A stretch of 62,788 nucleotides of DNA. It comes from Candidatus Omnitrophota bacterium (GTDB taxonomy: Bacteria > Omnitrophota > Gorgyraeia > Gygaellales > Profunditerraquicolaceae). The notes below the pieces were generated by a model that saw only the letters and a program-made list of their open reading frames with translations, had not been told where the DNA came from and ran no database searches. Shown in pieces: positions 1 through 62,788 of this stretch. Within the stretch, counting starts at the first letter, position 1. Every line of letters begins with the position of its first letter. Made by a program: the position numbers and the translations under genes. The stretch lies in the NCBI GenBank assembly GCA_018825985.1, contig JAHKAP010000035.1:1-62788 (forward strand), read 5' to 3'.

Positions 1-55
1 ATTCATATTAGCCGGAGGGTCTGTAGCTACCTGCCTTTTTAGGACATTTAGAGAC

Positions 56-3000
56 TTGATCGATTACAGGATAAGGCAGGAGAAGGCGTTGACAATCGTT
101 TTTATTGCCCAAGAGGCAACTAACCTCTATCTGGATGAAGAGCCATTCTTAAGCCAAATCTGGCAATATCAGGGGTTCTTGGCGGGTAGAAAAATTGCCT
201 TCTGGGGGTATAATTTTATCTCGCGAACCATCTTCGGCCAATACGCCGGAGATCCCCGGATCATCTTATTGATAACCAAGGGGCCCAAGGATGTTTTGGA
301 ATTGATAAGCGCAGGCGGGGACATCCTTTCGATTGTCTGCAAGGACGTCCCTCGATTGGTTGCAAGGATGTCCCCGAACGGGAGTTCGCCGATAAAAGAT
401 TCATTTTTGGATAATACGATTAAAAGATTCTTAGAGAAGCTCCTTTCCGCCGCGCCTTATCCCGCAAAACTGAAAGAGGCAGAGAAGATATACCCGGATA
501 CCTTTGATGCCCGGGAGTTGGTAGATGTCCTGGGTTTATTAAAAGAGACGATCATAGACGAGATTGTCGTAGGTTTAGGCGGTGTATCCCGGGTGTATCT
601 TGATAAAAAAATCAAAGAATACCTTTTTATAGCCATAGGAGTCCTGCGCTATAGGTTAATGGATGCAGCAAAAAGAGGCCCGATAGACCTGAGGCACTAC
701 CAGGAGATAATCAGGTTAATGCATTTCTTTACCGAAGATAAAAGGATAGCTATAGATATCGAGACCGTAAAACCCCAGGTCTCCACAGCTTACCATAGAT
801 TAGCAAACCAGTATTTTATTACCGGAGATTTATCTCAGGCAGAGGAATACTACCGCCGGGCCCAGTACTTTAGCCCGGAAAAGGCGATGTCGAATCTTGT
901 CCGAGGGAACAGGTTCTTCCGCCAGGCAAAGTTTAAAGAGGCCTCCTGGGAGTATGTCCGGGCAAAAAACCTCGGAGTTATTTCTCCGGAGCTGCGTAAA
1001 ATAATGCGCAGTAATTTAGGTTATACCTTTGAGATGCTCGGAGAGAACTCTTTTGCGGTAGAAGAATATAGGAATGCTTTGGGTTTAGACCCGGAAAATT
1101 ACCCTCTGGGCTTAGGGATAGGCCTATCTCTTATAAGGCTGGGTCTTTATCCGGAGGTATTGGAAGATTTCAGCCGAAAGGGGCTCTTGGAGGCGGAGAA
1201 CTTTGCCGGCCTTCTTAATATGCCTGATTCGCTAACGTACTTGGAGATGGCGGACAAGACAATTCAGTTTTGTTCGGATAAGAAACTTCTCCCGGATAAG
1301 TTTTTAGCCGAATTAGAGGATTTGGTTGAGGCGCTGAGTATTGTGTCCAGGCAGGAATTCGAGGGCCTTTCCAGCAGCCCTATAAAATTAGCTGATGCCT
1401 TTGTCACTAAGTTGCCGTTATTATTTACTCCTGAAGGGGCAAACGACTTCAGGAAGATAAAAAAAGCCCTCGGCAACAATTCTTTTAACGTTTTGTTTGG
1501 CCCGGCTTTCGGAGCGGATGTTTTGCTGTCCTTGTACCTTTTTGACCCCAGCATTATCTTAGCCGTGGATATGTTGGCTTTTGGCGAGTCTAAAGAATTA
1601 GGCAAATCCGCTTTATCAGGTATTAGGGATGAATATATTAAAGAGAAGAGGTGTCCCGGAGGATTCTCTTGGACGAGTACTTTGAGTAGAAAGATAAAAG
1701 TATTAGGGATTCCTATTTTATTAGAGCTGGAACTTTTAGGCCTTAAGAGAAAAGATATAAACCTAGCGATTAAAGGCAGGAATACTGCCGAGATTACATT
1801 TGTTTTGCCTAAGAATATCGACTCCGCAGGCAGGTTAAGGAAGGTCGTTTTCTTCGGCGGACTGGATGTTAATGATTTAGGTTCTTATCCCAAAACCCTT
1901 AAGTTGCTTATGAATAGGATTGATGCGTGTATGTATAAGGCTTTTTCGCCTTTCTATATAGAGGCAAAGACTTGGGATTTCATACTTTCCGGGTTCCGTA
2001 AAAGCGGGGTGATAGTTTCAGACAGGGGAATATTCCTAACCAGGAAGGGGAGAAAAAGAGTGTCGCATACTTACCACACGGAGATCAGCTTTGGGCATAA
2101 TCATTTTTATTCCTGGGGTAGAGGTGGCACATTTATTTACGAAGTGAAAGCTAAGACCTCTAGCTCTCCGGTCGGAGCCTTAATGCGCACTTATTCAGAG
2201 TCAACCCACAAACAATCCAGCAGCCCTATCGGTTCATATGACAAAGAAAAGATATTCTTGGATCCTTTATCTGTTGGCTTCCCAGACGAGAAATTCCTTG
2301 TTAATGGAAATTTATTTGATTTTTCCAGACGTCTTATCCTTCACCTGAATTTTTATAATCATAATTCAGGAAATTTGGGAGGTATTGAATTACTCTTACC
2401 CGGACACCTTATTAATTATATCTATGTGGAGCCGAAAGTTAGAGGCCAGGGACTGGCGAGAGCCTTCTTAATTACCCTATTTAAGATTATTGAGGATGGG
2501 TGGATAGAAGAAAATCTAAAAATGGGCATGTTTAATATGTATGTGCGGCATCCCTTACTAGCAAAAACGTTGTTAAGGCTCGGCTATGGCCATACTCCCG
2601 TGATAGGGGCAGAGGGTTTTAGCACGGAATTGATTTTAGGCAAGACGCTGGAGAATAAGAAAGTTCCGGTATATATACCCGATCCGGTAAAGAGAAAAGA
2701 TTTCATTATTTATGTCTCTGCAGCCGGAGAAGACTATAACATGCTTTTTATAGAGGATAAGCTTATTCGGGGAGATGCGGTAAGGATATATGAAACATAC
2801 TATCTTAAAGACGAGGATACATTCCGCAAACAAGTTGACAATTCTAGCATTAGAATAAAGGAAACTGTTTCCAAATCAATCGGGACAGTGGGTAATGGCG
2901 CCAGCTCGGCGGTGAGCCCGGGAGGCTCATATTATGCCGAACTATTTAAAACATTCGTGCGTACTCATCAGTGGACAGATATCATAGAATTAAGGCGGCA

Positions 3001-6000
3001 ATTGACCAGTCAGTTCCGGTTCCCCAATGAGTTTGTCCATCATTTACAGGATCATAAAGGCAAAATACAGTTAGCTGTTCTGAAAGTACATAACTTTAAG
3101 CAGCAATTCATTATGCGGGGTTACAATTTAGGGGTGGGGCATAAGTTGGGAGCTATTGCCGCGGCTAAGGTCATCCGCTACCAGCTCAGGATTGCCCTAC
3201 AGGAACAAATTAAGAGGATGGTGGATAACGGTCTAATGCCGTCTGAAACACAGTGCAATATCTATAACGCGGGGCCGAAATTCCGTATTATTTTCCGTTT
3301 CAGTCAGGATATGACAAATGAAAAGGCGGCGCAGGAGATACTGCTGGGTGTCTTGGCAGAACATTCGGGCTTTAAGGAAAAGGTTATTAGCGGAGTGAAA
3401 GACAGATCAGGCATTGCAGAATTGCTGCATCATTTTTCAACCAAAAACTTTTATATGTACGGCGGCGTATCAAGCCTGCACCAGGCAGGGATAAGCGATT
3501 TAGATACAGCTTTGTCTGTAGCCGACAGGATACAACAGGAGGCCGGCAAGGCCGCAAATATTGTCCATATCAGGTATTGCGCTGACTATAAACAACTGTT
3601 AAGCCGGCTTAAGGAAATCGGGGATTTTACTATCAGCCTCTATAAGATGCATAAGCGTGAGGTGATACTGCGCAGGTTGCATCAGGTTATTCTCTTTCAA
3701 GAGAAGGACGCGGTGGAAACATTATCTGAGGAGATTCAGGAGGAAATAATCGCGTTAGAGGCCTTGGGTTTAGATAAGGAATTGGTTGATTTTGATCCTG
3801 TGTCAGATCAATTTAGGCACCGGGTGAGTTTTTTCGAACACGGGATTGAAAACTATGAACAGTGGTATCGTTTTCTGGATACGACGCGCATAGAACAAAG
3901 CCCGGAGTTATTATTCTTGCGGGGAGTGCTCTACACTAGCGAGCTCAGCGGGGCTAAAGACAATATTTTATTCGGCTATTCCAATTTCAGGAGATTCATC
4001 AACTATATCTTGCGGCACAAAGTGCCCTATTCATTTCATGCGGTCTTCAGGATGGGGGTAGAGTCTGATGAGTTTGTTGCTCTATTGTGGAATGCGCAAG
4101 AAGAAAAGTTGGCTTTATTTTGCTTTGATACCTCCAATACCGGGGATATCGGTACATTCCACGGCCGCCGGACCGCTAACGAAATGCTGGATAAAATGGG
4201 TTTGTTGCTCAAGCGTGTCTTTTCCCAAGCGGTGCAGAAAGGATCTTTTAAGGCATGGCTTATGCATATCCGCCAGACACTGCCCGGGGTATTGGATAAG
4301 GAGTTTGAGGATGTTTCCTATCGTCTGACTCCCGTGATATATCCCTTGCTGCAGGATGAGGTATTACTTAAGGATGTGCGCAGGCAGGTTCTTTCTATGC
4401 TGGATCGGGATAGCGGCGCGCTCTATAAGGTGAGATTTACCGTCCCGGAGAAAACAGGCAACAGGAACTATAGACCGCTGATACGGGATATATCCGGCAA
4501 AGAGATAGCTTATTCTGAATCCGATCCGCCATTCTTTTTTGAAAGTGTGGGCGGTTATCTTAAGGTGGTATCCAACAAATTCAGCATCCTGGCAGTTTCC
4601 TTGGCCGAATATAATATATTGAAGAAGAAACAATTGTTAGTAGTTGATGGCGGCCGGGATTATGACGTGGCGGTGTGGGTAAAGCCTGCCTTTTCAGGAG
4701 GATGCCTTACCTTGAGCACGAGGCATATTCGGGATTTCAGCAGAGACTTCGGTGATTTGCAATGGCCGGCGGATTACCGCGCAGAATACGTTAAGCGCAG
4801 GAGAATAATCCCCTACCAGATGCTGCACTATGGCGCATTGCCCGCTAAGAAAATTATAGGCACAGAGAGGGTTGATATCAGCAGGATTTCCCGCAAACTC
4901 CCTTTATTTAAAGAGAAGCCGATTCAGGCAGGCGTAGCCCTGGCTATTCTCTCTCGGATCGAGGCCGAACAGAAAGAGATAGGAGGAGACGGTAATGTTG
5001 CTTCTTCGCCGATGGAACAGGAAATGCCGCTTCTCGCAGGAGACATGCACAAAGAGGGATTATGTGTTATGAGTCGGGCGCATCATGTAATCGATTTTGT
5101 CTGTTTGCCCGAAGATTTAATCAGAAAGTTTGCTGCCGGAGGCAATGCTATGGCGCAGATTTATCTGGAGGCGCGCAATATCGGCAGGGATTTTTCGGAT
5201 GATGATTGGCTGGACGCGTCTAAGTGGGAGGTCTTTGCTATGTTGGGAAAGATGGAGCGCGCTTTTCTTTCCCAAAGGGACAAACTAAATGCGATGCAGT
5301 TTAGAGAAAGGCTTTATTCTCTATACGGAATATGCGTGGTGGGGATGAACCTGATGGATATCTGGCATTGTGGCCCGGTTTCCGTGGGTTTGGCCCGGTC
5401 ATTGAGGGGTTTAGGGTATGACCCGCGCCTGTTCCGTAATAATAAGTACGCTTCGGCCATGCTTGAAAAGTTCATCCATCCGGAGAGAATAAGCAAGGAT
5501 GATAGATTTGACCACATCTTCGTAGTTGATAATGCAAACGGAGAAGGCGGAATTTACATTGATTTCAGGGCCATGCAATTCCTGGAAGAGATAAAGGGGG
5601 TTAGGGATTTATTGCGGGAAACCGCAGTTTTTCTAAAGAATCATCAACAATCCAGCAGCCCGGTTGAGAAAGCCGGGCCGAGCCCTTACTTTCAAGACAG
5701 CGCAAAGGCTTCCCAAAATGGTGTTGTGTTTCGGCGCGTAACTCCCGAGGCATTCTCCGGCACAACCCTGATCTTCGTCCACGGTAAGGGAGTGCTTGAT
5801 GTCTATAATTATTTCACGCGCCTGCTTAGGCCATCTCTGCGCAGGCAATATCTGCCCCATTACGACCTTGTCTGCTGGCAGGAAGGATCCCCCTTGAAAC
5901 AGTTTTTAGGCCTGGGTTTTGAGATGGTTTCTTTCCCTCACGCTACTCTCAATCCCAAGAACATACTTATGAACGTCGAAGAAATAAGCAGGAAGATTTT

Positions 6001-9000
6001 TATCCCGGCGATAGAGCGCATCTTCCAAACGCAACCTTTTCTTAAGGGCGGTAAAATAGTAGTGGTGGGATACAGTTTCGGAGCGATCCTGGCTTCCTAT
6101 AACAGCGGTTTCTTAAGGAACAGGGGAGTCAGCGGGTTAGCCTTGATTAATCCGGTATTTTCTTTTAATAAGGGAGTATCCGAATGGATGAGGCTACAGA
6201 CGGTTTTATTCTGGGATATCCTCTCCCGGATCTACCTTAGGGATTACCGTAAAGGAATACACCGCCAGCTTATAAGGGGGACGCCGGAAAATAAGGCGCT
6301 TATGGAAAAAATTAACGCGGAGATCAAACAATGGGAGGAAAATGAGGTAATCCTGGTCAGCACCTTTACTAAAGAGGGAAGGCCGGTAGCCAGGAAAAAT
6401 AAAGGCTGGATTGAGGATATGCTTGACCGCCTGGCAACTCCTGAGACCGACGGTGTTACTGAATTGGCCGGTTTCGATGCCGGGGCCAAGAATATACCGG
6501 TAATAAAAATCGAAGGCGTCGACCACAGCGGCGCATTGTGGGGCCAAGACAAGAGGGTTTTAAGCATTGTGAGCAACTTTTGCCTTAATAGGTCTCCTTC
6601 CATTTCTCCGATTGTATTTAACGCCTCTTCAGAACAAAGGAATTTTATCGCGGCATTAACCCAAAAAGAGCCTGGTTTTTCTCACCTGCCTAAGGCTGAA
6701 ATAATAAAGCGCAGCAGAATCCGGGGCTATAGCAATTTTATGCAAGTATATGAAACAGAAGATTGCCCCGGGCTTGTTTTTAAGATACCGAATCCCTCAG
6801 ACGGCCTGATCCTATATCCTCAAGAAGCCGCCTGTATGCAGATTATCGCCGATAGAATGATTAGCAGGGAAGTGAGGATCGGCGGCTGGAGGCTCGTTAA
6901 GATTGTGCCGTTTGTGCCAGTGGCATATGTAGACGGCATCATTGTCCAACAGAAAGCAATACCCGTTTATAAGCAGGGCAGGACAGAATCATGGCTCTCG
7001 ATAACAGGCAGGATAACGCAGAAGTTAGAGAAAAATAGGATTCGTTACCGTTTTCCTGATTGGCTAAAGTATGAAAACGGAGATATAGGGTGGGTAGGAA
7101 AAGAGGATGGGAGCGGGGACGTGGAGCCAGCTATTCTCGATAACGGGTTATTCTTCCCGCTTGAATTTGTAGAGGCATTAAGGCAAAGGGCTGAAGAGGC
7201 GGTAGATATCTTGCCCCTGGAAGAAATTACGCAAGTCATCGGCAGGTTGGGTTATTACTCTGCCTCTTTTTTGAAAATATGCTATGAGAAACAGACATAT
7301 GATTGGATGGCCCCCAGCCGGCATGATCTGGAATTTGCCGGCCGTTATTGGAAAGAGATATTTGGAGGGACCACGTATAAGGAAGCAATAGCCAAGGTCA
7401 TCGGCACGATGAAAACAAAATACGCATCTTCTCCGGCGGGCAGGGATAGTCCCTCAATTAAAAAGCCCGGATTAAGAAACGCCGTAAAAATCCTAGGCGA
7501 AGAAGCAAGCGATTGTTTTATCCGCTGTAGGGTGTTGATAGAGAAGACAGCCGGTCATTTGAGATCGTTGTTACCTAAAAAGCAGTATAGCGATAAGTAT
7601 TTTAAGCCGAATGACGAAAATCTATCCACACTTGTTGTGATCCGGCCATTATTTGGTGGGCGTTCTGGTGTAAACGCGGCGCATAGAGCCGTGAATTTTG
7701 TTGATGGTAATTTAATCGTTACAGATGAACACCACCGTATTTTAGAATACTTAACCGGAGGAGATAGCGTCCTATCTTTTGATTATGATCTTGACAATCT
7801 AAGGCAGTATTCAAATAAGAAAACTACCGTTATTGCGCCTGCGGATCAGACTAATTGGGTCGTATGGGCGAAATTTAAGGGATGTAAGGTGTGGTTATGT
7901 ATCCCTTCGTGGAGAATAAAAGGAATCGATTCTTTGTTAGATGACCCTGAGAAAGACTTTGAACGGATTTTTTCAAATATCGATGAAATCCCAACAATTA
8001 CGGGAGATGTGGTAGTAACGTTTTGCCTGGATTATTTTGCGAATCGCTTTATGCCTCAAGGAGTAGAAGGTCCGGATTACGAGCGGGATGAGATGCGCCC
8101 TTTATTTGATGAGATTGAAGGGCAGATAAGAAGCATTGCTAATGTGCTTAAGGAAAGAGAAATTGTTGTTAAATTTGTGCACCTGAGCATATCCAGTCAA
8201 TATGCTTATGAAGAGTACAAAGATTTTGTGATACAGGAATTGAAAGAGCACATAGTGCCTCTTTTAGGATTATACAGTTCATCCTCCTCTGGACCCACTA
8301 TCAGGGACACCCTTGAGATTAGCCGCGAAGACGACCCCCGGCATAATAGGCATTCTTCCAGTTCCCCTATTCTGGAATCCGGCAGTAAGAGCGATAAGCT
8401 TACCGATAAAGAGAAGATCCGAAATCTCCTGGGGGCAGTCAGGCGCAGGGGCGATTCCAGGAACATGGTTTATTACCATGTAAAGATGGCTGTTTTTGCC
8501 CTTTTGTTGGCTGGCCTAAACCAGTTTTTATTCGGCTGGAACCCTATTTCTATTTTGCTCTGCGCCGGCCTTATTGTGAGCATAGAAGGCCCTCTATTTT
8601 TCTTCGGGATATTGTTGATGCGCGTACGGCTCTATGGCTCTAATGAAACATTAAACGTAATAACGATGTGCAGGGAGGAATGCGTAACATATAATTTAAA
8701 TTCAGCAATAATGCGTTTCCATAAAGACTATCTCTTATCCCCTCTGGCCTTGATACTTTTCTCGGAATATTTGGGATTGATTGAGCAAGATTTCTTATTT
8801 TGGTCCACTTCGGTCATGCTGATTAATGCAGGGGTTGCTAATACGGTTTCGGAATTGATAGATACAAAGCTGTACTGGAAGGATATCTACAGGGAGTTAT
8901 TTGGCAGTGTATCGGCAAGATCCTCTGTGGGCGGTAAAGGACAAGGTCGCTCTAGCTCTCCGGCGGCAGCATCCAGCCCAACAATCCAGGGCAGGCATAA

Positions 9001-12000
9001 GCGAAAAAGCCCATCTCTGCAGTTTAATTCTCTTGCCGAACAACTTAGGCCTGTTAAGGCAAAAAATGAAGCGCGTGAGTTGCCTATACAGGTAGAACAG
9101 ATCGCAGGTTCGCTTAAAGACAGAAATTTATGGGGAACACAAAATAAACCGATTATCGTTGTGTTTGATGCGCATGGGACATTGCTTGAACCGACATGGA
9201 AATTCGAGATTGCCGATGTCTACCATGATATTACCGGCAGGGACATAGGAGAAGGCTTAGTATGGGTGGAGCAAAACGCGATGAACGAGAATATAGATAC
9301 AATTGCGCAGAGGCTGTCTATAGCTTCAGAAATTTCTAAAGAGGATATAATACGCCTACTCGATGAAAGAATGCGCCATTACCACTTAAATTATATTCCT
9401 AAGGCAAGGCCGTATGCTCTGGAGTTTATTAAAGCGCTTAATATATTGGGTATTCCTCTATTTATAAGGACTGGTTCAGATACCGATTTAACAATTTCTC
9501 AATTAAAAATAAATGGCCTCTTGGATTTTATACCCCAAGAGCATATTGTGGGGAGTGAGCGAAATAAGGGGTTACGTAGCTCAGATACGATTGAAGCGCT
9601 CCACAGGCAATTTCAAAACCATAGAATTGTGTATTTTGATGATTGGGTGGGAGCGGGGAAAAAGCTCGTTGAAATCGGGGGTGTGTTTTTTGGCTTGCCT
9701 CAAGGGCCTACTGTTGAGAGCAATGAATTTCAGGGTAACAGGGAGGCGCTTATTGCCGACGGAGCCAACTATATACTTAGCGGCTGGCAGGATTATGAAG
9801 AAATTATTAAGTTGATATCGGTTGATAAGGAGGCTCAAAACAGGGACGAGGCGATCCCGGTTGCTGAGGGGGCGGCTAAAGAGCTTTATCCTATTATCCC
9901 GGCAGCCAGGCCAAACAAGATATCTTTGTTCATTGATATTTCCCGAGATAGCGACATAACCTATCATTATATGGAAAATGACCCTTTAGCATTTGGTATT
10001 AACGGCAAAGCGAATTATGATGATCTGGTGTTAAAGTTACAAAAAATCGTTACTATCCCGGACGCCCGCCTGATCACTCCCCAAAAATATATAGACACCC
10101 GCCTTGAACCGTCAATCCGTAATTTACTTAATCAGCTCCTTGCCGGACAAAAACGCTATACGAGATTTATGGATGTAATAGTTTCCTGGGACGCGGCTAT
10201 CGATAAGAATGTGTGGACCACCAACAGGGATACAATTTATTTCCTGGACATAGTTGATAAAGAAGGTGTATTTGAAGATGATACGGTTGAGCGGCTTCTT
10301 GAGATAGGAGTTGGAGGAGGACAGATTTCGGCAACTTCCGCCAAGCGGTTCGTAAACCTCAAAAGCCTTTCAGTCAGCGATATCAGTATCTACGCTTTGC
10401 GCTGCAGTTATAAAAATATCCTGCCTTATATGAAAAATGGCTTGGATTTGCATTTCTATTGGGGTAAGGGCATACGCACGATAAACGAGTATTTTGATGT
10501 TATATTTATCAACCCTCCTTATATACGGATCCCGCCGTGGCGTAAGCAGGATAATAAAGACCCCTATCGCGGGACCGGGCTTATCCGCGAGATATTGGAG
10601 ATAGGGGTACAAAAGCTTAATAGGCATAACCCGAATGTCAGAATCTTTATTAATGTTTCAAGCCTGGCAGAAAAAGATTTAATCCGCTATGTTGATGAGT
10701 TAGACGGCGAGTTTATTCTTAGCTCGCTGGGGCCGCGTTTAAACCTTCCGTTTAAGCATGCCCAGTTTTTAATTCAAAAATCAGGAAACTATCTGGATGT
10801 TCCTCTTAAGGTACAAGCTGTGGATGAAAAATGGCGGCAGTGGCTTATAGAAGAAGGCGGCCTGGAATACCGAAAAGATGTCGAAGATCATATGGAACCG
10901 TACTGGCATACTCTTCAGATGTATATGATAAAGCCTGCGCGAGCAAGCAGCTCACCGGCGGCAAAGGCCGGAGCGAAAAATATCTCCGTATTAAATAGGT
11001 ACGCCCCCAAGGATAAATTTAGGGTAAGGATTTATAGCGGAAAGGAGGATGATTTTTGGAGTTTTCAGGAAAGCCTGCGCCAGTGGCTTAAATATAAATA
11101 TGGAAAATTCCGATTCGATACCGTAAAAGATGACTCCGGCCGCATCATCAAAACCCCGCTCCTGCGTAAGTTCATAACCGGCATTGTCAATGGCAATACC
11201 TATTCTAACTACCGTTATATTTCCATCTGTAACGATAATACGCTCCTTGCTATGCAGGGGATTGAGCTGCATCCTGATAAAAATAATCCGCTAAGGATGA
11301 GGAAGTTTGTCGCAGCCAAGACAGTAATATCGCCTTTTATACGGCAGGATAAAAAATACGATACGGAAAAACTGCTGGCTCGCCTCTTTAGCGCTGTAAT
11401 CGGTTTTAGCAAAAACAATGGCTTTGGCGGGAAAATCTGGGGGATTACCGTAAGCACGGCAATCCTGCGGCATTTAGAAGGCTGCGGAGCGGTAATTATT
11501 CCTTTTAAGCTTATCAGCGGGATCAGGTCGTATATCTATATCCTTGAGCCAGAGGCAGCAGAAAGATATTTAGAGAGCCGACACTATGCCAGCTCACCGG
11601 CTCAGTTTTTGCAATCCTTATTTATCTCGCTTGAGCCGCTGGGATTAAATCGTTTGATAGAAGTAAAGAATAAGCATGGTTTTGAGGCCGCATTCTTTGC
11701 ACGCATAAGAAAAAAAGCGGGCAAGGAAGAAAAGATTTTTGTATTCCGATATCGCGCCTCTGAAAATAGCGGTTTTGCGGGGGCGTATAAAATAAGGGAT
11801 TTCGCATGCTATGAAATTGCAACCGGACAGGATCAAGAAATTTTTGCCGGGGGCCTGACTTATGTCATCCCACCGCTGGGAAGTCAAACCGCCTATACGT
11901 GGGTCAGGCAGCAGTATCTTAGCTTTTTGAGATATTATCCGGGTATGCAGGAGCACGCGTTTTTTGTGGCTGAACCATATCGCAGGCAATACTTCCTTGG

Positions 12001-15000
12001 GAATGGCCTCTTGGCATTAGCCGTGCAATATATGAAGAGATGCGATAGATTGAGCGTATATAACTATGCGTACTGGACGCCATCATCCATGGCAGTTCTT
12101 TTAAAATTACTCCCCGATATGACTCCCTGGCTAAGCATCAGCCATTTTAAGAATGAGCGCAGCTTAGAGACGTTGAGAGTAATCAGGGAGAAAGGTAAGA
12201 GCATCATACTGTCCTCTTGGTTAAAAAATGCCTTCTCGCCTATTGCCTTGAATCCATTGGCTGATAAGCAGCTATACGCCTCGTCGCTACGCCGCTCCAG
12301 TTCGCCTGCGCAGAAACCCGCCTCCTCACCGGCTGTAAATGCCATATATGATGCTTCTCAGCCGTATCCCAGATGGCATCTGTTAGAAAGTATTATATCA
12401 ACCGGCAAGCAAGGTGACATTATCCGGGAAAGGGGCGCCGCGTATTGTATATACGTATCCATATTTGACGCTTTAAAGAAGAAGGGGGCATTGATACATG
12501 CAGACATTGTATTGAGCAAAGAGAGGGCCCGGGAAATAGTATTATTTGCTTCTGAGAAGGCGGAGATAGCGTTGCAAGATGATGCCTATAGGCAAAAGAA
12601 TATTATCGCTGTTATCCTGCGGTCTGAGTATGATATGACATCAATAGAATTCAATTACTCCTGGGTGTTTTCCGATATTGGCTTACCCAGCCTGCCGACG
12701 GATATACATCCTTCATGGCAATTCAACAAGATAATTTTTTCTGTCGGCCGGGGAGAGATTTCTGCGTTAGGCGGGGATGGCGGGATTTTGCACTCCGTAA
12801 ATTTGGGTGATATCCGCGGTACCTTAAGCGGGGATGGCGCAGAGCGCAGCGCCTTGCGACCGAGCGAAAGCGAGGGAGTCCTGAGAGATGCCGGAAGCCG
12901 AATCGAAGGGCCGATCGTCCGCTCCAGTTCGCCGGCCGCCTCGCCGCTGGGCCGCTCCAGTTCGCCTATACGTAGAAGAAAAATCTCGAAGTCGCCTTTT
13001 ATTAAAGAAAGGCCAAAATTTCTGTTAATAATTTATAAAAGCATTGTAGGGTCTTTAGCAACTATCGCGTTCCTTATATCCCTAGATGCATTTTTTGGGC
13101 AATATTTCTTTGAAGCGGTAATAGTGGCGGCAGTATTTACTATTACAGCGGCTTTATACAAAAAACGTAAAGACAGGATTCAAAGAGAGAGGCGCACATT
13201 TTATATACGTAAATGGCCAAATAATACGAATCGCAAGGATAACGCCAGCTCGCCGGTGGCTGATTTATCCAGCTCTTCTTTTAATTTCCCCGTAGATTTT
13301 TCTCATGCGGCAGGAGAATGGATACCCGTTTCTACGGGGGAAATGGTATTTAAGGCTACGGTTGGCAGTATTTTGATTGATGGGAAAAATGTGTTACTGT
13401 CTCAGCCGCTGTGTGTTTGTAAGAAGATATTATCCAATCCTGGCTTCGCGCTCTGCCGGAACATAGTAGCTGTTTTATTGGATGAATATTTTCGCAAGAA
13501 AAATGAATATACTATCGCTCATATCCCTATCCCGGGAGGATGGTTTAAAGAAGGATACTTTTACTTTTTTGTCCGTGGCACGGATGGTTTTTCATGGGAG
13601 GTAATGACCTTAGAAGGCAGAGAAAATATCCAGATGCAAGAGTGGAATATATGCAAAGGGTTATTTTGGAAATTCGGTATAGATATAGGTTACGATATTG
13701 TTAATGCCGAAGACGCGTTAAGCAAAAATATTATTATCGAGGGGTATGATATAGAACAATTGTATCTAACATGCTCTCTTTCTAAGTATTGGACCAGGAT
13801 TGATTTTGGTTATGAGAGCCTGCCGGTCAGACTTAATCGTCTACAGGAGGCTATTAGAGAGGATAAGGCAAGCCTACGCAAAGTTTTAGGCTGGAGATTT
13901 AAACTGTTGGAATGCGCTGCTTATGGGATAGAAAGAGAATTTACTCCGCAGCAAAAAACATTATTTGAGAAGTTATTTGGTAGGTACCAGTTAGAAGAAT
14001 TGGAACAGTATATATATTCGCACAATATTGTTTCTAGCCCTGTTACCGGGGACACCTTTGAACTTAGCCGTAAAGATGTCCCCAGATTGGCTGCAAAGGC
14101 GTCCCTGAAGATATTGGGGGAGGCGGTAGATATTATTGAGTCATTCGCAGATCACAGATTTAAATTATACCTCACCGGCAGCCTGGCCCGGGAGATTATC
14201 CGGGGGAGTAAGGATTTTAAGGTGACAGATGTTGACCTGGCGCTGGGGTTATCAGGGAGGCTTGAGCGATATTTAGAGGCTCTGGCCAGTATTCAGACGC
14301 AGTTAAATCTGGAATTTGCAGATAATGTGCACCTGGCAGCAGTGCGTTACGGAAGGCTGTATAAAATTAATGATGAGCTTAAGATTAAAGATACTGGCGA
14401 GATATTGGGCGAGGGTATTTATGACCGGGCCTCCGCAGAAAACCGCAGGAAACTGGTCTTAATACAGATTGACAGGAATTTTAAGGTATTCTTACAAAGG
14501 ATGATCGGGGAGCGACTTAAGATTAATTCAGCTTTGGAAGTGCAGGCTGTTTTTCCAATGCATATCAGGCCTTTTGTTTTGCTCTGTGAGATAGCCAGCG
14601 CCATAAAAGAGACTCGCGGCATAGATATTTATATTACAATCTTAAACGAAATAAAAGAAGAGGTGCTGAAGGTCAGTCAGGCTCTTGGTGATATCAAAGA
14701 AGCTAATCGTGATAAAGCTGCATGGCCGGTGATGGAGGCGGTGGAGCCTTATCGGAGCTATGCCCACGGGGTTTTTTACGTATCTCAAACACACTACTTT
14801 CGGTGTGAGTTCTTTTCTCCGGAAGGAGAACCTGTCCATCCGGATAATGATATATCTTCTTTATTGCAGCAGTTTCTTAGCAATACAATCATAGGCAGGA
14901 ATGGGATAAAGATTGATGTTAGTTTTCCTGCTGACGAGCCGGATAAAGAGATTACCGAAGCGCAGAAAGCGGAGATCTTCGCTTTAATCGGATACTTAAG

Positions 15001-18000
15001 CCCTATCCGGGAGAACACCTCTGATAGTAATAATTCATCTTCGCCGATACCTGAGAATAACTTTATAAATACGGAAAAGGTTGGTGAGAAATTAAATCAA
15101 TATCAGTTTGACCATCATTTTGAGATGCTACAGCGGTGGATGCATATGTATCCGGTTATCTGCGGAGACAGCGTGCACACTATCTGTAAGTTTTTATCCG
15201 AGACATTTCATCACGATTTCTCAACCAAAGAGGAAAATTCTTTTCCTTATCTGGAATTCGCTTTTGTGGTCTTTACCGGAGACTTTGCAGCGCGCCGCTT
15301 ATGGGATATTGTCAGAAGCATGGTTTACGCCGGAAATGATAAGGACTTGAGGTTACATCTTTGTTTGAAAATTTACTTTTCCGAAACCAACAGCTACCTT
15401 ATTGACGGAGCAGCTAATGTATATGATAAAACCTATGATCGCAAAATAGCCTTTTTGCCTTATGAACAAGCGTTGAATGAACTAGGTTATAAAGAAAAGG
15501 GGCTCTTTTCCGACCCTCTTAAATTACTGCAATTTCTAAAGATAGTATCTGTTTCCAGCCCAGTAACATTCCCGACAGCGAAAGGGACTAAATTTCATAA
15601 TATTATCGAGCCAGGGAGAAAAGGATTCTGGCAGGCTCAAGACCCGGTTAAACTTGTATGCGCGGACTGCGTTGGTACGGTATTCTTTACCCGGGAAAGA
15701 AATATCTATCTGGCCCTGACAGACCCCCAGGCGTATAAACAGGATATATTGAATCAGTGGGAAGGATACGGATGTTTTGATGCCAGTAGAATTTTTGACA
15801 AGAATACCAAGGCGCTTATTTCTCATGTAATGAGAAGGAGTATACCCGCAGTATCGCTTAAGGCGTACCTTATTTCCCAGGGTTTAATTGAACAAAATAT
15901 ACAAATTGACCCCGCGCCTGAGGGTATAAACGAATTTGTCGAGAATATGATTTTATATGTCTGGCCGGATAAGGCCTTGAAAGTCGCTTATGATATTCCC
16001 AGGATTTTCAGGAGTCCGTATATCGTTGTTAACCGTTATTGGCTGGATTTCGGTTTTACCCTGTTACGTATTTCTTCCAGCCCCATCACGGAAACTGTTT
16101 CCAAGTCAATCGGGACAGTGGGTAATGGGGCCAGCTCGCCGATTGCTACGAGAGTGATAAAGCCGGGGGTACCAGTAGGCACATCGGTATATAGAATTAC
16201 TAAGCCTGAACAATTGCGCCAGTTTATCGGAGAAGGCGTGGCCAAAGTAAAAGAATACTGGGATCATGCAGTGGCCTATAAAATAACGGGGAATAGAGAG
16301 AGATTAAGCGCGTATGCATTTATATACACCTATATAAGAGGCGTTAAGGTTAATGGCCTTTACCAGTCTGTAGGAGGGACGCGGCATAAAAGATATCCGA
16401 ACGAGGTGGATGCGATTATAGACGGGCTGGAACTTTCTAGAGATATGACATATAAGAATGCTTTGGCCGGCATTCCTTTAGGTGGAGCAAAGGCAGTTCT
16501 TATGAATAAAGATAAGGAAATCTTAAAGATTTTTGCTTTGACACTTGAGGCTTTAGGAGTAATGCTCACGGGCCAGGATGTAGGCATATCTGAGGAAGAT
16601 GTGAATTATATGGCTGGATTCGGACCGCATGTAATTTGCGGCACGCCGGACAGAGCCTTGGGTGGCGAACCCACTGCTCCTTATACCTCTCTGGGGCTTT
16701 ACCACGCCACAATTGAAATGATTAAAGTGGCACATGAAAGAAGAATTCTAAGTTTTCATTCGCCAAACTTAAAAGATTATGGGTTTGGCTTACAGGGGTT
16801 AGGCGCGGTGGGAAGCAGGGTTTTGGAACATTTACTTAACGCCGGGGCAAGGGTGTATGCGACAGATGAGAAATCATTTGTTATGGCTAGTATTGCTAGA
16901 GAGCACTGCGAGGCTATATCAAGCGGCCAGTTAATATTAGTGAGGCCGCAGGAAATTTATAAAGTTAAAGGCGCGCAGATTTTTTTACCATGCGCCTTAG
17001 GCGGGGTATTAAATAATGTGACCATTCCATGGCTTTCTGATGCAGGTTGCAAAATGATTATTAGCGGGGCGAACAATGATTTAGATAAACCGGAAGAATA
17101 TTACAGCCACCTTATTCTTGAGAAAGGCATGATTCATATGCCGGGTTTTGGCGCTAATTCGGGAGGGGTATTAGCTGCCTTATGTAAAGTGGGAGGATAT
17201 GATTTAATAGAGAAGGTTACCCAAGGGATCCCCGCCAGGGTAAGACAGATTGTAGAGATATCCCTTGATGAACGCAGGCCTTCCTATGTGGTTGCAAAGG
17301 AGATTGCTAAAAAAATCGTGCGGCATTCAAAGATAGATTGGCAAGCCAGAGAGCAAGCCGCCTCGCCGGTAACCAGATATTCCGCAGATGAAGCGGTTAA
17401 GCGATGGATATATTTATGGCAAGAGATTAAATCCGGCCAAAAATTAGGTTTTAAATGTAAAGATATGCCTTTATGTTTAAATATAGCATTAAACATTATT
17501 AAGCCCCTTGATAGCTCAGAGCCACAACAATCAATACGACTTACTGTTGTAGATCTTGGGCATAAGCGAAATAAAGTTCAGGCCTGGCTTACTTATCACT
17601 ATGATAAGCAGATTCGTCTTTTAACACTGGCGGAAATTAAAGGAAGTCGTAGGGTAAAAGGATTAGGGGCGGTATTGGTATTAGAAGCTATAAGCCGTCA
17701 TCGGGAAGCTGAACAGGTTGTATTCAGCCGCCCTAAGAAAAAAGGCCGGATATTAATTAAGAAGCTGGAATATGTTGGCATCATCTGTAGCGTAGAGACA
17801 ATTGTTCAGCAGGGGAGGCTTTGGAGAATCTTGGGTTCGCATTTTGCAGATAATAAAAGAGCATACATCATTTGGGTCCGCCTAACTAACCTTACCACTG
17901 CTACATCTTTTGTTTCCAGCTCACCGGCCGCCTCGCCGGTGGAGAACGAAAATGTAGAGTATCTTTCAGTAGAAAGTAAAATAATGGAGGGGCGCCAGGA

Positions 18001-21000
18001 TATAATAGATGCTTTATCTAAAGGGAAACAGCCTCCTTTATTTGAAGTACAGTTTCATCCAAGCGCTATTTGCAATAATAGATGTCTTGGGTGTATCGGA
18101 ACAGCCATTAACGCTATCATTAAAAGCGATGGACGTAACTGCAATGCCCTATTGCTTTCCAGGGAACAGTTTTCTAAGGCTTTCGCAGATATAAGAGAAT
18201 ATAATGCTTATATAACGAGGATTCCCGGACAGCGTCCTGTCGAGCGCCTGATATTTTCCGGACTTACCGGAGAGCCAACCTGTAACAGATATGCTATTGA
18301 TGCGTTGAGAGAAGCCGCCGAATTAGGATTTCATAATACCTTATTAACAAATGGAAGGCTTCTAAATAATGATCGAAAGAAGGAAATCGTAATTACTTCT
18401 GTTAATGATATCATTGTTAGTTTATATGGAGCTACGGCTAAGGCCTATGGATTTGTCGCAGGGGTAGATGAAAGTGCCTTTAGGCCGCTTATAGAAAATA
18501 TAAGAGGATTGGTTCAAATAAGGAATATTAGAAAGCTTGGCAGCAAAATAGGAATCGCGTTTTTAATTGAGCGCGGAAATTATAAAGGAGTCATAGCCGC
18601 TACAAAGATAGCCTATGAATTAGGAGTAGATTTTATAAGATTTAGGGCTATTATGCAGGCTAATGAAAGGATGTTAGCCCCGGAACAGTGGAAGGAGTGC
18701 GAAGAAGGCCTGTCTTTCGCTAGAGAAAAGTATGAAACTGATAGCTTTAAGGTTATGGTTACCTCTGATGATAAGAAAACTTCGCCTAATGCGGAGAAAA
18801 GCTGCTTAAACTGCGTTGCTTGCCAAATCATGCCAGTGATAGGGCCTGATTTCAAGGTTTACCCTTGCCCTCACTTAAGTTATTTCGGCGCGGAAGATTA
18901 TGGTTCTCTCGAAAATTCTTCATTAATTGAGATATTGACGGGAGAACGAAGCAAACGGTTGATTGAAAGGATTGTTTCTAACCCAACTGATATTGTTTGT
19001 TCGCCAAGAAGGAGCAGGATAAATGAGCTTTTTAAGACAATAAAAAGCGGTTCCTCCAGCTCACCGGTGGGTTCGACTTTTGGTTCTCGGTTTCTGGTTC
19101 TCACAAGCACCGAGCACCGAGCACCGAGCACCGAAGGCGCCGCCTCGCCGTTTGGCCAGCTATCAGCTATTATCCGTCAGCTATCGGCTAAATATAGCTC
19201 CAATAGTTTACCGGCTCAGCCAACCGGATCCGGTTTATTTGCGGAAATATTTTTGCACCGGCCCAATGATAAAAGCTCTGAATTTGAAGGTAAATATTTT
19301 TTGATCCATACGAATGATTTACCATTCTTCAGGAACGAAGTTAGAAACTTGCCTGTAGTGGAAGGTATTGTTACTCACTTATCTGTGGGTATTGGCAGAG
19401 CCCGGAAGAACGGCCTTAAGTACGCAGGCGTCGCTATTCCAGCCCCGGGGACTAAATACGGCTTTGTTATAAAAGGCAATAGATGCGCCTCCAGCTCGCC
19501 GGCCGCTTTGCCGCTGGCGCACCGTGCACAGTTCTATCATAAATCATCTTCCGCTATAGAGTTAGACAGAAACGATCTAAGTAGTAGGCTGCAGGCTCAG
19601 GCTGTCTCCCGCCTTGAGGGCGGGTTTAAACAGAACAATTGGTATGCCATAAAGTTTAATTCCAGCGAAAAGCTGATTATTGATAAGGCCCAGTCCAGAG
19701 TAGAAAAGTTGTTAAGTCCTTATTATAGAAAACAGCTGGTTCGATGGAGGCCCGTTGATCCTCATGAATGGGGGCTTATTTTTATTACTCCTATAACAGC
19801 GTGGTTTTCGCCTTTTGTTTATCTTACCTATAAAGGTAGATTCAAGAGCGATCTTGATAACCAGGATCATTTTATACGGATTAGAATAGGCATGAGCGAG
19901 CAGGATCTTTTCCGCGTAACGGCTCATGAAAAAATACATAGCTTGATCCATTCGGGGGCGTTAGAAATAGATGAAGACAAGGAGATGGTATTGGCGGAAG
20001 CCATTGCCCTTATCGCTTTATTCCAGGAATATGGGATTATAGAACCGGATTATTTTAATTTAAGCGGAACTCCTCCCATGATCGTGGCCGCCATAAAAGA
20101 AGGGGAGTTCTTGGTAAACAATGGGGAGTTTAGTATTATCGAAATACGACAGAGAGCAGCGTTGCGTGAAGAGTATTATTATAAGGCAAGTTATTGTTTT
20201 ATTGCAAGGATGGTGGGGCGACTGACCCATGTAACGTTTAATTCAGAACCCTACTTGACCTATATTTATCAACGTATGCTCACCGGAGCCGTCCTAAAGG
20301 CGATAAGGACTAAAACACAGGAAGGTAATGTGTATCAGGAAGCTGTGTCTTTACTGATAAGTATGAGTACCGGTCTTCAGGATTTTTTTGAATCGGATTA
20401 TTCCATTCGCCGCAAACTGTCGGCCCAAAGAAGTTCAGGTGTTGATTTTAAGTTTTCTGTTTCTGCGGATGCGGACCCGCAGGGTCAAGAGCCCGGACAG
20501 ACAGTTTCCTCTTCGCCGGTAATTATTAAGGAACAGACCCAGTGTCCCGAACAACTCGGAAACAGTTTCCCCTTTGGGGCGGTTGTGGGGATGTTGTTAA
20601 GGGTGGCTCATTCCTCTTCGCCGGTTAATGATATTAACCAGGAGAGCTTGTACAATACCGTCAATTTAATATTGGAGTTAGGGGAACCAAAGAATTATCC
20701 GCTGGCATTAGTATTATTAGATGAGCTTTTTAAATATGATCCCCAGGATATAAGAATAAAGGATATTTATCTTGATCTTGCCGGCCATAAAAGAGGATAT
20801 GTTGAAAATGCCATTGATAAACTTGAAGAAATTATCAATACCCCGGATTTCTTTTCTCCGGTAGCCCATTATATACGGGCTATACTGAATTTTGATAAAG
20901 GCAATTTTAAAGAGTGCATAGCTGATTTGGATGAAGCGGTTCGGCTGTCCAAGGGTGTAGAAAATCGGACCAGGTATATTTTTGAGAAAATCCGCTATCT

Positions 21001-21763
21001 GGATAAAATGTCGGATAAAAATAAGTTTTATGTAGGGAGTATTTCTTTAAGCCGGGAGATAGAAAATTCTGTAGAAGAACTATTAAAGTTTAAAGGATGG
21101 CTGGCGAGTCATAAAAGACGGGATTGGGTGGTTTTAAGCCGCATAATTTCAGCTGAGGCCTTAAATAGGCAAGGCAGATATTCCGAGGCTAAAGATGAAA
21201 TAGACACAGCTCTTTCTATGGAATACACCTCTGGGATAATGAAGAGCGATCCGGACACGAGCAGGTATTTTGCCCGAGGGTTCCATCTAAAGGCCAGCCT
21301 GGCCTTGTTTTTGGTTGAGGAATTATTATTCAAAGCGGAGTTAAAATGGGTCCGCGGAACAGTTTTCCAACCGGAAGATTTAGAAAACATTGAATATTTG
21401 TTTGAGCAGGCAGAAAATGATATCAAAATGGCTGAGATGGCGGATAAAAGTTATGTTGACGGAGTTAATCATTTGATGATGGAAGAATTATCTCTTAAGG
21501 CAGAGATAATTAAAAGAGATAGGTATGAACAGATGCCTTTGAGAGATAGCGCGCGGGTTTTGCATGGCGCCATAGCTTTAGCCTTGGGTAAAGAAAACAG
21601 GCGCAGGTTTAATCTCAAGGAATTAAAAAATGTTGATTCTGGAATAAATATTGCGCCGGTAGATATAGAGGGCCTTAAGGTATTAGGGATTATCGCTTCT
21701 ATAAATGACATGCGCGAAACATTTTATTACAGCGGGATGAGATTTATTGTTATTAGGCCGTAG
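56..21763 (+). CDS. giant mosaic multi-enzyme protein, >=7235 aa (5' end possibly outside the window)
   Basis: Single uninterrupted ORF of 21.7 kb ending at TAG 21761-21763. The same frame has no stop from nt 2, so the TTG at 56 is only the first in-window start candidate. It contains catalytic signatures of more than 12 unrelated enzyme families plus TM blocks, separated by about 30 copies of [A/S]-S-S-P-[V/I/A]. Confidence 0.85.
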   Translation: MIDYRIRQEKALTIVFIAQEATNLYLDEEPFLSQIWQYQGFLAGRKIAFWGYNFISRTIFGQYAGDPRIILLITKGPKDVLELISAGGDILSIVCKDVPRLVARMSPNGSSPIKDSFLDNTIKRFLEKLLSAAPYPAKLKEAEKIYPDTFDARELVDVLGLLKETIIDEIVVGLGGVSRVYLDKKIKEYLFIAIGVLRYRLMDAAKRGPIDLRHYQEIIRLMHFFTEDKRIAIDIETVKPQVSTAYHRLANQYFITGDLSQAEEYYRRAQYFSPEKAMSNLVRGNRFFRQAKFKEASWEYVRAKNLGVISPELRKIMRSNLGYTFEMLGENSFAVEEYRNALGLDPENYPLGLGIGLSLIRLGLYPEVLEDFSRKGLLEAENFAGLLNMPDSLTYLEMADKTIQFCSDKKLLPDKFLAELEDLVEALSIVSRQEFEGLSSSPIKLADAFVTKLPLLFTPEGANDFRKIKKALGNNSFNVLFGPAFGADVLLSLYLFDPSIILAVDMLAFGESKELGKSALSGIRDEYIKEKRCPGGFSWTSTLSRKIKVLGIPILLELELLGLKRKDINLAIKGRNTAEITFVLPKNIDSAGRLRKVVFFGGLDVNDLGSYPKTLKLLMNRIDACMYKAFSPFYIEAKTWDFILSGFRKSGVIVSDRGIFLTRKGRKRVSHTYHTEISFGHNHFYSWGRGGTFIYEVKAKTSSSPVGALMRTYSESTHKQSSSPIGSYDKEKIFLDPLSVGFPDEKFLVNGNLFDFSRRLILHLNFYNHNSGNLGGIELLLPGHLINYIYVEPKVRGQGLARAFLITLFKIIEDGWIEENLKMGMFNMYVRHPLLAKTLLRLGYGHTPVIGAEGFSTELILGKTLENKKVPVYIPDPVKRKDFIIYVSAAGEDYNMLFIEDKLIRGDAVRIYETYYLKDEDTFRKQVDNSSIRIKETVSKSIGTVGNGASSAVSPGGSYYAELFKTFVRTHQWTDIIELRRQLTSQFRFPNEFVHHLQDHKGKIQLAVLKVHNFKQQFIMRGYNLGVGHKLGAIAAAKVIRYQLRIALQEQIKRMVDNGLMPSETQCNIYNAGPKFRIIFRFSQDMTNEKAAQEILLGVLAEHSGFKEKVISGVKDRSGIAELLHHFSTKNFYMYGGVSSLHQAGISDLDTALSVADRIQQEAGKAANIVHIRYCADYKQLLSRLKEIGDFTISLYKMHKREVILRRLHQVILFQEKDAVETLSEEIQEEIIALEALGLDKELVDFDPVSDQFRHRVSFFEHGIENYEQWYRFLDTTRIEQSPELLFLRGVLYTSELSGAKDNILFGYSNFRRFINYILRHKVPYSFHAVFRMGVESDEFVALLWNAQEEKLALFCFDTSNTGDIGTFHGRRTANEMLDKMGLLLKRVFSQAVQKGSFKAWLMHIRQTLPGVLDKEFEDVSYRLTPVIYPLLQDEVLLKDVRRQVLSMLDRDSGALYKVRFTVPEKTGNRNYRPLIRDISGKEIAYSESDPPFFFESVGGYLKVVSNKFSILAVSLAEYNILKKKQLLVVDGGRDYDVAVWVKPAFSGGCLTLSTRHIRDFSRDFGDLQWPADYRAEYVKRRRIIPYQMLHYGALPAKKIIGTERVDISRISRKLPLFKEKPIQAGVALAILSRIEAEQKEIGGDGNVASSPMEQEMPLLAGDMHKEGLCVMSRAHHVIDFVCLPEDLIRKFAAGGNAMAQIYLEARNIGRDFSDDDWLDASKWEVFAMLGKMERAFLSQRDKLNAMQFRERLYSLYGICVVGMNLMDIWHCGPVSVGLARSLRGLGYDPRLFRNNKYASAMLEKFIHPERISKDDRFDHIFVVDNANGEGGIYIDFRAMQFLEEIKGVRDLLRETAVFLKNHQQSSSPVEKAGPSPYFQDSAKASQNGVVFRRVTPEAFSGTTLIFVHGKGVLDVYNYFTRLLRPSLRRQYLPHYDLVCWQEGSPLKQFLGLGFEMVSFPHATLNPKNILMNVEEISRKIFIPAIERIFQTQPFLKGGKIVVVGYSFGAILASYNSGFLRNRGVSGLALINPVFSFNKGVSEWMRLQTVLFWDILSRIYLRDYRKGIHRQLIRGTPENKALMEKINAEIKQWEENEVILVSTFTKEGRPVARKNKGWIEDMLDRLATPETDGVTELAGFDAGAKNIPVIKIEGVDHSGALWGQDKRVLSIVSNFCLNRSPSISPIVFNASSEQRNFIAALTQKEPGFSHLPKAEIIKRSRIRGYSNFMQVYETEDCPGLVFKIPNPSDGLILYPQEAACMQIIADRMISREVRIGGWRLVKIVPFVPVAYVDGIIVQQKAIPVYKQGRTESWLSITGRITQKLEKNRIRYRFPDWLKYENGDIGWVGKEDGSGDVEPAILDNGLFFPLEFVEALRQRAEEAVDILPLEEITQVIGRLGYYSASFLKICYEKQTYDWMAPSRHDLEFAGRYWKEIFGGTTYKEAIAKVIGTMKTKYASSPAGRDSPSIKKPGLRNAVKILGEEASDCFIRCRVLIEKTAGHLRSLLPKKQYSDKYFKPNDENLSTLVVIRPLFGGRSGVNAAHRAVNFVDGNLIVTDEHHRILEYLTGGDSVLSFDYDLDNLRQYSNKKTTVIAPADQTNWVVWAKFKGCKVWLCIPSWRIKGIDSLLDDPEKDFERIFSNIDEIPTITGDVVVTFCLDYFANRFMPQGVEGPDYERDEMRPLFDEIEGQIRSIANVLKEREIVVKFVHLSISSQYAYEEYKDFVIQELKEHIVPLLGLYSSSSSGPTIRDTLEISREDDPRHNRHSSSSPILESGSKSDKLTDKEKIRNLLGAVRRRGDSRNMVYYHVKMAVFALLLAGLNQFLFGWNPISILLCAGLIVSIEGPLFFFGILLMRVRLYGSNETLNVITMCREECVTYNLNSAIMRFHKDYLLSPLALILFSEYLGLIEQDFLFWSTSVMLINAGVANTVSELIDTKLYWKDIYRELFGSVSARSSVGGKGQGRSSSPAAASSPTIQGRHKRKSPSLQFNSLAEQLRPVKAKNEARELPIQVEQIAGSLKDRNLWGTQNKPIIVVFDAHGTLLEPTWKFEIADVYHDITGRDIGEGLVWVEQNAMNENIDTIAQRLSIASEISKEDIIRLLDERMRHYHLNYIPKARPYALEFIKALNILGIPLFIRTGSDTDLTISQLKINGLLDFIPQEHIVGSERNKGLRSSDTIEALHRQFQNHRIVYFDDWVGAGKKLVEIGGVFFGLPQGPTVESNEFQGNREALIADGANYILSGWQDYEEIIKLISVDKEAQNRDEAIPVAEGAAKELYPIIPAARPNKISLFIDISRDSDITYHYMENDPLAFGINGKANYDDLVLKLQKIVTIPDARLITPQKYIDTRLEPSIRNLLNQLLAGQKRYTRFMDVIVSWDAAIDKNVWTTNRDTIYFLDIVDKEGVFEDDTVERLLEIGVGGGQISATSAKRFVNLKSLSVSDISIYALRCSYKNILPYMKNGLDLHFYWGKGIRTINEYFDVIFINPPYIRIPPWRKQDNKDPYRGTGLIREILEIGVQKLNRHNPNVRIFINVSSLAEKDLIRYVDELDGEFILSSLGPRLNLPFKHAQFLIQKSGNYLDVPLKVQAVDEKWRQWLIEEGGLEYRKDVEDHMEPYWHTLQMYMIKPARASSSPAAKAGAKNISVLNRYAPKDKFRVRIYSGKEDDFWSFQESLRQWLKYKYGKFRFDTVKDDSGRIIKTPLLRKFITGIVNGNTYSNYRYISICNDNTLLAMQGIELHPDKNNPLRMRKFVAAKTVISPFIRQDKKYDTEKLLARLFSAVIGFSKNNGFGGKIWGITVSTAILRHLEGCGAVIIPFKLISGIRSYIYILEPEAAERYLESRHYASSPAQFLQSLFISLEPLGLNRLIEVKNKHGFEAAFFARIRKKAGKEEKIFVFRYRASENSGFAGAYKIRDFACYEIATGQDQEIFAGGLTYVIPPLGSQTAYTWVRQQYLSFLRYYPGMQEHAFFVAEPYRRQYFLGNGLLALAVQYMKRCDRLSVYNYAYWTPSSMAVLLKLLPDMTPWLSISHFKNERSLETLRVIREKGKSIILSSWLKNAFSPIALNPLADKQLYASSLRRSSSPAQKPASSPAVNAIYDASQPYPRWHLLESIISTGKQGDIIRERGAAYCIYVSIFDALKKKGALIHADIVLSKERAREIVLFASEKAEIALQDDAYRQKNIIAVILRSEYDMTSIEFNYSWVFSDIGLPSLPTDIHPSWQFNKIIFSVGRGEISALGGDGGILHSVNLGDIRGTLSGDGAERSALRPSESEGVLRDAGSRIEGPIVRSSSPAASPLGRSSSPIRRRKISKSPFIKERPKFLLIIYKSIVGSLATIAFLISLDAFFGQYFFEAVIVAAVFTITAALYKKRKDRIQRERRTFYIRKWPNNTNRKDNASSPVADLSSSSFNFPVDFSHAAGEWIPVSTGEMVFKATVGSILIDGKNVLLSQPLCVCKKILSNPGFALCRNIVAVLLDEYFRKKNEYTIAHIPIPGGWFKEGYFYFFVRGTDGFSWEVMTLEGRENIQMQEWNICKGLFWKFGIDIGYDIVNAEDALSKNIIIEGYDIEQLYLTCSLSKYWTRIDFGYESLPVRLNRLQEAIREDKASLRKVLGWRFKLLECAAYGIEREFTPQQKTLFEKLFGRYQLEELEQYIYSHNIVSSPVTGDTFELSRKDVPRLAAKASLKILGEAVDIIESFADHRFKLYLTGSLAREIIRGSKDFKVTDVDLALGLSGRLERYLEALASIQTQLNLEFADNVHLAAVRYGRLYKINDELKIKDTGEILGEGIYDRASAENRRKLVLIQIDRNFKVFLQRMIGERLKINSALEVQAVFPMHIRPFVLLCEIASAIKETRGIDIYITILNEIKEEVLKVSQALGDIKEANRDKAAWPVMEAVEPYRSYAHGVFYVSQTHYFRCEFFSPEGEPVHPDNDISSLLQQFLSNTIIGRNGIKIDVSFPADEPDKEITEAQKAEIFALIGYLSPIRENTSDSNNSSSPIPENNFINTEKVGEKLNQYQFDHHFEMLQRWMHMYPVICGDSVHTICKFLSETFHHDFSTKEENSFPYLEFAFVVFTGDFAARRLWDIVRSMVYAGNDKDLRLHLCLKIYFSETNSYLIDGAANVYDKTYDRKIAFLPYEQALNELGYKEKGLFSDPLKLLQFLKIVSVSSPVTFPTAKGTKFHNIIEPGRKGFWQAQDPVKLVCADCVGTVFFTRERNIYLALTDPQAYKQDILNQWEGYGCFDASRIFDKNTKALISHVMRRSIPAVSLKAYLISQGLIEQNIQIDPAPEGINEFVENMILYVWPDKALKVAYDIPRIFRSPYIVVNRYWLDFGFTLLRISSSPITETVSKSIGTVGNGASSPIATRVIKPGVPVGTSVYRITKPEQLRQFIGEGVAKVKEYWDHAVAYKITGNRERLSAYAFIYTYIRGVKVNGLYQSVGGTRHKRYPNEVDAIIDGLELSRDMTYKNALAGIPLGGAKAVLMNKDKEILKIFALTLEALGVMLTGQDVGISEEDVNYMAGFGPHVICGTPDRALGGEPTAPYTSLGLYHATIEMIKVAHERRILSFHSPNLKDYGFGLQGLGAVGSRVLEHLLNAGARVYATDEKSFVMASIAREHCEAISSGQLILVRPQEIYKVKGAQIFLPCALGGVLNNVTIPWLSDAGCKMIISGANNDLDKPEEYYSHLILEKGMIHMPGFGANSGGVLAALCKVGGYDLIEKVTQGIPARVRQIVEISLDERRPSYVVAKEIAKKIVRHSKIDWQAREQAASPVTRYSADEAVKRWIYLWQEIKSGQKLGFKCKDMPLCLNIALNIIKPLDSSEPQQSIRLTVVDLGHKRNKVQAWLTYHYDKQIRLLTLAEIKGSRRVKGLGAVLVLEAISRHREAEQVVFSRPKKKGRILIKKLEYVGIICSVETIVQQGRLWRILGSHFADNKRAYIIWVRLTNLTTATSFVSSSPAASPVENENVEYLSVESKIMEGRQDIIDALSKGKQPPLFEVQFHPSAICNNRCLGCIGTAINAIIKSDGRNCNALLLSREQFSKAFADIREYNAYITRIPGQRPVERLIFSGLTGEPTCNRYAIDALREAAELGFHNTLLTNGRLLNNDRKKEIVITSVNDIIVSLYGATAKAYGFVAGVDESAFRPLIENIRGLVQIRNIRKLGSKIGIAFLIERGNYKGVIAATKIAYELGVDFIRFRAIMQANERMLAPEQWKECEEGLSFAREKYETDSFKVMVTSDDKKTSPNAEKSCLNCVACQIMPVIGPDFKVYPCPHLSYFGAEDYGSLENSSLIEILTGERSKRLIERIVSNPTDIVCSPRRSRINELFKTIKSGSSSSPVGSTFGSRFLVLTSTEHRAPSTEGAASPFGQLSAIIRQLSAKYSSNSLPAQPTGSGLFAEIFLHRPNDKSSEFEGKYFLIHTNDLPFFRNEVRNLPVVEGIVTHLSVGIGRARKNGLKYAGVAIPAPGTKYGFVIKGNRCASSSPAALPLAHRAQFYHKSSSAIELDRNDLSSRLQAQAVSRLEGGFKQNNWYAIKFNSSEKLIIDKAQSRVEKLLSPYYRKQLVRWRPVDPHEWGLIFITPITAWFSPFVYLTYKGRFKSDLDNQDHFIRIRIGMSEQDLFRVTAHEKIHSLIHSGALEIDEDKEMVLAEAIALIALFQEYGIIEPDYFNLSGTPPMIVAAIKEGEFLVNNGEFSIIEIRQRAALREEYYYKASYCFIARMVGRLTHVTFNSEPYLTYIYQRMLTGAVLKAIRTKTQEGNVYQEAVSLLISMSTGLQDFFESDYSIRRKLSAQRSSGVDFKFSVSADADPQGQEPGQTVSSSPVIIKEQTQCPEQLGNSFPFGAVVGMLLRVAHSSSPVNDINQESLYNTVNLILELGEPKNYPLALVLLDELFKYDPQDIRIKDIYLDLAGHKRGYVENAIDKLEEIINTPDFFSPVAHYIRAILNFDKGNFKECIADLDEAVRLSKGVENRTRYIFEKIRYLDKMSDKNKFYVGSISLSREIENSVEELLKFKGWLASHKRRDWVVLSRIISAEALNRQGRYSEAKDEIDTALSMEYTSGIMKSDPDTSRYFARGFHLKASLALFLVEELLFKAELKWVRGTVFQPEDLENIEYLFEQAENDIKMAEMADKSYVDGVNHLMMEELSLKAEIIKRDRYEQMPLRDSARVLHGAIALALGKENRRRFNLKELKNVDSGINIAPVDIEGLKVLGIIASINDMRETFYYSGMRFIVIRP
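785..1110 (+). other. TPR-like repeat module (giant ORF)
   Basis: AYHRLANQYFITGDLSQAEEYYRRAQYFSPE ... AVEEYRNALGLDPENYP shows 34-aa helical repeat patterning typical of TPR. Confidence 0.5.
2270..2600 (+). other. GNAT-type acetyltransferase-like module (giant ORF)
   Basis: LINYIYVEPKVRGQGLARAFLITLF matches GNAT motif A (R-G-x-G-x-A), followed by LLRLGY. The module is bounded by SSSPI (nt 2216) and by the repeat plus ASS motif (nt 2860-2911). Confidence 0.55.
2860..2911 (+). repeat. GGAAAC-T-GTTTCC / GGGACAGTGGG repeat, copy 1 (in frame in giant ORF; translated ETVSKSIGTVGNGASS)
   Basis: ggaaactgtttccaaatcaatcgggacagtgggtaatggcgccagctcggcgg differs at only about 3 of 52 nt from the copy at 16090-16141. 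Confidence 0.9.
2990..3400 (+). other. possible degenerate GGDEF-like (nucleotidyl-cyclase palm) module (giant ORF)
   Basis: LAVLKVHNFKQQFIMRGYNLGVGHKLGAIAAAKV ... IYNAGPKFRIIFRF follows the GGDEF layout (DxFKxxND..GH..GD ... RxGGDEF), but the signature is AGPKF. By-eye call only. Confidence 0.3.
5300..5570 (+). other. transglutaminase-like cysteine peptidase core (giant ORF)
   Basis: MDIWHCGPVSVGLARSLRGLGYDPRL ... FDHIFVVDNANGEGGIYIDF has Cys, His and Asp in the order and spacing of transglutaminase-like cores. Confidence 0.4.
5750..6545 (+). other. alpha/beta-hydrolase module (giant ORF)
   Basis: LIFVHGKG, VVVGYSFGAILA (G-x-S-x-G nucleophile elbow, nt 6068-6082) and IEGVDHSGAL (His). The module starts right after SSSPV at nt 5651. 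Confidence 0.6.
8465..8870 (+). other. multi-pass transmembrane module (giant ORF)
   Basis: Hydrophobic stretches VKMAVFALLLAGLNQFLFGW, ISILLCAGLIVSIEGPLFFFGILLM, LLSPLALILFSEYLGLI and FLFWSTSVMLINAGVA, bounded by SSSSPI (8354) and SSSPAAASSP (8951). Confidence 0.6.
9150..9815 (+). other. HAD-superfamily hydrolase-like module (giant ORF)
   Basis: IIVVFDAHGTLLEP (motif I variant D-x-H), FIRTGSDTD and VYFDDWVGAGKK. Confidence 0.5.
10130..10700 (+). other. SAM-dependent methyltransferase module, NPPY type (HemK/PrmC or N6-adenine-like) (giant ORF)
   Basis: LEIGVGGGQISA (SAM motif I, nt ~10298-10330) and DVIFINPPYI (NPPY motif, nt 10508-10522). Confidence 0.65.
13018..13160 (+). other. two-helix transmembrane module (giant ORF)
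   Basis: FLLIIYKSIVGSLATIAFLISL and FFEAVIVAAVFTITAALY flanked by basic residues. The module lies between SSSPI (12956) and ASSPV (13244). Confidence 0.6.
14050..14450 (+). other. Pol-beta-type nucleotidyltransferase module (giant ORF)
   Basis: KLYLTGSLAREIIRGSKDFKVTDVDLALGL matches the G-S-x(n)-D-x-D signature. Confidence 0.55.
16090..16141 (+). repeat. GGAAAC-T-GTTTCC / GGGACAGTGGG repeat, copy 2 (in frame; ETVSKSIGTVGNGASSP)
   Basis: ggaaactgtttccaagtcaatcgggacagtgggtaatggggccagctcgccg, flanked by SSSPI (16073) and ASSPI (16130). Confidence 0.9.
16200..17330 (+). other. Glu/Leu/Phe/Val (ELFV) amino-acid dehydrogenase module (giant ORF)
   Basis: GGTRHKRYPNEVDAIIDGLELSRDMTYKNALAGIPLGGAKAVL (ELFV catalytic Lys/Gly-rich motif) and the Rossmann stretch GLQGLGAVGSRVLEHLLNAGARVYATD. 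Bounded by ASSPI (16130) and AASPV (17360). Confidence 0.75.
17560..17760 (+). other. possible second GNAT-like module (giant ORF)
   Basis: LLTLAEIKGSRRVKGLGAVLVLEAISRH resembles GNAT motif A. Weak by-eye call. Confidence 0.3.
17990..19040 (+). other. radical SAM module with C-terminal Cys-rich (SPASM-like) region (giant ORF)
   Basis: FHPSAICNNRCLGCIG contains CxxxCxxC (nt 18071-18094), GLTGEPT, and the C-terminal CLNCVACQIMPVIGPDFKVYPCPH. Bounded by SSSPAASPV (17915) and SSSSPV (19052). Confidence 0.7.
19082..19191 (+). repeat. blocks of heptanucleotide tandem repeats inside giant ORF
   Basis: (GGTTCTC/GGTTTCT)x3 at 19082-19102, (GCACCGA)x4 at 19107-19134, and (CAGCTAT)-type x5 at 19157-19191. 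The AASP linker at 19142 lies between blocks. Confidence 0.9.
19510..20500 (+). other. HExxH zinc-metallopeptidase-like module (giant ORF)
   Basis: RVTAHEKIHSLIH carries HEKIH at nt 19925-19939. Bounded by ASSSPA (19487) and SSSPV (20507). Confidence 0.45.
20538..20572 (-). repeat. same repeat, copy 3, inverted orientation, still in frame in giant ORF (translated QCPEQLGNSFPF)
   Basis: cccagtgtcccgaacaactcggaaacagtttcccc is the reverse complement of copy 5 with about 2 mismatches. It is flanked by identical 14-mers tcctcttcgccggt at 20507 and 20612. Confidence 0.85.
20630..21760 (+). other. C-terminal TPR-like helical repeat module (giant ORF)
   Basis: ALVLLDELFKYDPQDIRIKDIYLDLAG, AHYIRAILNFDKGNFKECIADLDEAVRLS and AEALNRQGRYSEAKDEIDTALSME. 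Confidence 0.5.
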
Positions 21764-21792
21764 CTATGGAGTTAAATTATTTCAATAAATCA

Positions 21793-21820
21793 TTGCAATA
21801 TACGCGATTTTTAATATAAT
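21793..21820 (+). promoter_or_regulatory. sigma70-like promoter upstream of the tandem-PilZ gene
   Basis: TTGCAA (21793-21798), 16-nt spacer, TATAAT (21815-21820). The gene start at TTG 21833 would leave a very short leader. Confidence 0.4.
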
Positions 21821-21832
21821 AAAAGAAAGCCC

Positions 21833-22543
21833 TTGAATACTAAAGAGCAGCGTAATAACGTTAGGTGGCATATTAGCCGGCCGATTAAAATAAAATTGGA
21901 CGGCGTGGGTGATTTTGTCGATTGTCAACTGATCAATATTAATTATAAAGGCTTGCAACTATCTCTGGGGCCTAAGGTTATTGAGAAAGACCAGTTTCTG
22001 AATTTGAGTATTTTGCTGGACGATAATTTTACCCTGGATATAGAAACATGGGTGGTCTGGCACAGGGTTATAGATAACAGGAATCTCTACGGGTTTTATT
22101 TTATCAAAATAAAAGATAGCGATAAAGACAGTCTTTTTAAATTCGTTTTTAAATACGCGCCCCAAGAGGTAAACAAACATTGGTGGGAAGGCCTTAAAGC
22201 AGGAGAGGAAATTATGACGCAGAGCCAGAATTTTGAGGATAAAAGAGTATTTGCGCGTTTTCCTATGGAGTTATCTCTAAGGTTTCTTGAACCAAGCGCT
22301 ACTCGGGAAGGTTTGGCCAGATCGGTGGATATAAGCTCTAAGGGGTTGGGTTTGGTTACAGAAGAAAAATTAGTACCTGATACTTCTTTAGAGATGTGGC
22401 TGAGCGTTCCGGATCGGCCCGAACCTCTTTATACCCGGGGCCAGGTAATCTGGTCAGAAGGATCTGGCGCCTCTGGTTTTCGCTGTGGAATTAAGCTGGA
22501 GCGGGCGGATTTGATGAGCCTGACCAGGAATTTCAAGGGTTGA
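21833..22543 (+). CDS. tandem PilZ-domain protein (c-di-GMP receptor family)
   Basis: Two PilZ signatures: RNNVR ... NINYKG, and RVFAR ... DISSKGLGL (RxxxR + D/NxSxxG). The TTG start is uncertain. Confidence 0.7.
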   Translation: MNTKEQRNNVRWHISRPIKIKLDGVGDFVDCQLININYKGLQLSLGPKVIEKDQFLNLSILLDDNFTLDIETWVVWHRVIDNRNLYGFYFIKIKDSDKDSLFKFVFKYAPQEVNKHWWEGLKAGEEIMTQSQNFEDKRVFARFPMELSLRFLEPSATREGLARSVDISSKGLGLVTEEKLVPDTSLEMWLSVPDRPEPLYTRGQVIWSEGSGASGFRCGIKLERADLMSLTRNFKG

Positions 22544-22553
22544 GGCAAGACAG

Positions 22554-22829
22554 ATGAAAGAAAAGCGTAAATTTAACCGGATAAATAAAAAAGACGATGC
22601 GTTTTACCATAAAGGCGATGGCAAGAAAGAAAAATGTATAGTCTTGGATATTTCTGCCGGCGGGATGAAAGTAGCTTTAGACAATAAATTAGAGCCGGGT
22701 AACTCAATTTTTGGCCAATTTCAAATCTTGCCTGGATTAGGGCACTTTTATATCTGCGGAGAAGTAGTCTGGGTTAAGGGAAGGGAAGTCGGAGTTAAAT
22801 TTAATAAAGTAAGCACAATCCCGCTTTAG
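22554..22829 (+). CDS. single PilZ-domain protein
   Basis: RKFNR ... DISAGGMKV (RxxxR + DxSxxG). ATG start with an upstream GAGG. Confidence 0.7.
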   Translation: MKEKRKFNRINKKDDAFYHKGDGKKEKCIVLDISAGGMKVALDNKLEPGNSIFGQFQILPGLGHFYICGEVVWVKGREVGVKFNKVSTIPL

Positions 22830-22841
22830 ATCATTACCCGG

Positions 22842-23930
22842 TTATTTATTACGAAAAATATTAGCCCCGGCATCCGCCTCTTCAAACAATTCATTAAAAT
22901 CCCTTAAAATAGTTTCAACCTTGCCCATTACAATATAGCCTTTGGATTTCAGGGACCTATGGAATTTAGCGACCAGTTCTTTTTGAAGATACCGGTTGAA
23001 GTAAATAAAAACATTCCTGCAGAACAGTACATCGGTGTTCTCGATCAGGTCAGGCGTGGTCAGGTCCTGATAGAGGAATTTGACCATATTTTTTATTTCA
23101 CTTTTTAATTTATAATTCCCGCCGCTTAACTGAAAGTATTTCTCGGCGATCTTAGGATCTAAATTTTTTACGCTTTCTTTTGGATATAGCGCCTCTTCCG
23201 CGTCCCGGAGGCATTTTTTATCGATGTCCGTGCCGTAGATCTCCAGGCTGAATTTATCCAGGTCGTTTTTTAACAGTTCTTTTAAAATAATTGCGACGGT
23301 ATAAGGCTCTTCGCCGCTGGCGCATCCGGCCGACCAGATCTTTATACTTTTATCGTTATTGTTATTTTTTAGGCGGATGAGATTCTCTAATAGATATTTT
23401 ACGGTTATCCAGATGTCGCCATCCCGGAAAAATTCTGAGACATTTATGCATAGGGTTTCAAACAGTTTATCGTACTCCTCGGGATTGCTGAAGAGGAAGT
23501 TCATATATTCAGAATAAGATTTCAGGCCGTTGGCGCGGACCCTCGTTGCCAACCTCCTTTTTAAGATTTCCTGATGGTAATTGCGGAAGTCTATGCCTCT
23601 CTCCTCGAATATTTTCTTGAGCATTAATTTAAACAGCTCCTGGCGGTCTTCTTTTAATTTATGTTTAGGATTTTTACTTACAATGTCTATCGCGATAAGG
23701 ATCAGGTGGTTGATTTTACTTTCTTCTTCCGGGCTGTTTTTTTCAGCCAGCGTATGTATCGCGCCTTTTTCAGTGGTAGAGTATTGGACCGGCAGTCGGG
23801 AGAGGATATAGGCGAGCATATCGTCTTCGCAGGTTATGCAGCTGCAGATATCATAGCGGATAGAGAGGGCCCTGGTTAAGCGCTCCCTGACTATTTCTGC
23901 GGTAATATTCCTCAGTTTGCTTTGGGTCAT
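22842..23930 (-). CDS. ComFB-domain / CheR-type SAM methyltransferase fusion protein
   Basis: N-terminal YDICSCITCEDDMLAYILSRLPVQY is ComFB-like with a Cys cluster. CheR signatures: FFRD, IKIWSAGCASGEEPYTVAI and VLFCRNVFIYF. Confidence 0.75.
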   Translation of the reverse strand: MTQSKLRNITAEIVRERLTRALSIRYDICSCITCEDDMLAYILSRLPVQYSTTEKGAIHTLAEKNSPEEESKINHLILIAIDIVSKNPKHKLKEDRQELFKLMLKKIFEERGIDFRNYHQEILKRRLATRVRANGLKSYSEYMNFLFSNPEEYDKLFETLCINVSEFFRDGDIWITVKYLLENLIRLKNNNNDKSIKIWSAGCASGEEPYTVAIILKELLKNDLDKFSLEIYGTDIDKKCLRDAEEALYPKESVKNLDPKIAEKYFQLSGGNYKLKSEIKNMVKFLYQDLTTPDLIENTDVLFCRNVFIYFNRYLQKELVAKFHRSLKSKGYIVMGKVETILRDFNELFEEADAGANIFRNK

Positions 23931-24022
23931 GGCAATTAAATAATAACATAAATATTTTACATTGAAAAGAGCATTTATAAAAAAGGTTTAGATATCAGGG
24001 AACAGTCTCCTGATGTAATTAT

Positions 24023-24054
24023 TGCCAGGTTCGCAGGCTCTCTCCTGCCAGGTT
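24023..24054. promoter_or_regulatory. direct repeat TGCCAGGTT x2 in the divergent cheR-like/msbA control region
   Basis: TGCCAGGTT occurs at 24023-24031 and 24046-24054. Possible regulator binding site; no function can be shown from sequence. Confidence 0.2.
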
Positions 24055-24138
24055 GGCGGAAAATAGAGCACTCGACAAAAAGAGACTATTGTGTTAACAT
24101 ATAATTCTTAAAAATACTACTTATCTTAGGAGAGGTCA

Positions 24139-25938
24139 ATGCGCGATTACCTGAAATTGCTTCGTTTTGTCAAACCCTATCCCGGACTTTTTATTATGGC
24201 AGGCATATGCATGCTCTTTTCTGCCGTATTTGACGGAGTTTCTCTGGGCATGATCGTGCCTATGGCGGACAAAGTCTTGACCAATAAGCAGATCATTGTC
24301 TCGACGAAACTACCGGGTTTCTTAATGAATCTTATCGGTTTTATTAACGGCGTTCAGCCGCTGGCCATGCTTAATTATATTGCTGTGGCTACTATATTCC
24401 TGTTTTTATTTAAAGGTATATTCGGCTTTCTGCAAAGTTATCTTATGTCGGATATAGGACAGCTGGTAGTTAGGGATATCCGGGCCAAACTTTATACCAA
24501 ACTTCATGCTTTATCTATGGATTATTTTACCCAGAAGCGCGGAGGCGAGCTGATCTCCCGGATCACCAACGACGTAAAATTGGTGGAAAACGCTGTTTCT
24601 TACGGCTCCACGGACATGATTTACCAAACCTTACAGGTAATTCTTTTTACCACTTTAATATTCTTTATCCATTGGAAGATGGCCTTGACTGCCCTGGTGC
24701 TTCTTCCGTTAATCAGCCTGCCGATTATTAAGGTAGGTAAGGTGTTAAGGAAACTCTCCCGTAAAACCCAGGAGGTTATGGCAGATATCAATTCAATACT
24801 TTACGAGAGCATCCTGGGCGCCAGGATCATCAAAGCATTTAATATGGAGAGTTACGAGGTCGCTAAATTCAGCCAGACCAATCAGTATTATTACCGGCTT
24901 TCGATGAAATCAATCAAGCGTACTCTGCTCTTAGGCCCGTTTACCGAGATCTTAGGCGCTATTGCCGGTATTTTTGTTTTTTTATGGGCGGGTAAAGAGG
25001 TGATTGCGGGAAAGCTTTCTTTCGGCGTATTCGGTTTGTTTATGGCGTCATTACTTTCTTTGATCCGGCCGTTTAAAAAATTGAGCCAGGTAAATTCGAT
25101 AATCCAGCAGGCTATGGCGGCCAATTCCCGCATTTATGAAGTTTTGGATACTATACCGACGGTAGTTGAAAGAAAGAATACCCAGGAACTAAATGATTTT
25201 AAAAACAGCCTTATCTTTGAGGATGTCTGGTTTAATCATGGCGCTCAGGAGATTATAAGAGGGATTAACCTGGAGGTAAAAAAAGGCCAGGTAGTGGGTA
25301 TCGTCGGCCCGAGTGGCGCGGGCAAGACTACTTTAGTGGATTTGATCCCCCGTTTTTACGATCCTTTAAGAGGGAGGATCCTGATCGATGGCCAGGATGA
25401 AAAGAGTTTCAGCCTTAAATCATTGCGTCAACAGATCGGTATTGTTACCCAGGAGACCATTTTATTTAATGATACCATTAGGACTAATATTGCTTACGGA
25501 AGGCCGGACGCGTCTAATGAAGATATAGAGCGGGCTGCTATGCAATCTCATGCCCATGATTTTATCCAGCGCCTGCCTTTAGGCTATGATACATTTATCG
25601 GAGACAGGGGGATGAAATTATCCGGAGGAGAAAGGCAGAGGATCGCCATCGCCAGGGCGATTTTAAAGGATCCTCCGATATTGATTTTGGATGAGGCAAC
25701 CTCACAGCTGGATACCGAGGCTGAACGCCTCGTCCAGGAGGCTATAAATAAGCTGATAAAAGGACGCACGGTATTTGTTATCGCCCACCGTCTTTCTACT
25801 ATAAGGCATGTCCATCGAATACTTGTTTTAAAAGAAGGCAGGATCATTGAAGAAGGAACCCATGCCGAACTTCTGGAAAAACAGGGATTGTACCATAAGC
25901 TCTACTGCAACCAGGATTTTCATAAATCCGAAAACTAG
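24139..25938 (+). CDS. msbA: MsbA-like ABC transporter (fused permease/ATPase; lipid A/LPS flippase family)
   Basis: Six-TM N-terminal half, then GPSGAGKTT (Walker A), LSGGERQRIAIARA (ABC signature) and ILILDEATS (Walker B). It lies in an LPS/Kdo operon context. Confidence 0.8.
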   Translation: MRDYLKLLRFVKPYPGLFIMAGICMLFSAVFDGVSLGMIVPMADKVLTNKQIIVSTKLPGFLMNLIGFINGVQPLAMLNYIAVATIFLFLFKGIFGFLQSYLMSDIGQLVVRDIRAKLYTKLHALSMDYFTQKRGGELISRITNDVKLVENAVSYGSTDMIYQTLQVILFTTLIFFIHWKMALTALVLLPLISLPIIKVGKVLRKLSRKTQEVMADINSILYESILGARIIKAFNMESYEVAKFSQTNQYYYRLSMKSIKRTLLLGPFTEILGAIAGIFVFLWAGKEVIAGKLSFGVFGLFMASLLSLIRPFKKLSQVNSIIQQAMAANSRIYEVLDTIPTVVERKNTQELNDFKNSLIFEDVWFNHGAQEIIRGINLEVKKGQVVGIVGPSGAGKTTLVDLIPRFYDPLRGRILIDGQDEKSFSLKSLRQQIGIVTQETILFNDTIRTNIAYGRPDASNEDIERAAMQSHAHDFIQRLPLGYDTFIGDRGMKLSGGERQRIAIARAILKDPPILILDEATSQLDTEAERLVQEAINKLIKGRTVFVIAHRLSTIRHVHRILVLKEGRIIEEGTHAELLEKQGLYHKLYCNQDFHKSEN

Positions 25939-25956
25939 AATAGTAAAACTAACTAC

Positions 25957-26042
25957 ACGGATTATTACGGATTCTTTATACTGATTTCTACGGATTAAAC
26001 AAACCGAGTGCATTAGCGCTGTAAAATCCGCGTGAATCCGCG
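25957..26042. repeat. cluster of ACGGATT / AATCCGCG motifs (msbA-rfaE1 spacer)
   Basis: ACGGATT at 25957, 25967 and 25990. The inverted form AATCCG(CG) is at 26025 and 26035. A similar cluster lies at 31898-31977. Confidence 0.7.
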
Positions 26043-26055
26043 TTAAGAAATAAAG

Positions 26056-26084
26056 TTGATTTGGTTATAAAATTGTGATAAATT
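26056..26084 (+). promoter_or_regulatory. possible sigma70-like promoter for rfaE1/kds operon
   Basis: TTGATT (26056-26061), 17-nt spacer, TAAATT (26079-26084). Confidence 0.3.
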
Positions 26085-26122
26085 AATAAAGTTGTCTTTG
26101 GCCTTTTAGGGGGTAAAAGAAT

Positions 26123-27142
26123 ATGCCGGATTTTGAGCAAATAATCAATAAATTCAATAAAGCGAATATACTGGTGATCGGCGATTTGATCCTGGATGAA
26201 TTCATCTGGGGGGATGTGGAGAGGATATCTCCGGAGGCGCCGGTGCCGGTAGTCTGGGCCAAAAAACGCACTTTTATACCCGGAGGAGCGGCAAACGTAG
26301 CCAACAACATCCGTTCGCTTGACGGGAATGTCTGCCTGGCCGGGGTTATCGGCAAAGATAAAAATACCGGTATTCTACTGGCTGAATTAAAAAAACGCAA
26401 GATTTCCACCGCGGGTATTTTTGCTACTGCCCAAAGGTGCACTACTTTAAAGACCAGGATCGTTGCCGGCCATCAGCAGGTGGTTAGACTTGACTGGGAA
26501 GATGTTGAACCGCTCACCCGCCAAACAAATCAAGGGATCATTGGTTTTATCAGGAGGAATATACATAAGTTTGACGCTATTATTATCGAGGATTATGGCA
26601 AAGGCGTGATCAATATGGAGCTTTTGGGGATGGTCTTAAGCCTGGCCAGGAAACACAAAAAGATAATTAATGTCGATCCCAAGGAAGAACACTTTCAATA
26701 CTATAAAGGAGTCACTTGTATTACTCCTAACCGTAAAGAGCTGGAGAACGCGGCCAGGAATATAAAGATCCGGGATAATACCAATAGGTTTAAGCTGGAT
26801 AATTATAGGTTATCGGCTATGAAAGATGTGGACGTGGCAGCAGAGCATATAATGAGATATCTGGACTTGGATGCGGTCTTGGTTACTTTAGGCGAACAGG
26901 GTATGAAGCTTTTCGAGAAAAATAAGAAAGTAGTTCATATACCCACAGTGGCCCAGGAGGTATTTGATGTTTCCGGAGCCGGGGATACGGTTATCGCCGC
27001 CTTTACCTTAAGCCTTTGTTCGGGGGCGGCTAAAGTTGAGGCAGCCCGGATCGCTAATTATGCCGCGGGGATAGTTGTCGGTAAATTGGGCACAGCGGTA
27101 ACTAACCGAAAAGAGTTATTGGAAAAGCTAAATAAGGTATAA
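26123..27142 (+). CDS. rfaE1: D-glycero-beta-D-manno-heptose-7-phosphate kinase (RfaE domain I, PfkB family)
   Basis: ILVIGDLILDEFIWGDVERISPEAPVPVV and DVSGAGDTVIAAF. There is no adenylyltransferase domain (339 aa). Confidence 0.8.
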   Translation: MPDFEQIINKFNKANILVIGDLILDEFIWGDVERISPEAPVPVVWAKKRTFIPGGAANVANNIRSLDGNVCLAGVIGKDKNTGILLAELKKRKISTAGIFATAQRCTTLKTRIVAGHQQVVRLDWEDVEPLTRQTNQGIIGFIRRNIHKFDAIIIEDYGKGVINMELLGMVLSLARKHKKIINVDPKEEHFQYYKGVTCITPNRKELENAARNIKIRDNTNRFKLDNYRLSAMKDVDVAAEHIMRYLDLDAVLVTLGEQGMKLFEKNKKVVHIPTVAQEVFDVSGAGDTVIAAFTLSLCSGAAKVEAARIANYAAGIVVGKLGTAVTNRKELLEKLNKV

Positions 27143-27147
27143 AAATT

Positions 27148-27894
27148 ATGGATGTAATAGGAGTAATACCGGCGCGATATTCTTCTACCAGGTTCGCGGG
27201 AAAAGTTTTAGCCGATATATTAGGTAAACCGATGCTGCAACATGTCTGGGAGAGGTCCAAAAAATCACTGCTTTTGGATGATTTGATCATTGCCTGTGAC
27301 GAGGATAAAGTAGCTGAAAAAGCCCGCGAGTTCGGGGCTAAAGTAGTAATGACATCTAAGGGCCATGTCTGCGGCACAGACAGGATAGCTGAAGTAGTTA
27401 ATCCTCTGGATGTAAAGGTTATAATTAATATCCAGGCTGACGAGCCCCTGATCCATCCGAGCATGATCGATAGCGTAGCCCAGGCTTTACTGGGGAATAA
27501 ATCAATTTCTATGGCTACGCTGATGAAAAAAATTGAAAGCCACGAGCTTATAAAGGACCCGAATATAGTAAAGGTGGTTGTAGATATGAATAATTTCGCT
27601 CTTTATTTTTCCCGGGCCGCTATACCTTTCAGGGCCGCGAATTCAGATATTGCATTGCCGGCTTATTATAAACATATCGGCCTCTACGGTTACACTAAGG
27701 ATTTTTTGTTCATTTACAAGAACCTGGCGCCTTCGAATCTGGAAAGAATAGAAAAACTGGAACAGCTGAGGGTCCTGGAAGAAGGTTACCGGATAAAAGT
27801 AATTGAGACCAAATACGATTCCATCGGTGTAGATACGCCCGAAGATTTAGAGAAAGTTGAAGAGTATTTGAAGGCTGAAACGGAAAAAAAATAA
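27148..27894 (+). CDS. kdsB: 3-deoxy-manno-octulosonate cytidylyltransferase (CMP-Kdo synthetase)
   Basis: IGVIPARYSSTRFAGKVLADILGKPMLQHVWER, NIQADEPL and GVDTPEDL. Confidence 0.9.
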   Translation: MDVIGVIPARYSSTRFAGKVLADILGKPMLQHVWERSKKSLLLDDLIIACDEDKVAEKAREFGAKVVMTSKGHVCGTDRIAEVVNPLDVKVIINIQADEPLIHPSMIDSVAQALLGNKSISMATLMKKIESHELIKDPNIVKVVVDMNNFALYFSRAAIPFRAANSDIALPAYYKHIGLYGYTKDFLFIYKNLAPSNLERIEKLEQLRVLEEGYRIKVIETKYDSIGVDTPEDLEKVEEYLKAETEKK

Positions 27895-27895
27895 A

Positions 27896-28717
27896 ATGAC
27901 AAAAGTTGTAAAAATCCAGGATATAAAAGTCGGAGGCGGCAATCCTTTTGTGTTGATCGCCGGGCCTTGTGTTATTGAATCTGAGTCCGGTGTTTTGGAT
28001 ACCGCAAAAAAGATCAAGGATATTACAGCTAAACTAGGCATACCATTTATTTTTAAATCCAGTTATGATAAAGCCAATCGGATGTCCATTGATTCTTATC
28101 GCGGACCGGGATTTAAAAAGGGCCTGGATATTCTGTATAAGGTAAGACAAAAGATCAAGGTTCCGATTTTAAGCGATGTGCATTGCCGGGAAGAAGTCAT
28201 TGCGGCTAAGTGCGTTTTAGATGTGATACAAATACCGGCTTTATTATGCCGGCAGACAGACCTGGTGTTAGCAGCAGCTAAGAGCGGGAAGGCAGTTAAT
28301 ATTAAAAAAGGCCAGTTTGTCGCTCCTTGGGATATTCAACCGATGATCCGCAAAGCCGAATCAACGGGAAATAAGTCAATTTTGATTACCGAAAGAGGGT
28401 TTTCATTCGGTTATAATAATCTGGTTTCCGACCTACGTTCTCTTTCGATAATGCGGGGGTTTGGCTATCCGGTGATCTATGACGCTACCCACAGTATTCA
28501 GTTACCCGCAGGCAAAGGAACATCATCAGGCGGTCAGAAAGAATTTGTTTCCGGGTTATCCCGGGCAGCAGTTGCTTTTGGCTGTGATGGTTTATTTCTG
28601 GAAGTGCATGTTTCCCCGGATAAGGCTCTTTGCGACGGGCCGAATATGATCGACCTGAAAGAGCTGGAGAATTTGTTAAAGCAGGTAAAAAGCATAGAAA
28701 AAGCATTAAGCAATTAG
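27896..28717 (+). CDS. kdsA: 2-dehydro-3-deoxyphosphooctonate aldolase (Kdo8P synthase)
   Basis: FVLIAGPCVIES, FKSSYDKANR and VIYDATHS. Confidence 0.9.
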   Translation: MTKVVKIQDIKVGGGNPFVLIAGPCVIESESGVLDTAKKIKDITAKLGIPFIFKSSYDKANRMSIDSYRGPGFKKGLDILYKVRQKIKVPILSDVHCREEVIAAKCVLDVIQIPALLCRQTDLVLAAAKSGKAVNIKKGQFVAPWDIQPMIRKAESTGNKSILITERGFSFGYNNLVSDLRSLSIMRGFGYPVIYDATHSIQLPAGKGTSSGGQKEFVSGLSRAAVAFGCDGLFLEVHVSPDKALCDGPNMIDLKELENLLKQVKSIEKALSN

Positions 28718-28750
28718 GAAACTGTTTCCGATTTGTTCGGGACAGTGGGG
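28717..28750 (+). repeat. same repeat, copy 4, in the kdsA-kdsD spacer
   Basis: ggaaactgtttccgatttgttcgggacagtgggg begins at the last base of the kdsA stop codon (TAG 28715-28717). Confidence 0.85.
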
Positions 28751-28773
28751 TTTGTTTCAGCAGCGAGCGAATA

Positions 28774-29742
28774 ATGAAAATCAATACTATAAAAAGAGCT
28801 AAAGAAGTCTTGGATATTGAGATTGAGGCGATCAGAATTTTAAAGTCCCGGCTGGGAAATGATTTTACAAAAGCTTTGGAGATGATGTTTAAGGCCAAAG
28901 GAAGGATCGTGGTAAGCGGGATGGGTAAGACCGGTATTATCGCCCAGAAACTCTCTGCTACCCTGGCTTCGACAGGCACGCCAAGTTTATTCCTGCATAC
29001 AACTGAAGCGGTTCACGGTGATTTAGGCAGGGTAACCAGCGAAGATGTGGTTATAATAATTTCTAACAGCGGCTCAAGCGAAGAGTTAAAGCAATTAATG
29101 CCGCTTTTAAAAAAGATAGGCTCGAAAGTAATCGCTCTTACCGGAAATCTTAAATCCGTTTTGTCTAAATATAGCGACGCAGTCCTGGATGTTTCAGTAA
29201 AAAAAGAAGCCTGTCCTTTAGGCCTGGCTCCTACAGCTTCTACTACCGCGGCTTTAGCTATGGCGGATGCTTTAGCAGTCTGCCTTTTGGAATTAAAAGG
29301 TTTTGAAGAGAAAGATTTTGCTTTTTTCCATCCGGGCGGGGCTTTAGGCAAACGCCTGCTTTTAAAGGTAAGCGATATTATGCGCTCGGGGAAAGCCAGC
29401 CCTGTGGTTGATGCGGGTATGTTAGTCTCCCGGGTCCTGCTTAAGATTACTCAGGCTAGGGCAGGCTCAGCTACGATAGTGGATAAAAAAGGAAGTCTCG
29501 TTGGCATTTTTACCGACGGAGACCTGCGCCGGCACCTGGAGGCGGATGCAAACCTCTCTAAGCGTAGAATAAGCGAGGTAATGACTAAGAATCCGCTAGT
29601 CATAACCGCTGACAGGCTGGCTGCCGAAGGCATGCGTATCCTGGAAGAAAAAAAGATTGACGAAATCCCAGTTGTGGATAAGAATAATAAGCCTGTAGGC
29701 CTGCTGGATATCCAGGACCTGTTAAGGGCTGGTCTGGTTTAA
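28774..29742 (+). CDS. kdsD: arabinose-5-phosphate isomerase (KpsF/GutQ family; SIS + tandem CBS)
   Basis: VVSGMGKTGIIAQKLSATLASTGTPS (SIS) and C-terminal CBS pairs. I place the start at ATG 28774 (MKINTIK), because the longer ORF from 28630 overlaps kdsA and the repeat. Confidence 0.85.
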   Translation: MKINTIKRAKEVLDIEIEAIRILKSRLGNDFTKALEMMFKAKGRIVVSGMGKTGIIAQKLSATLASTGTPSLFLHTTEAVHGDLGRVTSEDVVIIISNSGSSEELKQLMPLLKKIGSKVIALTGNLKSVLSKYSDAVLDVSVKKEACPLGLAPTASTTAALAMADALAVCLLELKGFEEKDFAFFHPGGALGKRLLLKVSDIMRSGKASPVVDAGMLVSRVLLKITQARAGSATIVDKKGSLVGIFTDGDLRRHLEADANLSKRRISEVMTKNPLVITADRLAAEGMRILEEKKIDEIPVVDKNNKPVGLLDIQDLLRAGLV

Positions 29743-29754
29743 TTCCCCTATAAA

Positions 29755-30282
29755 ATGGAAGAATATATATTAGAGAAGGCCAAAAGAGTTAAGTTATTGT
29801 TATTGGATGTTGACGGGGTCCTGACCGACGGAAGGATAATTTACGATTCTTCACTCCGTGATATGAAGTTTTTTGACGTGCATGACGGCCTGGGGGTGTA
29901 TCTTTTAAAAAGGTACGGTATCCCGACCATACTTATTACAGCCAAGGGTTCCCGGGCGATAAAACCCAGGGCCCGGGATATGCGGGTTGATATGGTATTT
30001 AAGAATATATCTCCCAAGAGCAAGGTCTTGCCGAAGATTTTAAGGAAATACAGGCTGACTAAGGATGAGGTATGTTTTGCCGGCGATGACCTGGCGGATA
30101 TCTGCTTGATGAAAAGGGTTGGTTTTCCGGTGGCTGTATTTAACGCCTGCCCGGAAGTAAAAAGAGTTGCTTCTTATATTACGATGAAAGAAGGAGGCAG
30201 GGGCGCGGTCAGGGAGATAGCGGAATTGATCCTTAAGACCCAGGGTAAATGGAAGGAAGCGCTTGGGCTTTATGATATTTGA
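29755..30282 (+). CDS. kdsC: Kdo-8-phosphate phosphatase (HAD)
   Basis: LLLLDVDGVLTDGRIIYD and FAGDDLADI. Confidence 0.85.
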   Translation: MEEYILEKAKRVKLLLLDVDGVLTDGRIIYDSSLRDMKFFDVHDGLGVYLLKRYGIPTILITAKGSRAIKPRARDMRVDMVFKNISPKSKVLPKILRKYRLTKDEVCFAGDDLADICLMKRVGFPVAVFNACPEVKRVASYITMKEGGRGAVREIAELILKTQGKWKEALGLYDI

Positions 30283-31192
30283 AAAGTTAGTCCCCTTAAT
30301 ACTAATCCTGATATTTTGCGTATCACCGGCCAGGGCTGCGGATAACACTGCTCAAACCCAGAATGATTCTGACCAACAGGTCCAGGATTTTACCCTTTCC
30401 GGTTACGCTGATAAGGGTAAGAGGAATTGGGATATCAAAGGTAAATCCGCGGATATTTCAGCGCAGAGCATCAAGCTGAATAATATTACCAGTAATTTTT
30501 ACGGGGAATCGGATAATGTAACCTTGACCGCCGACACCGGCGATTATAACCGCATCGCCGGAAAGATGCACTTAGAAAAGAATGTGGTAGTAACTATTTC
30601 TTCCGGGGCTAAGATGACTACAAATTCCCTGGATTGGGATAAACAGAATAAGACCATTTCAACCGAAGATAAGGTAAAGATAGAAAAAGAAAATGTTGTT
30701 ACTACCGGTAAAGGAGTTTTTAGCCGTCCGGAATTAAACCAGGCTAGTTTAACTAAAGATGTGTCGGTGGATATCCTGCCGCTTCCCGGCGAGTCATCTA
30801 AGGGTAAGGGTTTTGGCAAGGTAGTAATTACCTGCGACGGGCCGCTGCAGATCGACTATCATAAGAAAACCGCTACTTTTAATAAGAACGTAAAAGTGGT
30901 TACTAAAGATATGGTCATACACTCCGATATAATGGATGTATATTTCAGCTCCTCGGATAAAAAAGACTTGCCCAAAAAACTCGAGAATATCGCGGAGGGT
31001 TCGATGTTCATGGGTTCGCAGATCGACAAGATCCGGGCCTGGGGGAATGTTAAGATAGTCCGGGGCAGCAATGTTTCTTACAGCGATGAGGCGATTTATA
31101 ACTCGGTGGACAATAAGATCATACTTTCGGGAAGACCAAAGCTAGAGATAGCTTCAGTGGAGGACTTTCAAGGTGCACTTACTGGAAATTAA
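30272..31192 (+). CDS. LptC-like + LptA/OstA-like fused LPS transport protein
   Basis: N-terminal anchor/signal LVPLILILIFCVSPARA. The first half shows LptC-like beta-jellyroll patterning and the second half is OstA_N-like (AWGNVKIVRG ... EAIYNSVDNKIILSG). It is the only ORF between kdsC and lptB. Confidence 0.6.
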   Translation: MIFEKLVPLILILIFCVSPARAADNTAQTQNDSDQQVQDFTLSGYADKGKRNWDIKGKSADISAQSIKLNNITSNFYGESDNVTLTADTGDYNRIAGKMHLEKNVVVTISSGAKMTTNSLDWDKQNKTISTEDKVKIEKENVVTTGKGVFSRPELNQASLTKDVSVDILPLPGESSKGKGFGKVVITCDGPLQIDYHKKTATFNKNVKVVTKDMVIHSDIMDVYFSSSDKKDLPKKLENIAEGSMFMGSQIDKIRAWGNVKIVRGSNVSYSDEAIYNSVDNKIILSGRPKLEIASVEDFQGALTGN

Positions 31193-31895
31193 GGGTTTAT
31201 CCAAATCTTACGACGGAAGAGAAGTGGTCAAAGGCGTAGACATGTTGGTCAAGCGCGGCGAGATCGTCGGCCTCTTAGGGCCTAACGGCGCCGGTAAGAC
31301 CACTACTTTTTATATGGTTGTCGGGATCATCGCGCCCAATAAGGGGAAGATAATTTTTGACAACGAAGACATAACCTCTCTTCCGATACACGAACGTTCG
31401 CGCTACGGAATAGGATATCTTTCCCAGGAACCGTCAATATTCAGGAAACTAACGGTTGAAGAAAATATTATGGCTATCTTGGAGACTCTTGCGATAAATA
31501 AGAAGACCCGCATGAAGAGACTTAAGAATCTGCTGGAGGAACTTAAGATCGCCCATCTGGCTAAAAATAAGGCTTTTACCCTCTCCGGAGGAGAGAGGAG
31601 GCGGCTTGAGATCACCCGGGCGCTGGTTACTAATCCATCGTTTATACTTTTGGATGAGCCGTTCTCAGGGATAGACCCGATAATTGTTAATGAAGCTCAG
31701 GAGATCATCAAGGAATTAAGGCAGAAAGGGCTGGGGATATTGCTCACTGATCATAACGTAAGAGAGACCTTGTCTATAACTGACCGGGCTTATCTGATCG
31801 CCGAAGGGAAGATCTTGATCTCCGGGCCGACCGAAGAATTGATCAATAATCCTAAAGCCAAAGAGATATACTTAGGAGAAAAGTTCAGAATGTAG
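31173..31895 (+). CDS. lptB: LPS export ABC transporter ATP-binding protein
   Basis: GLLGPNGAGKTTTFYM, LSGGERRRLEITRAL and ILLDEPFSGIDP. GTG start 7 nt after GGAGGA. Confidence 0.9.
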   Translation: MHLLEIKGLSKSYDGREVVKGVDMLVKRGEIVGLLGPNGAGKTTTFYMVVGIIAPNKGKIIFDNEDITSLPIHERSRYGIGYLSQEPSIFRKLTVEENIMAILETLAINKKTRMKRLKNLLEELKIAHLAKNKAFTLSGGERRRLEITRALVTNPSFILLDEPFSGIDPIIVNEAQEIIKELRQKGLGILLTDHNVRETLSITDRAYLIAEGKILISGPTEELINNPKAKEIYLGEKFRM

Positions 31896-31897
31896 GA

Positions 31898-31977
31898 CAC
31901 GGATGCACATAGATAAAATAACGGATTCGCGCGGATAATCTGTGGAAATCCGTGTAATAAATCCGCGGGAATCCATG
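31898..31977. repeat. cluster of ACGGAT / AATCCG motifs (lptB-tig spacer)
   Basis: acggatg, acggatt, gcggata, then aaatccgtg and aaatccgcgggaatcc. The segment GTAATAAATCCGCGGGAATCC parallels GTAAAATCCGCGTGAATCC at 26021-26039. Confidence 0.65.
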
Positions 31978-31999
31978 AAAAAAGGAGCGATAGCAACCA

Positions 32000-32875
32000 A
32001 TGAAAACTGAAGTTAAAGTAGTTGATAATGCTAAAAGAGAGATCTGCGTAGAGGTGAGCGGAGATGTGGTTAAGAATAAATTCGAGGATGTTTTTAAAAG
32101 GATCAGCCAGGAGGCTAAGGTCAAGGGTTTTAGGCCCGGGCATGTTCCGCGGGACATATTAGAAAAGAATTATTCTTCGTTAGCGCATGAACAAGTGATA
32201 CGGGAGCTGGTCCCGGATATTTACGGTGAGGCTTTGGATAAGGAAAAACTGGCGGCTATAGACCTGCCTCAGATAACCGACGTTAAATTGGACAGAAATT
32301 CGCTTTCTTTCAAGGCGAGGTTAGAGATAATGCCGGAGATAACGGTGAATAAATATAAAGGTTTAAAAATTGAATATCAACAGGCTCAGGTTAATCCTGA
32401 TGAGATCAAGCGCAATATCGATTCGATTAAAGAGTCGCGTAAGGCTGAAATAATTGACGATAATTTTGCCAAGAATTTAGGTTATCCCGGTTTAACCGAG
32501 CTGGAGAAAGTAATGCAGAGGCAGCTCGCTGCCCAGAAAGACAGCCAGCAGCGCCATAATATAGAAAGCCAGGTAATTGAGCAGCTCATCAAGGAACTGG
32601 ATTTTAAACTTCCGGAGTCGCTGGTAAAAAAACAGCATGAGGATCTGCTCAGGCAGACCAAGATGGACTTGGCGATCAAAGGGGTGCCCAAGGAAAAAAT
32701 TGAAGAACAAGAAAAGAAGATCGCTCAGGATTTGGAACCGGAAGCTAAAAAACAGGTAAAGATCTATATGATTTTATCTGCTATAGCCAAGAAAGAAAAT
32801 ATCGCTGTAGATGACCATATGCCGCAAAAGGTAATGGAATTTTTATTCAGAGAAGCAGACTGGGTAATTAAATAA
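32000..32875 (+). CDS. tig: trigger factor-like chaperone lacking the PPIase domain
   Basis: The N-terminal ribosome-binding domain carries GFRPGHVP. After about 125 aa the sequence runs directly into the C-terminal arm-type region ([20 protein letters not shown]...). It is only 291 aa. Confidence 0.7.
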
Positions 32876-32886
32876 CGGAGGTGAGC

Positions 32887-33492
32887 ATGACCGCTAAAAA
32901 CCAGGTTTTGATTCCGATGGTAATCGAGCAGACGGCCCGAGGTTATGAAAGGGCTTATGATATTTATTCCAGGCTTCTGAAAGATAGGATTATTTTTTTA
33001 GGCACTTCCATTGATGACAATGTGGCAAACCTGATTATCGCCCAGATGCTATTTTTACAGCAAGAAGACGCGACTAAGGATATCAATCTTTACATCAACT
33101 CACCCGGAGGATCGGTCACTTCCGGTATGGCTATTTATGATACTATACAATTTATTAAATGCGACGTAGCCACTTATTGCGTGGGCCAGGCTGCCAGCAT
33201 GGGGGCTATTCTTTTGTGCGCCGGAACAAAAGGGAAACGCTCCTCTTTGCCTAATTCCCGGGTCATGATCCATCAGCCCTGGGGAGGGGTACAGGGAGCA
33301 GCCGAAGATATATCCAGGCATGCCCAGGAGATCTTAAAGCTTAGGGACAAGATCAACCAGATATTAGCGGCGCATACCGGGCAATCCATTGAAAAGATCC
33401 TCAAAGACAGCGATCGGGATTATTTTATGTCAGCCCAAGAGGCTAAGGATTACGGCTTGATTGATGAGGTATTTATAGGCAAGAAAAAGTAA
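32887..33492 (+). CDS. clpP: ATP-dependent Clp protease proteolytic subunit
   Basis: [25 protein letters not shown] (Ser) and MIHQP (His). ATG 32887 lies 6 nt after GGAGG; the ORF track's GTG at 32881 is less likely. Confidence 0.9.
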
Positions 33493-33500
33493 TTTTAATG

Positions 33501-33552
33501 GGGACAGCGACTATTTTTTCTATAATCTCTAATAAAAAATAGTCGCTGTCCC
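33501..33552. repeat. perfect 19-bp palindromic element GGGACAGCGACTATTTTTT / AAAAAATAGTCGCTGTCCC (terminator-like)
   Basis: Arms at 33501-33519 and 33534-33552 with a 14-nt loop, in the clpP-aminotransferase spacer. A near-identical element lies at 43050-43100. Confidence 0.85.
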
Positions 33553-33573
33553 TAATAACCGAAAGGAAGTAAA

Positions 33574-34710
33574 ATGAAAAAGAATTATCTATTGACTCCG
33601 GGTCCGACACCATTGCCGGCAGAGGTTTGCGAGGCTTTAGCCAGGCCGATAATTCATCATCGCACGCCTCAGTTCCAGGCGATATTAAAAGAGGCGCACG
33701 AAGGCCTGAAGTACGTATACCAGACTACCAGTAATGTTTTTATCTTAGCTTCTTCCGGGACCGGGGCAATGGAAACGGCAGTTATAAATTTTCTTTCACC
33801 CGGGGATACGGTAATAACTGTAGAGGGCGGTAAATTCGGCGAACGCTGGACTGAGATATGTCTTGCCTACGGGATCAATTGCGAGGTATTGAAAGTGGAA
33901 TGGGGCAAGGCAGTAGACCCTAAAGATATCGAAAAACAGTTAAAAAGCAATCCTAAAATAAAAGCGGTATTCACTACTCTTTGTGAAACTTCAACTGGCG
34001 TCGTGGTTGATATGCAGGCGATCGGCGCGGCGGTAAAAGATACTTCCGCTATATTGGTGGTGGATGCGATCAGTGGTTTAGGCGCAATCGACCTGAAGAC
34101 CGATGCCTGGAATTGCGATGTGGTAGTTTCAGGTTCTCAAAAAGGGCTGATGCTTCCTCCGGGTTTAGGTTTTATTTCAGTTAGCCCTAAGGCCTGGAAA
34201 TTATCCGAGACTTCCAAGTGTCCGAAATATTATTTTAGTTTAAAAGCGGCCCAGAAAGCTTACGAGAGTACCGATACCCCCTGGACCCCGGCTATTGGTT
34301 TGATCATTGCGCTTAATGACGCGATCAAGTTAATGAAGCAGGATGGTCTGGAGAATATTTTTAAGCGGCACAATAAAATGGCGGATGCCACTAGGGCTGC
34401 TATGAAGGCATTGGGTCTGGAACTTTTTTCTCCTACGGCAGCTTCGGATGTGGTGACCGCGGCTAAGGTTCCGGCAGGCCTCGACGGAGAAAAGCTGGTC
34501 AAGACCATGAGAGATATTCACGGTGTAACTATTGCCGGCGGCCAATCCGAGATGAAAGGCAAGCTTATTAGAATCGCCCACATGGGTTATATCGGAGAGT
34601 TTGATATTATTCTGGGAATATCCTGTTTAGAAAAAGTCCTGGCCCAGATGGGTTATAAATTTCAGATGGGAGCGGGGGTTAAAGCCGCAGAAGAAGTTTT
34701 CTTGAAATAA
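33574..34710 (+). CDS. class V aminotransferase (serine-pyruvate / phosphoserine aminotransferase-like)
   Basis: LTPGPTPLP at the N terminus and the PLP-Lys motif VVSGSQKGLMLPPGL. It sits next to serA. Confidence 0.7.
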   Translation: MKKNYLLTPGPTPLPAEVCEALARPIIHHRTPQFQAILKEAHEGLKYVYQTTSNVFILASSGTGAMETAVINFLSPGDTVITVEGGKFGERWTEICLAYGINCEVLKVEWGKAVDPKDIEKQLKSNPKIKAVFTTLCETSTGVVVDMQAIGAAVKDTSAILVVDAISGLGAIDLKTDAWNCDVVVSGSQKGLMLPPGLGFISVSPKAWKLSETSKCPKYYFSLKAAQKAYESTDTPWTPAIGLIIALNDAIKLMKQDGLENIFKRHNKMADATRAAMKALGLELFSPTAASDVVTAAKVPAGLDGEKLVKTMRDIHGVTIAGGQSEMKGKLIRIAHMGYIGEFDIILGISCLEKVLAQMGYKFQMGAGVKAAEEVFLK

Positions 34711-34799
34711 AGAAGGTAAAGGTAGAGTAAAAGCAATTCTGAAGGCGTTTTTCTATACCTATACCTAGTTATTTTAACAGATAAGTAAGGAGGATGATA

Positions 34800-36386
34800 A
34801 TGTTTAAAATTTTAGTTAGCGATTCTTTATCCGAGGAAGGCCTAAAAATATTAAAGGGAAATAAAGATTTTCAGGTTGATGTCAAAATCGGGATGAAGCC
34901 CGAAGAACTAAAGGCTGTAGTCGGGGATTACGATGCTCTTTTAGTCAGGAGCGCCACCAAGGTAACTAAAGATATTATTGCCGCGGCCAACAAGCTTAAG
35001 GTAATCGGCAGGGCTGGAGTAGGGCTGGATAACGTGGACCTTCCGGCAGCAACCGAAAGAGGCATAGTGGTAATGAATACTCCGGCGGGAAATACCATTT
35101 CTACTTGTGAGCAGACTTTGAGCCTTATTTTATCTTTGGCCCGCAGTATCCCTTTGGCAAATTCTACTACCAAGGCAGGGGAATGGAGACGTTCCAAATT
35201 CATGGGAGTGGAACTTTACCAGAAGACTTTAGGCGTAGTCGGCCTGGGCAAGATCGGTTCAGAAGTGGCTAAACGGGCGATCTCTTTCGGGATGAAGGTT
35301 TTGGCATATGATCCTTATTTATCCCGTGAAGCAGCCCAACACATGGGGATCGAAGCAGTAGAATTAAATGAATTACTTAAAACAGCGGATTTTATTACGG
35401 TTCATGTTCCATTAACCGAAGATACCAAATATCTGATCTCAGACGAGGAATTTACTCTGATGAAGAAGACTTGCCGGGTGATTAATTGCGCCCGGGGAGG
35501 GATAATCGAGGAAAAGGCGTTGATTAACGCGCTTAAAGAAGGCAAGATAGCCGGAGCGGCTTTAGACGTATTTGAAAAAGAACCTCCGGATCCGAATTCG
35601 GAATTATTAAAGATGGATAATGTAGTGGTCAGCTGTCATTTAGGGGCTTCGACCGAAGAGGCCCAGGTGAATGTGGCTATTGAGGTGGCTGAATGCGTAC
35701 GGGATTTTCTATCCGGCAAAGGAATTCGCAATGCCGCCAATTACCCGAATATCGAACCGGAGCTATACAAGATCCTTCAGCCGTATATAATTATGGCCGA
35801 GAAACTGGGGGATTTTTCCGGCCAGATAATTGAGGGGAGGATTAATGAGATTAGCATTCAGTATAGCGGTGATATCACCAAGTATAATACCGCTTCTCTG
35901 ACCATGGCCCTGGTCAAGGGGCTTTTAAAACCGGTATTAAAAGATACGGTCAATTTTATTAATGCCATTCCGATCGCCAAAACCAGGGGTATTCAGATCA
36001 AGGAGACCAAGACCCTGGTGGAAGAAGATTTTGTTAACCTGATCTCGCTTAAAATAACCACTGATAAAGAGACCCGCAAGTTTGCGGCTTCGCTTTCTCC
36101 GAAGAGAGAGCCTAGGATCGTCAAGATAGATGATTTTTATGTTGAGGCTGCTCCGTCAGGATACCTGTTGACGATGAAGAATTGGGATAAACCGGGGATC
36201 ATTGGGAGTATCGGAACGCTTTTAGGAAAACATAACATTAATATCGCGGCAATGACTTTTGGCAGAAAGATTGAAGGCGGGGAGGCGGTAAGTTTATTGA
36301 ATGTGGACTCACCAATCTCTCCTGAACTTATGGAGAAGATCAAAAAGCTGGATAATATATTGGCTGTAAAGGTTATAAAGCTATAA
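34800..36386 (+). CDS. serA: D-3-phosphoglycerate dehydrogenase (with ASB/ACT regulatory region)
   Basis: GVVGLGKIGSEVAKRA (NAD Rossmann), INCARGG and a C-terminal ACT-like domain. ATG 34800 lies 6 nt after AAGGAGG; ATG 34794 abuts the RBS. Confidence 0.85.
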   Translation: MFKILVSDSLSEEGLKILKGNKDFQVDVKIGMKPEELKAVVGDYDALLVRSATKVTKDIIAAANKLKVIGRAGVGLDNVDLPAATERGIVVMNTPAGNTISTCEQTLSLILSLARSIPLANSTTKAGEWRRSKFMGVELYQKTLGVVGLGKIGSEVAKRAISFGMKVLAYDPYLSREAAQHMGIEAVELNELLKTADFITVHVPLTEDTKYLISDEEFTLMKKTCRVINCARGGIIEEKALINALKEGKIAGAALDVFEKEPPDPNSELLKMDNVVVSCHLGASTEEAQVNVAIEVAECVRDFLSGKGIRNAANYPNIEPELYKILQPYIIMAEKLGDFSGQIIEGRINEISIQYSGDITKYNTASLTMALVKGLLKPVLKDTVNFINAIPIAKTRGIQIKETKTLVEEDFVNLISLKITTDKETRKFAASLSPKREPRIVKIDDFYVEAAPSGYLLTMKNWDKPGIIGSIGTLLGKHNINIAAMTFGRKIEGGEAVSLLNVDSPISPELMEKIKKLDNILAVKVIKL

Positions 36387-38146
36387 TGTGTAAATTCGCC
36401 ATCTATCATCCATTATCCATTGTCCGATTTGGGTTTATTTTCTTATTAATGTTTTGCCTATTGAATTTTAATAGTTATGCCGAGGAGATTACCATACTTT
36501 ACACCGGCGAGACCCATGCCATGCTTTATCCTTGTAACTGCCCGATTGAATCCGACGGAGGAGTAGCCCGTAGGGCCGGCCTGATCAAGGAATTAAGGGC
36601 AAAAAACGCCAATATTTTAGTTTTGGATTCAGGCGGATTTTTTGCCGGTGGATTAGCCGATGAATATACCCAGAATACGGACCTGGACAAGAAAAGAACA
36701 TTAGTAAATCTTAAAGCCCTGGAATTAATGAAATATGACGTTTTGAATTTAGGGGATAATGAATTTAATTTTGGCAGGGAATTTCTGCAACAGGCTATAA
36801 AAGACGTAAAAGTAAATTTTGTCTGTGGCAATGTAAAATTAGATAACGTTTTACCTTATATAATAAAAGAGTTGGCTGGCGTAAAGATCGGGATAATCGG
36901 AGTGGCTCCTGTTTCAATGGCCCCTAAAACCGGCGGACTGGATATTCAGGAGCCCATTTCTAAAGTAAGACAGATAGCGGAGGAACTTAGGTCCAAATCA
37001 GTTGATATTATTATTCTTTTAAGCCAATTAGGCGAAGATGAAGATACTCGGTTGGTCAAAGAAGTTCCGGGGATTGATGTGGTTATGATCGGACATAGGC
37101 GCCTGAAAGAAGCTATTTTTGGCAAGGTAAATTCAACTTTAATGTTAAGGCCGGCCTGGCAAGGCCGCAGATTAGGCAAAGCAGTTTTAAATATAAAAGA
37201 TAAAAAAATTTCCGGCTATAAGATAGATGAATTACGTTTGTCAGATAAAATAATTGATGATGAAACTATAGGATCGGTGCTTCCCCGTTGTTTTTCCGAG
37301 GCTAACTGTAAAAAAGAAAAAATGATCCCGACCTGCCAGAATCCCGGGGAGATCAGCTCTCAGTGCGTGTTTACCGAAGCTAATAAAGTCCGGCTTGCGG
37401 TAATCAACCCTAAATCCTGCATGGTTTGTGATATTCAGCCGGTAATAAATTACTTTAAAAAGAAAATCTCCGGGCTGGAAGTTACTGAGGTCCCTTACCC
37501 GGGCAAGGAAGCGGATAAACTGATCAAGGAATTTAGTATTACCGGTTTACCGGCTTATTTTTTAGGCAAGGAGGCAGAGAAAGAGAGGGAATTTGAAGGC
37601 CTGAAGAATAACTTAGAATTAAAAGGCGATCTTTATTGGGTCAGGCCTCAATTGACCGGGATGTCGTATTTCTTAAATCGTGAATTAATTAAGGGCAAGC
37701 TGGATTTATTTTTTAGTTTGTTTGATAAGGATAGTCCCGCGCTTCTGGAATCGTTAAAAGAGTTTGATCTATCGCCGCATTTTCTGGCTGTGGAGAGGGA
37801 AGGTAAATTTGACGCCCCTAAAGGCGCCTTAGAAGTTGAAGAATATTTACGCAGCGCTTGCGTTCAGAAATATTACCCTCAAGCCTTCTGGGATTATGTA
37901 AGCTGCCGGGCGAAAAAAAGCGATACTTCTTGGTGGGATGATTGCGCAGCGGGTAAATTCGATACGCTTAAGATCAAGGCCTGCGCCCAATCCGAAGAGG
38001 GAAAAGACCTATTAAGGCAAAATATTAGCCTGAACAAAGAACTGATGGTCATGTTCGGGCCCACGTATCTGTTAAATAACAGAGAGATTTTTAGTTCCAA
38101 GGGGGCTCCCTCTAAAGAGGAGCTCAGAAAGATAATAAAAAGGTAG
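36386..38146 (+). CDS. secreted metallophosphoesterase/5'-nucleotidase-like protein with Cys-containing C-terminal domain
   Basis: N-terminal signal-like FIFLLMFCLLNFNSYA, then ILYTGETHAMLYPCNCP and VLDSGGFF..., GDNEFNF. The function is not resolved by eye. Confidence 0.45.
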   Translation: MCKFAIYHPLSIVRFGFIFLLMFCLLNFNSYAEEITILYTGETHAMLYPCNCPIESDGGVARRAGLIKELRAKNANILVLDSGGFFAGGLADEYTQNTDLDKKRTLVNLKALELMKYDVLNLGDNEFNFGREFLQQAIKDVKVNFVCGNVKLDNVLPYIIKELAGVKIGIIGVAPVSMAPKTGGLDIQEPISKVRQIAEELRSKSVDIIILLSQLGEDEDTRLVKEVPGIDVVMIGHRRLKEAIFGKVNSTLMLRPAWQGRRLGKAVLNIKDKKISGYKIDELRLSDKIIDDETIGSVLPRCFSEANCKKEKMIPTCQNPGEISSQCVFTEANKVRLAVINPKSCMVCDIQPVINYFKKKISGLEVTEVPYPGKEADKLIKEFSITGLPAYFLGKEAEKEREFEGLKNNLELKGDLYWVRPQLTGMSYFLNRELIKGKLDLFFSLFDKDSPALLESLKEFDLSPHFLAVEREGKFDAPKGALEVEEYLRSACVQKYYPQAFWDYVSCRAKKSDTSWWDDCAAGKFDTLKIKACAQSEEGKDLLRQNISLNKELMVMFGPTYLLNNREIFSSKGAPSKEELRKIIKR

Positions 38147-38157
38147 AGAGGTGAAAA

Positions 38158-39402
38158 ATGGCAGATAAACCAAAAATATATTTAATTGACGTTACGAACC
38201 GGGACGGGGTCCAGACATCGCGGATCTGTTTGTCTAAGCTCCAGAAGACAATGATCAATACCCTGCTTAATGAAATGGGCGTGTTCCAGACGGAATTTGG
38301 GTTTCCGATCACCCACCATGAGACCAATTATCTTAATGCCAACCTGGAGTTGGTTAAGAAAGGGGTATTGGTCCCTATTCACTTAGGAGGATGGCTGAGG
38401 GCGATCAAGGAAGATGTTGAGCAGTCGTTTAAACTGGTGCCTGCGATAAAACATCTGAATTTATCCATTTCTACCTCTGATCAGATGATTGAGCACAAAT
38501 TCAAGGGGAAACTGGATTATGTTTCTATAATTAAAGAGATGTCTGAGGCGGTTAAGGAAGGCCGTAAGCTGGGCGCGGAGACTATTGGGGTGAATGCTGA
38601 GGACGCCTCAAGGTCGCGGATGGAATATCTGGTAGAATTCGGCCAGGCAGCCAAAGCAGCGGGAGCAGACCGTTTGAGGTATTGTGATACTTTAGGTTTT
38701 GATTCTCCGTTCAGTATTTATGAGCGGATCAAGATAATAGCCGAAAAGGTGAAATTGCCTATCGAAGTCCATTGTCACAATGATCTGGGTATGGTAGTAG
38801 CTAATTCGATTGCCGGGGCTATGGCAGCCAATGACTGTGGATATGACGCTTACATCAATACCTGCGTTAATGGTATGGGCGAACGGGCCGGCAACGCCGA
38901 CTTGGTTGCGGTGATCCTGGCGATAAAGTATAGCAGCCAGATAAAGGGTAAGTATATACTGGATGAAAAAGTGGATTTAAAATTAGCCTGGAAGATCTGC
39001 AAATACGCTTCTTATGCTTTCGGCATACCTATTCCGATAAATCAGCCGGGTGTGGGTTCAAACGCTTTTGCTCATGAATCCGGGATCCACGCTGACGGGG
39101 CGCTGAAAGACAGGCGGAATTACGAACTTTATGATTATGAAGAGTTAGGCCGGGGAGACCCGGAGATAATTGAGACCGGCAGGAAGATCACCGTCGGGGA
39201 ATACTCCGGCATCAAAGGCTTCAGGAATGTTTATGATAAATTGGAAATAGCTTTTAAAGACGATAAAGAGGCGACTGAGATTTTGGAACTGGCCCGCTAC
39301 GCTAATGTCCATAACCAGAAACCTTTAGTGGATGAAGAGCTTAAATTTATCGGGAAGTATCCGGATATCGCCCGAAAAATATTTACAATGTCTCCGGAAT
39401 AG
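38158..39402 (+). CDS. homocitrate/2-isopropylmalate/citramalate synthase family protein (HMGL-like aldolase)
   Basis: DVTNRDGVQ (variant of DTTLRDGEQ), HCHNDLGMVVANSIAGAMA and HESGIH. There is no LeuA regulatory domain (414 aa). Confidence 0.65.
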   Translation: MADKPKIYLIDVTNRDGVQTSRICLSKLQKTMINTLLNEMGVFQTEFGFPITHHETNYLNANLELVKKGVLVPIHLGGWLRAIKEDVEQSFKLVPAIKHLNLSISTSDQMIEHKFKGKLDYVSIIKEMSEAVKEGRKLGAETIGVNAEDASRSRMEYLVEFGQAAKAAGADRLRYCDTLGFDSPFSIYERIKIIAEKVKLPIEVHCHNDLGMVVANSIAGAMAANDCGYDAYINTCVNGMGERAGNADLVAVILAIKYSSQIKGKYILDEKVDLKLAWKICKYASYAFGIPIPINQPGVGSNAFAHESGIHADGALKDRRNYELYDYEELGRGDPEIIETGRKITVGEYSGIKGFRNVYDKLEIAFKDDKEATEILELARYANVHNQKPLVDEELKFIGKYPDIARKIFTMSPE

Positions 39403-39501
39403 AGACAAATAAAGAGGATAGGTATAGGAATAGGTGGAGGTAGAGAAAGGCAAAAACAAAAAACTTTACCTATACCTTTTACTAAACAGAATATTAATTA
39501 A

Positions 39502-40785
<1,284 letters not shown>

Positions 40786-40838
40786 CTATAATTTGAGGTT
40801 ATGATATCATAAAATTTCTAATGAAACAGGAGGTTAGG

Positions 40839-41480
40839 ATGAAAAAGTATTTTTTATTTAGTATAATTTTGACCGCCTTAGTCCTGAATGGGTGTACTTT
40901 TGTTTTTCAAGGAGGAAGGCATTCGGACCTGCAGAAGATTGAAAATCTGTCTAAGCAGGTAGATGAATTAAGCCAGGTTAAAGGTATTTTGGAGAAAAGG
41001 CTCTCCCAAGAGATCAAAGATAAAAATGTCCGGCTGAATATGATGGAGAAGGGTCTGGTGATTACTTTTGTGGCCGATATATTATTTGATTCCGGTAAGG
41101 ATAAAATAAGGCAGGAGGCTATGCCGATCCTGGATAAGGTGGCCCTGGTTTTAGAGGAGAATATTCCTGAATTCAAGGTGGGGATCGAGGGGCACAGCGA
41201 TAATGAGCCTATTAAAGTGTCCGGATGGAAGTCGAATTGGGAACTTTCCACTGCCAGGGCTTTAAGCGTATTGCATTATCTTATTGATCAAAAAAATATT
41301 GTTCCTGAACGGCTCTCCGCTATAGGTTACGGCGAGTATCATCCAGTCAGTTCGAACGATTCCAAAGAAGGCAGAAAATTCAACCGCAGGGTCGAGATCG
41401 TAATTTTACCTAAGGCTACCAAGGTTAAGGACGCTAAAAATACGCAAGCCCTTAAGGAGCCGAAGGAAAACATTAAATAA
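40839..41480 (+). CDS. OmpA/MotB-family peptidoglycan-binding lipoprotein
   Basis: Lipobox LVLNGC, then LFDSGKDKI, GHSDNEPI, NWELSTARALSV and NRRVEIVI. ATG 40839 is preceded by AGGAGG. Confidence 0.75.
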   Translation: MKKYFLFSIILTALVLNGCTFVFQGGRHSDLQKIENLSKQVDELSQVKGILEKRLSQEIKDKNVRLNMMEKGLVITFVADILFDSGKDKIRQEAMPILDKVALVLEENIPEFKVGIEGHSDNEPIKVSGWKSNWELSTARALSVLHYLIDQKNIVPERLSAIGYGEYHPVSSNDSKEGRKFNRRVEIVILPKATKVKDAKNTQALKEPKENIK

Positions 41481-41498
41481 TAAATAGGGGGATTTCAG

Positions 41499-41876
41499 AT
41501 GGAAGAAGATATCCGGGGTAAACTATTTCCAATACTGGTACTACTTACATTAATTTTTTTCATTACTACGGTTAAATCCTGCAGCGGCATCAATAAACAG
41601 AAGAATATGAAAGATAAAGAAATGTACGCCAGGCTGGAGGCCGAGGAGAAATTACAGGATGTAAAAAAGGGCTGGGATCTCCAGTTAATAGTTAAAGATA
41701 AAGAATTAAAGGATGAAAAATCTGCTCATGAAGCGACTAAAAATTTATTGGATCAGGAGAGGTTAATCAATAAAGACTTAAAAGAGGAACTGGATAAGGT
41801 TACTAAGGTTAAGGAGGTTTTGGAAGAGGAGCTTAAAGACGTCCTGGTAAACAGTAAATTGAAAACCAAAAAATAA
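41499..41876 (+). CDS. small membrane-anchored coiled-coil protein (hypothetical)
   Basis: N-terminal hydrophobic helix followed by a K/E-rich heptad-like sequence. I recognise no family. Confidence 0.45.
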   Translation: MEEDIRGKLFPILVLLTLIFFITTVKSCSGINKQKNMKDKEMYARLEAEEKLQDVKKGWDLQLIVKDKELKDEKSAHEATKNLLDQERLINKDLKEELDKVTKVKEVLEEELKDVLVNSKLKTKK

Positions 41877-41914
41877 TTCTAAAGGAGATGGTTAACTAAT
41901 AAATTGCAGCGAGG

Positions 41915-41938
41915 AAAGGGATATTCATCCCTTTTTTT
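41915..41938 (+). terminator. intrinsic terminator
   Basis: GGGAT-attc-ATCCC hairpin (41918-41931) followed by TTTTTTT (41932-41938). Confidence 0.6.
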
Positions 41939-42002
41939 GTTGCGGCGCTGCGGGTAATCGTAGCGCAAGGGTATTCCGCTTACTGCGGAAGGAGGCAATG
42001 AT

Positions 42003-43043
42003 ATGGCTCTGACAAAAATACGAAAAATTAAAAATAGGCTCTCCAGGATAGTCCCCAAAAAGAAAAAAACCGCGGTATCGGCAAGGCGCAAAGTTTTAGG
42101 CGCTAAGCGTAAAGGCGCTGTTTCTAAAAATGATAATGTTGGTATTTCTCCTAAGGATATGCTGGGTATCCAGCAGATAGAGATAGAAAAGGCAAAATTT
42201 TCTTTTATCCAGGCAAAACAATTGCCCAAGCCAATGCCTCATGACCTTCCCGGAGGATATAATAAAGACGAGATTATCTTGCAGATCCGCGACCCTTGGT
42301 GGTTGTATTCATATTGGGAAGTTACCTTAAATACCTGGGCCAAATTAAAGCAGCATCTTAAGGATGTTTTTCAAACGGCCAAAAAGACCCTCAGGGTTTA
42401 TGATGTCAGCCAGATTATTTTCAACGGTAAGAACGCGCACAAGTTTTTCGATATCGAGACCAACCATGACGCTAATGCCTGGTATATTGACGCTGCCGGG
42501 CCGGGAAAGTCCTGGTGCGTGGATTACGGTTTAAAGCTTCCCAATGGAGAATTTATAACCATAGTTCGTTCCAATACTGTCCAATCTCCGCTGGACGGGC
42601 CGTCCTGGATCACTGATGAAGAGTGGATGATCCCCGAAGAGATCTTCGGAAGGCTCTATGGTATGGGTATTGGATTGGGGCAGAGTTCGCCTGGAAAGGG
42701 TTGGCAGGAGAGGATGAAAAAGGCTTTGTTCTCCGGGATCCTGGCTTCTCCGGGAATGGCCTCAATGGCCAGCCCGGTTAAAAAGGCCCCCAAGTTGAGG
42801 AAATTCTGGTTAGTAGTAGATTGCGAATTGATCGTCTACGGGGCCACTGAACCGGACGCTTTAGTTACGGTTCAGGGGAAACCGATAAAATTAAGGCCGG
42901 ATGGAACTTTTACTCTGCGCTACGCCCTGCCTGATGGAAAGCAAGTAATCCCGGTCAAGGCTGTTGCCAGCGATGAATTGGAAGAGAGGACTATCACTCC
43001 GATAGTATCCCGGGAAACAAAGTCCAGCCAGGTATTGAAATAA
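42003..43043 (+). CDS. DUF4912-like protein (commonly paired with GH57 branching enzyme)
   Basis: DPWWLYSYWEV motif. Its position directly upstream of a GH57 gene matches the usual pairing. RBS GGAAGGAGG. Confidence 0.55.
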   Translation: MALTKIRKIKNRLSRIVPKKKKTAVSARRKVLGAKRKGAVSKNDNVGISPKDMLGIQQIEIEKAKFSFIQAKQLPKPMPHDLPGGYNKDEIILQIRDPWWLYSYWEVTLNTWAKLKQHLKDVFQTAKKTLRVYDVSQIIFNGKNAHKFFDIETNHDANAWYIDAAGPGKSWCVDYGLKLPNGEFITIVRSNTVQSPLDGPSWITDEEWMIPEEIFGRLYGMGIGLGQSSPGKGWQERMKKALFSGILASPGMASMASPVKKAPKLRKFWLVVDCELIVYGATEPDALVTVQGKPIKLRPDGTFTLRYALPDGKQVIPVKAVASDELEERTITPIVSRETKSSQVLK

Positions 43044-43049
43044 TAAATA

Positions 43050-43100
43050 GGGACAGCGACTATTTTTCTAATAGATTATTGAAAAAATAGTCGCTGTCCC
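43050..43100. repeat. palindromic element GGGACAGCGACTATTTTT / AAAAATAGTCGCTGTCCC, second copy
   Basis: Arms at 43050-43067 and 43083-43100, in the DUF4912-GH57 spacer. Confidence 0.85.
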
Positions 43101-43123
43101 TAATAAAAAAAAGAAAGATAGAC

Positions 43124-44707
43124 ATGTCTACTAAAGGATATCTTTGTCTTGTCCTGCACAGCCATCTTCCTTATGTCCGGCATCCTGAACATGAGGATTT
43201 TCTGGAGGAAGATTGGTATTATGAGGCGATCACTGAAACTTATCTGCCGCTGATCTGGGTCTATGAAAAATTAGTGGAAGACAAAATAGATTTCAGGATC
43301 ACCATGTCGGTTACCCCGACCCTGGTGTCGATGTTCTGTGACCAGCTCTTGCAGGAGCGTTATTTAAAACATATCAACAGGCTGATTGAGCTCTCCCATA
43401 AAGAAATAGAAAGGACCAGCTGGGAGCCGCAATTCCAGCGGTTGGCAATGATGTATTTGAATACTTTCTGCCGGGCCAGGGATACTTTTGAAAAATATAA
43501 AAGGAACCTGGCATTAGCGTTCAAGAGGTTCCAGGATCTGGGTAAATTGGAGATCATTACTTGCGGGGCAACCCATGGATATTTGCCGCTGATGGATGTG
43601 CGTAGGGAATCGGTAAGGGCCCAGGTTAAAGTAGCTGTCAATAATTATGAGAACGTATTCGGCAGGAGGCCCAGGGGGATCTGGCTTCCGGAGTGCGGTT
43701 ATCAGCCAGGCCAGGACGAGATCTTAAAAGAGGCAGGGATAAAATATTTTTTTTCGGATGCCCACGGAGTTTTACACGGCACGCCCAGGCCGAAATACGG
43801 GATATTTGCTCCGGTATATTGCAAGAATACCGGGGTGGCTTGTTTTGGCAGGGACCTGGAGTCTTCTAAGCAAGTCTGGTCTTCGATCGAAGGTTACCCC
43901 GGGGATTATAATTACCGTGAATTTTACCGGGATATCGGTTTTGACTGCGAGTATAATTATATTAAACCTTATATTCATCCCGATGGGGTAAGGATCTCGA
44001 CAGGAATAAAATATTACCGAATTACCGGAACAGGCGACCACAAAGAGCCCTATGTCCCGGAATGGGCGGCTCAAAAGTGCGCGGAACACGCGGGGAACTT
44101 TATGTTCAACCGTCAGAAGCAGGTTGAATACCTTTATGATCTTACCGGTAAGAGACCGTTGATAGTTTCTCCATATGACGCGGAATTATACGGGCACTGG
44201 TGGTTTGAAGGGCCACAGTGGCTGGATTTTTTGATCCGCAAAATTTCCTGCGACCAGGATATTGTACGCTTGATCACTCCTTCGGAATACCTGGCCGAGA
44301 ACCCGCGCAACCAGGTGATCACTCCTTCGCTGTCCAGCTGGGGATGGAAGGGTTATTCCGAGATGTGGCTACAGGGTTCAAATGACTGGATCTATCGCCA
44401 TTTGCATACTGCGTCCGAAAGGATGACCGAACTGGTAAAATTGCATCCTAATATCAATGGCTTGTATAGACGAGCTTTAAACCAGGCTTTGCGGGAACTA
44501 CTTCTGGCTCAGGGCTCAGACTGGGCGTTTATTATGGGAACCGGAACACATACCAGTTACGCGGTCCGCCGGACCAAAGACCACATCCTGAATTTTACAC
44601 GCCTTTACGAAGATATTAAGTCAAATTCCCTTGATGAGGAATGGCTTTCGGGCATCGAATACAAAAATAACATTTTCCCGGAAATAGATTATCGAGTCCA
44701 TCAGTAA
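43124..44707 (+). CDS. glycoside hydrolase family 57 1,4-alpha-glucan branching enzyme
   Basis: LVLHSHLPYVRHPE, GATHGYLPL and AELYGHWWFEG. Confidence 0.85.
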   Translation: MSTKGYLCLVLHSHLPYVRHPEHEDFLEEDWYYEAITETYLPLIWVYEKLVEDKIDFRITMSVTPTLVSMFCDQLLQERYLKHINRLIELSHKEIERTSWEPQFQRLAMMYLNTFCRARDTFEKYKRNLALAFKRFQDLGKLEIITCGATHGYLPLMDVRRESVRAQVKVAVNNYENVFGRRPRGIWLPECGYQPGQDEILKEAGIKYFFSDAHGVLHGTPRPKYGIFAPVYCKNTGVACFGRDLESSKQVWSSIEGYPGDYNYREFYRDIGFDCEYNYIKPYIHPDGVRISTGIKYYRITGTGDHKEPYVPEWAAQKCAEHAGNFMFNRQKQVEYLYDLTGKRPLIVSPYDAELYGHWWFEGPQWLDFLIRKISCDQDIVRLITPSEYLAENPRNQVITPSLSSWGWKGYSEMWLQGSNDWIYRHLHTASERMTELVKLHPNINGLYRRALNQALRELLLAQGSDWAFIMGTGTHTSYAVRRTKDHILNFTRLYEDIKSNSLDEEWLSGIEYKNNIFPEIDYRVHQ

Positions 44708-44788
44708 CTCGTAATTTAGTAACCAGGAACTCGTAGGTTCAGGTTAGAACGAGGCTCCGGGAATTACTAGTTACGAGTTTTTAGGTTT

Positions 44789-45496
44789 ATGAATAGGCCA
44801 AAACATATAGCGATTATAATGGATGGTAATGGCAGGTGGGCCCAGGCGAGAAAGCTTCCCAGGGTCATCGGCCACCGCGAGGGGATAAACCGGGTCAGGG
44901 AGATCGTCAGGGCAGCTCCGGACCTGGGGATCAAGGTCCTTACGCTTTTTGCTTTTTCTTCGGAGAATTGGAACCGGCCCAAAAAAGAGATCGAGGCCCT
45001 GATGCGTTATTTTCATGATTTCCTGGATAACGAGGTCAAGGACCTGGATAAGAATAACATAAAGGTATTGTTTATCGGCAGGAATGACCCTCTTACGGAA
45101 GAGATCCAGAAGAAGATGAGGGCGGCGGAAGAAAAAACTATGGGCAATACCAAGATGACTTTGGTATTCGCTTTAAATTATGGCTCACGCCAGGAGATAG
45201 TGGATGCGGTAAAAGATTTTGCCCATCTTGCGGTCAAGAACAAGGTTAAGATCGAAAGCCTGGATGAAGAGTTTTTCGGAAGATTTCTTTATACCAGTAA
45301 TCTTCCTGACCCTGACCTATTGATCCGTACCAGCGGAGAAATAAGGGTAAGCAATTTTTTGCTCTGGCAGCTTTCTTACGCTGAATTATATTTTGTCAAA
45401 AAATGCTGGCCTGATTTTAAGAAAGAAGACTTAAAGGAAGCGGTTGAGGCATATAGCGAAAGAAAAAGGAGGTTTGGAGGAATAGATGCTAAGTAA
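44789..45496 (+). CDS. uppS: undecaprenyl-diphosphate synthase (cis-isoprenyl transferase)
   Basis: HIAIIMDGNGRWA, LTLFAFSSENWNRP and IRTSGEIRVSNFLLWQ. Confidence 0.92.
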   Translation: MNRPKHIAIIMDGNGRWAQARKLPRVIGHREGINRVREIVRAAPDLGIKVLTLFAFSSENWNRPKKEIEALMRYFHDFLDNEVKDLDKNNIKVLFIGRNDPLTEEIQKKMRAAEEKTMGNTKMTLVFALNYGSRQEIVDAVKDFAHLAVKNKVKIESLDEEFFGRFLYTSNLPDPDLLIRTSGEIRVSNFLLWQLSYAELYFVKKCWPDFKKEDLKEAVEAYSERKRRFGGIDAK

Positions 45497-46280
45497 GAGG
45501 ATATTAAGTACGGTAGTGCTGGTTTTTTTAACCATACTGGTAATTTTCAGCGATTGGCTCTCTGGGCTGGTAGTTACTTTATTGATAATAATGGGGCTGT
45601 ATGAATTTTTCACCATGTTGGAGAAAAAAGGGATCAGTATTTATAAATATTTCGGGATCGGCATGGGCGCGATCATACCGCTGTCGGTCCTGTCCCGTTT
45701 TGAACTGACTAAGAGCTGGGAGCTCTTATTAATTGTCCTGGCTTTATTATTTCTGATAATTATGCAGTTCAAGCGCCGGGAGAGCAGCGGGACAGTAGTG
45801 GGGATTTCCACAACTATTTTCGGGATCCTTTATGTCTCCTGGTTTTTAAGTTTTTTGATCAAGATACGTTTTTTGGATAACGGAACGGCTTTTTTAGCCG
45901 GGGTAATAATCATTACCAAATTAACCGATATCGGCGCATTTTTGGTAGGTATGCGTTTTGGCAAAACGCCGCTTATCCCCCGGATCTCGCCCAAAAAATC
46001 AGTGGAAGGCGCGGTTGGAGGAGTGATATTCAGCGTTTTAGGGGCCCTGATTTGTAAATCATTCTTACCATTTTCCTATATGCATCTTTTAATTTTGGGA
46101 GTGTTGTTGAGCGTATTAGGGCAGTTAGGTGATCTATCTGAATCATTGATCAAGAGAGATTGCCAGATCAAAGATTCCGGCTCGGCAATACCCGGTATTG
46201 GCGGGGTTTTAGATTTGTTGGACAGCCTTATTTTTACCGCTCCAGCGTTTTATTTTTACATGAGCATCGTTTCAAAATAA
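45486..46280 (+). CDS. cdsA: phosphatidate cytidylyltransferase
   Basis: Multi-TM protein with SLIKRDCQIKDSGSAIPGIGGVLDLLDS (CdsA signature). Confidence 0.88.
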   Translation: MLSKRILSTVVLVFLTILVIFSDWLSGLVVTLLIIMGLYEFFTMLEKKGISIYKYFGIGMGAIIPLSVLSRFELTKSWELLLIVLALLFLIIMQFKRRESSGTVVGISTTIFGILYVSWFLSFLIKIRFLDNGTAFLAGVIIITKLTDIGAFLVGMRFGKTPLIPRISPKKSVEGAVGGVIFSVLGALICKSFLPFSYMHLLILGVLLSVLGQLGDLSESLIKRDCQIKDSGSAIPGIGGVLDLLDSLIFTAPAFYFYMSIVSK

Positions 46281-46282
46281 AG

Positions 46283-46353
46283 AAATGGGGTCAGAATTAT
46301 TTTTCTACCTCTTGTATCCCAGAAAAATAATTCTGACCCCATTTCTGACCCCA
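46283..46353. repeat. ~70-nt palindromic element AAATGGGGTCAGAATTATTTTT-loop-AAAAATAATTCTGACCCCATTT (copy upstream of dxr)
   Basis: Arms at 46283-46304 and 46323-46344, with an extra partial arm ctgacccca at 46345-46353. Confidence 0.9.
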
Positions 46354-46360
46354 ATATAAA

Positions 46361-47509
46361 ATGAAAAATATAGTCATATTAGGATCGACCGGCTCCATCG
46401 GAGAGAATGCCCTGGCAGTCTGCCGTAATCTGCCCGGAAGGTTTAAAATAGCGGGATTAAGCGCTAATTCCAGGGTCGATATTTTATCCAGGCAGATAAA
46501 AGAATTCAGGCCCTGGTTTGTGAGCGTAAATAATAAAGAAGCCGGACTAGAATTAAAGTCTAAAATTGGAACTTTCACCAAGGTTTTTATCGGCGACCAA
46601 GGACTGGAGCTGATGCTTGAAGATAAAAGAATCAACGCGGTGCTTCTGGCTATCAGCGGCTCAGCCTGCCTCCTGCCCTTATTAAAGGCTATTGATAAAG
46701 GAAAAGAAATAGCCCTGGCGAATAAAGAAGCTTTAGTCATGGCCGGGCCGATGATCATGCGCAAGGCTTTAGAGAAAAAGATAAGGATCATTCCGATAGA
46801 CAGCGAACAATCAGCTATCTGGCAGTGCCTGGACGGGCGGGACAAACAGGAACTTAAAAATATTTATTTAACTGCTTCCGGCGGACCGTTCCGGGAGTTA
46901 AATAGGATAGAGTTTAAGGGCATCTCGGTTAAAGATACTTTGCGGCATCCCCGCTGGCAGATGGGCAGGAAGATTACGGTAGATTCAGCCACTTTAATGA
47001 ATAAGGGGCTGGAAATTTTAGAGGCGATGTATTTATTTAATGTTCCGGTTGAAAAAATCAAGGTCCTGGTCCACCCGGAAGCTATAATTCACTCCATGGT
47101 TGAATTTATCGACGGTGTAGTAATGGCTCAGTTATCGGTTACGGACATGCGTATTCCTATCCAGTACGCGCTGACTTATCCTAAGAGGCTTTCTGGTGAG
47201 GCAGGAAGGGTTGATTTTTATAAATTAAGGAGGATGAATTTTGATAAACCGGATCTTAAGAAATTTCCCTGTTTAGGTCTGGCATATCTAGCGGCTAAAG
47301 AAAAAGGCACGGTTCCGGCGGTATTAAATGCCGGGAATGAAATAAGTGTTGATGAATTCTTAAAAGGCAACCTAAAGTTTATAAATATCCCTAAGGTGAT
47401 CGAAAAAGTAATCAGCCGCCATAAAAAGATCAGGGATCCGAACCTGGAGCAGATTTTAAGGGCCGACAATTGGGCCAGGCAGGAAGCCCATAGGATTATA
47501 AATAAATAA
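46361..47509 (+). CDS. dxr: 1-deoxy-D-xylulose-5-phosphate reductoisomerase
   Basis: ILGSTGSIGENAL, LANKEALV and NKGLEILEA. Confidence 0.92.
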   Translation: MKNIVILGSTGSIGENALAVCRNLPGRFKIAGLSANSRVDILSRQIKEFRPWFVSVNNKEAGLELKSKIGTFTKVFIGDQGLELMLEDKRINAVLLAISGSACLLPLLKAIDKGKEIALANKEALVMAGPMIMRKALEKKIRIIPIDSEQSAIWQCLDGRDKQELKNIYLTASGGPFRELNRIEFKGISVKDTLRHPRWQMGRKITVDSATLMNKGLEILEAMYLFNVPVEKIKVLVHPEAIIHSMVEFIDGVVMAQLSVTDMRIPIQYALTYPKRLSGEAGRVDFYKLRRMNFDKPDLKKFPCLGLAYLAAKEKGTVPAVLNAGNEISVDEFLKGNLKFINIPKVIEKVISRHKKIRDPNLEQILRADNWARQEAHRIINK

Positions 47510-47542
47510 AGAATATGCTGAATAATAATCAAATGGATAAAG

Positions 47543-47616
47543 AAATGGGGTCAGAAATGGGGTCAGAATTATTTTTCTACCTCTTGTATCCCAAAAAAAT
47601 AATTCTGACCCCATTT
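47543..47616. repeat. second copy of the AAATGGGGTCAGAATTATTTTT palindromic element (downstream of dxr)
   Basis: Partial arm at 47543-47554, full arms at 47555-47576 and about 47594-47616. The loop ctacctcttgtatccca is the same as in the upstream copy. Confidence 0.9.
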
Positions 47617-47633
47617 ATTATAGAAAGGAAAAT

Positions 47634-48719
47634 ATGATTTCTTTTTTTATTTTTATATTTATTTTAGGACTATTGATAATCGTACATGAGTGGGGGCATT
47701 TTATCGCTAGCCGCAGGGTAGGGGTGAGGGTGGAGAAGTTTTCCATTGGTTTTGGGCCCCGGCTTTTCACTAAGGTAAGAAATAAGACAGAGTATTCGCT
47801 TTCAGCGATACCCTTTGGCGGTTATGTAAAATTAGCCGGGGATAACCTGGATGAATATAAGGGGGGGGCGGATGAATATTTTTCCAAACCTCTTAAACAG
47901 CGTTTTAAGATAATCTTCGCCGGCGCGTTTTTAAATTATATCATGGGTTTTTTGTGTTTCTGGCTGATATTTTTCATCGGGTTTCCTACTTTAACCACTA
48001 AGGTCGGGGGTTTAGTCGACGGTTTCGGGGCAAAAGAATCCGGGATAATCTCCGGTGATAAAATTATTAGTATTGATAATAAAAAAACACTGACCTGGCC
48101 GGAGTTACAGGCTGCGGTGCAGATGCGTAAAGATAAATCAAAGGTTGATGTCATGGTCTTAAGAGAAGGCCAGGAATTGAATTTCGCAGTTGTGATAAGG
48201 GAGAAGCCGTTAAAGGATGTCCTGGGAGAAAAACGGAATATCGGTTTGCTGGGGATTACTCCCGCAGATGAGATCGTACAAATCAAATATGGATTCTTTA
48301 AATCTTTCTTTATGGGAATGAATAAAGCTTTGGATTTATCGGCACTGACCTATAAGGCGTTATGGAGGATGATCACCGGAAATTTATCAATAAAGGATTC
48401 TGTAACCGGGCCTTTAGGGATGTATTATCTGACTTCTAAGGCTGCCAGTATAGGTTTAGTGGCTATCCTGCATTTGATGGCTGCATTAAGCATCAGCCTG
48501 GCGATATTTAATTTATTGCCTTTGCCGGCATTAGACGGCGGGCACATCGTGCTCTTATTGATAGAAAAGATCAGGGGTAAGGCTTTATCCTTAAGAGCAG
48601 AGAGGATATTTTCTAATGTAGGCATGAGTTTATTGATTACCCTGGCGGTGGCGGTGTTTTATAATGACTTAATCCGTTTCGGCTGGATCGATAAGGTGAA
48701 TAAATTGTTTATCCGATGA
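47634..48719 (+). CDS. rseP: RIP metalloprotease RseP (site-2 protease, M50)
   Basis: HEWGHFIASR (HExxH), a PDZ region and NLLPLPALDGGH. Confidence 0.88.
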   Translation: MISFFIFIFILGLLIIVHEWGHFIASRRVGVRVEKFSIGFGPRLFTKVRNKTEYSLSAIPFGGYVKLAGDNLDEYKGGADEYFSKPLKQRFKIIFAGAFLNYIMGFLCFWLIFFIGFPTLTTKVGGLVDGFGAKESGIISGDKIISIDNKKTLTWPELQAAVQMRKDKSKVDVMVLREGQELNFAVVIREKPLKDVLGEKRNIGLLGITPADEIVQIKYGFFKSFFMGMNKALDLSALTYKALWRMITGNLSIKDSVTGPLGMYYLTSKAASIGLVAILHLMAALSISLAIFNLLPLPALDGGHIVLLLIEKIRGKALSLRAERIFSNVGMSLLITLAVAVFYNDLIRFGWIDKVNKLFIR

Positions 48720-49843
48720 AGATAATCAGGCATAAGACAAAAGTTATCAAAATAGGCGACCTGGCTATCGGCGGGTATAATCCGGTGGCGATCCAGTCAA
48801 TGGTTAAGGTTAAGACTGAAAATGCCTCTGCCGTGGTCAGGGAAATAAAAAAGTTGGAGAGTTTAGGCTGCGAGATCATCCGGCTGGCGGTAAAGGATAT
48901 GGCTGACGCTAAATCTTTAGGCTTGATCAGGCCTAAAGTTAAAATACCATTGGTTGCGGATATTCATTTTGATTACCGTTTAGCTTTACAGGCCATAGAT
49001 AGCGGAGCGGATAAAATCCGGCTTAACCCGGGGAATATTTATAAAAAAGAAGAAATCCGGCAGATCGTAAAAAAAGCTAAGGCTAATCATATACCTATAC
49101 GGGTTGGGGCTAACTCTGGTTCAGTAAGGGATTGGCACCGGGATTCCAAGACGCCAGGGCATAGGTCGATGGCGGATTTGATGGTAAAGGGGGTTTTGGA
49201 TTATATTAAAATACTTGAGGGCTGCGGATTTAACGATATTGTAATTTCATTAAAAGCCTCAAATATCCTGGATACTGTAGAGGCTTATCAAAAGATCTCT
49301 AAATTATGCGCTTATCCATTGCATTTAGGAGTAACTGCTACGGGTGCAACAGCTACCGGTATAATAAAATCCAGTATCGCAATCGGGGCTTTACTAATGC
49401 AGGGTATCGGTGATACAATAAGGATATCTCTGAGCGATACTCCGTCAGAAGAGGTAGGGGCTGCCAGGAGAATATTAGAGTCTTTAGGCTTGCGCAGATT
49501 TGGCCCTGAAATCATCAGTTGTCCGACCTGCGGCCGCTGCGGAGTGGATCTGATTAAGATAGTAAACGACATTAATAGGAAGATGACGCAGTTCACAGTC
49601 CATAGTCCACAGTCCATGGATAGGGACCGTCGACCGTCGACCGTAGACCGTAGACAGTTCCCAACGGTGGCTATAATGGGTTGTGTGGTCAACGGCCCAG
49701 GCGAAGCCAAAGAGGCCGATCTGGGAGTGGCATTTGGTAAGAAAGAAGGGCTGCTGTTTAAAAAAGGGAAACCAGTAAAGAAGGTCAAGGTTGATCAGTG
49801 CGTGGATATTTTAATGAAGGAAATATCAGCCTACGCGCTTTAA
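48716..49843 (+). CDS. ispG: 4-hydroxy-3-methylbut-2-enyl-diphosphate synthase
   Basis: GGYNPVAIQSMV, ISCPTCGRC and MGCVVNGPGEA. The start overlaps the rseP stop (ATGA). It carries a 22-codon repeat-derived insertion. Confidence 0.9.
   Translation: MKIIRHKTKVIKIGDLAIGGYNPVAIQSMVKVKTENASAVVREIKKLESLGCEIIRLAVKDMADAKSLGLIRPKVKIPLVADIHFDYRLALQAIDSGADKIRLNPGNIYKKEEIRQIVKKAKANHIPIRVGANSGSVRDWHRDSKTPGHRSMADLMVKGVLDYIKILEGCGFNDIVISLKASNILDTVEAYQKISKLCAYPLHLGVTATGATATGIIKSSIAIGALLMQGIGDTIRISLSDTPSEEVGAARRILESLGLRRFGPEIISCPTCGRCGVDLIKIVNDINRKMTQFTVHSPQSMDRDRRPSTVDRRQFPTVAIMGCVVNGPGEAKEADLGVAFGKKEGLLFKKGKPVKKVKVDQCVDILMKEISAYAL
49594..49659 (+). repeat. heptanucleotide tandem repeats inserted in frame in ispG
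   Basis: (CACAGTC/CATAGTC)x3-4 at 49594-49621 and (GACCGTC/GACCGTA/GACAGTT)x5 at 49625-49659. Translated VHSPQSMDRDRRPSTVDRRQ. Confidence 0.9.
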
Positions 49844-49908
49844 TAGAGTTTCAAATAGATTTGACGCGGTTTGGCGGATGTCGCTAGATATATAAATAGA
49901 GGTGCTCC

Positions 49909-51153
49909 ATGTATTGGACGAAATTATTTATTCCGACTTTAAAAGATACTCCCCAGGAGGCGGAATCAGCCAGCCATCAATTGATGCTTAGGTCCGGGTT
50001 GATCCGGATGTTGATGTCCGGGGTTTATACTTATCTGCCTTTAGGGTTAAAAGTGCTGAACAATATCAAGAATATCATTCGCCAGGAGATGAACGCAACA
50101 GGTGCTAACGAATTATTGCTCCCGGCTTTACAACCCCTGGAATTATGGTTGGCTTCAGGCCGGGACCAGGATATGGGCGAGGTGATGATCAGGTTTACTG
50201 ACCGCAGGAAAAGAAACATCTGCCTTGGTCCGACCCATGAAGAAGTTATCACTGACCTGGTTAAGAATAATGTTTCTTCTTATCGGCAGCTGCCCCTGGT
50301 ACTGTATCAAATCCAGACTAAGTTCCGGGATGAGATCCGTCCGCGTTTTGGCCTGGTCAGGGGTTGCGAGTTTATTATGAAAGACGCCTATAGCTTTGAT
50401 AAAGATGAAGAAGGGTTAAAAAATAATTACAATATAATGTATGACGCCTACCATCGGATCTTTAAACGCTTAGGGCTAGATTTTTTATGTATTGAGGCTG
50501 ATCCGGGAGTAATGGGAGGGAATTTATCCCACGAGTTTATGGTCCCGGCTGAGATCGGAGAAGATATAGTCTGTTCCTGCCAGGGATGTAAATTTACCCG
50601 GACTTTCAGCGAAGAAAAAGATATTACCTGCCCCAAATGCAAAACCGGGATGAAAAAAGTTAATGCGATTGAAGTAGGGCATATATTTCAACTGGGAACC
50701 AAATACAGCGTTAGTTTAGGGGCGAATTTTGTGGATCAGACAGGGAAGAGCCTGCCTATTATAATGGGTTGTTACGGGATCGGGGTCTCAAGGTTAATCT
50801 CCGGGATCATTGAACAGAACCACGATGCCGAAGGGATCATTTGGCCTAAAGAAATAACTCCGTTTCAGGTGATAATTATGCCTTTGGATGTAACTGACCA
50901 GAAAATCATGGATAAGGCTAAAAGTATTTATGACGCCCTGGAAAAAAAAGGGATAGAACCGTTTTTAGATGACCGAGATGAACGGGCCGGGGTTAAATTT
51001 AAAGACGCGGACCTGATCGGTATGCCATTTCAGATAATCATCGGTAAGGAATTTTTAAAAAACAATAATCTGGAATTGAAAGTCCGCCGGACTAAAGAGA
51101 AAATCATCGCTTCTTTTGAAGAAATAGTAAAGAGGATCGTAGATAATGGATAG
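49909..51153 (+). CDS. proS: prolyl-tRNA synthetase, bacterial-type core without INS editing domain
   Basis: The N terminus matches bacterial ProRS (HQLMLRSGLIR, YQIQTKFRDEIRPRFGLVRGCEFIMKDAYSF). Between motifs 2 and 3 there is only about 60 aa, including CSCQGC ... CPKC. It is 414 aa. Confidence 0.8.
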   Translation: MYWTKLFIPTLKDTPQEAESASHQLMLRSGLIRMLMSGVYTYLPLGLKVLNNIKNIIRQEMNATGANELLLPALQPLELWLASGRDQDMGEVMIRFTDRRKRNICLGPTHEEVITDLVKNNVSSYRQLPLVLYQIQTKFRDEIRPRFGLVRGCEFIMKDAYSFDKDEEGLKNNYNIMYDAYHRIFKRLGLDFLCIEADPGVMGGNLSHEFMVPAEIGEDIVCSCQGCKFTRTFSEEKDITCPKCKTGMKKVNAIEVGHIFQLGTKYSVSLGANFVDQTGKSLPIIMGCYGIGVSRLISGIIEQNHDAEGIIWPKEITPFQVIIMPLDVTDQKIMDKAKSIYDALEKKGIEPFLDDRDERAGVKFKDADLIGMPFQIIIGKEFLKNNNLELKVRRTKEKIIASFEEIVKRIVDNG

Positions 51154-51607
51154 AAAAGAGTTATCCGAGAGATTAACCGCCATAATAGGCGAAAGTGTTA
51201 AAGGGCGCGGCCTGGAGTTGGTTGAGCTTATTTGTAATTATCAAGGCAGGGATGTAATCTTAAGGCTCCTGGTGGATAAGCCGGAAGGCGGGATCACTAT
51301 AAAAGAATGCGGGGAAGTCAATCGTTGGGTAAGCTTGATGCTGGATGAGGTTAATATAATTGAGCAGGGGTATATCTTGGAAGTATCTTCTCCCGGCCTC
51401 GACCGTCCGCTATCCGCTAAAAATGATTTTATCCGTTGTCTAAATAAAGAAGCCCGGTTTTTTCTGGTTGAGCCGGTAAATGGCAAGGTTGAATTAGAGG
51501 GTTTTATCCGTAAAGCGGATGAAAATTCAGTTTACGTCGAAACAGAAGGAGTAACAATAGAAATACCTTTTGTTAAAATAAATAAAGCTAAGCAGAAGAT
51601 CAAATAA
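51146..51607 (+). CDS. rimP: ribosome maturation factor RimP
   Basis: LELVELICNYQGRDVILRLLVDKPEGGITIKEC and LEVSSPGLDRPL. Confidence 0.85.
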   Translation: MDRKELSERLTAIIGESVKGRGLELVELICNYQGRDVILRLLVDKPEGGITIKECGEVNRWVSLMLDEVNIIEQGYILEVSSPGLDRPLSAKNDFIRCLNKEARFFLVEPVNGKVELEGFIRKADENSVYVETEGVTIEIPFVKINKAKQKIK

Positions 51608-51655
51608 GATTACGCAGATTAAAAATCAGATTACGCCGATAAAAATCACGTAATC
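51607..51655. repeat. GATTACGC direct/inverted motif cluster (rimP-nusA spacer)
   Basis: agattacgcagattaaaaatcagattacgccgataaaaatcacgtaatc contains two direct copies of GATTACGC plus the inverted CGTAATC. Confidence 0.6.
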
Positions 51656-51688
51656 AATACTAACATAGAAACTACATAGGAGTTAAAC

Positions 51689-52933
51689 ATGAGTCAGGAA
51701 TTATTAAGCATAATCGAGCAGTTGGAGAGGGAGAAGGGTATAAAAAAAGAAGTTTTGGTAGCGGCAGTGGAGAGCGCAATTTTAAGCGCTGCCCGCAAGG
51801 TAATCGACACTAAGCCCGGAGAAGAGTTAAGTGTTAAGGTTGATCTATCCAACGGCAAGATCCACGCTTATAAAAACGAAGAAGAGATCACTTCTTTTGA
51901 TTTCGGCAGGATCGCTGCTTCTACCGCCAGGCAGGTAGTAATTCAGAAGATCCGGGAGGCTGAAAAGGATGTGATCTTTAATGAATTCCAGGCCAGGGTA
52001 GGTGAACTTACCAGCGGCACGGTTTACAGGTTTGAAAAAGGAAATACAATTATTGATCTTCTGGGCAAGGCCGAAGGCATACTTTTAAAAAGGGAGCAAT
52101 CAACTAAAGAAGAATTCAAACAGGGCCAGCGGATCCGGGCTTATGTCCTGGAGGTAAGAAAAGAGCTTAAGGGCCCTCAGATCATCCTTTCCCGGGCCCA
52201 TCCCAGCCTGGTGAAGAAATTATTCGAATTAGAAGTCCCGGAGATATACGATGGAACAGTGGAAATAAAAGCCATCTCCCGCCAGGCAGGAGAGCGTACC
52301 AAGATCGCGGTTGCTTCCAAGAATGAAAAAGTGGATTCAGTGGGCGCTTGTGTGGGGATGCGGGGGAACCGGGTGAAAAATGTCGTTAACGAACTACAAG
52401 GTGAGAAAATCGATATTGTGCGTTATAATGAAGATATAAAGGAATATATCAAGGCCGCGCTTTTACCGGCTGAAATATCGGAGATAAAATTAGATAAAGC
52501 TAATAAGCGGGCCGAGGTAATTGTGGCTAATGATCAGCTTTCTTTGGCTATCGGAAAACATGGCCAGAATGTGCGTTTAGCGTCTAAGTTGATCGGCTGG
52601 GAACTGGATATCCGGACCAAAGAGACTGCTGCGGCTGTTGTTGCTGCTGCGGAAGCTGCGGCTGCTGAAGCTGCCAGCCGGGTTAAATTGGCTGCCGAGG
52701 CGCTTGAAGAAGAAAAGGTAAGGGTAGAGGTAGAGCAAAAAGCAAAAACAAAAGCCAAGAAGGCTAAAACCAGGGCTAAAATTGAATCCAAAACCAAAGC
52801 AGAGGCTAAGCCTAAGACAGAGGCAAGAGCCAAAACTAAGGCCGAACCTAAAGTTAAGGCTCCGGCTAAAACCAAGACCGTCAAGCCAAAGGCTGAAAAA
52901 AAGAGCAGAAAAACATCAGCCGTGAAAGAATAG
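51689..52933 (+). CDS. nusA: transcription termination/antitermination factor NusA with Lys/Ala-rich C-terminal tail
   Basis: S1/KH layout (GxxIRAYV..., VGACVGMRGNRVKNV, LAIGKHGQNVRLASKL), then AAAVVAAAEAAAAEAA followed by KAKTKAKKAKTRAK... Confidence 0.9.
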   Translation: MSQELLSIIEQLEREKGIKKEVLVAAVESAILSAARKVIDTKPGEELSVKVDLSNGKIHAYKNEEEITSFDFGRIAASTARQVVIQKIREAEKDVIFNEFQARVGELTSGTVYRFEKGNTIIDLLGKAEGILLKREQSTKEEFKQGQRIRAYVLEVRKELKGPQIILSRAHPSLVKKLFELEVPEIYDGTVEIKAISRQAGERTKIAVASKNEKVDSVGACVGMRGNRVKNVVNELQGEKIDIVRYNEDIKEYIKAALLPAEISEIKLDKANKRAEVIVANDQLSLAIGKHGQNVRLASKLIGWELDIRTKETAAAVVAAAEAAAAEAASRVKLAAEALEEEKVRVEVEQKAKTKAKKAKTRAKIESKTKAEAKPKTEARAKTKAEPKVKAPAKTKTVKPKAEKKSRKTSAVKE

Positions 52934-52939
52934 GATAAT

Positions 52940-55114
52940 ATGACCGAAGATAGAAAGAAAAAAACCAAGACAAAGGCAGAAGCAAAGATTAAGCCTAAGG
53001 CAAAAACAGAGACCAGGGCTAAGCCTAAAGCTAAGCCTGTGGTAAAACCAAAGGCGGTTAAAAAAGAGATTAAACCAGCGCCTAAACCTAAGATAGTTGA
53101 AAAACCTAAGGCGGCTAAGGCGGGCCTGCATAAAACTAAAGTTGTTGAAAAACAGGCCCATCTTCCGGTAAAAGAAGAGGTTAGGCCCAAGGTCGAGGCA
53201 AAACTAAAAGTAGAGGCGCATAAGCCGGTAGTTGCTGAACCGGCAAAACATGCTCCAACTGTGGCCCAACCTCCGAAGCCTACGGCTGTCGAAGCCCCTA
53301 AGCCGGTAATTGAACCTCCTAAGCCTATATTAGTTCCTCCTCCTGTAACGCTGACTAAAGAATTGGAACTAGAATTACCTATTACTGTTAAAGACCTGGC
53401 TATTAGGCTGGTGGATAAATCTTCCAACCTGATCAAGACTTTGATGGGTATGGGTGTTATGGCGGGGTTAAATAATTTTCTCAAAGAAGAGATAGTGGCT
53501 AAGGTCTGTGAAAAATATGGTTTTGCGGTTAAAAAAGCCTTGGCTAAAGAAGAGATAGCCTTAGAATTACATACAGACGCAGATTCTCAGGAACAATTAA
53601 AGCCGCGGTCTCCGATAGTTACTTTAATGGGACATGTAGACCATGGCAAGACTTCGCTTTTGGACGCTATCCGCAAGAGTAAAGTCGCGGAATCAGAACA
53701 CGGCGGGATTACCCAGCATATCGGGGCTTACCGGGTGGTTCTGCCCCACGGCGAGATCACTTTTTTAGATACCCCCGGCCATGAGGCTTTTACAGCCATG
53801 CGAGCAAGAGGAGCTAAGGTCACGGATATGGTGATTTTAGTTGTAGCTGCTGATGATGGTATTATGCCTCAGACCAAAGAAGCGATCGACCATGCCCGGG
53901 CCGCCGGAGTTTCAATAATCGTAGCAGTGAATAAAATTGATAAATCAGGCGCTGACCTGGACCGGGTTAAAAAACAATTATCCGCGCTCGACCTTACAGC
54001 TGAAGATTGGGGCGGAAAGACTATTACAGTCGCGGTATCAGCCAAGACCGGAGAAGGCATAGATACACTTTTAGAGATGGTGCTTTTAGAAGCCCAGATG
54101 ATGGAATTAAGGGCTAATCCTGACCGCTTGGCTAAAGGTATTGTGCTGGAAGCAAAACTGATCAAGAGTAAGGGGCCGATAGCGACACTCCTGGTGCAAA
54201 ACGGAACTTTGCATTTAAATGATAATATTATAGTGGGTAAATTTTACGGGAAGATCCGGGCAATGTATGATGCCCGCGGCCATTCAGTTACCAAAGCAAT
54301 GCCTTCTTTCCCGGTTGAAGTTTTAGGTATATCCGGGGTTCCTGAAGCAGGCGAACAGTTTTATGTAATTGAGGATGAAAAGACAGCCAAGAACCTGTCT
54401 TTGCAGAGACAGGAACAGGAGAGGGACCAGCAGATAATTTCAATAAAGAGGATGGGGTTGGAAGACCTGTATTCCCAGATCCAACAGGGAAAGCTTAAGG
54501 AGCTTAACCTGGTAATTAAAGCTGATGCCCAAGGGTCATTAGAGGCGATTAAAGATACCTTAGGCAGGATAAATACCGAAGAGATCAAGATGAGTATTAT
54601 CCATGACGGTATCGGCAATATCAATACTTCCGACGTGATCCTGGCGATAGCTTCTAATGCTTTGATCTTAGGTTTTAACATTGTTGTAGATGAACAGGCT
54701 AAGGAATTGATCTCCAAAGAAGGCCAGGATGTGCGCATATATAATATTATTTATGAGCTGGCTAATGACATTCGGGCGGCTTTAACCGGTATGTTGGCGC
54801 CTAAATTAAAGAAGGTATTTTTAGGCAGGGTGGAGATCAAAAAAGTATTCCGGCTTTCCTCGCACGGAGTTATTGCCGGTTGCATTGTTTCTAAGGGCAA
54901 GGTCATTCGTTCGGCTGAAGCTGAACTGGTGCGTAACGGGACAGTAATTTATACCGGAAAGATATCTTCGTTAAAGCGCTTTAAAGATGATGTTAAGGAA
55001 GTAGAAGAAGGTTTTGAGTGCGGCGTGGCTTTAGCGAATTTTGACGCTATCTTAGAAGGCGATGTGATCGAGGCTTTCCAGGTTCAGAAGATCGCCCGGG
55101 TGTTAGAGGAATAA
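52940..55114 (+). CDS. infB: translation initiation factor IF-2
   Basis: K/P/A-rich N terminus, then the G domain [20 protein letters not shown] and NKID. Confidence 0.92.
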
Positions 55115-55117
55115 AAT

Positions 55118-56098
55118 ATGAAAAAAAGAATACTTAGCGGTATGCGGCCTACCGGTAAACTTCATCTTGGCCATTTAGCCGGCACCCTGGATAACTGGGT
55201 CAAGCTGCAGGATGAATACGAATGTTTTTTTATGGTGGCAGACTGGCACGCCTTGATGAGCGAATATGAGGTCCCCTCAGTTTTAGTTGAATCCGGATTA
55301 GATAATGTAATAGATTGGCTTAGTTTCGGTATCGACCCCAAAAAAGCGACTATTTTTGTCCAGTCCGAGGTATCCACTCACTTGGATTTATATATGATCT
55401 TATCCTGCATTACTCCTTTAGGATGGCTGGAGAGATGCCCGACTTATAAAGAACAATTAAGGGAAATCAAATCCCGGGATTTGCATACCTATGGTTTCTT
55501 AGGTTATCCAGTGCTTCAGGCAGCGGACATTTTAATTTACAAGGCTCAGAAAGTTCCCGTAGGAGAAGACCAGCTTCCTCATCTGGAACTGACCAGGGAG
55601 ATCGCCCGCCGTTTTAATAGTCTTTACAAAAAAGAAGTTTTTCCTGACCCGGAGGCGATATTAACCAAGACCTCCAGGCTCTTAGGTTTAGACGGAAGGA
55701 AAATGAGTAAGAGTTACGATAATGCCATCAATCTTTCAGATTCTGAAGAAGTGATCAAGAAGAAGATCCAGACCATGTTCACTGACCCGAAGAGGGTAAA
55801 ATTATCGGACGTAGGTCATCCGGATACCTGTAATGTGTATTCTTATTATTTAATATACCAGCCGCAGGCAAAAGAAGACGTCCATGATTGGTGCTCAAAG
55901 GCTAAGGTAGGCTGCACTGATTGCAAGAGAAGGCTGGCATTAGGGCTCTGGGATAAATTAGCTCCTTTTAAAGCCAAACGCAAAGAATTAGAGCAGGACA
56001 AGAATCAGATCAAAAAGATTTTAGCAGAGGGCAGGGAAAAAGCCCTGGAAGCGACTTCCAAGACCATGCATGAAGTAAAGCAAGCGATGGGGATATAA
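55118..56098 (+). CDS. trpS: tryptophanyl-tRNA synthetase
   Basis: SGMRPTGKLHLGHLAG (HIGH-type) and KMSKS. Confidence 0.92.
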   Translation: MKKRILSGMRPTGKLHLGHLAGTLDNWVKLQDEYECFFMVADWHALMSEYEVPSVLVESGLDNVIDWLSFGIDPKKATIFVQSEVSTHLDLYMILSCITPLGWLERCPTYKEQLREIKSRDLHTYGFLGYPVLQAADILIYKAQKVPVGEDQLPHLELTREIARRFNSLYKKEVFPDPEAILTKTSRLLGLDGRKMSKSYDNAINLSDSEEVIKKKIQTMFTDPKRVKLSDVGHPDTCNVYSYYLIYQPQAKEDVHDWCSKAKVGCTDCKRRLALGLWDKLAPFKAKRKELEQDKNQIKKILAEGREKALEATSKTMHEVKQAMGI

Positions 56099-56107
56099 AT
56101 GTGCTCT

Positions 56108-56151
56108 ATCCGCCTTTGGCGGATCTCACTAAATGTCTGCCTTCGGCAGAC
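56108..56151 (+). terminator. two tandem short GC hairpins after trpS (terminator/REP-like)
   Basis: ATCCGCC-ttt-GGCGGAT (56108-56124) and GTCTGCC-ttc-GGCAGAC (56135-56151). No U-tract follows. Confidence 0.35.
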
Positions 56152-56165
56152 GTATATAGGTGCTC

Positions 56166-56954
56166 ATGAACTATAAGATAAAATTAGAAATATTCGAAGG
56201 GCCTTTGGACCTGCTTTTATACCTGGTTAAAAAGGACCATTTAAATATTTACGATATTCCGATTACTGCGGTAACCAAGCAGTATATGCAATACCTGGAG
56301 TTGATGCAGTCGCTGGATTTAAATATCGCTGGAGAGTTTTTAGTGATGGCAGCGACTTTGCTCCAGATAAAATCCAAAATGCTTTTACCGGCGCGAGAAG
56401 GCGAGCAGGCAATAGATGAGGAAGATGACCCCAGGCAGGATTTGGTCAGGCAGTTATTGGAATATGAGAAGTTTAAGGAAGTAGCGGAAAATCTAAGGCA
56501 GAGGGAAATATCCCAGCGGGATATTTTTAAAAGGCCGAAGACCGGTGAACCAGTTTTCCTTCCGGAGAAACAGGATGGGGATGCGCCTCCGGTTTATTTT
56601 GAAGCCAGTATATTTGACCTGATCAGCGCTTTTTCCAAAGCTTTAGAAGACGCGCCCAAGGAATTATTCTATCAGGTTATTAAAGATGAATACACGGTTG
56701 AGGATAAGGTGCATAATATCCTGCATCTGTTGCTGGTTAAGCAGGCAGTATCATTATCGGAGTTGTTTACCCAGGCCAAGACTAAAATGGAGATCATTGT
56801 TACTTTTTTAGCTATCCTGGAATTGATTAAATTAAAAGAGATTGTTGCCCGGCAGAAAGAAGTCTTTGGGGAAATTGAGGTCGCCCGTAACGACGAGAAT
56901 ATAATACCTTATAACAAACGACAAAGCAATGAAGCCCAGCAGGAAGAGAACTAA
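56166..56954 (+). CDS. scpA: segregation and condensation protein A
   Basis: FEGPLDLLLYLVKKDHLNIYDIPI. ATG 56166 is preferred over GTG 56160. Confidence 0.85.
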   Translation: MNYKIKLEIFEGPLDLLLYLVKKDHLNIYDIPITAVTKQYMQYLELMQSLDLNIAGEFLVMAATLLQIKSKMLLPAREGEQAIDEEDDPRQDLVRQLLEYEKFKEVAENLRQREISQRDIFKRPKTGEPVFLPEKQDGDAPPVYFEASIFDLISAFSKALEDAPKELFYQVIKDEYTVEDKVHNILHLLLVKQAVSLSELFTQAKTKMEIIVTFLAILELIKLKEIVARQKEVFGEIEVARNDENIIPYNKRQSNEAQQEEN

Positions 56955-58032
56955 TTCCGAGTATATCTACGCCAGTGATACCCCGGCAGGATTAGGAGGG
57001 GTCATCCCACCTGTAAATTTTCTTAAAGCCAAACAAGAAACCGAAGAAGATGTAGTTTTAAACCTTTCTTTAAGGCCTAATAAATTGACTGATTTTATCG
57101 GCCAGAAAGATATGGTGGCTAATTTAAAGGTCTGTTTAACCGCTGCCAAACAGCGCAAAGAGCCTTTAGAACACATTCTTTTTTCCGGGCCTCCGGGTTT
57201 AGGAAAAACCTGCCTGGCTCATATTATCGCCCATGAAATGCATTCCAAGATCACCGCGACTTCCGGACCGGCAATTGAAAGGGCAGGGGATCTGATCGGG
57301 ATATTAACCAACCTGGAAAAAGGGGATATTCTTTTTATTGATGAGATCCACCGCTTATCCAAAGTAGTTGAGGAATTCATTTATCCGGCAATGGAGAATT
57401 TTGAGATCGATTTTGTGATCGATAAAGGCCCATATGCCAAGACCATAAAATTCCATTTAAAGCCATTTACTTTAGTAGGGGCAACTACCCGCACCGGATT
57501 ACTGACTTCTCCTTTAAGAAGCAGGTTCGGCATATTCCACCACTTGGATTTCTACAAAATAGATGATTTAGCTGAAATCATTATGCGCTCGGCAGATATA
57601 CTTAAAGTTAAAATTGAAAATGACGCGGCAATTGCAATTGCTAAAAGAGCAAGAGGCACTCCCAGGATCGCTAATCGCTTATTGCGCCGGGTAAGGGATT
57701 TTGCCCAGGTGGAGGAGATCGCTAAAATTGATGTGGCAGTGGCATCGCGCACCTTAGATGAATTAGGGATTGATAAATCCGGGCTTGATAATTTAGACCG
57801 CAAGGTCCTTAAGCTTATTATTGATACTTATGAAGGCGGGCCAGTGGGAATTGAGTCAGTGGCTGCCAGCCTGAATGAAGAAGTCGACACCCTTGTTGAC
57901 ACTATAGAGCCTTATCTCCTCAAGGCTGGATACCTGAAACGTACCTCCCGGGGTAGACAAGTTACCAAGCTCACCTACGAACACTTCGGGATTGCAAATA
58001 AAGATAATCAAAAAGAATTATTCGATAAATAA
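56929..58032 (+). CDS. ruvB: Holliday junction branch migration helicase RuvB
   Basis: LRPNKLTDFIGQ, GPPGLGKTCLAHIIA, IDEIHRL and RGTPRIANRLLRRVRD. Confidence 0.92.
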   Translation: MKPSRKRTNSEYIYASDTPAGLGGVIPPVNFLKAKQETEEDVVLNLSLRPNKLTDFIGQKDMVANLKVCLTAAKQRKEPLEHILFSGPPGLGKTCLAHIIAHEMHSKITATSGPAIERAGDLIGILTNLEKGDILFIDEIHRLSKVVEEFIYPAMENFEIDFVIDKGPYAKTIKFHLKPFTLVGATTRTGLLTSPLRSRFGIFHHLDFYKIDDLAEIIMRSADILKVKIENDAAIAIAKRARGTPRIANRLLRRVRDFAQVEEIAKIDVAVASRTLDELGIDKSGLDNLDRKVLKLIIDTYEGGPVGIESVAASLNEEVDTLVDTIEPYLLKAGYLKRTSRGRQVTKLTYEHFGIANKDNQKELFDK

Positions 58033-58135
58033 CGGCTAGCGGGTCCTGCCCGAAGGAGGCAGCTCTTGGGCCCCTCCGCCCGGTGTGGATCCTCCCAATC
58101 GCCGCCATCCTTCGGTCACCCGCTAGCAGACCTTT
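58033..58135 (+). other. GC-rich ~100-nt structured element closing with an 11-bp stem and U-tract (large terminator or boundary element)
   Basis: GGCTAGCGGGT ... ACCCGCTAGC encloses internal hairpins (CTGCC-cgaagga-GGCAG) and is followed by CTTTTTT. It marks the switch from the core block to AT-rich island DNA. Confidence 0.5.
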
Positions 58136-58145
58136 TTTATCAAAT

Positions 58146-58191
58146 ATTTCTTTGTTGAGAATGAGGGTGTTTAAAATATGTCTCGCTATCC
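58146..58191 (+). repeat. degenerate copy of the island junction element
   Basis: atttctttgttgagaatgagggtgtttaaaatatgtctcgctatcc aligns loosely with ttctttgaaaatagtgagttagatttggtctcttctcgcgtctatt at 61812. Confidence 0.35.
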
Positions 58192-58224
58192 AAAAAATGA
58201 TTACTCTATAATGAGAGGAAATAT

Positions 58225-60591
58225 ATGGTAACCAATCCAAAAGAAAACTATAGATATTGTGCTTTTACAGGTTCACTTTGTAATAAATTATTGCCTAATG
58301 AGAATGATTTAAAGGTATTCTTTGCCTACCCGTCAGTACCTAAAATTAATGGCTATATGAATGATATTTGTAATCATGTAGAGTTAAAAGGGATGGATCT
58401 TTTTCCTTGGATAAACTTAAGTGATTCAGGGGGGATCATCTTTTGTAAAATATGCTCTCACATATTAGAATCACACGCTATTGTTGCAGACATTACATAT
58501 ATAAACCAAAATGTACTTTTTGAACTTGGATTTGGTATAGCAAATGGAAAAATACCAATACTCATAAAAGAAGAAAGCAGAAGTGGTAATGTTATTGATA
58601 TTTTGAAAGATATAAAACGTATCGATTATTCTGATATCGACGCTTTGGCTGGAAAATTATATGGAGCTTTTTTTTCAGAATTCACCTTTTCTGATTTATC
58701 CGATACTTCTGATAATCCCCAAGTTTTCTTTATAAATGCAGATGCGAACATGCCTATTAAAAGACCTATATATAAATATTTGGAAGAAAATTGTCGAGAT
58801 TTTCTATTTAATATACAAATTGATGATTCTTCTGAAATCTCGAGCCATAAATTAATCCATCTATTAAAAACTATTAATAAGAGTGAATTGATTGTATGTC
58901 ACATGGTAGGAATTGATTATAAAGGATATGATGAAATAAATGCCCAAGTAGCTTTTCTAGCTGGCTATGCTTTGGGGAAACAGAAAAAGATTATAATACT
59001 TCAGGAGTATCCATCTGATAAGATGCTTGATTTGCAACAGGTAAGGCGTGTGTATAGAGATAAAAAAGAAGCTCTCCAACTTCTAGAAAATTGGTTGAGA
59101 CCGATTAAGGACGCGAAATTAAAGATTTTAGAAAATGAAAAGAAAAACAAAGAACAAGCTGTTCTTAAGGAACAATTATCTTTAGCTTTGGGTCATCCTG
59201 CTGCGGAATATGACTCCAATTTAGATGATTCTTTTATTGAAACAAATGATTTCTTAGAAGCGAGGAGATTTAGGAAAGATTTGTTTATTGGTCGTAGGGG
59301 TACCGGGAAAACAGCTAATTTTCTCCAACTCAGTAAAGATTTTAAGAGACATCCTCGGAATATTGTGGTTGAAATAGTACCTTCTAAATTACAATTAATT
59401 AGTACTATCGACTATTTGTATAGTAGGGCAGGAAATGAACGCGTTACTGCACTTTTCGAGATGTTTTGGCAGTATTTAATTCTTACGGAGATTGCTATTC
59501 AATGTCAGAGATATGAAGTAACTAATAATTTTATGGTGGATCCTGGATCATTTCATGATGTAGTAACGCTTCTGGAAGAGTATGTTGATACGCATACGGA
59601 ATTTGACATTCGGTTTAATGATATAATTAATAGATTTTGCGATGTAGTCATGCAATCTAAAACAAATGACCTTAGAGCTATCATTCTACAAAATTTTTAT
59701 AAAGAGTATTTTCCAAAAATGCAGAAAGCTGTTTTAAAAATTAGCAATCATCATCCTATAGTAGTTTTAATTGATAATTTGGACAAAGATTGGGACAAAA
59801 AAAATATATCAAGCATTTCCGCTTTAGTTAATTCGCTTTTTGATATTATGAATAGAATTAACGTTAATAGTTCATTTGGAGATTGTAAGGTAGTATGCTT
59901 TCTAAGGACGGATATTTATCAAATATCATCAAAATATGATTCTGACTTTGATAAAAGACAACCTCAGGCATTAAAGTGGGATAAAGAATTGCTGAAGGCA
60001 GTTATTTGTGAACGTATAGCTTCTGCTAAAGGAATAGTTGGCGGCAATTATGATGATTTGTGGAGGGCTGTATTCGGAAATAATGTCGGGTCTATTGTAA
60101 ATGTGTTTGATTATATTATGGAAAAGACGATGCTAAGACCAAGGGATATTTTAACATTTTGTACCTATATTTTAGATAATATGATGAAAAAGGAAAAGAC
60201 TGTCGTAGATGAACAAATTATTCTTGAATCGGAGAAGCTTTATTCCGATTATTTATTGAGAAGTATAAGGCAAGAGTATATGATTGGATATCCTGACATT
60301 GATGATATATGTGCGGAGATATTTTTTGGAAGAAATACATTTTTTACTGAAAGTCAATTAAGAGAGAGAGTAGCAAATTATGCAGTTTCAAGATCAGAAT
60401 ATGGAATTGATGACATTATCGCATTTTGTTTTAAAAGCGGCATGTTAGGTATTGAAATTAATAATGTTATGCATTTTGAATATGAGGGCAAAGACTATAA
60501 TTTACTTATAAGTCAAGCACGTAAAAATCCTAAAGATTTTAATTTTATTGTCCATCCCGGACTTCGTGAGGTTTTAGAAACTAAATCATAA
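58225..60591 (+). CDS. tandem TIR-like/nucleoside-2-deoxyribosyltransferase-like domains fused to a P-loop NTPase (defence-type protein)
   Basis: aa 28-115: VFFAYP ... VADITYINQNVLFELGFGIANGKIPILI (flavodoxin-fold TIR/NDT-like with a conserved Glu). aa 165-262: a second copy with FLAGYALGKQKKIIIL in which the Glu is lost. Walker A is GRRGTGKT (nt 59290-59313) and Walker B is VVLIDNLD (nt ~59761-59784). The gene is AT-rich. Confidence 0.65.
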   Translation: MVTNPKENYRYCAFTGSLCNKLLPNENDLKVFFAYPSVPKINGYMNDICNHVELKGMDLFPWINLSDSGGIIFCKICSHILESHAIVADITYINQNVLFELGFGIANGKIPILIKEESRSGNVIDILKDIKRIDYSDIDALAGKLYGAFFSEFTFSDLSDTSDNPQVFFINADANMPIKRPIYKYLEENCRDFLFNIQIDDSSEISSHKLIHLLKTINKSELIVCHMVGIDYKGYDEINAQVAFLAGYALGKQKKIIILQEYPSDKMLDLQQVRRVYRDKKEALQLLENWLRPIKDAKLKILENEKKNKEQAVLKEQLSLALGHPAAEYDSNLDDSFIETNDFLEARRFRKDLFIGRRGTGKTANFLQLSKDFKRHPRNIVVEIVPSKLQLISTIDYLYSRAGNERVTALFEMFWQYLILTEIAIQCQRYEVTNNFMVDPGSFHDVVTLLEEYVDTHTEFDIRFNDIINRFCDVVMQSKTNDLRAIILQNFYKEYFPKMQKAVLKISNHHPIVVLIDNLDKDWDKKNISSISALVNSLFDIMNRINVNSSFGDCKVVCFLRTDIYQISSKYDSDFDKRQPQALKWDKELLKAVICERIASAKGIVGGNYDDLWRAVFGNNVGSIVNVFDYIMEKTMLRPRDILTFCTYILDNMMKKEKTVVDEQIILESEKLYSDYLLRSIRQEYMIGYPDIDDICAEIFFGRNTFFTESQLRERVANYAVSRSEYGIDDIIAFCFKSGMLGIEINNVMHFEYEGKDYNLLISQARKNPKDFNFIVHPGLREVLETKS

Positions 60592-60640
60592 AACTAGGGG
60601 ACGGTTCTGTTTATTTGGTAATTCTGAGACTGAATAATTA

Positions 60641-60659
60641 GGGACAGCGACTATTTTTT
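60641..60659. repeat. solo left arm of the GGGACAGCGACTATTTTTT palindromic element
   Basis: Identical 19-mer to 33501-33519, but no matching right arm follows. Confidence 0.7.
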
Positions 60660-60674
60660 AAACTATAGTAAATA

Positions 60675-60708
60675 GGGACACCCCGTAATTCAATCGGCAG
60701 GGTGTCCC
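60675..60708. repeat. hairpin repeat AATAGGGACACCC-N16-GGGTGTCCC
   Basis: Arms at 60675-60683 and 60700-60708. A homologous element lies at 62575-62608. Confidence 0.75.
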
Positions 60709-60777
60709 CTAAACTCGGGGAAGGGCGGTGGCGAGGCGGCGGTTGAGAAGAATAGAAGTATACTGAGTGATAGAAAA

Positions 60778-60812
60778 GTTTGTTAGATTTACGCAATTAA
60801 AGCGTCTATTAG
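60778..60812 (+). repeat. island junction element, copy A (contains GTTAGAT)
   Basis: gtttgttagatttacgcaattaaagcgtctattag is preceded by the GC-rich gggcggtggcgaggcggcggttgag (60723-60747). Confidence 0.6.
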
Positions 60813-60910
60813 TAGTAGAAAGTAAGTGGTCGCAGATTGCAACCAGTTTATAGGGTATAAATCTTTAAAAAGACATAATTATGTGGCATACTTTAAATAG
60901 GAAAAAGATA

Positions 60911-60939
60911 TTGACTATCGAGATATTATATGGTATAAA
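60911..60939 (+). promoter_or_regulatory. sigma70-like promoter upstream of a short structured RNA and the NYN gene
   Basis: TTGACT (60911-60916), 17-nt spacer, TATAAA (60934-60939). Confidence 0.5.
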
Positions 60940-60945
60940 AAATAA

Positions 60946-61009
60946 TCATCCCAGCGAGATCTCGTATCTTGCTGGCCCCGAACTCTTCGTGAGTTCGGGA
61001 TTTTTTTTT
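60946..61009 (+). ncRNA. candidate ~60-nt small RNA / attenuator leader (two hairpins + U9 terminator)
   Basis: Hairpin 1 is CCAGC-N15-GCTGG (60951-60975). Hairpin 2 is CCCGAACTC-ttcgt-GAGTTCGGG (60977-60999), followed by A and T9 (61001-61009). It starts about 7 nt after the -10 box and ends 17 nt before the NYN ATG. Confidence 0.45.
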
Positions 61010-61026
61010 ATATAGCGGATTAAGAT

Positions 61027-61638
61027 ATGAATAGATGTGCTTTTTTCGCGGACGGTTTTAATATATACCATTCTTTAGACGCATTACCCTCCTATTATAA
61101 ATATAAATGGCTAAACCTCGCCAAGCTAGCAAAAACATTTATTGCTTCATCCAGTGAAATTACCAGCATATTTTACTTCACTACTTATATTACCTGGGAT
61201 CAAAGGAAACTAGCCAGGCATCAGATATATGTTAGGGCTTTACAATCGGAAGGCGTCCAGCCAGTTTTTGGCGAGTTCCGGCGGGTGGATAGGGTATGCA
61301 AAGTTTGCCACAGGCAATACCAGACTTTTGAGGAAAAACAAACCGATGTTAACATCGCGATTAAGCTTTTTGAGACTGCTGTGACTGACCTATGGGATAC
61401 AGCAATAATCATTTCAGGAGATAGCGATTTGATACCGGCCCTGAAGGCAGTAAAAGCTACGTTCCCCACAAAGAAGGTTGGTATAATTATTCCCATAGCT
61501 AGAAGGGCTGAAGAGCTAAAGCAAGCGGCTGATTTTCACATGAAGATTAAAGAAAAGCACTTGATGAGTTGCCAGTTTGAAGATATGGTAATTATCGATA
61601 AGAATACAAAGTTGACTCGTCCAATTACTTGGAAATAG
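61027..61638 (+). CDS. NYN-domain (LabA/PIN-like) ribonuclease
   Basis: AFFADGFNIYHS, EKQTDVNIAIKL and IIISGDSDLIPALK (acidic residues of the NYN fold). Confidence 0.75.
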   Translation: MNRCAFFADGFNIYHSLDALPSYYKYKWLNLAKLAKTFIASSSEITSIFYFTTYITWDQRKLARHQIYVRALQSEGVQPVFGEFRRVDRVCKVCHRQYQTFEEKQTDVNIAIKLFETAVTDLWDTAIIISGDSDLIPALKAVKATFPTKKVGIIIPIARRAEELKQAADFHMKIKEKHLMSCQFEDMVIIDKNTKLTRPITWK

Positions 61639-61760
61639 CCGCATGATATCACAATTTGCGGAATAGGGACCGGGTCCCTTGGGTTTAAGCTTATGTGATA
61701 TAATGAATTCCAGCAAGTCAGTTTGCACTTTTTAAATTAGGGGGTTTTGGGGCGAAAGAG

Positions 61761-61794
61761 GGAAACTGTTTCCGAGTTGTTCGGGACAGTGGGG
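61761..61794 (+). repeat. same repeat, copy 5, in the accessory island spacer
   Basis: ggaaactgtttccgagttgttcgggacagtgggg followed by the GC-rich cggggcggcggtgggtg. Confidence 0.85.
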
Positions 61795-61811
61795 CGGGGC
61801 GGCGGTGGGTG

Positions 61812-61860
61812 TTCTTTGAAAATAGTGAGTTAGATTTGGTCTCTTCTCGCGTCTATTAAT
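61812..61860 (+). repeat. island junction element, copy B (contains GTTAGAT at 61829-61835)
   Basis: ttctttgaaaatagtgagttagatttggtctcttctcgcgtctattaat matches copy C at roughly 38 of 49 positions. Confidence 0.75.
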
Positions 61861-61873
61861 ATAGAGAATGAAG

Positions 61874-61930
61874 ATGGCTATATATTATATGTATAATTAT
61901 ATTGACAAATAGCCATATTAATGTTATATT
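61874..61930 (+). promoter_or_regulatory. brnTA promoter with flanking operator-like inverted repeat
   Basis: TTGACA (61902-61907), 17-nt spacer, TATATT (61925-61930). The inverted repeat ATGGCTAT (61874-61881) / ATAGCCAT (61909-61916) brackets the -35 box. Confidence 0.6.
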
Positions 61931-61934
61931 TTGA

Positions 61935-62234
61935 TTGTGGGGCAGAGATTTGGATATAATATTCGGAAGTTTTGTTTGGGACGAGGCCAAAGAATCAGCA
62001 AACCTATATAAACATGGAGTTAATTTTGTCATTGCTTGCAGGGTATTTAAGGACGCGGATAGGAAGATATATATTGATTTAAAGCATACTAGTAAAGAAG
62101 AAAGATTTTTCTGCATAGGAAAAGTTGAAGATAAAGTTTTAACCGTCAGGTTTACTTATCGCGGAGATAAAATTAGGATTATCGGAGCCGGATATTGGAG
62201 AAAGGGAAAAGATTACTATGAAAGCAAGGAATAA
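61935..62234 (+). CDS. brnT: BrnT-family toxin (DUF497)
   Basis: FVWDEAKESANLYKHGVNFVIACRVFKD ... EERFFCIGKVEDKVLTVRFTYRGDKIRIIGAGYWRKGKDYY. The TTG start position is uncertain. Confidence 0.85.
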   Translation: MWGRDLDIIFGSFVWDEAKESANLYKHGVNFVIACRVFKDADRKIYIDLKHTSKEERFFCIGKVEDKVLTVRFTYRGDKIRIIGAGYWRKGKDYYESKE

Positions 62235-62451
62235 TAATTCAGATATGCCTATCGGGAAATTGACCAAAATAAAGGATTTTCTTCCTCCGCCAGCTGAATT
62301 GGCGATTCCGGAAGAAACTGAAAAGATCACTATATCGCTTAATAAGTCCAGCATTGAATTCTTTAAGCGCCAGGCCCAGCAACATAATACTAAATACCAG
62401 AGGATGATCCGCGAGCTAATTGATAAATACGCCACACAATACTCAAAATAA
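62218..62451 (+). CDS. brnA: BrnA-family antitoxin (CopG/RHH-like)
   Basis: DFLPPPAEL ... ITISLNKSSIEFFKRQAQQHNTKYQRMIRELIDKY. It overlaps brnT by 17 nt. Confidence 0.85.
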   Translation: MKARNNNSDMPIGKLTKIKDFLPPPAELAIPEETEKITISLNKSSIEFFKRQAQQHNTKYQRMIRELIDKYATQYSK

Positions 62452-62574
62452 AACTAGGGAAGTGGGGACGTTTCCCAAAGTGACACCCTTTTAATTTGTA
62501 AATTATGCCACGAGAAAGAATTGCGCGGCGACAGAAGGATATATCCCGGCTGCTGAGAGAAAATAAATAGAATA

Positions 62575-62608
62575 GGGACACCCTCGCAGCTAAAGCTAAG
62601 GGTGTCCC
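62575..62608. repeat. hairpin repeat AATAGGGACACCC-N16-GGGTGTCCC, second copy
   Basis: Arms at 62575-62583 and 62600-62608. Confidence 0.75.
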
Positions 62609-62611
62609 CAG

Positions 62612-62660
62612 CTCTTTGAAAATTTGAGTTAGATTCGGCCTTCTTTTACGTCTGTTATGT
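62612..62660 (+). repeat. island junction element, copy C (GTTAGAT at 62628-62634)
   Basis: ctctttgaaaatttgagttagattcggccttcttttacgtctgttatgt. Confidence 0.75.
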
Positions 62661-62788
62661 TAGAGAGTGTGTCAAGCTATTTCATAACTAAGGGCTAAGT
62701 TTAGGAGCCTTTTAACTTTCTGTTATTCGTGGCAACCGAGTGTAACTTTCGGTTCACACTCTTTAATTTTGCGTTTTGGAGCCTAGGG

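Follow-up and report, generated by a model that had tools for sequence, protein, structure and literature searches.

The 788-aa gene and its genomic setting

The gene analysed here lies directly downstream of a conserved trpS-scpA-ruvB block in a Candidatus Omnitrophota genome, within a window which is the whole stretch of 62,788 nucleotides of contig JAHKAP010000035.1; nusA, infB, trpS, scpA and ruvB all precede it. The initial annotation of this DNA had proposed a single-gene anti-phage system, and the open reading frame of 788 aa was found exactly at the coordinates and with the ATG start that had been given (Table 1). The GC content across 58-61 kb is 0.33-0.35 as compared to about 0.44 elsewhere in the window, and the conserved housekeeping block ends just upstream, so that the description of an AT-rich gene at a junction of core and island holds. 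The long hairpin in front of the gene is probably the terminator of ruvB, and would set the gene apart from the upstream housekeeping operon. Scans for promoters and terminators gave match counts not above the chance level, and the gene's own promoter within the AT-rich leader is for this reason a putative one. Searches for tRNAs and Rfam families around the island found no integration markers.

Table 1. Features of the locus, with positions counted from the first nucleotide of the window.
Feature	Position	Strand	Basis
Long GC-rich hairpin followed by a U-run; probable ruvB terminator	58035..58127	+	MFE -54.8 kcal/mol, z -5.6 vs shuffles
AT-rich leader: putative own promoter, and ribosome-binding site GAGAGGA 7 nt 5' of the ATG	58140..58224	+	Sequence
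Whole ORF, 788 aa, from the two NDT-like domains over the linker helix to the Sll1717-family P-loop ATPase	58225..60591	+	ATG start
Domain 1, NDT/DNPH1-like N-glycosidase fold (aa ~26-150)	58300..58674	+	Pfam PF05014 (sub-threshold), profile vs PDB, Foldseek
Glu100 codon, predicted catalytic nucleophile	58522..58524	+	Invariant; aligned with the 'GYELG' Glu of DNPH1
Domain 2, degenerate duplicate of domain 1 (aa ~165-279)	58717..59061	+	hhalign, conservation, N-terminal model
Long linker helix from N-glycosidase module to ATPase (aa 280-321)	59062..59187	+	DSSP on models
P-loop ATPase core (aa 322-586)	59188..59982	+	NF047389, conservation, Foldseek
Walker A, GRRGTGKT (G356-T363)	59290..59313	+	Sequence
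Walker B, VVLIDNLD (V513-D520)	59761..59784	+	Sequence
Helical lid and C-terminal winged-helix-like region (aa 587-788)	59983..60588	+	Secondary structure, conservation, Orc1/Cdc6 alignments
NYN-domain gene, same low-GC island	61027..61638	+	PADLOC HEC-09, full-length match, E 1e-57
BrnT/BrnA-like type II toxin-antitoxin pair, island context only	61935..62451	+	Pfam

Both of the neighbours that had been described, an NYN gene and a toxin-antitoxin pair, are present downstream. The NYN gene corresponds to HEC-09, which gave no protection in tests. The pair is composed of a BrnT toxin gene (61935-62234; Pfam BrnT_toxin, E 9e-22) and a BrnA/CopG-like antitoxin gene (62218-62451) for which the BrnA and CopG matches are both weak. 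NYN/HEC-09 and BrnTA were considered as functional partners of the 788-aa protein and rejected, the co-occurrence with its family being zero in 84 loci.

Tandem NDT-like domains joined to an Sll1717-family ATPase

Residue conservation was scored across 212 full-length homologues, mostly representatives of clusters at 50% identity. All of the N-terminal motifs quoted in the initial annotation are there, namely FFAYP at aa 32-36, ADITYINQNVLFELGFGIANGKIPILI at aa 88-114 (which includes Glu100) and AFLAGYALGK at aa 243-252, and since they are invariant across the 212 homologues they are not chance matches. In domain 1 the motif reads N94-x-N96-V-L-F-E100-x-G102, with Glu100 kept in every homologue. 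A family profile run against PDB sequences recovered DNPH1 (E 8e-4), placing Glu100 on the catalytic Glu, and also Rcl, MilB and NDT; Foldseek with the N-terminal domains returned DNPH1, Rcl, BcmB and NDT at a probability of 1.00 (TMt 0.6-0.76, rmsd 2.6-4.9 Å). Pfam PF05014 (clan Nribosyltransf) scored 20.3-23.9 bits on the whole protein and on the isolated N-terminus, against a gathering cut-off of 28.8, and homologues likewise score under the cut-off. Domain 1 is predicted to be a catalytically active N-glycosidase. It had been called TIR/NDT-like with a conserved Glu; the NDT fold and the position of the Glu stand, while the canonical TIR part does not, as none of the Pfam models TIR, TIR_2 and ThsB_TIR (clan STIR) matches the protein at E up to 10. 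MyD88 and SARM1 rank under the NDT enzymes in the Foldseek search of the N-terminal model; this poorer match of canonical TIRs, together with the missing Pfam TIR match, identifies the N-terminal fold as NDT-like and not TIR. Some homologues show weak TIR_2 or CAP12-PCTIR matches (E 0.002-0.09).

Domain 2 repeats the fold of domain 1, as profile-profile comparison of the two confirmed (hhalign E 2e-6, 122 columns, probability 78%). The position of the Glu is taken by Ala246 in our protein and by Ala (157), Ser (29), Cys (19), Gly (6) or Thr (1) in the homologues, and by Glu in none of the 212, which fits the pseudo-enzyme that had been suspected; G247 and D269 of this domain are invariant in the same set. 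The model of the N-terminal region has a pTM of 0.90 and a pLDDT of 89, and this pTM indicates that domains 1 and 2 form a rigid pair. Searching with the N-terminal profile for other fusion partners returned fragments of the same family only.

The model of the whole 788-aa protein made with AlphaFold2 has a mean pLDDT of 85.8. The C-terminal 467 aa of the protein match NCBIfam NF047389, "P-loop ATPase, Sll1717 family", at 265.3 bits (cut-off 75; E 1.2e-78), with aa 322-784 covering profile positions 1-454 of 454, and the resemblance to Sll1717-type ATPases that had been suggested is thus correct. The Walker A and Walker B motifs read as had been reported (aa 356-363 and 513-520) and their key residues are invariant: K362 of Walker A and D517 of Walker B are found in 212 of 212 homologues, as are R561 and D563, which follow the strand next after Walker B, and R640, which is part of a near-invariant R638-P-R640-D641 motif opening a lid helix.

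Of the proposed STAND/KAP-like assignment, a STAND-like or AAA+-like ATPase is suggested by Foldseek with the full-length model, which returned the plant TIR-NLR RPP1 (NB-ARC), the SIR2-STAND protein EfAvs5, BrxC, Orc1/Cdc6 (TMt 0.36-0.47, alignments of ~480 columns) and TnsC. The KAP part was dropped, there being no Pfam KAP_NTPase match at E up to 1 and no transmembrane-type insert in the model. Pfam signals for the ATPase (AAA_16, AAA_22, ORC-CDC6-like and nSTAND, the last in relatives) are all weak; PF24389 (ORC-CDC6-like) reaches 13 bits in our protein, and 29.4 bits (cut-off 27) in homologue P0029, there over only ~45 residues at the P-loop. Of the features of STAND proteins, the Walker motifs, R561 and the lid with the winged-helix region are present and a C-terminal repeat sensor is absent. 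The ATPase profile gave generic P-loop matches and nothing more among PDB sequences, and profile searches recognised no nuclease or other effector domain in the protein besides the NDT-like module.

Distribution, mobility and neighbourhood of the family

The family is widespread and horizontally transferred. It was found in 343 of 185,579 species genomes (~0.2%), distributed patchily over more than 15 phyla and including one archaeon, and comprises ~1,400 sequence clusters at E<=1e-30. Of the top 150 cluster representatives, all complete proteins have the order domain 1, domain 2, ATPase; the shorter sequences that came up with the top ATPase matches were examined as possible distinct architectures and turned out to be N-terminally truncated fragments. 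Length is conserved over the entire protein, and there is no long variable sensor domain of the repeat type. Most copies are chromosomal, and the full architecture is carried by 12 plasmids, among them a MOBQ plasmid of Bacillus mycoides in which the gene has a TnpB gene on one side and conjugation genes on the other. Distant relatives of the ATPase travel on F-type plasmids, on Klebsiella phage-plasmids and, in F128, as cargo of a Tn3-family transposon. No full-length copy was found in phage genomes, nor any similar architecture in a viral structure library. Homologues were GC-poorer than their flanks in all 59 loci compared (mean -9.5 points, p 2e-11), and in related Omnitrophota the gene was absent after ruvB in 60 loci.

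No partner gene is conserved, as no neighbour family was common to more than three of 81 loci. Domains recurring in adjacent genes are Mrr_cat (four times), those of type I and IIG restriction-modification, SLATT, HNH and MTES_1575; recurrent adjacent PADLOC models are mad2 and PDC-S02, and transposases of IS21 and IS200 also recur beside homologues. Genes at ~8 kb from the homologues are mostly housekeeping ones. The enrichment in defence neighbours is moderate and comes from a qualitative comparison only, in which many neighbours were ordinary and the control panel also had some defence genes. When the homologue loci were checked for conserved housekeeping contexts, which the initial annotation had named as evidence against a defence gene, no such context was seen. 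By the operational definition of a defence-island gene, i.e., patchy, horizontally transferred, with defence-gene neighbours and in variable context, the gene is one.

HMM searches placed the protein in a named family (NF047389), while PADLOC-DB v2.0.0, the only defence catalogue searched, holds no model for it (a 14-bit CARF match was spurious), nor did PADLOC match the full-length homologue P0034; the gene is for this reason a candidate that stands outside the recognised systems. Many homologues are already named "P-loop ATPase, Sll1717 family" in RefSeq and UniRef. A literature search for Sll1717 found no paper, and one combining NDT, DNPH1 or N-glycosidase with defence found only analogues (retron, Swarozyc and Thoeris), in none of which the architecture described here occurs. 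To our knowledge Sll1717-type ATPases have neither a solved structure nor an assigned role.

A candidate single-gene immune protein and its closest known relatives

On balance, we favour the reading that the protein is a self-contained, horizontally mobile, NLR-like abortive-infection protein in which an ATPase switch activates an N-glycosidase of nucleotides or NAD+. The analysis shows that the domains have the homologies described, that catalytic and ATPase residues are invariant, that the architecture is fixed and that the family is mobile and distributed in the manner of island genes; it is the role in defence, with its substrate and trigger and the steps of pseudo-dimer formation and oligomerisation, that we infer. 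The protein would be built as sensor, switch and effector, as NLR and Avs proteins are, from different parts. Domain 1 would be the effector: with Glu100 acting as the nucleophile, it would cleave a nucleotide between base and ribose, the likeliest substrates being NAD(P)+ or a (deoxy)nucleotide. Domain 2 would be an inactivated duplicate packed rigidly on domain 1, probably in the place which the other subunit has in the obligate homodimer of NDT/DNPH1, and serving as a regulatory or scaffolding half. The long helix would tie this module to the Sll1717-family ATPase with its lid and winged-helix end. An infection cue would then make the ATPase change conformation or oligomerise in an ATP-dependent way, by which the N-glycosidase modules would be released or assembled; they would use up an essential nucleotide and so bring the replication of the phage to a halt. 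Retron-Eco1 and Swarozyc, described below, are precedents for such an effector. Several findings count against this reading: PADLOC matches neither the protein nor P0034, the enrichment in defence neighbours is moderate, the long repeat-type sensor of typical Avs or NLR proteins is missing, the Pfam NDT scores stay under the gathering threshold, and HEC-09, one of the arguments from context, did not protect.

A more specific version of this mechanism, which we regard as distinctly unlikely and which would make the proteins a hitherto unrecognised, pan-prokaryotic immune family of single proteins, has the active and the pseudo-enzyme NDT domain mimic the homodimer within one chain, an ORC/STAND-like ATPase read a nucleic-acid cue via its winged-helix end, and the effector cleave a (modified) deoxynucleotide and not NAD+. 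DNPH1 hydrolyses hydroxymethylated dNMPs. If the deoxynucleotide reading were true, phages that build hypermodified DNA would be starved, and such selective editing of the nucleotide pool would be a new immune logic.

The mobility of the family invites another explanation, a selfish, addiction-type or inter-element competition module, i.e., a toxin which stabilises plasmids or islands, or one aimed at incoming plasmids and conjugative DNA. Carriage of the full architecture by 12 plasmids (the MOBQ one of B. mycoides included), the distant ATPase relatives riding the Tn3-family transposon of F128 and Klebsiella phage-plasmids, the recurrent IS21 and IS200 transposases and the BrnTA pair next to the gene in the window would all be in keeping with it. 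We nevertheless hold it to be unlikely: copies are mostly chromosomal, no cognate antitoxin-like partner gene is conserved, and what recurs beside the gene is restriction and defence genes instead of genes for plasmid maintenance; moreover, roles against plasmids and against phages can coexist.

There are two further readings. That the protein is a housekeeping or stress-response enzyme, an ATPase-regulated N-glycosidase which clears damaged or modified nucleotides (as DNPH1) or adjusts nucleotide or redox pools, is very unlikely given its presence in so few species genomes and so patchily across phyla, a composition foreign to its surroundings at each of the 59 loci, the lack of a conserved metabolic neighbourhood, a syntenic position empty of the gene in close relatives and the existence of plasmid copies. 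It draws on the closest solved relatives of domain 1 (DNPH1/Rcl, MilB/BcmB and NDT), which are metabolic, and on the label of nucleoside 2-deoxyribosyltransferase that some sources give to homologues; Sll1717 of Synechocystis is also said to be linked to a redox (plastoquinone-pool) phenotype, which counts for the metabolic reading and against the immune one. We give equally little credence to the tandem module being a ligand sensor (SLOG/LOG-like and nucleotide-binding), with the ATPase and winged helix as the output, for example on DNA. Related Rossmannoid folds (SLOG, TIR-like) are nucleotide sensors in Thoeris and CBASS effectors, which favours such a sensor, as do the invariant G247 and D269 that domain 2 retains despite its missing Glu and the resemblance of the ATPase to the DNA-binding Orc1/Cdc6 and TnsC. 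Against this, the Glu and the N-x-N-V-L-F-E-x-G motif around it are absolutely invariant and align to the N-glycosidase nucleophile, no conserved signal-producing partner (cyclase or TIR) lies nearby, and the protein has no recognisable nuclease or other effector domain.

If the preferred reading of an immune protein is confirmed, a family present in 343 species of bacteria and archaea and absent from PADLOC-DB v2.0.0 would join the prokaryotic immune catalogue. NDT-type N-glycosidases would be a third effector type on NLR-like switches, beside TIR and SIR2, the evolutionary tie of nucleotide N-glycosidases to TIR immunity would be strengthened, and Sll1717-type ATPases would gain their first function. 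The fixed pairing of an active with a dead enzyme could serve as a natural model for pseudo-enzyme control of immune effectors.

Among known families, the name of NF047389 covers the ATPase half only and says nothing about what the protein does; the family definition does not include the tandem NDT-like module. DNPH1/Rcl, MilB/BcmB and NDT share the fold of the two N-terminal domains and have the nucleophile Glu at the same position in a hydrophobic-E-x-G motif, but are small stand-alone metabolic enzymes, homodimeric or hexameric, whereas our protein has a copy predicted to be active and an inactive one fused in a single chain with an ATPase; the phosphate-binding GSIRGG loop of DNPH1 is also not seen, the beta-1 loop reading FFAYPS. 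In TIR-NLR, Avs and STAND proteins such as RPP1 and EfAvs5, the top full-length Foldseek matches, an N-terminal nucleotide-hydrolase effector is likewise followed by a P-loop switch ATPase in one polypeptide; sporadic occurrence and horizontal transfer are a further likeness. Our protein differs from these in that its effector is NDT-type and duplicated and its ATPase of the Sll1717 type, and from Avs and NLR proteins in that it has no long C-terminal repeat or variable sensor and matches no PADLOC Avs or NLR model.

Swarozyc, in which a DUF4062 TIR-like, NDT-related NADase with a catalytic Glu brings about single-gene abortive infection via NAD+ depletion (10.64898/2026.05.01.722283), is alike in being a single gene with an N-terminal domain between the TIR and NDT families, an essential Glu, an auxiliary C-terminal domain and a patchy, island-associated distribution. 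Pfam DUF4062 does not match our protein at E up to 10, and Swarozyc differs in that its TIR-like domain is single, its auxiliary domain is not an ATPase and its activator is the phage portal protein. Retron-Eco1 (Ec86) employs an NDT-type N-glycosidase against phages, and this effector hydrolyses NAD(P)+ (PMC12673091). Its control lies with a complex of reverse transcriptase and msDNA, in a system of three components, whereas the protein described here carries its ATPase fused to the NDT-like module.

Genomic setting of the gene

The open reading frame of the 788-aa target protein was placed exactly by the initial annotation, with an ATG start on the plus strand, and every motif quoted from it was located in the translation. 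The gene lies 3' of nusA, infB, trpS, scpA and ruvB on the same strand and is followed by an NYN-domain gene, a BrnT toxin and a BrnA/CopG-like antitoxin, which bears out the neighbourhood first described (an NYN gene and a toxin-antitoxin pair); the AT-richness noted for the gene was likewise found, with GC falling from about 0.44 to 0.33-0.35 over 58-61 kb. The target is probably transcribed separately, from its AT-rich leader of 85 nt with a good ribosome-binding site, because a terminator-like hairpin directly follows the ruvB stop. This hairpin is of unusual length for such an element and sits where the core operon gives way to the low-GC island.

The target-NYN gap, which gave no match in Rfam, may encode a small RNA or contain the remains of a gene; it contains a hairpin and, only about 20 nt 5' of the NYN start codon, a strong terminator. 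The PADLOC candidate matched by the NYN gene, HEC-09, was without protection against the phages tested in its source preprint. As the BrnT/BrnA pair lies at the window edge, the island may extend further. Among the homologue loci compared, the NYN gene and BrnTA accompany family members nowhere else; they are island neighbours of the target and not partners. The closest RuvB to that of this Candidatus Omnitrophota host is 95% identical. About two dozen relatives retain trpS-scpA-ruvB; in 60 ruvB loci, neither the target nor the NYN gene nor BrnTA was present. The closest target homologue (77% identity) is in another Omnitrophota MAG with different genes downstream.

It should be noted that every 1-kb bin of the window (1-62788) shows positive GC skew, that no tRNA gene was found in its 62.8 kb, and that all genes identified in the stretch examined (51.7-62.8 kb) are on the plus strand. 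The AT skew peak of the window, 0.31, is due to the NusA and InfB low-complexity tails.

Features of the contig, and of two plasmid loci with distant ATPases
Feature	Coordinates	Strand	Remarks
NusA C-terminus and InfB N-terminus	52700-53400		long Lys/Ala/Glu/Pro-rich low-complexity tails (KAKTKAK-type repeats)
Terminator-like hairpin	58035-58127	+	93 nt; GC-rich perfect stem, then U-run; directly 3' of ruvB stop; MFE -54.8 kcal/mol, z -5.6
Target ORF	58225..60591	+	ATG start, 788 aa
Extra N-terminal stretch of target	58225-58300		aa 1-25
Target-NYN gap	60592-61026		435 bp
Hairpin in gap	about 60675-60710		GGGACACCC...GGGTGTCCC
Strong terminator in gap	60977-60999		plus T9
NYN-domain gene	61027-61638	+	HEC-09, 203/203 positions, E 1e-57
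BrnT toxin and BrnA/CopG-like antitoxin	61935-62451	+	17-nt overlap, toxin gene first
Distant Sll1717-like ATPase, L083	4965-7061		E. coli F128 plasmid NZ_CP014273.1; ATPase at protein N-terminus
Distant Sll1717-like ATPase, L084	4986-7055		Klebsiella plasmid CP052552.1; ATPase at protein N-terminus

Domains and conservation

Pfam gave a weak nucleoside 2-deoxyribosyltransferase (NDT) signal for the N-terminus (20-24 bits; cut-off 28.8). Profile and model evidence was stronger. Searched against the PDB, a profile built from 31 homologues over the N-terminal 300 residues matched, with a best E of 8e-4, human DNPH1, rat Rcl, the MilB-type CMP N-glycosidase and NDTs; Glu100 of the first domain (D1) aligned to the catalytic nucleophile of DNPH1, the Glu in its "GYELG" motif. 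AlphaFold2 models were confident, with pLDDT 85.8 over the whole protein and 89 over residues 1-300 (pTM 0.90); a Foldseek search with the latter gave DNPH1, Rcl, BcmB and NDT (TMt 0.6-0.76, rmsd about 3 Å), ranking the canonical TIR domains of MyD88 and SARM1 lower. Of the TIR/NDT-like character originally proposed, the NDT part stands and a canonical TIR identity is ruled out: by profile and model, the N-terminus is assigned to the NDT superfamily at the level of fold and catalytic residue. The second domain (D2) aligned with D1 (hhalign E 2e-6, probability 78%), an Ala facing the D1 Glu.

Conservation was assessed on 212 full-length family members, mostly representatives of clusters at 50% identity. 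In D1, Glu100, N96, V97 and G102 are present in all 212, and W62 in 211 with a gap in the remaining sequence. The D2 position equivalent to Glu100 is A (157), S (29), C (19), G (6) or T (1) and never Glu, while G247 and D269 of D2 are invariant (212/212), a pattern which agrees with the loss of Glu first noted and points to a pseudo-enzyme that is conserved rather than decaying. Walker A Lys362, Walker B Asp517, R561, D563, P639 and R640 were each found in 212/212, and D641 in 211/212. The alignment points to strict selection on the predicted glycosidase site of D1 and on the predicted nucleotide-binding site of the ATPase.

The additional stretch at the N-terminus, some 25 aa long and predicted to be a small beta-hairpin with two conserved Cys (C12, C19), occurs in an Omnitrophota, CPR and Anaerohalosphaeraceae clade and in two more distant homologues, and is missing from most distant homologues.

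The C-terminal 467 residues match NCBIfam NF047389, "P-loop ATPase, Sll1717 family", over its full length (454/454 positions; 265 bits, cut-off 75), which confirms the family first suggested. The target is thereby a bona fide member of a family that has been named but has no function assigned to it. No relative was found among sequences of known structure; by Foldseek the fold resembles Orc1/Cdc6, TnsC, the NB-ARC of the plant TIR-NLR RPP1, the SIR2-STAND protein EfAvs5 and BrxC, and weak Pfam signals in the target and homologues were AAA_16, AAA_22, ORC-CDC6-like and nSTAND. Of the earlier STAND/KAP-like label, the STAND part has this fold resemblance and a weak profile signal on its side; a KAP NTPase assignment is rejected, no KAP signal having appeared in Pfam.

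Family distribution and genomic context

An exhaustive search with the ATPase-module profile returned 7,505 cluster representatives at E<=1e-3, of which 1,392 reach E<=1e-30. Every complete protein among the best 150 has the D1-D2-ATPase order at about 790 aa, the shorter entries being N-terminally truncated fragments. Relatives occur in 343 of 185,579 species (one genome per species), including Acidobacteriota, Planctomycetota, Chloroflexota, Actinomycetota, Bacillota, Cyanobacteria, Elusimicrobia, CPR and one Methanofastidiosum archaeon. The full architecture was found on 12 plasmids and in no phage genome, and nothing similar appeared in a viral structure library. Proteins of the L083/L084 type (about 690 aa) are on hundreds of enterobacterial plasmids and at the C-terminal end resemble PADLOC candidate PDC-M36A (matches at E 1e-11 to 1e-13); one distant Sll1717-like ATPase is a passenger of the Tn3-family element ISEc63, adjoining its resolvase, and a second is carried by Klebsiella phage-plasmids.

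No partner gene emerged: no neighbour family was common to more than three of the 81 homologue loci searched for one, the few recurrent ones being HsdM, HsdR, SNF2 helicase and IS21 transposase. Among 143 directly adjoining genes, Pfam found Mrr_cat (4), N6_Mtase, Methylase_S, Type_ISP_C, Eco57I, MTES_1575, HNH_2 and SLATT_1/3 (2 each) and one Schlafen-type helicase; recurring PADLOC models were mad2, PDC-S02 and type IIG and type I R-M. In a control panel drawn from these loci at a distance of about 8 kb (91 genes), recurrent families were mostly housekeeping (ABC transporters, peptidases, hydrolases), with AbiU, ShosA and a DRT still present. Judged by eye against this panel, defence-gene enrichment is visible but moderate. 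The GC signal is much stronger: each of the 59 loci whose flanks were long enough has a homologue lower in GC than its surroundings (mean difference -9.5 points, p 2e-11 by Wilcoxon test).

Predicted role and relation to known systems

The predicted parts of the target are an effector, a pseudo-effector, a long helix, a switch ATPase and a winged-helix end. The ATPase would sense an infection cue; its winged-helix end and its likeness in fold to Orc1/Cdc6 and TnsC make nucleic acid a possible one. Through ATP-dependent rearrangement or oligomerisation it would activate D1, upon which D1 would cut the N-glycosidic bond in an abundant nucleotide. Enzymes of the NDT and DNPH1 kinds work as obligate dimers, and D1 and D2 are predicted to pack rigidly together (pTM 0.90); on this basis D2, the dead copy, plausibly replaces the second subunit. 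For the substrate, (deoxy)nucleoside monophosphates have a precedent in DNPH1 and MilB. NAD(P)+ has one in the Retron-Eco1 N-glycosidase (PMC12673091), and NAD+ also in Swarozyc, a TIR-like/NDT-related NADase (10.64898/2026.05.01.722283).

A defence or abortive-infection role through this predicted nucleotide N-glycosidase is the reading we favour, with reasonable though far from full confidence. That the target is an addiction or competition module of mobile elements is improbable. We think it quite unlikely that the N-terminal module is a ligand sensor, or, to the same degree, that the target is a metabolic enzyme.

The defence interpretation of the initial annotation is supported, with two corrections, NDT in place of TIR and no KAP affinity. 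The target belongs to none of the PADLOC v2 systems and is not a DUF4062/Swarozyc protein, and no paper on the family was found. It is a well-supported candidate defence family whose predicted role would be a variant on known immune designs: its anatomy appears to follow the single-chain logic of NLR/Avs-type immunity with different parts, and its outline of working would be like that of TIR-NLR, SIR2-STAND and Swarozyc proteins.
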